This document shows positions 1 through 64,000 of a stretch of DNA of 64,000 bases, one piece after another; the stretch's first letter is position 1, and each line of letters begins with the position of its first letter. The translations under genes and the position numbers were made by a program. Below the pieces are notes generated by a model that worked only from the letters and a program-made list of their open reading frames with translations, was not told where the DNA came from and made no database searches. The stretch comes from the human T2T-CHM13v2.0 reference genome, Homo sapiens, in NCBI RefSeq assembly GCF_009914755.1, contig NC_060925.1; one strand, 5' to 3'.

Positions 1-269
1 TAGTAGGGCAGATCACAACCAATCAGCTACAAGATATTTTCAATTTTTCATTTGAATTGTCTTTAATATGCATTTCCTCCTTCCCCTTCCCATAATCTTG
101 ATTGAAGATCCTAATCATTTCAACTATAAGTAACACAAACTCTCTGGCTTCTCTATCTCTATTTGTCCTTTCTTCTCTTGCCCTTCCTGCTCTCAACCAT
201 CTTTTTGCCAACGTAATAACTCAAAGATGAGTTTTCCTTCTCTCTGCAAAGTTTAAAGTGGTTTCCCAT

Positions 270-797
270 TTGATGGTTTTGAAACACACTCCAAAAATTC
301 TTTGACACCCTCCCCAGAAAGAGGCAAGGTCTATGTCCCCTACCCTTAATTCTGTTTTAACCAATGAGGTACAGCAGAAGGAATGTATGTGATTTTCCAA
401 ACTTGGTCAGTAAAGGCCATGTAGGTCTACCTGATTTTCTTAGGATTCTTCCCCTGGGGGAAGCCAGATACCCCCTAAGAGGTCTGACTCCCTGAGATCC
501 CCATGTTATACCGGGTATGTGCAGGGTCTCCTGTTGATAGCCTCAGCTGAGCTCCCAGCCGGGAGCCAGCATCAACTACTGCCATGTGAATGAGCCATCT
601 TGGGCATCCAGCCTAATCAGCCTTTAGATGGTTATAACCTCAGCAGGTATCTGACTGCAATCTAGGAGAGACCCAAAGCAAAAACTTCATAGTAAGCCCT
701 TCCCAAAGTCTAACCTACAACACTAAGTAAGTTAAATGGTTACTGCTTTACATTTCTAGTTTTAGGTAATTCATTATGCAACATTATAACTGAAACA
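270..797 (+). mobile_element. MaLR LTR (MLT1-type)
   Basis: MLT1-like motifs (gccatgtgaatgagccatcttgg...ccagcc; 3' end ...ataactgaaaca). Confidence 0.6.
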
Positions 798-984
798 CCC
801 TTATTTAGGCATGAAAAAATTAGGACTGCCAACATATATATAGTTTTTTAATTATAGAGAAAAATAAAGTGAACACATGTCCAAGATCAATCTAATTCAT
901 GAATGAAAAAGCACATTTGTAAAGATCATCTACAAAAACGTGTGAGACACTGGTGTTTATATGCACTGAAGAAGGAATGCTGGA

Positions 985-2018
985 TGTGTCTTTATAATAG
1001 AAAAATTCATGTTCCTTTGGGTATACACCAAGTAATAGGATTGCTAGGTTGAATGGTATCTATATTTAGGTCTTTGAGGAGTTGCCATACTGTCTTCCAC
1101 AATGGTTGAACTAATTTACACTCCCACCAACAGTGTATAAGTGTTCCTTTTTCTCCACAAACTTGCTAGCATGTTATTTTTTGACTTTTTAATAATAGCC
1201 ATTTTTATGGGTATGAGATGGTATCCCATTGTGGTTTTGATTTGTATTTCTCTAATGATAAGTGATGTTGAGCTTTTTTCCATATGATTGTTGGCCACAT
1301 GTATGGCATGTCTTCTTTTGAAAAGTGTCTGTTCATGTCCTTTGCCCACTTTTTAATAGGGTTGTTTGGGATCTTTTTCTTGTAAATTTGTTTAAGGTTT
1401 TTATAGATGCTGGATATTAGACTTTTGTCAGATGCATAGTTTGCAAACATTTTCTCCTATTCAGTAGGCTGTCTGTTCACTCTGTTGATAGTTTCCTTTG
1501 CTGTACAAAAGCCCTTTAGTTTAATAGATCCTACTTGTCACACATGTATGCATATGTTCACTATAGCATATATTCACAATGGCAAAGACATGGAGTCAAC
1601 TTAAATGACCATCAATGGTAGACTGAATAAAGAAAATATAGTACATATACACCATGGAATCCTATGCAGCCATAAAAAAGGAGATAATGTCCTTTGCAGG
1701 AACATGGGTGGAGCTGGAAGCTGTTATTCTTAGCAAACTAACACAGGTACAGAAAACCAAACATTGCATGTTCTCATTTATAAGTGGGCTCTAAATGATG
1801 AGAACACATGGGCACATAGAGGGGAACAACACACACTAGGACCTATCAGAGGGTAAAGGGTGGGAGGAGGGAGAGGATCAGGAAAAATAACTAATGGATA
1901 CTGGGTTTAATATCTGGGTGATGAAATAATCAGATAATAAACCCCCATGACTCAAGTTTACATATATAACAAACCTGCACATGTATCTCTGAACTTAAAA
2001 TAAAAGTAAAAAAAAAAA
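985..2018 (+). mobile_element. 5'-inverted L1 (older L1PA/PB) 3' end: inverted part 985-1540, sense part 1541-2018 with poly(A)
   Basis: ORF2 C-terminal homology on the minus strand (ORFs 1116..1349, 1205..1450), then sense 3'UTR ending aataaaagt(A)n. Confidence 0.85.
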
Positions 2019-3845
2019 GTTGGAATAAAATTGCTGGGTTAAACACAAAACTTGTCAATGTCCTACAGGGAAATAAAATCTTAATCTTTGCAGTTACTTT
2101 CTTCCAAATAAAATTATTTGCACATGTGCTGGAAAAAATCTATAAGTTATGTTTCTTCACAGACTCTGGACCTTAAACAACAGAAAACACTGAGTCAAAC
2201 AATAGTGCACTTCCACAGAGAATTAAATAATCCTTGGGTATGGCTATTACACAATGCACTCCAATGTAATATTGAAAGAACACACAGCTAACAATTTGTC
2301 TAAGTTTTTAATATTTTTAATAGGATCTACACTAGATCTCACCTTTTCATAAAGGTCTTTTAAAGGTTGAAAACAACCCAGGTATAAGTGGTGAAGCAGT
2401 GGAGATTCAATCTCCGTGACAGACAGTGAGAAAGATTTTTAAGGGAGGAGTCTATCCTAGCACCTTCAAATGACATCATGACATCACCCGTCTCCTCCTT
2501 GTATTGTGACTGTCATTTAGCAAAATTTGTGGTTTTCAAATATTTTGGGGGTTAGAGAACCAACTGGGTATCTTTCCACTGGAAATAATGGGACTCTTAA
2601 TAGTGAAGAAGACTGTGTTTGGGAAATGTCCTGAGAATTGGATTTTCAGATTCCATCACAGAGTGATGTATTTAATCTAAGCAGGAAATATTTGCATGGA
2701 AAAGCAGAGCATGCACAGGACTAGAAATCCCTTTTTCAAGCTACCACTTAGTAGCTGAATCACTTCATCTCCCTAAAAGCTGGTTTCCTGAGCTGCGAAA
2801 TGGGGCCAATAGTACTTTTCTTACTCAGAGAGAGCTTTGGAAATGGGACAGCTCTGTTCACAAGTAAAGGATTACTATTATTACCTATGTGAAAACACAA
2901 ATGGTAGAAAAGGAAAAAATTCATTCAAGCAGCTTGCTGTGTCAATGCAGCCCCGCCCAACTGGCTAGACCAAAAATTTTTAGTGTAACTGACTACTACC
3001 CATGGAATTGCCTGAGTGAACATGTTGTTTTGACATCTACTGACAGGGGTAGCTCCAGAAATCCCCTCTTTACCCCAGCAATGACTCATAAAAAGGGCTC
3101 AGAAAAAAAACAAGAATGAGCTGGGGAAGTCTCCTGAGGCTTTAGCAGACTGGGTCAAAAATTGAGCCTCCAGGAAGGAAGGAAGTGCTAAGGCAGGCTT
3201 TGGATTTGCACAGAAGTGAACTGAAACATTGGCTCTGCCACTGTGTGGCCCTGTGATCAGGAAAGTGCCATACTCTCTCTGAGTTTAGTGTCCCCATCCA
3301 AAAAAATGAAGAAAATAAAACTCATTTCAGTGAATTGATGGGAAATTTGAAATGGTGACAGAAAAATATCAGAGATTTCTTCATACGGTAGGTAATTAAG
3401 GAAAAACCCAAATTCCCATCGGTGGCAGAATGAATAAATGCATGTTGGTATATTCACATAAGAGAATATAATCAGCAGTAAAAGAAATAAAGTTCAGCTC
3501 TATGTGCCAGAGTAACTGAATCTTTACAATGTAATAATAAATATACATGTCTGAATTATGCATCCAACAAAGGAGTAACATCCAGAGTCTACAAGGAACT
3601 CAAACAAATTAGCAAGAAAAACAAACAAACAAACAAAAAACAGCAAAAAAAACAAATAATCCCATTGAAAAGTGGGCAAAGGACAAGAATGGACATTTCT
3701 CAAAAGAAGATATACAAATGGCCAAGAAACATGAAAAAATGCTCAACATCACTGATCATCAGGGAAATGCAAATTAAAACTGTAATGAAATACTGCCTTA
3801 TCTCAGCCAGAGTGACCATTAAAAAGTCAAAAAACACTAGATGTT

Positions 3846-4008
3846 CTAATGCCATCTGTCCCCCCTCCCCCTACCTAATGTAAATGACGAGTTAATGGGT
3901 GCAGCACACCAACATGGCACATGTATACATATGTAACAAACCTGCACGTTGTGCACATGTACCCTAGAACTTAAAGTATTATATATATATATATGTATAT
4001 ACACACAC
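3846..4008 (+). mobile_element. Miniature L1PA 3' end with 26-nt 5' inversion
   Basis: Flanked by TSD AAAAAACACTAGATGTT (3829-3845 and 4009-4025); contains tacctaatgtaaatgacgagttaatgggtgcagcacacc. Confidence 0.85.
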
Positions 4009-4305
4009 AAAAAACACTAGATGTTGGTGTGGCTGTGATGAAAAGGGAATGCTTATACATTGCTGATGGGAATGTAAATTAGTACAACCTCTATGAAAAA
4101 CAGGATGGAAATTTCTCAAAGAACTAAAAGTAGATCTACCATTTGATCCAGCGATCCCACTACTGGGTATCTACCCAAAAGAAAAGAAGTCAATATATCA
4201 AAAAGTCACCTGTAAATGTATGTTTATTGCAGTATAATTCACAATTGCAAAGATGTGGAATCAACTTAACTGCCCATCAACTGAAGAGTGGATTAAAAAA
4301 ATGTG

Positions 4306-4308
<3 letters not shown>

Positions 4309-4359
<51 letters not shown>
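4309..4359. repeat. (TA)25 microsatellite
   Basis: Read directly. Confidence 0.97.
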
Positions 4360-4361
<2 letters not shown>

Positions 4362-5467
4362 AATACTACCCAGCCATAATAAAGAACTAAATAATGTATT
4401 TTACAAACTGGAGGCCATTATTCTAAGTGAAGTAACTCAGGAATTGAAGACCAAATGCCTCATGTTCTCACTTATATGTGGGAGCTAAGCTATGGGCACG
4501 TAAAGGCAGACAGAGTGATACAATGGACATTAGAGACTCAGAAGGCAGGGGGATTGGGGAGGTATAAAAAATTACTTATTGGGTGCAATGTACACTACTT
4601 GGGTGATGGATACATTAAAATCCTAGACTTCACCACTGTACAATCCGTCAGTGTAACCAAAAACCACTTGTACCCCTAAAGCAATTGAAATTTTAAAAAT
4701 TTAAATAAAAATAAATAGTATATATATTATATATGTGTCTGTGTATATATACACAAGCATATATACTTAGTATATGTATATGGTCTATGTAATAGTATGT
4801 CTGTATAAATGGTATATTAAAATAAGGAGATAGACATAACAGGAGTTAGGAGAGTTAGAAAAGGGGTTAATTTGAATGGGAAGACAGAGAGGATGGAAGA
4901 AAAGGAACACGTGGGAAAGTATAAGTAGGTGCCAATGTTCTAGTTTTAATGTTTGGTGGCAGGTTCATCAAATACAATATTTATGTTATTATTAATAAAA
5001 TAAAAGGTGCACATAATGAGAGTATATCATGAACTAAAAGTTGCAATTAATTAAATTCTGGTGCAATAACAACACAGAACAGTCATGCTAAAAATACTGT
5101 TGTTTCCTTTCTGCGTTTCTTCTCCTAGAATTTTTTTTTTAAAGGAAAAGTACTTTTTAAAATGTAGTTCATTTTCTCCACACTGTATCCACAGTCTTTT
5201 GTCCCATAAGTCTTTAATTAAAGCTAAGACAATCATTGGTTTAGGCATATTTAATGGTTTCTGTCTTTGAAAACTGCATTCTTTATATAGTTGTTTGCTT
5301 CTCATCTTCATAATCAGTCTTTCTAACTCCTATTTCCCACTTGTTTATATAATGGAATAAGGTAAAATGCAGTAAGATATTCAAATAACTGAAAAGAAAA
5401 TGATATTGTACAGGCAAAATGAAGTCAAGAGCAGAGCCTACACATAGGTCCTTCACAGTCTCACCCT

Positions 5468-5874
5468 GATATGGTTTGGATGTTTGTCCCTCCAAATCTC
5501 ATGTTGAAATGTGATTCCCAGTGTTGGAGGTGGGGTCTGCTGGGAGGTGAGTGGGTCATGGGGACAGATCCCTCATGAATGGTTTAGCACAATTTTCTTG
5601 GAGATAAGTGAGTTCCTGTTGTAATAGTTGTTTAAAAGAGGTTCTTTAAAAGAGTGTGGCACCTCCCCGTTTCTCGCTCTCACTCTGTGATTCGTTGGCT
5701 CTCCTTCACCTTCCACCATGATTGAAAGCTCCCTGAGGTCCTCACCAGAAGCTGAGCAGATATTGCTTCCATGCCTGTACAGCCTGCAAAGCTGTGAGCC
5801 AGTTAAACCTCTCGTCTTTATTAATTACACAGTCTCAGGTATTCCTTTATAGTAACACAAAAATGGACTAATAG
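5468..5874 (+). mobile_element. MaLR solo LTR (MSTA/MSTB-type)
   Basis: Starts tgatatggtttggatgtttgtccc; ends ...ctttatagtaacacaaaatggactaata. Confidence 0.8.
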
Positions 5875-6360
5875 AAACCCCAAACTCAGATTCATCTCTC
5901 AACACAATTTCCGTCTAGTCTAGTCATACTGAAAGTCTTACTCTTCCCAAACACATCATAACTGTTTATGCCTCTATTCCAGCCCCCTTCTGGAATGTCT
6001 TTATCACCATTTTTTTTCTCTCTCAGAAAATTCCTACTCTTTGTTGAGAACCACACTTAAATATTACTTCCTCTGTGAAGTATTCCTGAACGCCCCCAGG
6101 AGACTTTGTTGTTATCTCCTCTATGCTGCTATATTACTTGAAAAATACCACTATTGTAGCCTTTAAGACAGTTGTTGTAATCATTTTGTTCACACTTGGC
6201 CCCTCTAACTCCTGTAAGGAAATATTAGAACTACTTCACTCAGAAGCGTCGACGCTCTACAGAGTATAAACAAAAACTTGGGTGACTGAGTGATTATTAT
6301 ATTAAATATTTCATACCTCTTCTTCTTGCTGGCAATTCTTCAATTGTAGTGTGGTGCTAA

Positions 6361-6717
<357 letters not shown>

Positions 6718-7659
6718 GAGAAGGGGGTTTTATGTGGAGCCTTGGAAGATAAGAAATACATATATAGAAAAGGGAGAATCCCCTCTGCTGACTCTATCCG
6801 TCTCTAGTTGTTATCTTTCTTCATCTCTGTCTGGAAGACTCATCTTCATCCCAGCAACAAACGTAACTGAGTCCAAATAGGGAACAGATTACTGGCTTGT
6901 GAGAGAGCCTCACAGGAACCATGCAAGCAAATACTTGTAGACACAACTTTTGCTGGCCTGGGAAAAGCTTCCGGAGAAGGAAAGCTGCAAGATATTTTTA
7001 GGTTACTTCTATTTGATGAAATATATTGCCTCTTCTGAAATGTGTATGGATGGAAAGGAAGGGAAGTCAGTGTGACTAATTCAGATAATAAGAGGGGTCA
7101 GTTAGGCAGTGAATGCTATGGGAGCTCCTATTAAATAATATCCTGCTATTCAAGGTGAAGCATACTCATGAGCAAATGCTGCAGGCTATTAAGAAAAGAT
7201 AGCATGGTGTAATGACTAAAGTTCGGGAGTTGGTATTATATCTGAGCTCAAATCCATGTGTCAGATACCTAGACAAACAGCCTCATAAGTAACCAAACTT
7301 TTTTGACTATTTAGTTCATCATCGATTAAATGGGAAGGAAATAACATCTACTTCATAGAATTGTTGTAAGATTAAAGGAGATATAAAAACAATCAGTACA
7401 TTAGAAGTGTTCAGTAAATGGTAGCAATTACTGTTATTTAAACTCTGAGTTTCTGTTTCCTGGAGAAGAAAATATGGTGAGGGGCAGACAATATTACTTA
7501 CTTCACAGAAGGGTTAGATGAAGAAATCTTTAGTTAAAATATTTAGGATAGTATTTAGCACATAGCTCAGCATTCAGTGAATATCTGAATCAAGATAAAA
7601 TGAGGAAATTGATCTAGGGTTTCTTAATTTTTTCAGGAGTATAAAGCTAGCTGTGGACC

Positions 7660-7662
<3 letters not shown>

Positions 7663-7730
<68 letters not shown>

Positions 7731-7732
7731 AA
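7663..7732. repeat. Compound microsatellite (TC)n(AC)n
   Basis: Read directly. Confidence 0.95.
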
Positions 7733-10700
7733 CATTTTGAATAAAATTTTAGTGACTCTCTGAATTCTATTAAAAAAAATGGCATCCCTGGATACCCAGG
7801 TTTAAAAATCTCTGATTAAAATAAAGATATAAAATACAGGCTACAAGAAATGAAGATTGTGTAGGTGATGGTTTCTTCCTTTAAGAGAATGAGTCCATTA
7901 TTCATTTTTAAAACTCAATTAACTGAGTTAGGCACAGCCTTAAGTGTAAATTAATAAACCCCTTTTGTGGAGGACACAGGAAACAATGGCAAATATTCAA
8001 TCTTTACTCTTCAAAGTTGGACTGGTTTATTTTCTGCCCTTTTTGAACGTGCTATAGATTTTAATCCCCTTTTGGCCTTTTCTTTTGAAGAGAGCTAATG
8101 GAATTGTACCCCCTCTGTCCTCATTTTCCATTCCTCAACGTGTCTGGGCTTTTGCCTCCAAAGGTTAACATTGCTATGAAGTAATGTAATTCTTTATTGC
8201 TATTTAGACAGATTTATTCAGAGCTCTATCTGCACAGACATCTGTTAAGCATAGTGAATGTGACATCCAGAATTTCCCAGTGGGGCTGGATATTATATTT
8301 ATAGTAGCCAAACTCAAAACTAAAACACAAAAATCCTCAAAACCTCCATAAATTTGGATTTAACTAGAATTGAACAACAATGTGTTTCAAATAATTTTCT
8401 AATTAGGGTAGGAAAATGCCTCTGAAGTAAGAAAGTTAGGCATTGGTCTAGCCACACATAGAGATGAGCTCAGTTTCAATTAATTTGCCTTACATTGGAG
8501 CACTGAAGTTAACCTTACCCATCATTTCTGGGTTGGATAAAATGTGCAGATTCGTAGAGTCACAAACACTGAGGTTTAAGAAAGACATTAAAATGGCATT
8601 CATGTGCTCATAGCAAGCATCAGTAATTGATCACAGCACAATTTCTTCCTGCAAGAAAGGTAGCCACTATCAATCATTTGGAACTGCCATGGGAGTAGAA
8701 ACCTATTTGCCATATCTGGTATTCTAAGGAATGCACTTAGGAAATATTCTTGTCACCATCTCCACACTCAAGACCCTCTTATGAAAAGGACCTACCAGTG
8801 CTCTGTTCCATCTTGGGGCTGTAGAACTTTCTTATATTCAAACATCAAAATTTACCTACTACTTTAAAACTGATTTCCTCCTGGGGGGAGAGGGGGACAA
8901 AACACATCTAATCCCTCTCCCAATTAACATTCGGCAGGCTCTTTAATTAATTCCTTCATTTACTATTTCTTGAGCATTAACTATATCATAGGCACTATGC
9001 CAGACAGTTGGGGTATCATGATGAGCAAGATAGATCCCTGCTGTCACAGAGCTTCTAACTCCCCAGGGAAGAAGAGATTTGACGACAGCCATGATTCTTC
9101 TGGTCTCCTGGCTAACCACTCCCAATTCTGTAAACACTTGTATGAAGTGCCTTCACTGTCCTGCTCAGGCTCCTCTAAATTTGCTGTAATTGGTCTAGGA
9201 CCCTCTCAAGGGGCGTAGCCTAAATAACACCAGGAGGAAGGCTGGGAAGAGTAAGGCTTGTCACTTCTGGCCCAGATTAAGTACTTTTTCCTGTGAGTTC
9301 CTGAAGTCCTCCTCCTCATCAACCTTTTATCTGATTCCCCAGCTGCTCTATGGGTAGGAGATGGAGGGCAATGACTAGACAATCTGAATGAGCTGGAATG
9401 GTTATCAGTTTCAGCCTGATTTAGGGCATTCCCATTACAGGCATACTTACTAATTGAGACCCTGGACTTCCAAGACCAACAGACCTGTGCTTGAGTCTCA
9501 GCTTTTCCACTTACTAACTTAAGCTAGCAAGCCCAACTTTGCGAGTTTGTGACCTGTGCAGTCATATGTGGTTGGGGGTGGGGGTAGGTGAGCAAGCTCA
9601 GGGGAATTCTGAATTTGGTTTAGTGCTCTGCTATCACTGTCTTGAAATTCCTAATAATTTGCTAACATGAGGCTTTGCATTTTTATTTTGCACTAGGCCC
9701 CACAAATTCTATAGCTGGTCATGTAAGCAAGTTACTTAATGTCTCTGAGATTTAATGTCTTCATCTAAAAAACAGGGGTGATGATGCTACCTACTACACA
9801 GGTTCTAGTGAGTTTTATATGAGGCAATGTGTACTATGCCTTTCCCTAGTAATCCCCCCACCAATGTAAGTCAATGGAATTTTTATTTAGAATATCTGAC
9901 ATGAAATATTCTGAATTTAGTATATATGCTGCCAAAGTGAGTATTTCTAAATTCTATGTACCATTAATTACCTTTTTTTTTTTTTTTTTTGTACTTCTTC
10001 TATTCTCCTAGCTATATAATAGATGTTTGGGAAAGAGGAGTTAACTTTTCTTTTTAACTGGGCATCTGATTTCTTTGGTTGCCTGTGACAAAAATGGCTT
10101 CTGGCTAACTTATGCAAAAGGGAATTTTTGGAATGATAACATAATTGCAAAACAGACAAAAACAATAGCAACACTGGAGAATCAGGCTTGGAGAGACAGC
10201 TTCCTTCCGAGGTGGAAGAGTTTTGGCAGCGGTAGAAAGCATGAACTCCTACCATTTTCAGTCGCTTTGTCACTCTGCTGAAGATTCACATTCCAGAGAT
10301 GGGTATCCATGGCGTGGCTTGGTTCACATGCTCACCTCCAGGCTAGGAAAAGGCTGGGCATGTAATTACAGCAGTCCTATAGACTACGGGTGGAGGGGAC
10401 TCACCAAAATATAAATGACAGGCTGATATGAAGGGGAAATAGGTCCAGAAAAATAAAAACAAAATAACAAATCTTCTGAGTGCCTGCTATATACCTGGTG
10501 CTCTGCTAGGGGCTTTCATAGAGTATTCATTTACCTGACATACAGTGCCTAATATGAGTTGAGCACTCTGTAAACACTTGTTGAATACACGAATGAGTGA
10601 GTGAATTATTGAACCCTCGCACAACTCTTAGAAGTAGATATTAGTCCCATTTTTCAGAGGAAGAAACCGAAACTCAGGGAACTTAAATAGTTTGCTTAAA

Positions 10701-11873
10701 ATTATACAACTAGCAAGTAGCAGAGTTGATATTGAAACCCGGTTCTCATTCCAAAGCTTATGATTGTTATGCCACTGCATGCTGGCAGCCTTTCTTAAGG
10801 TATATGTGGGGACTGCTTTAAACCTCTGTACCTTCTGCTGTGCCTCCCCAAATCACAGGAGCTGATGGATTCTAGAAAGTTTATCTGGGCCGGGGAAGGT
10901 TCATTTTGTGGTTCTCTACTAATTTCAGAAAGGAATGTGTCACAAGGCATGTGACTCTGAGTAAGACACCTGAATCTCCTCAACATTAAGTGGGTATAAT
11001 ATAATAATGGTTATCTCCCCATAAAGTTTTCAGTAGATTGGTGAAGAGTATGTTTATAAAGCTCTGGTATAGTTTCTATACATGGAAAGCCCTCAGAAAT
11101 GACAATTAATCGATAGTCTCAAAAAAAGTATAGAGAAACAGGAAGAAAGTACTGGGGGAGGCATCAGGTTTCAGAAAGTTAAGACTCCACTAGATAAACT
11201 ATCATTTTACATATATCTTAGAAAGAAAAAGCATTGTCAGTTCAACTATGACATACTGTATTACTTTGAGTTTCCATTTTGTATTATTAATACTGAGAAA
11301 ATATTTTTTAGACTGTAGACATAACTTTTAAAATGAAAATCTCTTTTAGACTTTTTCAGACATATACTCTAATCATATATTGCCCCTTTGTATATGTAAA
11401 AAGGAAAATGTAAGCAAAATTCATTAAGACTAAGACTTCACATTTTGAATGGTTCACCTCTTCTGAAGCACTTTTTAACTCAGTTATTGATGTGTTTCTC
11501 CTCACAATATTGTCAACTGAGCCATCAAAAGTATTGAAGAATGCAGAATTTCTTTAAAGAGTGCTACACTGTTGTCTTGGGAATGTTCTGTCAAGCCACT
11601 GATATCAATTCACAAAATTTGATGCTGATGCTATCTTTTTTGATTTTACTGTAAGATACCAGTGGAAGTTTTCCAGACAGTAACTGTAACTTGCATTTGT
11701 TTCTCCAAAGGTCTATAGGTGGTTTGTTGATTAAAACATCAATGGCTTTAGTTGTCTAGTCATTCTGTCCAAGAATTATAACCAAGTACTTGTAGGCAGG
11801 CAGTGATGCTATAGCATTGGTAATTTGACATCATCGATTATAAGGTATGCCCTGATTTCAATGTTAAATGTTA

Positions 11874-12229
<356 letters not shown>

Positions 12230-13279
12230 TCACAGAATACATGAAATATGGCCGTAGAAAAGTTCTGGGAATTAGATGTTTTCAGGCCTTGTATTCTATA
12301 TCTTGCTTTGTCACACTAGCTTATGACTTCAGAAAATTTTCAAATGTTTGAAGGTATAACCTTGTTGAATCCCCTCACTTCACAGATAAGAAAACTAAAG
12401 TGCAAAGAAGTGTTGCAACTTAAATTATCCAAGGACACTCTGAGTAGGATAGGCTGACTTGGGTTCCTCTGTCCTGTTCATTCTGCTTCACTGTTTCCAT
12501 GAAAAAAGGATTATTCCAGAAGAGTACAAAGTATTGGCAATAATTTGCACTCTATCTAGAAGCTCCACAATGTTCTCTAATCACTCACTATCTATTCTGG
12601 GCATCTCCAACTGCTTTAGTCTTTCTTGGCCTTTAAATCCCAAATCAAATGTCACCTCTGTTGGGATGTGTTTTTTTTTTTTTTTTTCAAGAGCCTTTCC
12701 CATTCTTTATCTCCCCAAGCAAGTAATTGCTCCAGGTTTTGTGGTTCCACAGCACTTAATTCCTAATACTCTCATAAAAATCACCACATTGTTAGATTTT
12801 AATTTGTTTCAAAATCTTTTTTAAAAACTTATCAAAAAATCTCAAACATATGCAAAGTAAATAGAATAGTTTAATTAACCTGTGTTCCCATCATACAACT
12901 TCAACTATAAACTTCCTGCCATTACTAATTCTTCTATACATCCCATCACTCTTTACCCCCAAGTAAATTATGCATTTGATGTAAAATTTATATATAATGA
13001 AATGAACAATTACAAATAGATATGTTCATGTAACTCACAAACCTATCCATGTTTTGAACATTTTCAATACTCCAGAAAGTTTTCTTATGTTCCTTCACAG
13101 TTTGGCTCCCCCAACCTCTTCTACTCTCTCAAGGCAATTATCAAATGACTTTTTTTCCACTATAAATTAGTTTAGATTGGATTAGACTTCACATAAATTA
13201 TAAATTTTAATTAGTTTAGATTCGATTAAAACGTCACATAAATGCAATCACATAGATATGTGCAAAGAATTTCATTAAG

Positions 13280-16200
13280 ATGCTTGCATAGAGGCACCCA
13301 GAAGTGGTGTTGCCCACAAAAAAAGGACCAAAGCAAAAAATAGATAACCAGGCTTCACATAGGACATCTAAAGGAGAACACTGGAATTCAGGAAGGAACT
13401 GAGAAAGACCCTCCGAGGCATAGAAACTTGAGATAGCAGCATAGAGAGGGAAGTGAAGCAGCTAGACAGAAGCAACTCTGAGGCAAGAGAGACTCCTCAT
13501 AGCCAGAAGAGGTAAGTGGGAGATCCCTAGCAGTCCACATTCCACCACATATGCCTGCAATTCTGAGTTAAGAAGAGTCTTCCAGCCCTCAGAGGTCATG
13601 AGCCTAGTATAGGAAGCTGCCTGGAGTCCACATGACTGCAATCCCAAAGAAGAAATCAACACTGCACCCCCATCCTCTGGGGCCCAGGCTGCTGCAACAT
13701 GGCATTATTTTGAGAACAAAGCCACCACTAAATCCTGCCCTGGGGCTCAATAGCTCTAGCACTTCCACATCCCTGGGGAACACCTTGACATCCCCCCGAG
13801 AGATACCCAGAAGGATGCAGCATCATGAAACCAGCTGGAATCAGCAGTGCAGATGTGACCTTGGCACCTGACTCCAGGCAGTACCCTATATCCCAGTGCA
13901 AAGGCAGTTCAGTACATCAGGGGGATTGCCCCAGGACATAAAGACCTGAAGTACACATTCCCCAGAATCTGAGCGGTATCTCTCCACTGACAGTGGCCCT
14001 GCACTTTACAGTGGCAGGGTTGCTGCGTGCCTGCATGTGCCATCCAGAGACCCAAAGACCAGACTGCCCAGGGCCCACTGCACTGTCCAGGACTTAAAGA
14101 CCAGCCCACCTGGGGCCTAATGCCACCACCTATGAACCTGCCCCCTTGAGGGGCAGGGAGACCACATACCCATGTGTGCCCCTGAGAAACACAAAGCCCA
14201 GACTGCCTAGTGTCCCTGTCCCCAGCAAAAATGCTTCACAGCCTTCACAAACAACCACAGCCTAAGCCACTAAGAAGCTCACAGGTAACACTGACATTTA
14301 TTATAGATGTAAAAATCATACAAAGACTATACTGCACCCACCCAGATCCAAAGCCAAAGTACCCTACTCAACTGACACTATAGATACATCTACAGGAAAA
14401 GAATCATCCCCTACAAAAGGTACTCCATAAAATTGGAAGAAGCAACTGTTACATCAGATGTATAGATATCAACGTACGGATATAAGAAACATAGAAAAAC
14501 AAGGAAACATGATACTTCCAAAGGAACACAGTAATTCCCCAGGAGCAGACCCAAAGAAAGGAAAATCTATGCAATTCCTGAAAAGAAATGGAAACTAATG
14601 ATCTTAAGGAAATTCAGTGAGATACAAGAGAACACAGATAGATAATACAAAGCAATAATAAAAACAATTTATGACCCAAATGAGAAATTCAACAGAGACA
14701 AATATCATAAAAAGGAACCAAACAGAAATCTTGGAACTGAATAATTAAATGAATAAAATAAAGAATATAATTGGGAGTTTCAACAATAGATTAGATCAAA
14801 AAGAATAATTTCTGAACCCAAAGACAGGTCTTTTGAAATAACTCAGTCAGACAAAAAGAAAAAGACAAAAGAATAAAAACAAATGAAGAACACCTACATA
14901 ACATATGGAATATCATTAAGTAAACAAATATTCAAACTTTGGGAGTTCCAGAAGAAGAAGAAGAGATGGGAAAAGAGAAGAGATCTTAGTCATAGTCATA
15001 AATTCTTTGCTTGACCAATGTCCAGAAGAGTTTTCCCTAGGTTCTCTTCTAGTATTTTTAAAGTTTTGTGTCTTACATCAAAGTATTTAATCCATCTTGA
15101 GTTGATTTTTGTATATGTTGAGAGATAGGGGTTCAGTTTCATTCTTCTGCATATAGCAATCCAATTCCTCCAGCACCATTTATTGAAAAGGGTATCCTTT
15201 CCCCAATATAGGCTCGTCTCAGTATTCTTTGTCAAAGATCAGTTGGCTGTAAATACGTAACTTTACTCCTAGGTTCTGTATTCTATCCCATTGAACAATG
15301 TATCTATTTTTATACCAGTACTATTCTGTTTTAGTTACCATTGCCTTGTAATATAACTTAAAGTCAGGTAATGTAATGCCTCCAGCTTTGTTCTTTTTCC
15401 TTAGGATTGCTCTGGTTATTCAGGCTCTTTTTGGTTCAACAAATTTTTAAAAATCAAATAATATCAGTGAAATAAAACTAGAATAAAATAAAACTGGACA
15501 TCAATAATAAGAAAAACTTTGGAAACTGTACAAATATAAAACAATTAAAAATATTCTTCTGAACCACTAATAGGTCTATGAAGAAATTAAGAAGTAAATT
15601 AAGAAATGTCTTAAAACCAGTGAAACTAGAAACACAACATACTGAAGTCTATGGGATACAACAAAGGCATTATTAAGAGGGAATTTTACAGCAATAAATT
15701 CCTACAACGAAAGAGTAGAAATTTCAAATAAACAACCTAATGTGCACTTCAAGGAACTAAAAAAGCCAAAACAAAGCACACATAAAATTAGTAAAAGAAA
15801 AGAAATAATAAAGATCAGAGAAGAACTAAATAAAAGAAATAAAAAAATAAAAGACCAACAAAATGAAAAATCAGTTTTTGAAAAGATAAATAAGATTGAC
15901 AAACTATTAGCTAAATTAAGAACAAAAGACAAAAGATCCAAATAATAAAATTTCAAATAAAAAGGGAGAGAATATAGCTGATACCATAGAAATACAATGT
16001 ACCATTAGAAACTGTTATGAACAACTATATGCCAACAAATTGGAAAACCTAGGGGATAAAATTCCGGGACACATGTAACCTACAAAGAGTGAACCAAGAA
16101 GAAATAAAAAACCTAAACAGACCAGTAATGAGTAACAAGATTGAATCAGTAATAAAACATCTACCAACCAACAAAGAAAAACCGAGGACCAGATGGCTTT

Positions 16201-17948
16201 ACTGCTGAATTCTCCTGAACTTTTTTTTTTTTTTTTTCCTGATTGCCTAGGCTAGAGCGCGATGGTGCAATCATAGCTCAGTGTAACCTCAAACTGCTGG
16301 GCTCAAGCAATCCTTTTGCCTTAGCCTCTCAACAGGTGCATGCCACCATGCCCAAGCTAAACATTTTTAAAACTTTTTTGTAGAGATAGCATCTCACTAA
16401 GTTGCTTAGGCTGGTCTTGAGCTCCTGGCTTCAAGCAATCCTGCTGCCTCAGCTTCCCAAAGCACTGGGATCACAAGTGTAAGCCACTGCACCTGACCCC
16501 GCACTTTTAAAGGACTAACACCTTCTTTAAAAGGTATCATTCTGAAAAGCCAGTATTAACCGGATTCCAAAAGTAGACAAAGACATAACAAAAAACTTAC
16601 AGGCCAATATTCCTGATGAATATAGTTGTAAAAATTCTCAACAAAATACTAGCAAATCAAATCCAACAGCACATCAAAAAGATTACAGACCATGATCAAG
16701 TGAAATTTATCTCAGGGATGCAAGGATTTTTCAACAGACACAAATCAATAAATGTGATATATCACATCAGCTGAATGAAGGACAAAAGTCTTATAAACAT
16801 CTCAATAGATAAAAAAAGCATTTGGTAAAATTCAACATCTCTTTATGATAAAAATTCTCAACTATTAATAGGTGAAGAAGGGACATATTTTATCACACAA
16901 AAAAACTTTATGCTAACAAAAAAAACCACACAGCTAACATTATATTGAATAAGGAAAAGCTGAAATCTTTTTTTCTAAGAACCGTGACAAGACAAGGATG
17001 CCCACCTTCACCACTGTTATTTACCATAGTACTTGATGTACTAGTCAGAGCCATTAGGCAAGATAAAGAGATAAAGGGCATATAAATTAGAAAAGAGAAA
17101 GCCAAATTGTTCCTGTTTGCAGACGACATGATCTTATATACAGAAAAACCTTAACACTTCACTAAAATACTCTTAGAACTGATAAACGAATTCAGTAAAG
17201 TGGCAGGATACACAATCAACACACAAAAATCAATAGCATTTCTAAACACCAATAATAAACTGCCTGAAAAAGAAATTGAGAAAGTGACCTCATTTATAAC
17301 AGCTATGAAGAAATAAAATACTTAGGTATAAATTTAATCAAGGACGTGAAATACTTAGGAATAAATTTAGCCAAGAACATGAAAGACTCACAAAAAAAAT
17401 TATGAAACGCTGATGAAAAAATTTGAAGACATACAAAAAATAAAAAGATATTCCATGTTCATGGATTAAAAGAATTAATAGTGTTAAAATGGCCATACTA
17501 CCAAACGTAATTTACAGAATCAGTACAATTCTTATCAAAAGACCAATGACATTCTTCACAGAAATAGAAAAAGCAATCCTAAAATTTGTATGGAAACACA
17601 AAAGACTGAATAGCCAAAGTAATACTGAGCAAAAAGAACAAAGCTGAAGGCATCACACTATCTGACTTCAAAATATCCTGCAAAGATAGAGTGACCAACG
17701 CAATATTGCATGGTATAAAAACTGACACATAGACCAATGGAACAAAATAGAGAGCCCAGAAATAAATTCATGTATTTACAGCCAACTGATTTTCAACAAA
17801 GGCACCAAGAACATTCACTGGGGAAAGAACACCCTCTTCAATAAATGATTTTGAGTAAACTGGATATCCACATGTAGAAGAATGAAACTAGACCCCTATC
17901 TTATATCATATACAAAAGTAAACTCAAATGGATTAAAGACTTAAATGT
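13280..17948 (+). mobile_element. Rearranged old L1 (5'UTR, ORF1 start, ORF2 portion) containing an antisense L1 ORF2 piece (~14984-15440) and an Alu
   Basis: GC-richer 5'UTR-like region, ORF1-like coiled-coil region, ORF2 motifs (KRKEIIKIREEL; acaagacaaggatgccc; tttgcagacgacatg = FADDM). Confidence 0.8.
16221..16499 (-). mobile_element. AluJ-like element, degraded
   Basis: Poly(T), gggctcaagcaatcc, cccaaagcactgggatcacaagtgtaagccac. Confidence 0.8.
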
Positions 17949-18350
17949 ACCAGCAATACATAAGAAGTTGTTACTCCACATTTTTTCCTGTATTTGTTGT
18001 TGTCAGTCTCTTTAATTTTAGCCATTCTAGACATTGTGTAGTGATATCTCATTGTGGTTTTTATTTGCATTTCTCTGATAAGTAATGATATTGAAAAGTT
18101 TTCCATGGGTTTATTGGTCATTCATGTGTTTTCTTTTGTGAAGTGTTTGTTCAAAACTTTTGCCCATTTTTATAATTGGATGTTTGTCTTTTTATTACTG
18201 AATTATAGACATTATTTATATGTTTTGGATTAACATCATTGGCAGATATATGTTTTGTGAATATTTCTTCCCACTCTGGCTTACCTATTTATTTTATTAT
18301 CAGTGTCTTTGGTAAAGTTTATATTATCGAACTTTTATTTTCTGGTTGTT
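17949..18350 (-). mobile_element. Ancient L1M fragment (probably continuing the fragment at ~12800-13260)
   Basis: [19 protein letters not shown]2 motif on the minus strand. Confidence 0.7.
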
Positions 18351-19184
18351 TCTTTCTGTCTTGTACAATTTGCTTACATCACTAGTCTGTGGGCTCCTAT
18401 AGTGAATGAGTGTGAATATTTTTTTCTTGTGCCCTTAGCCCCAGCATAGAGCCTGACTTATAGATGGCCCATAAGTGTAGTATTAAGTTTGTTGGGAGTA
18501 GGAGAGGAGGAAATATGTTTCCTTTTTTTTGCCTAGTAACTTTTTAGGGAATTATCTCCCCTCACCATTCAGTCCTTCTGGTTAAGATAAGGCTTATCTC
18601 ATTCCAACCCATCGTTAAGTGTGGGCACTTGATCCAAACTAGGCCAATTGAAGCCTTGCTCCGCACTCTTGTAAGAAATATGAGTGTAGAGGTATCATCA
18701 CCCTCCTCCTACCAAGATTTAGAAGGACATTGTGACGGTAAAGCAATTGCTTGCCATCTTTGCTTTCACCCAAATAATCCTACTTGAGTATGAAGTCAAC
18801 ACAGAAGTTAAGAGATGGAAAATGGAGAAAAAATGATCCTTGAAGACATAATTGGAATCCCCGGATTCAGCCTTTCCTGAATTTCACTTCCCTTTGAAAT
18901 GCTCAGTTATATAAATCAAAGCTTTTTGGTTTATGTATTTGTTTAAGCAAATTTGAGTTATATTTTTATTTCTTGCAACCCAAAAAGTCCTGCCTAGTAT
19001 ACTTCCTAATAATGTAATCCTTCCCCTAATTAACATCTAATTCTCCAAATCTCCAGAGGATTTTTTGGAGCTGAAGGAGATGGGGTGGAAAGCAATATTT
19101 GTAATTATCTCAGAGTGTGTGATCAATAAAACAGGAGTCCTGGCTTCATACATTATGTAGCACTGTTAAAAATCATAAACTTTT

Positions 19185-19499
<315 letters not shown>

Positions 19500-19784
19500 A
19501 AAAATCATAAACTTTTAAATCATGATATAAATTTAAAACAAAACTAATTATAATGTTCAGATCATGGAAAGACCTGCTACTATTATGTCCGAGCATACTC
19601 CTCACTGTCATTTTATTTCTATATATTGTCATCAAGTATCTGATTGATTAATGAAAGAAACATGAATCCTTGAAACAAGCAAATTCATTTTCTCTTTTAA
19701 TAGTAGAACACAAGCCAGATGAAATCTTTTTTTAAAGACTCTGTCATATAAAACTGACAAAAGTAAAGTTGTTCTGGTTAAAGA

Positions 19785-20225
19785 TGCATGTGTGTATATA
19801 TATATCTGTGTATGTGCATATATTTGTATGTGTGTACATATGTATCTATGCGGTCTGAGTACCTATGTGTATGTGTGTCTACATACAATTGTGTATGTTT
19901 ATACATGTGTGGTATAAAGTGAATGAGACTGTATATTTACATATATGTGTGTATAAGTGTGTGTCTATATCTCTATGTGACTGTATTTGCGTCTGTGTCT
20001 ATATCTCTATGTGCTACATTGTGGCTTAATTTGCATTTGTGTGTCTGTGTGTGTTTGTGTGTGTGTGTAGTGTAAGTATGGGTTTGTGCCTGTGTTTGTG
20101 TCTGTGTGCTCTGCGTTTGTGTCTACATGTGACTTTGTGCAAACATGTATGTGCCTGTGTTGTATGTGTATGCCTGTAGGTATATTTGTGTGGCTGTATG
20201 TGTGCATGTGTTGATGTGTCTGTGG
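19785..20225. repeat. Degenerate (TG/TA)n low-complexity tract
   Basis: ~440 bp of interrupted alternating purine-pyrimidine sequence. Confidence 0.85.
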
Positions 20226-23200
20226 TTGATGGTAGGGAGAAGGGTAAAGCTACACTATCCTATTCTGTACTTGGTGCAAATTATGAAAAGTGCCCTCTCT
20301 GGTAGGACAGAGCAGCCTCACAGGCAAAGGGATTGGCCAGCAGACTGGGGACTGGGTTTCAGTCCCCACTGGCCCCCTCATCTGGTATCTTAGAGCAGAG
20401 AGCAACTTGGTGAACATGAGGGGTATTTTGGAAGACCTGAAGTCCATTCCGTCTCTCCTTTGTTGTGCAGGCACCTTCCCATAGAACTCAGTCTGAAAAC
20501 TGATATTCTCTAATTGTCCCAAAATGACACGATTCCAGAGGTGTTCATGGCAGAGTTCCTCTACCTGAAGTCCAGGAACTGCAGAGCCTCCAGGGGGCTC
20601 CTTCTTTGACTCAGCCTCAGGCCTTCAGCATGACTTCCCGCAGGTAGACCTTCTCTCACCTCCCTTTTTGGAAAGCTCAAGCCAGAGAGTCCTGCCTTAG
20701 TGTCCTACGGCCTTAGGCTCGCTTCTGCCACCTGTGGCCTTGTTGTGGAAAACACGTGTTGAGGTTTAGGGTTGCATATTGCCATGGCTCATTACATGGT
20801 TTGCAGTTTTTAAAAAATGACTCATGACTAAGAGGCTGTGGGGTTGTGATTGGGTGGCGTTAGTGGAGAAAGATATGGATGGCGTGGGACTAGTTTAGAT
20901 GGAGAGTGAGGTCTTGGAGCTGGAAGTGGATGAGCAGTTCAAATGTGGAAGAGAAAACTGGTGCTGCATGTTGGCTCTAGAGGGATCATTAGGATTTAGA
21001 TTCCTTTGAAGCCTTCATATCCAATATGAGCTGCCCACTTCAGCTTCTCAGCAGAAACTCCCTCTTCAGCAGTCTGACTTGTAGTGTCTTGTGATAGATG
21101 ACCTTGGGCAAGTTGCTCAACCTTTGTAAGCCTCTGTTTCTTCAGTAATAGCCCCTATTTACTCATGTGGGTGGTTAGGAGGAATAATGACATAGTCTAT
21201 GTGATGACCTGGGAGCACAGGGCTCAGTGAATATTGTTGCAGCCTTTTCTCCCCTTTCGCTATACCCTCTTCTTCCACCTCTGGATGCCCATAGCACTTC
21301 ATCTGCCCGTAGTACAGCATCCAGCTCTGGCCTAGCACTTGGCAAGTGCTCAGTAGTCAGTAGATATTTGTTGAGTGAAGAGTTAAAAGAAGTCAGGCAG
21401 GCAAACGGAGGGAAAATAGTAAGTAGCAGACAAGTAATAAAGTAAGTTGAAACATTTTCCCACCTTTGGAAATGAACTAATAGCATCCTTTGATATGAAA
21501 GTTGAACAAACAATGATTTTGTATCTGTAAAATGTAGCTGTAGGTGATGGTCAGGGTAGGGAGCTCAGTAGGCACTTCTGATTGCTGGTTTCCTGTTTGT
21601 GATCATCTGTCAGGTCTACAGTGGACCACTTCAGTTTTCCCTTTGATATGACAGGGTGAATTTGGAAGAGAGAGAGTGTCTGTATGTAATGGCACCTGTT
21701 CCTGCCAGAGGGTCAAGTTTCAGAGAGGCTTAAAGGAATCTAAATGGCGAAAGAAAGAAAGGAAGAAAGATAGGAGAAAACAAATCTTATTAGTAATGAG
21801 AGATGCAGTAGGCAGGTAAGGGCTGTCATCACCATAATTATATACCAGGTATTAATCACTGCTATTATAGAGCACAATGCTAGTTGCTGAGATTGTGAAG
21901 TAGAATTCCAGGTTTTTGCCCTCCAGAGGCTTCCAATCTAGAAAATGGAATTGGTTAGAAGATGAAGGGGTATCAAACATTATCTGTCTGTTGAGTACTG
22001 TGACAAATGCTTAAAGGTATTTTGTAAGATATAATCATTCTCCAAGGAGAATCTAAGGTTCAGAGAGATTAAGAAACTTTCTTCAGCTCATCCATCAAAC
22101 AATCTGTAGAACTGGGAGAAGGCCCAAGTCTGTCTGGCTCTAATGGCATTGTACTGTCTGTAGGCCTCTGAGTAAGAGCATCAGGGCAAGCATGTGAAAA
22201 AGAGAATTAACTTGACAAGCTATCCTAGGTTCAAGGCCATGTAAGTAATATTTGATGATTGTTGCAGGAATCCTACAAGAAAAGAGATTTATTGAGATAG
22301 AAGGAGGAACTTTACAGAGGAGGTACATCCTCAACTAGATACTGATGGCAGAATATGAATCCAATAAGAATGAAGGGAGAGGCATTTTAGGTGGAAGTAG
22401 GCATGGTATGTGCAAAGGTGGGAAGTGGGAAAATTTTCACCTTCCGGGTTTCTGTTATGCAGCACGGAGTACCAGAGAGAGCACAACCTGCTCCAAACTT
22501 ACTAATAGTGCTTCCCTAGCCCAGTCACCCAATTTCCATAAACCTCGGTTTCCCTATCTGTACAATAGTTGTGATAATAGGCACTTCATAGAGTTGTTGA
22601 GACCAGAAACAATGTGTGTAATGTTATCTGCCTCTTCAAAATCCCCACTCTAAATTAAACTTCAATCAAAATCAGCTTCCCTCTCTTACAGTTTTCTGTT
22701 TTCCTTTCTACTTGCACTTGAATCAACTACATATTTGTGTGTTTATTTCTTTAATGTGTTTCCTGACTGTAAGTTCCATGAGGACAAGGAAAATATCTGT
22801 TCATCTCAAACACTATCTCTTTAATGCCTAGAACAGTACTCAATAAATCTTTGTTGAATGAATGAATACATAAATGTAGGAATGAATAAATGAATAATAA
22901 GATCTATTTCTGTGCTATGATTCTAAGAATCTTAGGGAAAATATCTCTTTTCTCTGGTAATGGGCAGGTTGCTAATGCAGGAAAAGCTTTCATAGAATGC
23001 AGTTAGAGCATTACAGGGCCTCCACAGCTTACCAGAGAAGCTCCGTGTCTCCTCTCTGTCTACTATATGGAACCATCTCTGAGCAGGAAGGAAATTACAC
23101 AAACTTTCAGCTCAGCTGGTTCCAGAGTTTCACAACCCAGCTCTGTCTTGCTTACATCTGACGTGCTACTTCACTGGTGTGACCTCCAGTGTGCTTAGTG

Positions 23201-23625
23201 GATAATGACACTGCATAATCCCCATGCTGCCCCACAATGACCCTGAGTGATGTCTAGACTTTCCAGTAATCAAGTCTTATAATTCAATGCAATGCAATAA
23301 CCTTTTATGTATTGTTGGGGAGAATAGGGAATATATAGATGCACTGATAATTACTAGGCATTTGATATATGGCCTGTGATAGAGATAAGGGCAGGAAACT
23401 AAAGGGTACAGAGGAAGCTATGTGGCCCAGCCTGATGTGAAACAATGGATGTATGGTTGGATAACATTTATATATTTTCAAAGTGTGATTATATATTTCA
23501 TCCCTTAGTCTCCCTGTAGTCACGGGGAAGTATAGATAGCATTTGCATTATTTGTTCTTATTATATATAGAGAGAAATTGAGGCAAATGAGGGTGGTCCG
23601 GGACATAGATCTGGTTTCAGTGGCT

Positions 23626-23990
23626 GTCTTAGTCTGTTCTGTGCTGCTATAACAGAATGCCAGAGGCTGGGTAACTTATAAAGAAAAAAAATTTATTTCT
23701 CACGTTTCTAAAGGCAGGAAGTCCAATATCAAGTTGCTGGCATCTGGGGAGTGTCTTCTTCCTGTGTCATCCCATGGCAGAAGGTGAGAGGGTGAGAAAG
23801 AGGGGTTGGGAAATCAAACTTGCCCTTTTATAATGAACTAATTCCTGTGACAATGGTATTAATCCATTCATGAGGGTGAAGCCTGCATGGCCTAACCACC
23901 TCTCATTAGGCCTCACCTCCCAACACTGTTGCATTGGGGATTAAGTTTCCAATACATGCTTTCTTGGGGACACATTCAAATAGTAGCAAT
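23626..23990 (-). mobile_element. MaLR LTR (MST/MLT1A-type)
   Basis: tgtcttagtctgttctgtgctgctataacagaatgcc ... ggggacacattcaaa. Confidence 0.75.
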
Positions 23991-24171
23991 GGCAGATATG
24001 AACTCATGGCCGTCAGTTTAGGGATCTTCTGAACCACACTGTCATTAGCCCTTATGTTGGACAGCAGTATGAGCATGCTTGCAATTTCACAATGTCACAG
24101 AAGGTGGGGGACCTTCTATAATATGTCCTCTATGCACTTTTGTGATGGAACATCAGAATACAATAAATTAG

Positions 24172-24950
24172 TGATACAGAAGTGCTGGGAAGTGAAGGGT
24201 GTGTCCCTTTAAATGATAGGGAAGGGGGCAGGGACATGCGTATGTGTGCCCAAGGACCTAGGTGAGGACAGGCATAATTTTGTTTTCCTGCCCAAATATT
24301 GCATTTCCCAAGACAACCCTGGCCTGCCACACCCCCATCCTGTGCTATAAAAACCATGAGACCCTAGCAGGTAGACAAACAGGCGGCTGGACGTCGAGAG
24401 GAGCACATCAGCGGAGGAACACGCGGGCAGCTGGACGTTGAGAGAACACACTTACGCCAGCAGGCCACCAACTGGCAGAATGACATGGAGTTTGGCTGGG
24501 GCAGTGGGAGGAGAGCCTGGGCCGCCAAGCGGCCCGACACCAGGGGAAAACCATCTCCCTTTTGGCTCCTCCACCTGCTGAGAGCTACTTTCACTCCATA
24601 AAACCTTGCAATCATTCTCCAAGCCCACGTGTGATCCAATTCTTCTGCTACACCAAGGCAAGAACCCCGAGATACAGAAAGCCCTCTGTCCTTGCAATAA
24701 GGCAGGGGTTTAATTGAGCTGGCTAACACAAGCCACCCACGGACGGCTAAACTAAAAGAGCACCCTGCTACATGTGCCCACTGGGGCTTTGGCTGTAAAC
24801 AGTCACCCCTAGACACTGCCGTGGGGTCAGATCTCCACAGCCTACCTGTCTGTATGCTTCCCTAGAGGTTTGTGCAGTGGGGACTGAAGAAGTGAGTCAC
24901 ACCCACATCGCACGCCCTGTGAAGGGGACAAGGGAACTTTTCCCATTTCA
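24172..24950 (+). mobile_element. ERV1-class solo LTR (LTR1-like)
   Basis: TG...CA termini; 4-bp TSD TTAG (24168-24171 and 24951-24954); TATA box ctataaaa at ~24345; internal ggctggacgt repeats. Family name is from recollection. Confidence 0.8.
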
Positions 24951-24951
24951 T

Positions 24952-25165
24952 TAGGGGTTGGCAAACTAAGGCTCATGGGCCACATTGTCCATTGCCTGCT
25001 TGTGTAAGTAAAGTTTTATTGAAACATAGTCATACCTACTCATTTACTATTGTCTATGGCTGCTTTTACATTACAAAGTTGAGTAGTTGCAACAGAGACT
25101 GTATTGCTCACAAAGTCTAAAATATTTACTATCGGTCCTTTACAGAAAAAGTGTCACTCCCTGGA
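24952..25165. mobile_element. MER58A-like hAT DNA transposon
   Basis: aggggttggcaaact...aaagttttattgaaacatagtcat...ctaaaatatttactat...ctttacagaaaaagt. Confidence 0.75.
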
Positions 25166-27010
25166 ATAAATGAATCAAATGGAAGTAAATGGAAAAAAAA
25201 AAAAAGGATTCATTCATTCGTAATAGGCAGTGTATCATAACTGAAAAAGATAGTGAAAATTGGTTTCAGACAAACCCAGGTAAGAATCTCACCTTCGCCA
25301 CTTGGCTGGAAAACTCTGAACAAATTATTTTTACTCTTTGGGCCTGTTTCTGCATCTATCACCTTATAAGGTTGCTGTCTGAGAATTCTACTATACAATG
25401 TAATGTATCTGTTAGAGTGTAATATATCTGTTATTAGGTTTGACCTCATACAATAGAAACACAAAATAAAAGTGTCTTACACAGGACAGCAGTTTTTTTC
25501 TTTCATGTGGAGGTCTGGAGGGCAGTGGGTATTGATTGGTTCAGTGCCTCCTGCATTAGGAATCCACGCTTCTTTCACTTTGTTGCTTTGCTGTGTGTGG
25601 GTTTCATTCCTGAGGTCCTTTCATGGTTCAACACGGCTGCTGGAGCAAATAAAAAATCAAATACACAAAAGCCCAGAGAAAGAGCCATCCACAGAGGCCA
25701 GGCAACAAATCCACTTATTCAAGTCTAGCCAAGATGAGACCCCCTTGCCACAGTGCATGAAACCAGCATATTCCACTTATTCCATTCTTGGGGTACGTTG
25801 AAACAGATCTGGAAGCAATGTCTTCTGTGTATTAAGCATCTAACACTTTACAAAGCATTTTCATATGTCTTACCACATTTGTTCTTCATAATGTTCTGAA
25901 AAGGTAAGATGAATACATCTTATTATTCCTATTGAACACTTGATTCACACAGCTGCTAAGTAACAGATTCCAACGAGTCTATAGCTAGGTCTTTGGGTAT
26001 GTTGCTGGTAATGAAAAGGTGAACAATCATGGTGCAGAAGAAAGAAAATGAGCCAAACCAGGATCCCTGGTAGAGTTGTAGTGCAAAGACTGGGGTTAAT
26101 TGTGTGGCCTCAGCCTCACTGGGCTGTTCTCCTCACCTGTAAGACCAAGATAAGAGCACTTATTTACTTCGGGGTTGTTGTGAAGATAGCAGACAATCTT
26201 AGTGCACCTGCCACTTAAGATCCGTTCAGTGAAATTATTACCTTTCACAGGTGTGTCTTTGGAAAATCACTTCCCTTTCCTGGATCTCAGTTTTCTTTTC
26301 TAGGAAAACAACATGTTTGGACTCAGCGACTGCTAAACTGTCTCCCAAACCTCGAACTCCCTCAGCCTGGGATCCTGCCTTTTATGAAAATAGTTCGGAT
26401 TGGAGCTCAGGTTGGAATTCTCGCTTTAGTTGCTTGCTAGCTGTGTGTCCCAGTAAAAGCTAAAAATTTCGGATTCCCCACATCTGTAGAATAGGGATAC
26501 ATAACATGCAGCTTATTAGAAAGGGAAGGCATGTGAGAATTAAATTAGGTCCGTGTCCAGTACCCACTAAATTGTAAAAACTTCTCAAAGGCAGGGACCC
26601 ATCTGTTTTGTAGATTTACAGAATGTCATACGTTGAAGTACGGGGGTTCGCCACGGGATTAGAAAATTTCTGTAGAGTAAGGAACAAGACACAAGGTAAG
26701 CATTCAAGAATTGTAACCATGCAATATTCTTATTTCTTACAGTCGCCTACAACAGTCCTGGTGTTTAGTAAACGGTCTGACACACACACCCATCAGGGGC
26801 TGCGGAGAGTCCGCCTGGGTAAGCTCCGCAAGGTGAGTCCCCAGAGCCGGGAACTCGCAGCCTGAGCAGACGCAGCGTAGCCGATCTTGGGTCCGCGCTC
26901 CTCCCGCCTTGCCCAGCCCTGCCCGCGGTTGGCTAGGCCCCAGGGAACGCTGCAGCCGCGGGGTGGGCAGGCGACGGCCAATCCCACGCCCGGTTCAAAG
27001 GGCCAATCAG

Positions 27011-27145
27011 GCCGTGCTTTACAGGGGCCGCGCTTTACAGGGGCCGCGCTTTACAGGGGCCGCGCTTTACAGGGGCCGCGCTTTACAGGGGCCGCGCTTT
27101 ACAGGGGCCGCGCTTTACAGGGGCCGCGCTTTACAGGGGCCGCGC
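27011..27145. repeat. 16-bp GC-rich minisatellite (GCCGCGCTTTACAGGG) x ~8.4 in the core promoter
   Basis: Read directly: one variant unit GCCGTGCTTTACAGGG (27011-27026), seven perfect units (27027-27138) and a 7-nt partial unit. Confidence 0.98.
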
Positions 27146-27199
27146 CGGCGGGGGCGGGATCGCGCGCAAGGCGGGGCTGTAGCCGCCCCGGGACCGCCC

Positions 27200-27279
27200 T
27201 GCTCAGGCGCCGTGGGGTTCGGCGCGGCTACGTGCAGAATCCGTCTAGCTAAAATGTAATTTCAGATTGGACAAGTACT
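27200..27279 (+). other. FGGY: Probable non-coding first exon 1A of FGGY (start approximate)
   Basis: Donor ACT|gtaagt at 27279/27280 just downstream of the GC boxes. The TSS cannot be fixed from sequence alone. Confidence 0.6.
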
Positions 27280-27399
27280 GTAAGTGACCCTCCTCTCAGT
27301 CCCACGTGGGCGCTGGGGGCTTTTGCTGGTGCGCAGGCTCTTAGCGCGCACGCCCAGAAAGAGGCTTCTCCAACCCGGCCCGGCCCTTCCTTCCCCTTT

Positions 27400-27522
27400 C
27401 CCGCAGTCGTTGCCTCCTCCTCCCCTGCCTCCTCCTCCCCTTCCTCCTCCTGGCCGCTTAGTCTCACACCCGCCGGGCCGTTGTTCCCGAGACGTTGTTG
27501 AGTCCCCTGTGTCCTCTTCTGG
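27400..27522 (+). other. FGGY: Probable non-coding first exon 1B of FGGY (start approximate)
   Basis: Donor TGG|gtgagg at 27522/27523 at the 3' edge of the CpG island; would join to the acceptor at 51908. Confidence 0.65.
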
Positions 27523-27912
27523 GTGAGGCGTCCGGCCACTTAAGGGAAGGGAAGGGAAGGGTCGGCCTTGACTGCATCCCCAAGGCTGCCTATTAGGTGT
27601 CTGGAACCCGTGCTGCTTCCTCTCCGATCAGTGCCCACTTATCTGTATTCAGTACTCTTTCTCTCCTCCCCTTACCCTTGTAGGACATTTTCCTGGCATT
27701 TGAGGAGCCTTTAATTCACGTCTGGCTACCGAAGGCATTTTTAGGCTAGTGTTGCTTGTAGATTTAAACGCTTCCAGCACTTGTGATAATGTTTGAGGCA
27801 CAGCTGAGTTTAGATGAGATAATGCTGTTTGGTTACAGTTATCCTGAGTAGAAAGGCCTAGGGATATCTTTTCATTTTTAGCCGTTTCCTTTTTATTTAA
27901 AGATTGACAAGG

Positions 27913-28233
<321 letters not shown>

Positions 28234-28939
28234 TCATCATGGGCTGTTTTCCACTAAAGCACTTCTGTGTCTTAACACAAATTTCTTCCCCGAAGAGTCA
28301 GTCATGACATGACCAAAGTCTGAAAAGCAGTTAATCCTTAGGTTAAATTTTAAAGTATGAGACCAGGAGGGGTGAGGTGCTTATTCTTTTGACTTGTAAA
28401 TCAGAATGAAAGAAGGGAAAGTCTTTTATTTTGTGGCTGTTATTTAAATGGTAGAGTTTTGCTTTGTATAGTTTTTGCTTGCTTTTCCTCTTTTTTTTCT
28501 ATGATCCACCACGTGTATGTCCTGATTTTTTTCCTTTTTAACTTGCTTGCTGGATTTTCCAGCCAGATGACTGCCGCTTGGTCTTCTGGGAGTCTCCTGT
28601 TAATGGGGCCCTCATGCTTGGCTCTTGACCTGATGGCCACTGGCCTGGCTCTTGGAGGACCTCCTAGTGGGAGGCCCAGAGCACTGTTATTAAGGATGAT
28701 TGGGGGAACAGATCAGAGGGGGTCAGCTGGGCCTGGAGATCAATTTTGAGGGGGAGGGAGGTTGGGAGCCTGCCTGGCTGGATTTGGAAGTCAAAACATG
28801 TGTGCTGGGAGAAGGGCATAACCCCAGAGGGTGGAGAGCCATGTCTTTCTGGATAAAATTAATAAGTTTACTGGGAGGAGGCTGGGCCTTCCAGGCTGTG
28901 TTAGTTTTTGTTGTGGGCCTTGGCTTTTCCTGGAATTTG

Positions 28940-29018
28940 GTTCCCTTTCCCTAACCTTTCACTTATTAGTTTAAATAGTTCCCTTTACCTAACCTTTCAC
29001 TTATTGATTTAAATAGTT
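28940..29018. repeat. 38-bp tandem duplication
   Basis: gttccctttccctaacctttcacttattagtttaaata followed by gttccctttacctaacctttcacttattgatttaaata. Confidence 0.9.
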
Positions 29019-29929
29019 TAAATCACAGTCAATTACCAGCTGGTTTTTAAAATAATTTGAGGTAATGAATCTTGCCCTTAATCTCCTAGCCAGAGTGGAA
29101 CCCCCTACCTCCACCCCCAGGGGGATTTGAAATGATTATTTTACCAGAACGTGCTACAGAGATCACTTACCTTCTCACCCGCCCACCTTTTTATAATGGA
29201 GGGACATAGAATCAACCCAGGTGGTGTCAGAGATCATCCAAATCAGTTCTTCATGTATTCATTTGTTCACTCATCTTGTCCACATACTTTGGGCCCAGAA
29301 CTGTGGTAGTCTCTGGGAAAGTGCAGATGAGTAAGACTTGGTCTCTGCTTTCAAGCTTTCATCCAGTTTGCTTCAATCCACTTTGATGAGGGAGATTATG
29401 TGATAGTGAGATGAGTACATTGAAAAGGTATGCCGAAGACTCCCAGGAGTTGAGAGAAGGGCAAATGGCTCAACATGGGGAAGCCATTTGGGGAGGACTT
29501 CCCAGAAGGGAATACTGGAGCCGAGTTCCAAAGCCTAAGTATGAGTGGGCTGGAGAAAGAGCGAGGGATTATATGAACCGGGAACAGCATGTGCAGAACT
29601 ACACAAGCATGGCACATGGTTGATTAGGATGGCTGTGCAGGAAAGGATAAGTTGGAAAAAATCACCTGACAGGAGGCTGGGGAGGGTGAAGGCCAGGTCA
29701 GGAAGGGTCTGGTGAATCATCTTAGGGGAGTTTGAAATATATCTCCAGGGCAAACAGTGATACATACTCTCAGGTTTATGTTATAGAAAATTAATTCTGG
29801 CTGCAGTTTGGAGAATGAATTGGATTGGCGAAGCCCGGAGAGAGGTAATTGTAGTAATATAGGTGAGAGACGTGTTAGGGTAATAGTTATGGGAGTGGAG
29901 AGAGATTAGGAAAATAGAATGGTTAGGAA

Positions 29930-30410
29930 TGTTATAAAGGTTCAGTGCCACAAAAGAAATAGCACTTGAATATCAAATTTTCTTTTTTCTTCTCAGCAAG
30001 GCCATTTACTTCTATAGAAGGGTGCGCCCTCACAGATGGAGCAATGGTGAGCGCACACCTGGACAAGGGTGGGGGGGCGGGTCTTATGCCTGACGCACGT
30101 GGCCCCTGTTGCTGTGTCGTTCCCCTATTGGCTAGGGTTAGACTGCACAGGCTAAACTAATTCCAATTGGCTAATTTAAAGAGAGTGACGATGTGAGTGG
30201 TTTGGCGGGAAAAATGGTTATGGCAGAGCAGGAAATCGGAATGAGTCAGGGTGGAGAATGAGCAGGTAATCGGAATGAGTCAGTGAGTCTGGGTGGAGCA
30301 GGTGATCGAAAAAGCTTGCTTTATGAGGACGTTAAATTTAAAAGTAGAAAAGAATTGAACATACTGACATATTGATTCTTTGAAGAGAAATTTAGAGCTC
30401 ATATCTAATG
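29930..30410 (-). mobile_element. LTR10-family solo LTR (LTR10F-like, HERV-I group) inserted in an L2 fragment
   Basis: Minus strand begins ttagatatgagctctaaatttctcttcaaagaatcaatatgtcagtatgttcaattc; repeated CCACCCTGACTCATTCCGATT units. Confidence 0.85.
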
Positions 30411-32077
30411 GAAATTAATTACTGACTGAATGTAGGGATAAGAAGGAATGTAGTCATCAGTAGGTGTTCTTGAGTGGGCTATTTTGTAGCAGCTTTAGTG
30501 AGGAATAACTGACATCCAGTAAACTACGTATTGAGAGTGTCTAATTGGAGAAGTTTTGTTATATGCATATATCTATGAAAACCATCATGACCATCAAAAG
30601 AACATACCTAATAACCCCAAAGATTGCTTGTGCCCTTTTTAATTCCTCTTTGTATACCCCCTAAGGTAAAGTATGTATTCAATCTTTCGTCCATTTTAAA
30701 AAATGAGCCTTTTATTTTCTTTTTATTGAGCTTTGAGAATTCTTTATTCTTATCATAAGTTCTTTATCACGTGTAACTTGCAGATATTTTCTTATTTTGA
30801 TGCTTGTCTCAACAGTGTCTTTTGAAAGCAGAGTTCTTAATTTTGATGAAGTCTAATTTATAATTTGGTTAAATAAATGTTACCAATCTGAATTATAATG
30901 GATCATGCTTTTTGTGTTTTATCTAAGATATCTTTGCTTAACCTAAGGTCTCAAATATTCTTCCTATTTTTAAAAGAAGTTTTGTCATTTTTGGTTTTAT
31001 ATTAAATCTGTGATCATTTTAAGGTAATTTTTGTATAGGACATGAAATATGGAATCAAGTTTTTTTTTTGCATATGGCTATCCAGTTCCAGCACTGTTTG
31101 CTGAAAAGCCTATCTTCATTGAATTGCCTTTGCACCTTTGTTCAAAAATCAATTTACCATGTATACATTGGCCCAATTTTGTGTTTTATTTTGTTCAGTT
31201 GATCTCTTGTCTATTTTAATGCGAACACCACATAGTCTTATAAATACAGCTTTGTAATAAGTACTGAAATCAGGTAGTATAAGTCCTTTAATTTTGTTCT
31301 TTTTAAAATTTGTTTTGATTATTCTAGGTTCTATTTCCATATGAATTTTATAATCACTTTGTCCATTTCAAAATAAGGCCTATTTAGATTTTAACTGGAA
31401 TTGTATTGAATGTATACATTAATTTGGGGGGAGAATTGACATTTGAAATACCAAGTCTTCTGACCCGTGGACACAGTATATCTGTTCATTTATTTAAGTC
31501 TTCCTTATTTCTCTAGGCAATGTTTTGTAGCTCTCAATATGTAGGTCTTACACATCTTTGTTGGATTATCTGTAGGTATTTCCTATTTTTTGATGATATT
31601 GTAAATGATATTAAAATTTTATGTATTTTAAAAATTTATTTTCCAGTTGTTTTCTTGTTACTGGTATATTGATTGTGTATCCTGAAATCTTGCTCATGTG
31701 CTTATTATTTCTAAGAGCATTTTTGTAGATGCCATCAGATTTTCTATTTAGGTGATCCTGTCATCTGTAAATAAAGATAGTTTTACTTCCTTTCCGATGA
31801 GATTGCCTTTTATTTTTCTTGCTGTATTCCACTAGCCAGAACCATTGCTTTGCATAGAACTGATGAGAGCTGACATCTTGCCTTCTTCCTGATCTGAGGG
31901 AGATGCATTCATTTTTTCATTATTAAGTATGATGCATGATGCTAGTTGTATATCTTTTGTAGATATGCTTTATTAGGTTTAGGAAGTTTCATTGTATTCC
32001 TACTTTACTGAGAATTTTTTTAAAGGAATAATGGAAGTTGTAATTTTGTTGTTTTTCCTATAACTGTTGTGATCATT

Positions 32078-32406
<329 letters not shown>

Positions 32407-32734
32407 TGATCATTTATATTTTTAAAAAAGATTCTTAATGTGGTGAATTACATTTATTGGTTTTTTTTTCCAATGTTAAATCTTGTGTTCCTGAGATAAA
32501 CCCTATTGGTCAGGGCATATTATCCTTTTTTTATATTGCTGAATTTTATTAGCTGAAGTTTGAAGAATTTTTGTATCCATCCTTATGATGGATATTGATC
32601 TATAGTTTTCTTGTATCAGCTAAATACCTGACCTCTCGGTAAATCTGGCCTCGTAGAATGAATTAGGAAGTATTTCTTCCATTTTGATTTTTTCTGGAAG
32701 AGATTATGTAGAATTGGTATTTTTGTTTCTTAAA

Positions 32735-33095
32735 TGTTATTGCAGCACTATTCACAATAGCAAAGACATGGAATCAGTCTAAATGCCGGTCAATGGTAGA
32801 TTGGATAAAGAAAATGTGGTACATATGCACCATGGAATACTATGCAGCCATAAAAAAGAACATGATCATGTCCTTTACAGCAGCATGGATGGAGCAAGCT
32901 GGAGAACATTATCCTGAGCCAGCTAACACAGAAACAGAAAACCAAAAATACTGCATGTTCTCACTTATAAGTGAGAGCTAAACAATGAGAACAAATGGAC
33001 ACAAAGAGGGGAACAACAGACACTGAGATCTACTTGAGGGTTAGATCTACTTGAGGGGGTAGGAGGAAAGAGGATTAGAAAAAAAAATAATTTAT
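32735..33095 (+). mobile_element. L1PA/PB 3'UTR fragment
   Basis: DWIKKMWYICTMEYYAAIKKN ORF2 C-terminus followed by 3'UTR. Confidence 0.85.
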
Positions 33096-33351
33096 TAATA
33101 TAAAAAATGCAAACCTAAAGTATTTAAATAAAATTGAACTTTATTCAGTTTGTTGAAAGTTTAATTGAATCTTATTAAATAAGTTTTAAAAAATAAAGCC
33201 ATTCACAATTCCAAAAAAAACCCCAAAAAACCCTGTTTAGTAGGATTCACTAGTGAAGCCATCAGGGCCTGGAGTTGTTGTTTTGGGGGCAGGAGGTTAA
33301 ATACAAAGTCGTTTGATTACATAGATATAGGATTGTTCAGGTTATCTATTT

Positions 33352-36040
33352 CCTTTTTCCCCCAGCTTTATTGAGGTATGACTGATGAGTAAAAATTGTA
33401 CATGCTCAAGGTGTGCAACGCAATTTGATATACATTGTGAAATGATTACCACAATCAAGCTAATTATATCCATCACCTCATGTACTCTTTCTTGGTGTGG
33501 TGAGAACACTTAAGATTTACTCTCTTAGCACATTTTAAGTATACAGTAAATTATCAACTGTAATCACTATGTTGTACATTAGATCTCCAGAATTTTTCTA
33601 ATAACTGAAAGTTTGTATTCTTTGGCCAACATTTCCCCATTTCCTCAATCCCTGGTAACCACCATTCTCCTCTCTGCTTTAATGAGTTGGACTTTTTTAG
33701 ATTCTTCATATAAGGAATATCATGCAGTGTTTGTCTTTCTGTTTTTGGCTTATTTCAATAGGATGTTGTACTCTTAAGTTCATCCGTATTGTGGCAAATG
33801 GCAGGAATCTTTAAGACTGAATAATATTCCATTGTGTATATATGTATGACATTTTCATTATCCATTCACCCATCTGTGGACATTAAGGTTGTTTTCATAT
33901 CTTAGTTATTGTGAGTAATGCTGCAATGAACATGGGAGTACAGCTATTACACCAAGTAGTGATTTCATTTCTTTTGGATATATATCCAGAAGTAAGATTA
34001 CTATATCATATGGTAGTTCTATTTTTATTATTTTGAGGAACTTCTGTACTGTTTGCCATAATGCTGTACCAATTTACATTCCTACCAACAGTGTACAATG
34101 GTTCCCTTTTCTCCATATTCTCATCAATACTTATTCTTTGACTTTTGATAATAGCTATCCTAATAGGTATGAAGTGATTTCTCATTGTGCTTTTGATTTA
34201 CACTTTGCTGATGATTAGTCATGGGTGAGCACGTTTTCATATACCTATTAGGCATTTGTATGTCATCTTTGGGAAAATGTCTATTCGAGTTCTTTGCCCA
34301 TTAAAAAAAATTAAGTTACTTGAGTTGTATACATTTTTAAAAATATATTTTGGATTTTAAGCCCTTATTGGGATATATGATTTGTAAATATTTTCTCTTT
34401 TAGAGGTTGCTTTTTCATTTTCTCGATTGTTTCCTTTGCTGTGCAGAAACTTTGATGTAGCCTCACTTGTTTATTTTTGCTTTTATTGCTCATGCTTTTG
34501 ATGTCATATCCAAAAAATCATAGCCAAGACCAATGTCGAGGAGTTTTTTGTCGTTTTCTTCTAGGAGTTTTAATGTTGCAGGTCTTATGTTTACAACTGT
34601 AATCCATTTTGAGTTGATTTTTGTGTATAGTATAAGGGTTCAATTTCATTCTTTCGCATGTGACTATCCAGTTTTTCCAACACCATTTATTCAAGAGACT
34701 TCCTTTTCCCCATTGTGTTTTTGTTGCTTTTGTCAAAGGGTAGTTGATTGTATATGAGTAGTTTATTTCTGGGTTTTCTATTGGTTCCATTAGTGTATAT
34801 GTCTCTTTTTATTCCAGCACCATATTGTTATGATTATTATAGCTTTGTAATATAATTTGAAATTGGGAAGTGTGATGTCTCCAGCTTTGTTCTTTCCCAA
34901 GATTGCTTTAGCTATTTGGAGTTTTTTGTGGTTCCATATGAATTTTAGGATTGTTTTTCTCTATTTTTTTTTTAAATGCCATTGGTATTTTGATAGAAAT
35001 TACTTTGAATCTGCAGATCACTTTGAGTAGTATGGTTATTTTAGCAATATTATTTCTACCAGTCTGTGAACATGGATATGTTTCCATTTATTTGTGTCTT
35101 CTTCAGTTTCTTTCATCATAGGTTTATAGTTTTCAATATACAAATCTTTCACCTCCTTGGTAAATTTTTTCCTAAGTACTTTTTCCTTTTTGATGCCCTT
35201 CTAAGTGAGATTGTTAATTTCTTTTTGGGGTAGTTCATTGTTAGTGAATAGAAATGCGGCTGCTTTTTGTTATGTTGATTTTTTATTCTACAGCTTTATT
35301 GATTTAATTTATTAGTTCTAACAGTTTTTTGGAGTCTTTGGGTGGTTTTCTATATATAATATCATGTCATCTGTAAACAGACAATGTTATCCCTTCCTTT
35401 CCAATCTGGATGCCTTTCATTTAGTTTTCTTTTGTAATTGCTCTAGCTAGGACTTCCAATACTGTGCTGAATAGTAGTGGTAAGAGTGGGCATTCTCTCT
35501 TGTTCCTGATCTTAAAGGAAAAGCTTTCGGCTTTTTGATGTTGAGTATCATATTGGCTTTGGGCTTGTCATATATAGTCTGTATAATGTTGAGGTGGATT
35601 CCTTCTATATCTAATTTGTGATAGTTTTTATTGTGAAAGTATGTTGAATTTTGTCAAATGCTTTTGCAGAATCTATTGAGATGATAGTATTTTTATCCTT
35701 TGTTCTGTGAATGTAGTGTATCACATTTATTGATTTGCATATGTTGAACCATCCTTGCATTACAAGGATAGTTACTTACTTGATCATGGTGAATGATCTT
35801 CTTAATGTGCTGTTGAATTTGGTTTGCTAGTATTTTATTGGGGATTTTTGCATCTGTGTTCATTGTGGATATTGGCCTGTAATTATCTTTTCTCATAATG
35901 TCCTTGTCTAGCTTTAGTTTAAGGGTAATGGTAATGCTGGCCTCATAAAATGAGTGTGGAAGTATTCCTTCCTCTTTAATTTTTTATAAGAGTTCAAGAA
36001 GAATTTTATTAATTGTTTAAATGCTTGGTAGAATTTATAC
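33352..36040 (-). mobile_element. L1MA-type element (3'UTR + ORF2 part)
   Basis: cagctttattgaggtat 3' end; ORF2 motifs NKWCWKNW and [33 protein letters not shown]. Confidence 0.88.
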
Positions 36041-37403
36041 TCTACCCAATTCCCTCTGAGTTATGAGGCTTTCTACTCTGGCTGTTATGAATAGAACTAT
36101 TCCTGGCCTTATGTGAAGCCCACTGATTTGTTCTCTCTAATCCTTTTTGGTGCTTCTGCCTCAGATTGTTTTCACATATAGATGCATTAGTACGGATGAT
36201 TAGTACTCTCCTGAATACTTGGGGAGTACCTTTGCAATTCTCTGGCATTCTTCTTCTGTGCAGCTCTCTCCTCTCTTGCCCAAGATTCTAGCCTTTTTGT
36301 TCTCCACAGACTTTCAGCTCTGTCTCCTCAACTCAGGGAGACTGCTGGGCTTGGCCTGTGTTCATCCTTTTTGTGCCACAATCTGCAGACATATCCCAGG
36401 GATTAAACTTGAGCCATTGAAGGACTTATCTCATTTTTTCCCATCTCTGTGTGATTACTCTGTTGCCTGATGTCCAATGTCATGAGAATCTTTGTTTTCT
36501 ATTTTTTTCCCCATTGTTTTAAGCAGGGAGGTAAATATGGTTCCTGTCACTACATCTTGGCTGGAATTGGAAGCATTCAACTAGAATTTTTGAGGAAAAT
36601 ATAAATAAGGGACTATCTAAAGATGTGAGGAGGGGATTTTTGAGGTACTCAGATACCAATAATAAAGGGGAACTTTTACCACTTCAAGGTGCTAAGAGCA
36701 TGGTGAAGGAAGTATATCAGAGGGAAAAACATAAGCTATAACTAAATTAGGATAATTTTCAATAAAAGAACTATTGAGTAAGTGAGGGCAGCCTGAATGC
36801 CTGGGTCTAGTAACAGTAAGACTGTTACATCCTTAGACCCAAAGGGGTGAGGGAAGGACTGGTTACCAGAACCCAAAAGGAGAAATCGTGTGGAGAAGCC
36901 TGCCTGGAGAGGATCTGTTATTTTAGCCCAAGAGAAGCAGCTGGCCCAGGCCAACTCTACAGGAAAAGAGGCCTGACCTTACTCTTCTCCTTCCTTTGAG
37001 GCTTCAGCTAGAGCTCTCCATTGCTCAAACCCAACTAGAAGACAGAGGATTAGAGAGTCTTGGAGATCCAGATTATTGTCCCCAGGACAGATAGCAGGGA
37101 GGGAAGGTAGAGAATGGATATGTAGTTGGGGAAGAATATACAGTGACATATGTATAGAGTGCACTTAGGAAGGATAGGAAAATCAAATAAAAATTGTTCA
37201 GGCTAAATATATTACCAGTCCCTTAACCATCTAGATTTGGGGCTGAGCTACACTGAAATCCATTGCAGATTATGCTGAGAGCTGAATAGCTTGGATTCTG
37301 CTAAACAGGCTATGGGAGAGAGATTAAGAAAGGACTCGGTTGCTGACTGGATATTGCAAGATGAAAATTGAGAAGAAGACAAAGTCTATAAAATGAAGAA
37401 TGA

Positions 37404-37767
<364 letters not shown>

Positions 37768-38921
37768 TTATGTGGCAGCTTTGACATTTGAATAAGGCTA
37801 TTGTTAGGATCTTTAAAAAATTGTCATGTGACATAGTAGAAAGAACATAGGATTGAAATCCTTCTCTGTTATTCACTGACTCTATGACCCTGACAGGTGA
37901 CCTAACTGCTCAGAACCTTGGTTTCCCATCTAAAAGTTGCAGAAAAGATTAGCAAGGCCATCTGGTAAGTCACTGGCACCACATCTTGCACAGAGTAAAT
38001 GTTCATAAGAAATTTATTGATGTAAGATGAGGGTTGGCTCAAAATATAAGTAAGTCTAAAAAGCATTTGGATTCATGTGAAGCTACATATTGATAAAACA
38101 CAGATAACACTAATTCTAGTGAACCCTTAAGGGAAGAATAGTGTATTTGACAAGGATTACCTCAAAATTCCCCTTCAAAGACAGTTTGTGAAGAAGCCCC
38201 AGCTCCCTTTCCCTTCTCCCTTAAAAAGCAGATTATTTTTTATGTTAGTTAGAACAAACTATAGATAGTTTGTTCCTATCAAGAACAACTTATCCTTGTC
38301 AGAGATTGGATGCTGGGCTGGATGGGCCAGTGATGTGTCCCAGCATGTGTTGCATCCAGGGGGTCTCCAGGAAGGGAGAGGGAAAAGGAAGACTTCCTGT
38401 GTGCTTACCGTGTGCAGCTAGCCCAGCTTACCTCATCTCCATGCAGTGTCATGTAGAAACATGGGTGACTGAAGATCATTCTAGTTAAGTATGGTCAGTG
38501 CCTCTTAATGCTGCTGCTTCTCTTTTTATTTTAGAAAACCATGTCATGGAGGAAAATTACAGGAACTTAAAATGTATAGCATGGAGAAAAGAAGACCCAA
38601 CAGGAGGTCATGAGAGTCATCTTAAAACATTTGAAAGGGTAGCCCATGTATAAGGGTAAAAAAGGCTGTTTGGATGATCCTTTGGGATAAAAATTAGGAC
38701 TAGAGGGTAGGAGCTATACTAAGCACAGTTCAACTCAATACAGAGAAGGTCTTCCTTCCTATTACTGTAATAGCTGCTCATTGAGAACATTCAGACAGCA
38801 CAGAGAGGGACAGGTAAATGGCCTCCAAACCTCCACTATATTTCTTTTTGCTGGATGTCATTGCAGTAAGCAGGTTTTGTGTGTGTTTCCTGAAATCTTT
38901 TATGATAGGTCTTTATACAAT

Positions 38922-39143
38922 ACAGTGGTTCTCAAACTCTAGCATCCATCGGAATCACCTGGAGGCCTTTTTAAAGCACAGACTGCTGAACCCCACCCCA
39001 GTGTTTCTGAGTCACTGGAGCTGGAAGGGGGCCTGACTTTGAATTTCTACCAAGTTCCCTGGTGATACTAATGCTGCTGCTCTTCTAGAGACCACGAATG
39101 GCCCTGTTAAAATTTGAGAAAATAAAAGTTTGAGAACCACTGT
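38922..39143. mobile_element. MER5A-like hAT MITE
   Basis: Inverted ends cagtggttctcaaact / agtttgagaaccactg; internal gaatcacctggag. Confidence 0.85.
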
Positions 39144-40022
39144 ATTGCATGAAGAAAATAGAGCTTTTGCTCTATTCTTTATTAAAAAATAATACAAATG
39201 GCATCATACTGTATCATCCAAGAACTTGCTTTTTTAGTTAATAATATATAATTAGCAGCTTTCTTTTTTTCTCATTCAACAGCTACTGATGTATCAATTT
39301 TAGAAGTCCCCTATTAATAATCATTTAATTTGCTTCTAGAGTGTTTGTGGATATGTTCTTGCCTTTACAAAAAAAGGTTGTGGTGGATTTTTTTTGTATC
39401 TTTTTGATGAGTCAGTGCATAAATTCTTAGAAGATAAATTCTTAGAAGTTAAACTGTTGGGTAAAAGACTTGATTTTAAAAATGGATAGATAGTACTAAA
39501 TTATTCTATCAAAGATAGAATCACTTTTCTATGAAAAGTGTATGAAACAGCCTGTTTCCCACACTTTTGCCAAGTGGGTATTATCAAAATTTTCCAGTTC
39601 CTGTTTGTTAGGTGTAAAATTATATCTTAGTGTTGTTTTGATTTATATTCCTACACTATTTGTCAGTTGAAAGATTCCTATGTATTTATTTTTCTATGAA
39701 CTATAAGTTTGTATTCTTTGCATTACAGGTAGAGGGAACAGTATGAACAAAAGCACCAAGCCTTCCTTTGAATAGTTTCTAGTAGTTTTGTAGCATTGAA
39801 GTACGAAGGTTGAGGTTAGGGAGAGAGGCAGGGAGCTAAGGTTAGAAAGTCAGGCAGGGGCCTGAGCTTAGAGGTCCTTTTGGGTCAAATAAAGATATTG
39901 GGCTTTATTTTGGGCAGAAGAAGCATTGGTGCTGTTTAAGCTTGTACTTTGGTTCGTGGTACTTTTGACAGAGCCATGTTTGTGGAATGGTCAAGTCTAA
40001 TGTTTAATCTTCAAATAATTCA

Positions 40023-40359
<337 letters not shown>

Positions 40360-41611
40360 GCTACCAGACCAGGCTTCATAAACTGGTAAACATAAGAATG
40401 GGCCAAAGACTTCAACCCATCTGTGACTTGGCATTGTCTCTGAGGGGGGAAATTTTGCATGATCGCATGGAGAATGGATTTTGTTGCTTTATCTGATATT
40501 GTCCTCAGCTCCTCCTGAATTTGCCGAGATCTTACAGCAGTCAGTAAGGTTGGTGAGTTCTTTCGTTGTTTTAATTTGAGTGACTTTCTGGGAAAAACTG
40601 TGGATTTCGGCCAATATGCTGATGATAATAGCATTGCTTTGAAGGTCTTGTTCTGTAGAAAATCATTTCATAGTTAATTATGTCAGCAAATCAACAGCAA
40701 CCTCTTGAAGAAGAAAGCAGTGAGGGGAGAAACTGTGTATATGTTTAAATTATTCAGAACTCAAAGAGAGGTCAGGAATTCACATTTCAAAAGGAGGAGT
40801 CTATGTAAGAACAAATCATTAAATTTGCATATCTTTTCCCCATTATGGGCCTAGTTTTGTAATTGGCATATTAGGGATTAAAATGAAATAACCCTGCATT
40901 TAGAATTAGGAAATGACTCCCCCTGTCCCCCGACTATCTCCCTTTCTGTCTCCAGGGTCCTGGCACAGGAGTAAGAAACTATCACATTTAAATGTCTGCA
41001 TTTAGAGAACTCAGGGTGTCCGTTGGGTTTGTAGAAGATGGACTGACTCTGTTGATTCACTTGTCGGGTGGACCCTTTCTCCATCGTCCTTCTCTCCTCA
41101 GTGTGTGTTCCTATTTAAATGGAGCCCCCTGCTTGGGAGGGAGACTGCTCCAAAGAGGAGCATGGTGCTTCAGCCACAAGCCACATAGAAGGCTTGCTCA
41201 TAATGCTGCTAGAACTCTGCAGAGGAAGAAAGTTTTTTAGGGTCTTTTTATTTTAAGAGATATTTGACTATTTTATATATTAATAATCCTCTCCTCCTTC
41301 ACAACCCAGTAATTCCCCTTATTACTACATTACAATACATTGTGCTCATACAAGGAAGGTAGGGAGCAGAGCATTTTCAGTTAATATCTAATGTTTCCCA
41401 CAGTAGGATTTATCGTGACATCAGGTAGTCTGTATTAACTGGATCATGGAGAAGGCATTTCTAATGATCATCTGAAAAGGCTTCACAGGATTAACAGATT
41501 TGAAACTTCATTCTCTGTGTGCCCAGGACACAGGCAGCTTGGTTAGTGTGGAAAGCCAAGTCATTTCAGGGATGGTAGAAAGAGTTCAGCTCTGGCTGAT
41601 AACAAACCTGA

Positions 41612-42676
41612 AATTTTTTTTTTTTTTAAAGATTCTTTTTTTTCAATATTTTACTGTAAGTTCCAGGATACATGTGTAGAACCTGCAGGTTTGTTACATA
41701 GGTATACGTGTGCCATGGTGATTTACTGCACCTATTGACTGGTCCTCTAAGTTCCCTCCCCTCGTCCCCCCACCCCACAACAGGCCCTAGTGTGTGTTGT
41801 TCCCTTCCCTGTGTCCATGTGATCTCATTGTTCAGCTCCCACTTATGAGTGAGAACATGCGGTGTTTGGTTTTCTGTTCCTGTGTTAGTTTGCTGAGGTT
41901 GTTGGCTTCCAGCTTCATTCATATCCCTGTGAAGGACATGATCTCATTCCTTTTTATGGCTGTGTAGTATTCTATGGTATATATGTACCACATTTTCTTT
42001 ATCCAGTCTATCATTGATAAGTATTTGGGTTGGTTCTATGACTTTGCTATTGTAAACAGTGCTGCAATAAACATATGTGTGCATGTGTCTTTACAGTAGA
42101 GTGATTTATATTCCTTTGGGTATATACCCAGTAATGGGATTGCTGGGTCAAGTGGTATTTCTGGTTCTAGATCCTTGAGGAATCGCCATACTGCCTTCTA
42201 CTCTTCCACAATGGTTGAACTAATTTGCATTCCCACTAACAGTGTAAAAGCATTCCTGTTTCTACATAGCCTTGCCAGCATCTATTGTTTCTTGACTTTT
42301 TAATAATCGCCATTCTGACTGGCATGAGATAGTATCTCGTTTTGGTTTTGATTTGCATTTCTCTAATGATCAGTGATGTTGAGCTTTTTAAAATATATTT
42401 GTTGGCTGCGTAAATGGTCTTCTTTTGAGAAGTGTCTGCTTATATCCTTTGCCCACTTTTTGATGGGGTTGTTTCTTTTTGTCTTGCAAATTTGTTTAAG
42501 TTCCTTGTAAATTCTGGATATTAGTTCTTTGTCAGATGGGTAGATTGCAAAAATTTTCTCCCGTTCTGTAAGTTGCCTGTTCACTCTGCTGATAGTTTCT
42601 TTTGCTCTGCAGAAACTCTTTAGTTTAATTAGTTCCCATCTGTCAATTTTGGCATTTTTTTGCAATTGCTTCTGGC
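41612..42676 (-). mobile_element. L1PA (approximately PA7/PA8) 5'-truncated copy
   Basis: Poly(T), 3'UTR and ORF2 ([15 protein letters not shown]); flanking CAAACCTGAA repeats. Confidence 0.88.
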
Positions 42677-43494
42677 AAACCTGAACTTTAATATGGCTTT
42701 GTCCCTCTAAGGGCTTTGTGACTATCAACAGGATATTGACTCTTTCAACATTTCAGTTTCCTCATGTAGATGGGAGAAACAACATATACTTTGGTAGGTG
42801 TTATAAATGTGGATTCTCCTCTCCTTTTCTCTGTAAAGGGAATGGCTTGGTAGGTCAACAGAAGAAGGCATTATAAACAAGTAAATGTGCTTTATTGGAA
42901 CACAAGGGTTGAACAGAACCCTTGGGAGGGTGTAAGCAGGGTTTTATGGAAGATGGTATGGGAGATCTGAAGTTTAATTTCTTTAAGGGGATGTTTGTTG
43001 GTGGAGTTTGGGGATGTCATTTGATGAGTCAGATTTTTTCATCCATGATATCTTTAGGACCTGTTCTGTGCATTTGGCTTCAGCCAAGTTTGGGTTTTAT
43101 GTTTCCCTTGTGACTGCTGTTGGACATTACCTGTGTGGCTCTTGGAAGGTTATGGTTTTTGGCCACCATTCAAGATGGTTCACCATCCAAAACTGGCTCA
43201 GTTTGGATTCTTGTGGCTGCCACATTGTGAGGCACACATGGGGATTTGGTAGGTTCTGTCTTTTCTGCCTTTTGGAATCCAACTTTAAATTTAAAAGGAT
43301 AGCCAACTTTTCTACTGTCTTTCTGATTTAATACCATGTCCCTCTTCCAATCATCTGTTAGTCTTTACAAATGGGCTCAGTAAAGAGCATAAGGATCCCC
43401 AAAACCCTGAAAAATACTGAGTTTCTGACCTAGTTGGTCAGAACTGTTGGAACAGTAATGAGAGCAGTAAACTGGTACCTCCATTAACTGCTGA

Positions 43495-43695
43495 CTTGTT
43501 GCTGTGTCCTCACATGGTAGAAGGGGCAAGAGTCTTCCTTGGGCCTCTTTTATGAGGATACTAATCCCGTTCATGAGGACTCCTTTTTCATGACCTCATC
43601 ATCTCCCAAAGGTCCCACTTTTTAATACCATCACCTTAGGGGTTAGGTTTCAACACATACATTTTTGGAGGACACAAGCATTCAGACCATAACAT
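43495..43695 (-). mobile_element. MaLR LTR fragment
   Basis: ctgtgtcctcacatgg...aataccatcaccttaggggttagg...cattcagaccataaca. Confidence 0.7.
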
Positions 43696-43861
43696 TAGAC
43701 TGTCAGTTTGTTAAAATTAGAGATAATGTATTTTTCAGCCCCTTATTCCTAGCATCCTGGCATAGTGAAAGCACTTAATATTTGTTTGTTTACTGGAAAT
43801 CAAGCTGTTAGATATGGCGAGAATGCCTAGGTATAGATAACACATATTAAAAGATGTGGGT

Positions 43862-44652
43862 GTCAGCAATTGCAAAAATGTGAAAACAACCTAAATGCCC
43901 ATCAATCAATAAGTGGGTAAAGAAACTGTGATATATGTATCACACACACACACACGCACGCACACACACACACACATGATGGAATACTACTCAGCCATAA
44001 AAAGGAATGAATTAATGGCATTCTCAGCAACCTGGATGGGACTGGAGACTATTATTCTAAGTGAAGTAACTCAGGAATGGAAAACCAAACATTGTATGTT
44101 CTCACTCATAAGTGGGAGCTAAGCTATGAGGATGCAAAGGCATAAGAATGACACAATGGACATTGGGGACTCAGTGGGAAAGAGCGGGAAGGGAGTGAGG
44201 GATATAAGACTGCAAACAAAGTTCATTGTATACTGCTTGGGTGATGGGTATATCCAGATCTCACATATCACCACTCAAGAACTTACTCATGTAACCGAAC
44301 ACCACCTGTTCCCCAAAAACCTACGGAAATTTTTTTTTTCTTTTTTTTTTTGAGACAGAATCTCGCTTTGTTGTGTTGCCCAGGCTAGAGTGCGGTAGCG
44401 CAATCTCGCTCACTGCAAGCTCTGCCTCCCAGGTTCACGCCATTCTCCTGTCTCAGCCTCCCGAGTAGCTGGGACTATCGGTGCCTGCCACCACACTCGG
44501 CTAATTTTTTGTATTTTTAGTAGAGACGGGGTTTCACCGTGTTAGCCAGGATGGTCTCGATCTCCTGACCTTGTGATCCGCCCGTCTTGGCCTCCCAAAG
44601 TGCTGGGATTACAGGCGTGAGCCACCGCACCTGGCCTAATAAAAAAATTTTT
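43862..44652 (+). mobile_element. L1PB 3' end with internal (CA)n; antisense AluY inserted in its tail
   Basis: MEYYSAIKRNELMAF motif; TSD TTAAAAGATGTGGGT at 43847 and 44653. Confidence 0.85.
44330..44637 (-). mobile_element. AluY-family element
   Basis: ctgcaagctc...ttcacgccattctcc; ccgtgttagccaggatggtctcgatctcc. Confidence 0.9.
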
Positions 44653-47600
44653 TTAAAAGATGTGGGTTTCAAGAGGTGATTCAGTGTTGGAGGTGAAGGT
44701 TGATTTGAGGCCCACACTTTGAGTAAGAAGGCTGTAGAGTGTCTTTGGTGATGCTATACTGTTACACCCAAATTTTCCTTCTGTGCCTCCCAGTGCCATT
44801 GATTCTTTCTGGTTATAAAGGAATTGCCCTTTTAAAGGGCTCTCTGTGCTCATTATTTCCTTTAATCTTCACAACAATCCCTTGGAGTAGTTGTATAGAA
44901 TTCATGAGTCTCATACCTGTGAAGAGAGACATCAGTGAAGAGACTTACCCCAAGTGAGTCAGTGGTAGACACAGATGGGACAAGCATCTGGTTTCCTATT
45001 CTGAATAGAATATGGTGACCCTGATATTGATTTATTTTTTAGTGTTGTGGAGAAGAATTGTCTTCATTTCTCCCAAATGCAGTGACTATTTGTTAGTCCA
45101 TTCTTCAGCTCCTTATTGAGTACCTACTGCATACCAAATTTATTTGTGTGTGTATGCACTGGGGATACAGAGGTGGATAAGATAGACGCAGCTTATGTCT
45201 TCAGTTGTCAAGACACAGTCCTGCATTGCTTAGCAGGATGACTTCTGCACTCCGTCTTGGAGCTTCTTTTGAGAACTTCTGGGCTCAGAGACTATGTGTG
45301 TGATGTTGTTTTCTCATGTTCTATGGTGTCTGGGATCTTCAGAGCCTGTTAGCCAGCTGGCTCCAGGAACCTATGTGTCATGGGTTCCACAGGTGAACTT
45401 CTTGGTACTGGGGCTCTTGAGGTCTCTCCAGTTGGTGACAGGAAACATTCCAGGTGTGAGTGGCTGACCCTCAGAGTAGAGAAAGGGTTTTGTTGGTTTG
45501 TGTTTTGTTTCTTTGGATTTACCTCTGGGTTTCTGAGAACTGACATTTTCATAATCTGTTCCTTCTCTGCATTATGTTAATAGACTTTTCTGGGGCAGGA
45601 AGAATTTAGTGGATGTCATTTGTTAGCCAAGGTATATGTCTGCTTTTTTTTTTCCTTCTCCCCTCCTCCCATCAATCAAAGGATTTCTTAGTTTCTTATC
45701 TGTGAATCACTCAGGCTTCCACTTAACTGCCAGTTCAGTTTCCTCCTTGCCCATCCTCCCTTCTCTTTTCTCCTCTCCTTCCCCCACTTCTTTCCCCCAT
45801 TTCCCTTTTTTCCCTCTCCCCACCACACTTCCCTTTCCTTTCCCCCTCTTTTCCTTTTCCTCAGATTCTTTTGAATTTTTCTTGATCTGCAACAAGCCAG
45901 GTCCTTTGTTAGGCATTAGTGTTAGACATCAGTGATGCATAAAAGATTGTTCTGCTCTTCCAGGAGCTAGATAAGGGCCTGGTTCCACTTCTCAGTATTC
46001 AGGGAATGGATTCCCTGCTTACTCCCTTCCTTCCTTTGGATGCCACAAAATGAGCACTTGACTGAAAATATGCTTATACGCGTTTTTACAGACTACGCCA
46101 AGCCACAGGTATGTCTAGATGAAAAATGTGTTGTGCCATTGCTACAGACTCTAAAAGTTTGGGGAACCATGGAAGTGTTTGGGTTTCTTTTGAGCCAGTC
46201 TTGGCAACCTTAAAACTTTTAGAACTGTCTCCCCTTGGAGGGAAAGGCGAAAAAGAACTGAAGAGGAGGCCTTAAGAAATTTTCATGTTTAGAGGTAAAG
46301 TTTTGGTTAGCAAGCTGGTCTTTTCTTCCTATTTATTGTTGGTAGAGCCCATAGAGAAACAACTATTATTGCCAAATCAGCTCTTTCCTTCTCATTTCAA
46401 ATTTTTCCACCATCTTAGAGCATGTAAAAATTGTTGAAAGTGGTATTCAGTCATTTCTATTAAGACTGAGGTGGGCAAGCTTAACTCATTGTTCATCTTT
46501 TTTCTTCCCAATCTTAGCAAATCCCTGATTGCAGTATAACTAACTAAATAAATTGCACAGGACTTGTGTACATCAACTCCCAGCAAAGTCCAAAGATCAA
46601 AGTTGAAAGAGGATACTGAATTCCTTCCCAGATTTCTGGGACACTGCTTCTGTGCACTGTCACCAAATAAATCCTGGAGGAGTGGCGCCTTAAGAAATAG
46701 GGTAAGCTCATCCGCTTCTGGGAGATTGTCATCATAGGCAGCAATCTTAATGCTCTGAGATGCTTCAGAGGGAAAGAAGGGGAAAAGTATAAAAGAACAA
46801 TCCCCACATTATCGGTTTTTAGCTCAGTATTTGTAGCTTGTACCCCCTTCTTAGGATTGCTAAAACCCGTTTGCAAAGGACAGCCCTCTATTTCCAGGTC
46901 CCCTTTTCCTTTTTTCACACTGCATTTGAGCAGTTTGCACATTTGTTGAAGAATCAGCCACAAAGTCTGTGGTTTCCTGTGGCACATTTCTAACAATATT
47001 TATACAGGCTATTATTTAATGAACTGTATAAATATTTATACAGAACAGTCTTTTGATCATAAATAGGGGCTAAAAGTCAGTCCAGTCCATGCTGAGGACT
47101 TGGACAGGAGGCTGTTTCTGTGCTTTGAAATGTCTTGTAGACTGAGAAGTTAGGTATGTCCCAGGACTTGTACGCAGCACAGCTTGAATTTCTGTTATTT
47201 TTCTTTCTCTTGGCCGTCCACAGTCCGTGCCCTCATTTCTTTCCGCCTGACCACCCTCCCCATATCCCTAACAGCTGTTTTCTTTTTAGAGTATTTATCT
47301 TTGCCTAAGAAGAATGAAATGAAACCCCAGTTCCGACTCTCACCATTCATAATGCGGTCTTTGGAGTCACACTGACTTAGCCTCAAACCCCAGCCCCTGT
47401 GCTTCTGTACCATGCAACTTTAAACAGCTTCCTGTCTGAGAACCTCACTTTCCTTAGCTGGGAAATGGGGCTCATACTGCCTACCTCACAGGGTTGCTAT
47501 AAGGATTAAATGAAATCATGGAGTCACATGGTGATCTGCAGCTCAGAGCTCAATAGATATTTCTTGCTGCATTTGTTGTTCTTATTGAAGAAGTAATCAA

Positions 47601-50600
47601 AGGGTTTGGCTTTCAGTTTTAGCTGGATGTTGTGGAAGGAGCCCTAAACTTGCCGCAAGAGACTGTGGTTCAAATCCTGATGCCATTTGCTGTTTGTGGC
47701 ACTTTGGGCAAATTACTCCACCCTTCTGAGGTATAATAAAGTGGTGATAGGTTTACCAAACTGATTGGGTTTCTGTGAATGAGATTAACATTGTGTGGGA
47801 ATAAGTGACACGATGATGATCCTTATCCTTGTTTACTTTACAAACTAGAAAAAGGAATAATGCTTTCCACTTTACAGTTACTTTACTTTTTGAGGCCAAG
47901 GGGTACTGGTTGCATAAGATTAGGAGTCTAGGACGCAGCAGATCATATTCATGACCCAGGAACAAAGGGCATAGAGGGGGAAGAGCAGGGGACCTATGAT
48001 GCAGAAAGTCCTTTGCTGGAGCTCACAGGTCGAATTTCAGGGAAGCTGCCCAAGGGCTTGAACATCCCTGCTTTCAGGTTCCAGGTATGGAAATAATCAC
48101 AGAGATCAGTTAAAACTATAATAATGGGAAAAGTGGTGAACCTGAAATATGCAAGTAGGATCTATTTCATAGAAAAACATGAACTGGGTGATGTGTGTGA
48201 ATGACGCTGGGATGGTTTGACTCTTTGCTGCATGGTGCCCTGGTAATAAGTTATAGAAATCCATATTTTGCTAGAAGCAGGCCACCTGGTGTTGTGGAAG
48301 GGTCAGTCTCTGAAGATGAACAGCCTGGGTTCTGAGTCAGCCAACCTTAGGCACAGCAGGCAGAGGCCCCCAGCAGAGTCCTTGACAAATGGGCATTTAG
48401 TAAATAGAGGAATAGCAGGAGGCAGTGGAGCATCCTGAGAAAGGTTAGGGCTGATGGAACCGGAGGGAATGGATTACTGTCAATTGTATTACTGCCTAGT
48501 AATATGGCATACTGGAGCAAGTTACTTTACCTATCTAGGACTTATTTTCCTCATCAGTAAAATGGGAGTGATCATAGTTATTGTCTTCAAGAATTGTGGT
48601 CAGGCATTGTAATCAAGCTGCTTAGCAGAATATCAGATATGTGGTAAACATGGTACCTTTTTTTATTTCCCCAGTGATGAATTTTAAAGACATCCATTCA
48701 CTGAGTTACAAGGACTTACTGAGCTCCTGCTGTATGCCAGGCACTGGGCTTACAGCTGTGACACAGGCGGCAGCTGGAATTAACTGTAATCATACCGCTC
48801 CATTCTCCATGTGAAGGGTGGGCTCCTGCCAGAAACCAGAACTGGAGCAAGCCCAGGGCTAACTGTAGAGTGGAAATCTGCCTCTTTGGGTTTTACTGGA
48901 AAGGAATCAGAATGTGGGTAGGGTGGTAAGATGATGTATTTTATCATATTACTCTCTTCATCAGAGAGGGAGTCAAAAGTGAGGAACCCAAGCCTGAGCA
49001 CGTGGGCCAGCCCCATGGGGAATCTGTCTTGTCATCGGGGCTGGCTGGAGTAGAGACAAGTCTGGATGCTGGCTGGCCAGGTCTGTGTAAGCCAGGGTAT
49101 TGAATAGATTTTTCATTTCCTATTTATTTCTTTGTTTCTTCCTAAGCGTTTATAGTAGTCTTGCAAAAGTCTTGCCAAGGGCAAAGAGTTGTTAGCATGC
49201 TAGGATCAGTGTTAAGGAGCAGCACCCCGGGGGCCTTTGCAGTAGAGACAGTGGGAAGCCCAGAGAGGGGATTCCAAGTAAAGTAAGCAGCTGTGAGAGG
49301 TTGGTAGAGGGAAGGTAGAGTGGCTAGCTTCAATCTTCTTCCTGTTTGCAGCTAATAAAATTGAGGAAACTCAGCGAAGGCATTGCCCCTATTTTGTCAA
49401 TCAGTGTATCCTCAGCAGGCTTCCTGGTGTTACTGTCTTCTGCATTTCTTCTGAGTCTCAGATGTCACTGATTGCAAGATGCACCATTATTTATTATTAC
49501 CATGAAGTAAGAAAGGAAATGATACCAATTAATTGTAACATACCATTGATTGTAAGGTTCTCACTGGTTTTAGAGAAGCTAAATATGGAAAAATGAGTGC
49601 CGTAGAATGAATAAAATGTGGTTGTAAAATGAATAAAACAGGCATGGACCTGTTCATCCTTGTTTCTGTTAATTCATTGATTCAGTTGTTCATTCAGTAA
49701 ACATTTACTGAAAACCTATTATGTGCCAGACACTGTGCAAGGAGCTTGGGATACAGAAATCAATAAGTTCATTTTTTTCAGATTCAGTTAGGAAGACAGA
49801 CATGGAAAGAAAAATAAAATTGTGATTCCAGAGTGGTAAGTTTTAAAAGAAAGCAGGGAGAAGATACCATGTTGGCATCCTTTGTATGTATGCAAGGGGA
49901 GAAAGGGAAGGAAGCCTTTTCCAAGGAGAATTGATGGCTGACCTGGGTCTTAAAATATAATTCAGTGGTCACCAGGCAGACAAGGAAAGGAGAGAATTAG
50001 GAAGGGATGAGCAAAGGATTGGGGCAGCCTTTAGCAGCTGGGGGCAATTGAGAGCTTATGAGGAGTTTGAGGATGTCTGTAGCCTGGAGTGAGAATGAGC
50101 AGGACTGTATTAGGCGGGGCTGGATGGCAGGCAGAGGGAGCCTGTGGAGGGTGTGAGATCCCGTGCTGAGGCCCTGGGGTATATCACAGCTCAAAGCTGG
50201 TGGTTTTCAGTTGTCCTGAGAGAGGGCCTAGCAGAGGGACTGCTGGGGGGAAGGGCTGGAGGGTGGGGCAAGGGCGATCTTTGCTTCAGAGCAGCTCTGT
50301 TTTTATCTGTTTTGTTTTCTTCAAATAATGGCTTGAAGAAAAGGTATCACTGTTGAATGAATGAAGGAATGAATGATTTGAAAACTGGTGCTAATGGTCA
50401 TATGGAGGTCCCCAAGGGGAATGTAAGCAAGGGAGAGAAGTTGAGGTTACACACCAGTGGAGGTCTGATGAAGCTCCTATGAACGGAGCAAATGTTACTT
50501 CTGCAGCTTCTCCATTTTATTTTTCACCTGCTCATGAGCCACAGAGCCAAAAGGGGGACAATTCTGTTGGGAAATCATTGTGATTAAGACAGAAGCAATT

Positions 50601-51921
50601 ACTTTTAATGAAGTTTTTATTGTTTTATTTGTTTTTTACTGGAGTAAATATCTAGGAAGCAGTAACTGAACATCTGCTGGTTGATTTTCTTTCAGAATCT
50701 CCATGTTTGACTTGGCTAGGGAAACATTTTCTTTCTGAAGTTGAAGGATGCAGAAGGTTGCCCAGGTTGAAATTAGACTCTGGGTGGTAAAACTGCCTTG
50801 AGCTCACCTGGAGAGTTGTAGGGCATCCACCTGCTCAGTTGTGTTGGGGGCTTGTTCTTATTCTTTCAAAGCCAATCTGGAAAATAAAAGCCTCTATGAG
50901 ATTCCATGTCATGTGGGCTAATCTGACCAAAGGGACTTAGAGCAGCCATGAAGGCCAAGGAATTCCTGAATGTTCTCTGGTCAGATTTCCTTGTAACTCA
51001 CAAGGGGTCTGTAAGGAAAACAGATTGTCTAACTAATTGCTGATCTTGTCTCCTCGGGGTTCCTTCCCAATTCCCAGTCACTTCATGACAAAGCTGCAAT
51101 ATATTTGCCTCTTCTCCAAACCTATACAGAAAGCTTTTAAGAAACAAAGGAAAGAGCATGAAACTTGGGATTGCACAAATATGGGACTTTAGGTCCAGGC
51201 TGCCCCTGAATGAAGCTGATTAAATTCCTTAACTTCTCATAGACTTGCTTCTTAATCAGTGTAGTGTGTATCATTATAATAATGTACATTTACTGTTTGA
51301 ATTTATGAGTAGACCTAGCTAGCATTAAGCAAAAAGTTACTTATCTCTTGGAATCTCACCTTGACCACCTGTAAAACAGAGATGTAAATAGCCTCACCTT
51401 CTAGAGTCATAGTGAGGAGTAAAGGGGACATAAGCACTTTTCACAGTGCTTGCGTGTAAGAGGTACTTAGTAGGTAATTGTTGAATGAATGACTGACTAG
51501 GAGGACAAGGTTCCTTTTCAGTACCTTGGCTTCTGTTCTTGTTGATTGAAATTCACTGAGAAGAAACTCATCTCCATTGCCTCCAGATTCTAAGTTCTCC
51601 TACCACCCTGTACTTGCCCTTACAGCACTCATCACAACTTTGCCTAAATAATTATGTATTTAAATCCTGACTCTCTCTCAAGAGTGGAAATGCCATGTCT
51701 GAGGCCATATCTGTGCTGTTCACCCACCATGTAGCTCAATGTTTATTAGTATACTGTTATCACTAAAAATGTTTGTTGGATGAATAAATAACAAATGGCT
51801 ACCGGTTAGGTAGCGGTACCTCTTTTATTTCTACTTTTGAGATGTTTTGTGACTGTCTTTGCAGATCCACTTGGTCTTCATATGGTTTTTACACTTGCTT
51901 ACTACAGGTGGAGGAACTGCA

Positions 51922-52122
51922 ATGTCTGGTGGAGAACAGAAACCAGAGAGGTACTATGTGGGTGTGGACGTTGGAACAGGCAGTGTCCGTGCAGCTCTGG
52001 TGGACCAGAGTGGGGTCCTGTTGGCTTTTGCAGACCAGCCAATTAAGAATTGGGAGCCCCAGTTCAACCACCATGAGCAGTCCTCCGAGGACATCTGGGC
52101 TGCGTGCTGTGTTGTCACAAAG
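51922..52122 (+). CDS. FGGY: FGGY first coding exon (N-terminal 67 aa of FGGY carbohydrate kinase / D-ribulokinase); exon spans 51908-52122 with 14 nt of 5'UTR
   Basis: Translates [31 protein letters not shown]...[18 protein letters not shown], containing the FGGY-family phosphate-1 motif GxDxGT and the xEQxxxxIW motif. Acceptor ...ttgcttactacag|GTG at 51907/51908; phase-0 donor AAG|gtatgg at 52122/52123; 201 coding nt. Confidence 0.96.
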
Positions 52123-52649
52123 GTATGGGCAAAACTGGTGTTCTCTCCTTGTTCATATTCCTACCTGCTGAGTGTCGTGTGTCAATCTGGTGCCGTAAAC
52201 AATGTTGGGGTAACTTTAGATGCAGAGGTAAGCAAGACATAGGCCTTGCCCTTCAGGAGCTCACAGTCTACTGGCAGAGACTGATAAACAGCTAATATAT
52301 GGTAAGAGCTGGGATCAAAGTAACTATAGCTGGAGCTGGGGAAAGAGCTAACCGGAGGGGGCTCAGGGAAGACAGGACAGCTTGAGGTGTGACCACATGT
52401 GGAAGAATTCACTGATCACCTTATTAACATTTACCACGCCTTTAATGTGTGCCAAAGGCTGTGTAAAATGTGTTAACTTGCACTGTGTAGTTGCATCTTC
52501 ACATGACCCTATAAAGGTAATACTGTCACTACCCCTATTTTATTGAGGGAGAAATGTAGGCACAGAAAAGTTAGGTAACTTACTCAAGTTCACACAGTAA
52601 GTAGCAGAGGCAGGACTAGAACAAAGCAGTCTGACTCCAGAGGTGCGCT

Positions 52650-52872
52650 CTTTTTTTTTTTTTTTTTTAATTAAAAAAAGTTCAATGGGTTTTTGGGGAA
52701 CAGGTGGTGTTTGGTTACGTAAGTTCTTTAGTGGTGATTTCTGAGATTTTGGTGCACTCATCACCCAAGCAGTGTACACTGTACCCAATGTGTAGTCTTT
52801 TATTCCTCACCACCCCCCAGCGCTTTCCTCCGAGTTCCCAAAGTCCAATTGTATCATTCCTATACCTTTGCC
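52650..52872 (-). mobile_element. Short L1PB-type 3' end inserted in a MIR
   Basis: Poly(T), tttttggggaacaggtggtgtttggttac; flanks gaggtgcgctctt / gaggtgcactctt. Confidence 0.8.
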
Positions 52873-54546
52873 TCCGAGGTGCACTCTTAACCATTGGACT
52901 CTGCTGCCTTCCAAGTGGACAAATGAGGATGAGAGGAACTGCATTTTGGGCAGAGGGAATAGCATATGCAAAGGCATGGTGGCACGAAAACATGGTGTGT
53001 TCTGATAAAGCAAAGGAGTCAGATTAGAGTGTCTCCCATATATGCCAGGCATATGTTCACCCTGAGTGGCCTTGGATTGGATGCAGCCTGCTGGCTTGGG
53101 AAGGAAAGCAATGCTTCACAATTCTTGTTTGTTTTTAAAGTTTCACTTGACTGTTTGATTTTATGTCTTGGTGATCAGTAATGACAGAGGTCCTTTTGTC
53201 TTTTTTTCCATGGGGAAAAATAAAGTCCTGGATTCCTTCTTTTCCCTGTTCCTAGTTTAGTTCCTTAAATATTCATGAGGTGCTTGGTAATTTGCAGATG
53301 GACAATTCACCATTCTGTCCCTATTGATCAGTCTGTTTAAACTTTAATGAATTCTGGGCTGCTGTTAGTGCCCCCGGAGAAGAAGGCAGAGAGAGGAGGG
53401 AGTGGGTAGGCAGTACCAGAGCATTATACAGGAATAAAAGAGGGATGCATCTTCTCTTTTGCCCATTTAATTTTCCTCTCCTCTCCCCTCCTTTCAGCCC
53501 CCAATCTGGTAAGAATCTTCTACTCTTTGCACTTGGGCCTTCTTTCTTCTTTTAACATACAGCCTTGCTTGCCGTTAAGGAAATTATCAAGAAGAAAATA
53601 TAATCCCCTGATGAAAAGCTACTTTAAAAAAGGTCTACTCTAAGTACAGCTGGTTTAATGGTAGATTTTTAATCATCTCCCAGTGGTGGCCAACTTATCA
53701 TCTGTTTGAGCCCTGTTAGCTGCATAAGTACCATGGACATCTGTCGATAGCAATGCTATTGCACTATAGCAAACCTAAATGAAGCCCTTGGGTCTTAGGC
53801 GATTCTCCTCAGATGGAGTATGGATATGTGGGCATGTGCCAGAAGCCACAGGATAAGCATGTTACATCTATATGGAACATCATTGCTGGTGTGAGGCTTA
53901 GGGAGGGAAGCATTTTTATGTTAGAGAGATAATAACACCATAGGAATGAGAGAGGTAGGTGACCTGTTATAGAGCACAGATTCTGCAGCCAGACTGCCTA
54001 GATTGACATCCCACTTACAACGTTTATTAGGTTGTGATCTTGGACAAGTTACCTAATGTTTCTTGCTTCAGTTTCCTTATCTGTAAAATGGAAATGACAT
54101 TAGTACCTACTTCCATAGGATTGTTGTGAGGATTAAATGAATTAATGCACATAGGATGTCATAACATTGCCTAGAAATGTGTATGGGTTGTTTCCTATGG
54201 TGGTGCTGATGGTGACAGAAAATGAGCAGATTATAGAAGATAGTGAATTTCTAAGACAAAATACTGAAAAGTCAAAGTCTACGGCGGGGGAGGCGCTTCT
54301 TGGGAATATTCATTCACTCTCCTGGTTAGGGTTCTTACTGTGTAACACTTTGAGAAACACTGGTCTAGGGCAAAGGGTGGCATCAGATATGTCCTGGTCT
54401 GTCTTTTCTTCCTCATGGACTCCAGGAAGTTGAGAGCTTCAGAGCAGTTGTTCTAATTCCTTTTCCCTAAGTCATTCACATTGCCTGAGATGACTTTCCT
54501 CTTAGTTAAAGCAACAGTAAGGATAATGTGGTGTCAATGATGATGA

Positions 54547-54947
<401 letters not shown>

Positions 54948-55443
54948 AATAACTACTTTTTAAGGTAGTTTTGATTGTTCTCTCTGTTTTGAAGATAGAA
55001 AAACAATGAGCTTTGAAGAGGTTCAGTAAGCAGCCTAAGGTCTCCTGAATAAGAAGAAGGGGACGCTGTCCCTGCCACTGCTACTGCTCTCATGCTCTGT
55101 CCCTTGTCTCTCTCCAGCCATATCTCCCTCCACATGACCCTACCTGGAACTGATAAGAAGTAGCCTGAAATTTTTAGATTTTCTACACATGGGGCATCAT
55201 GAGGTTACCCAGGATTACGAGTGCCTTTACCTGGTTGCCTGCTCATCTGGGAAGTGTGTGCCCCCTCAGCAGGGGTTATATCTAGTTTATCTGTATTTCT
55301 CTAGAATTCTTTGCTTGTAGTGTGTTCAATTAATGTTTGTTGAGTACATAAATGAATGATATATCTCTGTTGTTTACATTGTCTGGAATACTCTTCTCTT
55401 AACTTCCTCACCTGCCCAACTCCCACCTTATAAAGTAAGCTTA

Positions 55444-55870
<427 letters not shown>

Positions 55871-57169
55871 CTACTGTCCAGAGCCCACCATCTTCACCCA
55901 GATCACTTTCTACTCCTTATCTTTGCATTTTACTTGTTGGCTTGTTTACCCCCTTTTAAACTATGAGCTGAGCTCTTAGAGAGATTCATCTTTATGTCTC
56001 CAGTATCTAACACATTGCCTGGCACAAATTAGGTGCTCAATTAATGGCTGTTGAATGAATGTTACTTAGAGCTAAAAACAAAGAGACAAAATCCAATCTA
56101 GCATTCCTTATCTTGTTTCAGTGTCACTGTGGGGCAGGAAGGACAACTATTCTTCCTATTTGAAATATGAGGAAATTGAGGCTCTGGAACTAACAAGTAT
56201 TGGAGACAAGACCAGAACCCTGGTGAGATGGCTCCAAATCTTCCTCTCTGTCTTCCTCCCTACATTCCCTAAATTTGGCAGGTTTTATTGGGCTGGTAAG
56301 CCGCACACCTAAGAGGTTTTATGGAAACTCACAAGTCATAGAGGTTATATGCAGTCCACGATTTTAAAGGTTCCTTTATGGAGCCACAAATCTTAATCAT
56401 TCCAAAAAGGTGAGAACATTTCAAATTAGTGCATGATTCATACTAAACTTCTCTTAGGAAGAAGGAGAAGATAAGCTGGAGGAATCATTTAGCCAACAGG
56501 TGTTTGTTGAGTATCATTCTTTCATTTAGTCTGCAAACATTTATTGAGCACTTAACTATGTGCTATGCTCTTTGCTAAGCATTGGAGCATATAGAGGAGA
56601 CGTATACAAGAAGTCTGCTGCTTTTAAAGATGAAACAGCTTAATTGTATGAGAAAAATAAACAACACATATGAAGCCAGTAAAGTACCATTTTGTTCTGT
56701 CTTGGTGCTATCTATATGAGTAGTGGTTGTGGGGAGGGGGACAGAAGAAAGAGTAGCCACATGTCGGGTTGAGCAATAATGTTAACCTTATATTCATAGA
56801 ACCATTATAGTTTACAGTGCATCTTCATTTTCATTTGATTGCTATTGCAGGGTGAAGTAGGGAAGAAGTTGTTATTCCCATTTACATTTGAAAAACTGAG
56901 GGCCAGAGAGTTAAGTGATTTTCCTAAGGTCACCCAGGTGGTATGTGATAAGGCAGAACTCAGATGGGTCAAACCTATGCATTCTCTCTATCTCTAGCAC
57001 CATATACCTTTATATTTTGCATGGAATATTATTCCAAGAACCTAACTGATGTCTTGATATTCATTTTTCTTTTCTCTATTCTTGCATTTGAAGTGTTTTT
57101 TTTTTCCTCTAGTGCTAACTGATCATGTCACTCTTTTGCTACAGCCCTTCAACATCTATCACTCTACTA

Positions 57170-59529
<2,360 letters not shown>

Positions 59530-59872
59530 AGGCATACCTCAAACTGCGGTTTTAGTTCCAGACCACTGCCACAAAGCAAATATCTCAATAAAGCAAGTCA
59601 CATGAATTTTTTGATTCCCCAGCATACATAAATGTTTTGTTTGTGCTGTACCGTAGTCTATTAAGTGTGCAATAGCACTGTATCTAAAAAAAAGGTACCT
59701 TAATTAAAAAATACTTTATTGCTAAAAATGCTAATGAAGTGAGCACATGCTGTTGGAAAAATGGCAGCAATGGACTTGCTTACTGCAGGGTTGCCACAGA
59801 CGTTCAATTTGTAAAAAATGTAATATCTGCAAAGTGCAATAAAGTGAAGCACGATAAAATGAGGTATGCCTG
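59530..59872 (-). mobile_element. Internally deleted Tigger1 derivative (MITE) abutting the long copy
   Basis: aggcatacctc...gaggtatgcctg|TA; repeats both terminal regions of the long element in the same orientation. Confidence 0.85.
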
Positions 59873-60123
59873 TATTTGGGTAGAACTCAATCCTTAACAT
59901 GGCCTTCAGGGCCCTACATGGCCTGTCTCGACTTGCATTCCTGGCTCATCTCATGATGCTTCTCCTGGCTCTCTGCATTCCAGCCACACCTTCCTTCTGT
60001 CATGTCCTCAAACATGCAATGCTCCCTTTAGCGTAAGAATTGTTACCCAGATTCTTTCTTCTGGCTGCATATCCTTCCTACCTTCCACCAGCATATCTAA
60101 CTCCTGTTCATCCTTAGACCTAA

Positions 60124-60322
60124 GCTATCCAATCCAATAGTTGCTGAACCCACAATGCCATTTAAATTTATAGTAATTACAATTAAATATAATTAAACAT
60201 TCACTTCCTCTTTTGCTCCAGCCAAATTTCAAGTGCTCAATAGCCACATGGTGGCTATTATACTGAACAGCACAGATATAGCACATTTTCATTATTGTAG
60301 AAAGTTCCATTGGATAGTGCTG
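60124..60322 (-). mobile_element. MER3-like hAT element
   Basis: atttcaagtgctcaatagccacatggtggcta...gaaagttccattggatagtgctg. Confidence 0.75.
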
Positions 60323-60693
60323 CCCCAAACCTTAATTCAAAAGTTAGTTCTTCAAGGAAGGAGCATTTTCTCTACCAATACCACCTCCAACTAAGTCTTA
60401 TTTCACTTATTAAATGTTTTCACAGTGCCTTGTACGTCTCTTTCATAGAACTCCATGTGGTTCGTGAATCATTCATTTTTTGTTATCAAATAATAAAATC
60501 ATTCTATAAATCAAGAATAAAATACCATAAAATGAAACAAAATAATAAGATATTTCACTTTTTGGATTAATGTATGTCTTCCCTACTAGATTTTATGTTT
60601 CAGGAGGGCAGGAGCTATGTTTTGCTTACCCAGAGCCTGGGTTATATTAGACCCAGGAAGTGTAAAAAAAATGAAGGGTCAAAAGAAATTGAG

Positions 60694-61117
<424 letters not shown>

Positions 61118-64000
61118 CTAGCTGTAATAGGTGGTTTCTAATAGGAAGAAGGAAAGGGAGGCTAGAATTGACGATACAGGGGTAGGTGAGACAGCTGGCT
61201 CAGACCAATGGGGAGCTCCTCTAGAATCATCCTGAGTTTGAGATTGACCAGTCTTGCAACAGATTCAGAATGGCTGGCAGAGAAGAAACTAAATTTAAGG
61301 ATGTCAGGAGGCAGACATCCTGATGAGTTTCAGAGGCTGAGATTTTTTTTTTTTTAAACTATAAACTTTGGGAAGACTGGGACCACGTCTCTCTTGACCA
61401 GGATATGTTCTCTGTGTCTGGCACATATAGGTGCTTAATATTTTTAATAATAAATGGCTAGATTAGACTATTGGCAGAGGAATAAATAGGAGGGCTGAGA
61501 CTGAGAGGCTTTAGGAAGGCAGGCGTAACTGGACTTGGCAACAATGGAGAGGAAGGAGGTAGAGGCTATTTGAGTTTCAGTTCTTGGCAGAATGTTGGGG
61601 TCACTGATATAAATGAGAGTATTTGGCCTTTATTTCATCATCTTATCATCAAATGGCAATACCATACCTAAGCTGGGATGCTACGTAGGTAAAGGATTAG
61701 GACTGGGTTTATTTACTTCACTGGTCACTAGAGTAGCTTTTACAAAATTGACTGCCTTCAAGGGCCTTCCAGGTAATGCACGCCCCAACACAAGCTGTAT
61801 TTGTCTTCTTGCTGTTCCCCCTCCCAGGACCTCTGCGCTCGCTGTTCCCCTGCCTGGAACACTCTTCCCCCAGATTTCCATGAGGTCCACTCCTCATGTC
61901 TTTCAGGTGTATCCTCAAATTTCACTTGCATCTTGCATAGGAACCACCTCCTCCTTGCATTCCTAATCCCCCTGAGTAATCACTTGCTAGTATACTATAT
62001 CTACACTATGTAATTTATTTGATTTATTGGGTATTGTCTATCCCTACTAAAATGTAATCTCCAAAAGAGCAAGGATTAAAAAAAAAAGTTTTTCTCTCCA
62101 TTGTTTTTCCAATACCTAGAAGAGAAAATTCTGCACAGCCTGACCCTAGAAGGGGCTTGATTATTTTCGCTAAGGACTTATGGCTAAGTGAGTGATTGAA
62201 CTGTGTAACCAACAGGTAGTGATGGAGCCTGAGGGAACTGGTGATTGCATAACTCCTCGCACGCCCCCAAAGCTGACAAAGGCATTCAAATCAAGATTTA
62301 AAAGAATACAGTACCTGCCACTCAGAACTCTACTGCAAGCTGGATTATGTCTATGAAGCCCCAGGCTTTGACCCTTGCTCTAAATAGAGCTAAGGATAAA
62401 ACCAGGTATGCATCTGACCCTCCAGTTCTCAGTTTGGAGGGTTTCTAAGAAACACCATCTCCCCACCCAATATGGCAGATCTTGCTGATTTAAAACACAT
62501 GCAGAATTGAACCATTTCCCACAATAAGAAGAAAGTGATACACAATCCCTTCCCCAAATATTTGTTTGCTGCCCCATAGCTACGAGTTGACAGTTGTTAG
62601 ACATGGAACAGGTTACCAAATGAGGTTGCAGAAATCTCTTTCTCTGGAAATTCTTTAGAAGAGCAATGTGCTTTCTCTCTAGCTAGGGAAATTCTCTTGA
62701 TTCCAAGCTGTTACAATGAGATTACTGGGCTGCTTTCTTCTTCCATTAATAAGAATATAAAAAAGAATTCTTAGGTCACCAGGTCAAGCCCCAGAGGCCT
62801 TCTGGGTAGTGTGACTCTGACAGTCATCTTTCTGGGATGGTTTAGATGGTGTGGGGTGAGGGGTTGGGAATGGCGATGTTCCTCAGCTGTGGATGAGCAT
62901 GATCATAAGGCATTTCCTTGTAAGGCTGGGGAAATAGTAGTGGCTACCTAGCTAGATCAGGTTTAAATGCATGCCACAGTTACTCTTCCAGTTTCTTGTG
63001 AGAGGTCTCTGTTTGAAAGATAGAGACGCTGAGTCTTTGTGACTGAAGGCCATGATTGTAATATTGAGCACTCTGTAGGTCTGTTGAGGGGATTCATAAC
63101 ATACATTGAAGAAAATATTTTCCTTGCTCCTACTAGGTTACTCCCGCCATGATTCTTAGAAAGATTTGAGTCTATCCAATTTTTTCTATTCCTACTCTTT
63201 TTGCTTGTCATTTTTATATGTGCTTACGTGACACAGAGAGCAAGCATGCTGTGCTTTGTACATAAAAACATTCCATGAACACAATAAGGCATTGAGTGCA
63301 TTTCCTATCCTATTTTCTATAAAGGTTTACTGGTTTCAAAGTAATTTCAGACTCCACTGATCCCATTCAAAGCCTTTGATTCTTACTTGGGAGGTATCTC
63401 TCACTCAGGAAACTGAGGCTCAGAAAGTTGATGGAGTTAGTGCAGGATTACCTGACCTAGAAGTGGTGGAGTTGGCACCAGAAGGAAGTTCTTTGGACAC
63501 CACATCCTGTGTTTGTTTCTACTCCCAAACTGCCTTGTGGTATGGAGTTTGAGTCATCTATATTTTCTCACCCAAGTCCTCTTTTGACTAACTGCAGACC
63601 TGTGTGAGATGGGCTTACCCAAGTCAGACATGCACTTTCTGGGCACAGAAGCCAATTGGGCCACATAGCAAGTAGAAGTTAGGGCTGGGTGATTGATTGA
63701 TTGGTATCCCACATGGAAAGATTTGAAGCAACTAATTTGCTCTAATATAAACTGCTACTTACTGTGCACTGATGCCAGATGTTGAGCTCATCACACCTTA
63801 TTTTGCTGAATTCTCATATCATTGGGAGATGCAGGTTTAGGTAATAGTTTTGTACTGCCAAGGAAGCTGCTTATCTGACTTCACAAAGTTATATAACTCG
63901 GAAATAGTAGAACCAGATTTCAGACTCAGGTCTTCTGCCCCCAAAGTCGCTGATTTAACTACTATCCAGTGATTTCCAAGCCAAGTTGTAAGGACATTCC

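What the first reader, a model, noticed from the sequence alone, without database searches (positions are those of the whole stretch)
27011..27145. Near-perfect 16-bp VNTR between the CCAAT boxes and the GC boxes/TSS of FGGY: candidate tunable genetic switch
Seen: seven identical units plus one single-mismatch unit, starting 3 nt after the second CCAAT box and ending just before the GC boxes. Each perfect unit has two CpGs and a GGGG run. Inference: (i) the homogeneity implies recent expansion or turnover, so copy number is likely variable; (ii) 16 bp is ~1.5 helical turns, so gaining or losing one unit would flip the rotational phasing of the NF-Y sites relative to the Sp1 sites/TSS, predicting odd/even rather than purely linear effects; (iii) eight G4 runs with 12-nt loops allow G-quadruplex/i-motif folding and slippage; (iv) copy number sets CpG dose and any factor-site dose. 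FGGY is a D-ribulokinase linked to the ribitol-5-phosphate/CDP-ribitol supply for alpha-dystroglycan glycosylation (established), so such a switch could be phenotypically relevant. I have an unverified recollection that this repeat has been studied, so novelty needs a literature check.
Basis: partly seen in the sequence, partly recalled or inferred. Interest (0 to 1): 0.85.

Follow-up and report, generated by a model that had tools for sequence, protein, structure and literature searches.

The report
Perfect 16-bp repeat in FGGY promoter
A real, unusually pure 16-base tandem repeat (8.5 copies) sits in the shared promoter of FGGY and its divergent non-coding partner, an undescribed example of a familiar kind of promoter repeat whose variability and effect on expression remain untested.

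Summary
Window 27010-27145 is a 16-bp array of 8.5 copies: one unit with a CpG-to-TpG change, seven identical units and a half unit. Shuffles of the window give 0 matches. The two-unit pattern occurs nowhere else in the genome. None of 100 random promoters on chr1 has a comparable array.

It lies in a CpG island between the FGGY-DT start (26922, minus strand) and an alternative FGGY start (27185). The MANE-select start (27466) is 320 bp further downstream.

The array is not transposon-derived, not an Rfam RNA, forms no hairpin and is not a canonical G-quadruplex motif. It matches none of 24 recalled factor consensus strings.

The two CCAAT boxes sit at -58/-83 from FGGY-DT but at -180/-205 from FGGY 27185. 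My best reading is a young slippage-born minisatellite acting, if it acts at all, as a length-variable spacer and CpG block. A neutral passenger is almost as likely.

Copy-number variation, odd/even phasing and any effect on expression could not be tested here. Ten paper searches found no study of this repeat. The stated link to dystroglycan glycosylation is overstated.

Verdict: a new member of a known kind, of modest interest.

The parts
27010..27145 (.). 16-bp minisatellite of 8.5 copies: one variant unit (CpG to TpG), seven identical units and a half unit. The G-richer strand is the + strand.
   Evidence: The two-unit pattern is unique in the genome.
26978..27007 (+). Double CCAAT module: pentamers at 26978-26982 and 27003-27007, 25 bp apart.
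   Evidence: A spacing of 24-27 bp is a recognised class of NF-Y double sites (PMC4889920). NF-Y binding was not tested here.
26960..26967 (+). GT box (GGGGTGGG) about 11-18 bp 5' of the first CCAAT.
27151..27158 (+). GC box (GGGGCGGG) 5 nt after the array.
27183..27199 (-). Two GC boxes read on the minus strand (CCGCCC at 27183 and 27194), straddling the start at 27185.
27185..27279 (+). Alternative FGGY first exon, whose start lies 40 bp after the array (11 RefSeq models).
27466..27522 (+). First exon of MANE-select FGGY (NM_018291.5) and 13 other models, starting 320 bp after the array.
26741..26922 (-). FGGY-DT first exon, with starts at 26922, 26905 and 26879. The CCAAT boxes lie at -58/-83 from 26922.
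26800..27500 (.). CpG island holding the whole promoter. Over 26800-27600 the GC content is 0.67 and the CpG observed/expected ratio is 0.81. The array itself has an observed/expected ratio of 1.03.
26868..27407 (.). RefSeq functional element of kind 'silencer', named 'silent region_940', covering the array.
   Evidence: On chr1, 1296 of 2055 such regions lie within 500 bp of an annotated start. Attribution to the ATAC-STARR-seq lymphoblastoid set is inferred from the naming.

Best explanation
The array is a locus-specific, evolutionarily young GC-rich minisatellite. It arose by replication slippage or unequal exchange inside the nucleosome-free core of the bidirectional CpG-island promoter shared by FGGY and FGGY-DT.

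Shown: its structure, its uniqueness, its sharp edges and its position.

Inferred: it works, as far as it works at all, as a length-variable spacer and block of CpGs. It separates the double-CCAAT/GT-box module from the GC-box core promoter of the alternative FGGY start at 27185. That module stays at the canonical distance from the FGGY-DT start.

The expected effect of more units is graded and modest. Use of the 27185 start should fall relative to the 27466 start and to FGGY-DT, and there would be more CpG substrate for methylation. An on/off or odd/even switch is not expected.
For: Structure and purity.

Uniqueness: the two-unit pattern with up to 3 mismatches gives 7 overlapping hits, all at this locus.

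Sharp edges: the flanks are no more like the unit than shuffles are. Shuffles scoring at least as high as the real flank numbered 1495 of 2000 (left 100 nt), 448 of 2000 (right 100 nt), 533 of 2000 (left 30 nt) and 1901 of 2000 (right 30 nt).

The only variant is a CpG to TpG change in the edge unit.

Geometry: the CCAAT boxes lie at -58/-83 from FGGY-DT 26922 but at -180/-205 from FGGY 27185. With 1.5 units they would lie at -68/-93, inside the 60-100 bp range stated for CCAAT boxes (PMC4889920, introduction read).

The array makes up 52% of the 263 bp between the divergent starts. Among 381 head-to-head gene pairs on chr1 the median distance is 137 bp. The value 263 sits at the 76th percentile, and 151 (the distance with seven units removed) sits at the 54th.

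Altered spacing of promoter elements is the mechanism proposed for the CSTB dodecamer (PMC9655992, passage and its references). Changed gene-to-regulator distance, site number and CpG number are listed as VNTR mechanisms in Lu et al. 2023 (PMC10234305, abstract and introduction).
Against: No copy-number variation, expression, methylation or binding data could be examined.

The MANE-select start is 320 bp downstream, and nothing shows that it depends on the CCAAT module.

The 263-bp divergent spacing is within the normal range, so the promoter is not visibly strained.

The ancestral single-unit state is assumed, because no primate orthologue could be read.

Base rates favour no effect: 76% of gene-proximal tandem repeats were non-polymorphic among 28 people, and 9422 of 39,125 VNTRs were associated with expression.
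Confidence: 0.45

Rival explanations
1. Neutral passenger. The array is a slippage product tolerated in the promoter's open region, with no measurable effect on FGGY or FGGY-DT, whether or not its copy number varies.
For: No recognisable factor site lies in the unit (0 of 24 recalled consensus strings). There is no structure beyond long-loop G4 models. The divergent-start spacing is within the normal range. The main start is far downstream. Most gene-proximal repeats are non-polymorphic in small cohorts.
Against: It sits in the core of a promoter, between the CCAAT and GC boxes. Arrays like it are rare at promoters: 0 of 100, with a 95% upper bound of 3%. All CpGs in the seven identical units are intact.
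Confidence: 0.35
2. Homotypic binding-site cluster. Each unit binds a sequence-specific factor, so copy number sets the dose of bound factor.
For: The single unit with up to 1 mismatch gives 28 genomic hits against 0 for the reversed control. Homotypic site clusters are a known VNTR mechanism (Lu et al. 2023 introduction).
Against: Of the 28 hits, 8 are this locus and 13 are one pericentromeric duplicated family. The 7 other hits are solitary. None of the 20 hits outside this locus is within 1.9 kb of an annotated start. The 6 solitary places fetched, plus one member of the duplicated family, share nothing with FGGY or each other beyond the motif. No recalled consensus matches the unit (0 of 24), although no position-weight-matrix library was available.
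Confidence: 0.1
3. Non-B DNA switch. The eight GGGG runs fold into long-loop G-quadruplexes, or the C strand folds into i-motifs, affecting transcription and driving instability.
For: There are eight GGGG runs at a 16-nt period. The ViennaRNA model with G-quadruplexes allowed and DNA parameters places two four-layer quadruplexes with 12-nt loops, at -49.2 against -32.8 kcal/mol.
Against: The array holds no canonical G3+/N1-7 motif. Its mean G4Hunter score is 0.65. The best 25-nt window (1.6, at 27136) spans the array end and the GC box, not the interior. That energy model is extrapolated to long loops. Stronger candidates lie elsewhere in the promoter: 27374-27402 on the minus strand, and a G4Hunter score of -2.04 at 27416.
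Confidence: 0.05
4. Helical-phase toggle. Each unit added or lost flips the rotational setting of NF-Y relative to Sp1 and the start, giving odd/even alternation of activity.
For: The arithmetic only: 1.52 turns per unit, with the fractional phase alternating between about 0.1 and 0.6.
Against: The two modules are about 148 bp, or 14 turns, apart at the reference length, far beyond the roughly 10-bp NF-Y/Sp1 arrangement reported. The phase drifts with the assumed helical repeat. The CCAAT boxes are positioned for FGGY-DT. No data bear on it.
Confidence: 0.05

Closest known systems
CSTB promoter dodecamer repeat (EPM1)
   Same: Both are GC-rich tandem repeats inside a promoter, upstream of the start. 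The proposed mechanism there is altered spacing of promoter elements, possibly with tetraplex formation (PMC9655992 passage citing Lalioti 1999 and Alakurtti 2000).
   Different: The CSTB unit is 12 bp, normal alleles have few copies and disease needs large expansions (recalled). Here the unit is 16 bp and there are 8.5 copies in one reference genome. No expansion or phenotype is known.
Gene-proximal / expression-associated VNTRs (catalogues such as adVNTR G-VNTRs and repeat-pangenome eVNTRs)
   Same: The unit is longer than 6 bp, and the array lies within 500 bp of a start, which meets the G-VNTR definition (PMC11975116). The published mechanisms of distance, site number and CpG number apply.
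   Different: Whether this locus is in those catalogues, is polymorphic or is an eQTL is unknown. Per-locus tables are in supplements I could not open. No main text mentions FGGY together with VNTR in that sense.
TYMS 28-bp 5'UTR repeat, MAOA 30-bp upstream VNTR, ALOX5 Sp1-site repeat (recalled, not looked up)
   Same: These are promoter or 5'-end tandem repeats whose copy number changes transcription.
   Different: In TYMS and ALOX5 each unit carries a known factor site. No such site was found here. MAOA's repeat lies about a kilobase upstream rather than in the core promoter.
NF-Y-centred bidirectional CpG-island promoters
   Same: The starts are head-to-head and 263 bp apart. There is a double CCAAT 25 bp apart with a neighbouring GT box, and no TATA box (PMC4889920).
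   Different: Here a 136-bp repeat has been interposed on one side of the CCAAT module, making the promoter asymmetric.

Membership tests
Minisatellite / VNTR | Head-to-tail copies of a unit longer than 6 bp | tested here: met
   Period 16, 8.5 copies, 99% matches.
Minisatellite / VNTR | Copy number varies among individuals | not testable with these tools
   Only one haploid reference genome was available. There were no reads, pangenome or primate genomes.
Expression VNTR (eVNTR) | Allele length or motif dose associated with expression of a nearby gene | not testable with these tools
   No expression data were available. Supplements of the eVNTR papers are closed. Main texts do not name FGGY.
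Canonical G-quadruplex motif | Four runs of three or more G separated by loops of 1-7 nt | tested here: not met
   There are 0 such motifs in the array. Motifs appear only with loops up to 12 nt. The mean G4Hunter score is 0.65.
Hairpin-forming unstable repeat | The single strand folds better than composition-matched shuffles | tested here: not met
   z = +2.45 (+ strand) and +2.20 (- strand), with 200 of 200 shuffles folding at least as well.
Transposon-derived or dispersed repeat | Related copies elsewhere, with homology beyond the unit | tested here: not met
   The two-unit pattern occurs only here. The 7 other places examined share only about 14-19 bp with the FGGY locus. No masked repeat overlaps the array in the annotation file.
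NF-Y (CCAAT) promoter module | CCAAT 60-100 bp upstream of the start | tested here: met
   Met for FGGY-DT (-58/-83 from 26922; -75/-100 from 26905). Not met for FGGY (-180/-205 from 27185; -461/-486 from 27466).
NF-Y (CCAAT) promoter module | NF-Y occupancy | not testable with these tools
   No ChIP data were available.
Bidirectional promoter | Head-to-head starts less than 1 kb apart | tested here: met
   263 bp between 26922 (-) and 27185 (+).
CpG island | At least 200 bp with GC of 0.5 or more and CpG observed/expected of 0.6 or more (criteria recalled) | tested here: met
   Over 26800-27600, GC is 0.67 and observed/expected is 0.81.
Known RNA family | Rfam covariance-model match | tested here: not met
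   Of the 3 weak hits in 26000-28000, none lies in the array.

The most novel reading that the evidence does not exclude
The array is a recent expansion, specific to apes or to humans, and polymorphic. It split an ancestrally compact, symmetric NF-Y bidirectional promoter. Its copy number now sets which FGGY start is used and the FGGY to FGGY-DT ratio, with a superimposed odd/even component from helical phase. It would then act as a heritable rheostat for ribulokinase and ribitol-kinase capacity, which could matter for the response to ribitol supplementation.
Probability: 0.08. Interest if true: 0.6.

Novelty: new member of a known kind. Interest (0 to 1): 0.3.

Why it matters
If the array is polymorphic and active, it would be a clean natural allelic series. 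Its units are identical and carry no recognisable factor site. It sits between a double-CCAAT module and a GC-box core promoter, so it could test how spacing and helical phase act in a native human bidirectional promoter.

FGGY phosphorylates ribitol in vitro (PMC13576159). It is needed for the rise in CDP-ribitol when ribitol is supplied to cells (PMC4873967). Expression alleles might therefore affect ribitol-based treatment of dystroglycanopathies.

This relevance is conditional, because FGGY loss did not change baseline CDP-ribitol or glycosylation in HAP1 cells. As it stands, the finding is a well-documented but ordinary promoter minisatellite.

Tried and rejected
Transposon or dispersed-repeat origin: rejected.

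Degenerate older units in the flanks: none above the shuffle level. The two CCAAT segments share only the 8-mer around the box, with 51 of 2000 shuffles scoring at least as high.

Non-coding RNA: no Rfam hit in the array.

Hairpin-driven instability: rejected.

Canonical G4: rejected.

Factor-site cluster: 0 of 24 recalled consensus strings matched. This is weak evidence, because no matrix library was on hand.

The RefSeq 'silencer' as evidence about the repeat: rejected as unspecific. On chr1, 562 of 2055 such regions contain an annotated start and 1296 of 2055 lie within 500 bp of one. The source paper reports about 75% at promoters (PMC9435738, passages). That these elements come from that paper is my inference from the names.

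Promoter control: I planned 120 random MANE starts with 20-kb flanks.

One search was badly designed, because it did not force the gene name, and told me nothing about FGGY. Taylor et al. 2018 on bimodal methylation of the mouse Fggy promoter could not be read. I know it only by its title and by a secondary summary (PMC10048338). Searches gave only reference-list entries. Searches were irrelevant mentions.

Supplementary tables of VNTR catalogues, where this locus would be listed if it is known, were closed.

Full report
**1. The observation**

The sequence at 27010-27145 is a head-to-tail array of a 16-bp unit. Tandem Repeats Finder reports period 16, 8.5 copies, 99% matches, no indels and a score of 265.

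Written in register, it is one unit with a single difference, seven identical units and a half unit. The one difference is a C to T change inside a CpG, in the outermost unit.

The unit with up to two mismatches matches 8 times in the window. It matches 0 times in each of 100 dinucleotide-preserving shuffles. The array is the highest-scoring tandem repeat in the 64-kb window, at 265 against 137 for the next.

- a CCAAT box ending 2-3 nt before the array;
- a GC box 5 nt after it;
- two CpGs per unit;
- eight GGGG runs 16 nt apart.

**2. Where it sits**

RefSeq places three FGGY starts in this region:
- 26750, used by one predicted model;
- 27185, used by 11 models, 4 of them curated;
- 27466, used by 14 models, including MANE-select NM_018291.5.

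FGGY-DT starts on the other strand at 26922, 26905 and 26879, and further upstream at 26320.

The array therefore lies between the divergent starts at 26922 and 27185. These are 263 bp apart, and the array makes up 52% of that distance. The main FGGY start is 320 bp beyond the array.

The region from about 26800 to 27500 is a CpG island. Over 26800-27600 the GC content is 0.67 and the CpG observed/expected ratio is 0.81, and there is no TATA box.

No minisatellite, tandem-repeat or instability feature is annotated here.

A RefSeq 'silencer' named silent region_940 (26868-27407) covers the array. On chr1, 1296 of 2055 such regions lie within 500 bp of an annotated start. The study that these names appear to come from reports about 75% of its 21,125 silent regions at promoters (PMC9435738, passages; the attribution is inferred). 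This annotation therefore says little about the repeat itself.

**3. What it is not**

- Dispersed repeat. The two-unit pattern with up to 3 mismatches occurs only here in the whole genome. The single unit with up to 1 mismatch has 28 hits against 0 for the reversed control. Eight of these are this locus and 13 belong to one pericentromeric or acrocentric duplicated family. The other 7 are solitary, including one exact copy in an XXYLT1 intron.
- Recurrent promoter motif. None of the 20 hits outside this locus is within 1.9 kb of an annotated start. The 7 places I fetched (6 solitary hits and one family member) share only about 14-19 bp with the FGGY locus.
- Array with decayed edges. The flanks are no more similar to the unit than shuffles are, so the edges are sharp.
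- RNA family. No Rfam family matches the array.
- Hairpin former. Neither strand folds better than its shuffles: z = +2.45 and +2.20, with 200 of 200 shuffles folding at least as well.
- Canonical G-quadruplex. The array has no canonical motif and its mean G4Hunter score is 0.65. Only models that allow 12-nt loops place quadruplexes there.
- Known factor site. None of 24 consensus strings that I recalled matches inside the array. This was not a matrix scan.

**4. How unusual it is**

I took 100 randomly chosen MANE-select starts on chr1 at +/-400 bp, of which 61 were CpG-island-like. With the same TRF settings:
- 0 of 100 had an array with period of at least 7, at least 5 copies and at least 95% matches;
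- 0 of 100 had at least 4 copies at 90% or more;
- 6 of 100 had at least 3 copies at 90% or more.

The nearest case was EXOSC10, with a 20-mer of 6.4 copies at 83% matches. The 95% upper bound for 0 of 100 is 3%. Such arrays are uncommon at promoters, but several hundred could still exist genome-wide.

The literature agrees that the class is large. One catalogue lists 10,787 gene-proximal tandem repeats (PMC11975116). Another reports 9422 of 39,125 VNTRs associated with nearby expression (PMC10234305, abstract).

**5. Geometry and the likely mechanism**

The two CCAAT boxes are 25 bp apart. This falls within the 24-27 bp class of double NF-Y sites described as a platform for Sp1/Sp2 and other factors (PMC4889920, passages).

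CCAAT boxes are said to lie 60-100 bp upstream of starts (same paper, introduction). Measured from the middle A, they lie at:
- -58/-83 from FGGY-DT 26922;
- -180/-205 from FGGY 27185;
- -461/-486 from the main FGGY start at 27466.

With 1.5 units they would lie at -68/-93 from 27185, and the divergent starts would be 151 bp apart. Among 381 head-to-head gene pairs on chr1 the median distance is 137 bp. The value 151 falls at the 54th percentile and 263 at the 76th.

This is what an expansion inside a formerly compact, symmetric NF-Y bidirectional promoter would look like. It leaves the CCAAT module correctly placed for FGGY-DT and displaced from the upstream FGGY core promoter.

I therefore favour a spacer-plus-CpG-block mechanism with a graded, modest effect on use of the 27185 start. 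The same logic was proposed for the CSTB dodecamer. This step is inference. The ancestral state, polymorphism and any effect were not tested. A neutral passenger is nearly as probable.

**6.

(i) Purity implies youth only loosely. At an assumed 0.5e-9 substitutions per base per year, zero changes in 120 bases gives a 50% point of 11.6 Myr and a 5% point of 50 Myr. Repeat variability rises with length, copy number and purity, yet only 3.85% of minisatellites varied within one seven-person family (PMC4027155, passages). In another study, 76% of gene-proximal repeats were invariant in 28 people.

(ii) The phase arithmetic is correct, but nothing else supports odd/even behaviour. The elements are about 14 helical turns apart at the reference length.

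(iii) G4 or i-motif folding is possible only with long loops. Better candidates lie elsewhere in the promoter.

(iv) The CpG dose is real, at 17 of 73 island CpGs. A factor-site dose is unsupported.

**7. FGGY function**

Recombinant FGGY has strong ribulokinase activity and weak ribitol kinase activity. Knock-down blocks the rise in CDP-ribitol after ribitol feeding. However, knockout HAP1 cells keep normal CDP-ribitol and normal alpha-dystroglycan glycosylation (PMC4873967, passages).

A 2026 paper confirms that human FGGY phosphorylates ribitol in vitro (PMC13576159, passages).

The link to dystroglycan glycosylation is therefore conditional on ribitol supply. It is not established for normal physiology.

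**8. Is it already known?**

- FGGY with VNTR: 10 papers held both terms (9 listed). FGGY with 'tandem repeat': 21 papers. By their titles and listed abstract starts, none concerns a repeat in the FGGY promoter. Many of the titles concern LINE-1 or transposable elements, and the rest are unrelated. Two that I opened were irrelevant mentions.
- FGGY with 'promoter' and 'repeat': 123 papers, of which I saw 30 listed. None is on this repeat.
- The unit string: 0 papers.
- Phrases such as 'FGGY promoter' and 'FGGY-DT': 28 papers. One human study reports the FGGY promoter unmethylated in liver and 'poised/bivalent' in HepG2 (PMC13264262, passages). Several cite Taylor et al. 2018.
- Taylor et al. 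[quoted passage not shown] I saw only its title and a secondary summary, because the paper is not held. Whether the mouse promoter holds a repeat is unknown to me.
- Per-locus VNTR tables are in supplements that were closed. 'Not in print' therefore holds only for the main texts in this library.

**9. Verdict**

The feature is real and striking in its purity and position. It is a new member of the well-known class of promoter minisatellites, with no evidence yet that it varies or acts. Interest is modest at 0.3. The switch reading remains possible but unsupported.

Noticed in passing
window 27411-27451 (and 27374-27402, minus strand): A CCT-rich 15-mer of 2.7 copies forms a polypyrimidine tract directly upstream of the MANE-select FGGY start at 27466. 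It holds the strongest C-rich G4Hunter window in the promoter (-2.04 at 27416). Canonical G4 motifs lie on the minus strand at 27374-27402. GC skew falls to -0.58 here. This is a better non-B DNA candidate than the 16-bp array.
   Followed up: partly
window 27542-27561: (AAGGG)4 lies just after MANE exon 1, in intron 1. It is the only canonical G4 motif on the + strand in 26700-27600.
   Followed up: no
window 27303-27308 and 26994-26999: A perfect CACGTG E-box lies between the two FGGY starts. A CHR-like hexamer (read on the minus strand) lies between the two CCAAT boxes. Both are short and could be chance.
   Followed up: no
window 26750-26832 (+) versus 26741-26922 (-): The first exon of one predicted FGGY model (XM_054337456.1) overlaps FGGY-DT exon 1 on the opposite strand. 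For that model the 16-bp array is intronic and would be transcribed.
   Followed up: no
L046 472-599 (chr1:10641040-10641840, EXOSC10 promoter): This was the nearest analogue in the control set: a 20-bp unit of 6.4 copies at 83% matches, within 200 bp of the EXOSC10 MANE start.
   Followed up: no
G000 chr9, 13, 14, 17, 20 and 21 pericentromeric/acrocentric places (one search list); L134: A one-mismatch variant of the 16-mer recurs 13 times in what looks like one segmentally duplicated family near FAM27 and FAM182 genes. The one member fetched has no homology to FGGY beyond the motif.
   Followed up: partly
L128 (chr3:197775274, XXYLT1 intron): This is an exact copy of the 16-mer, including both CpGs, in an intron. 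Its flanks are unrelated to FGGY. It is probably chance.
   Followed up: partly
window 28940-29018: A 38-bp unit of 2.1 copies at 92% matches lies at the edge of an annotated 'CDK7 strongly-dependent group 2 enhancer' (28925-30124).
   Followed up: no
window 27860-28214: A masked repeat with a partial signal-recognition-particle RNA match (27914-28000, 35.5 bits, below the gathering threshold). This is what an Alu element would give.
   Followed up: no
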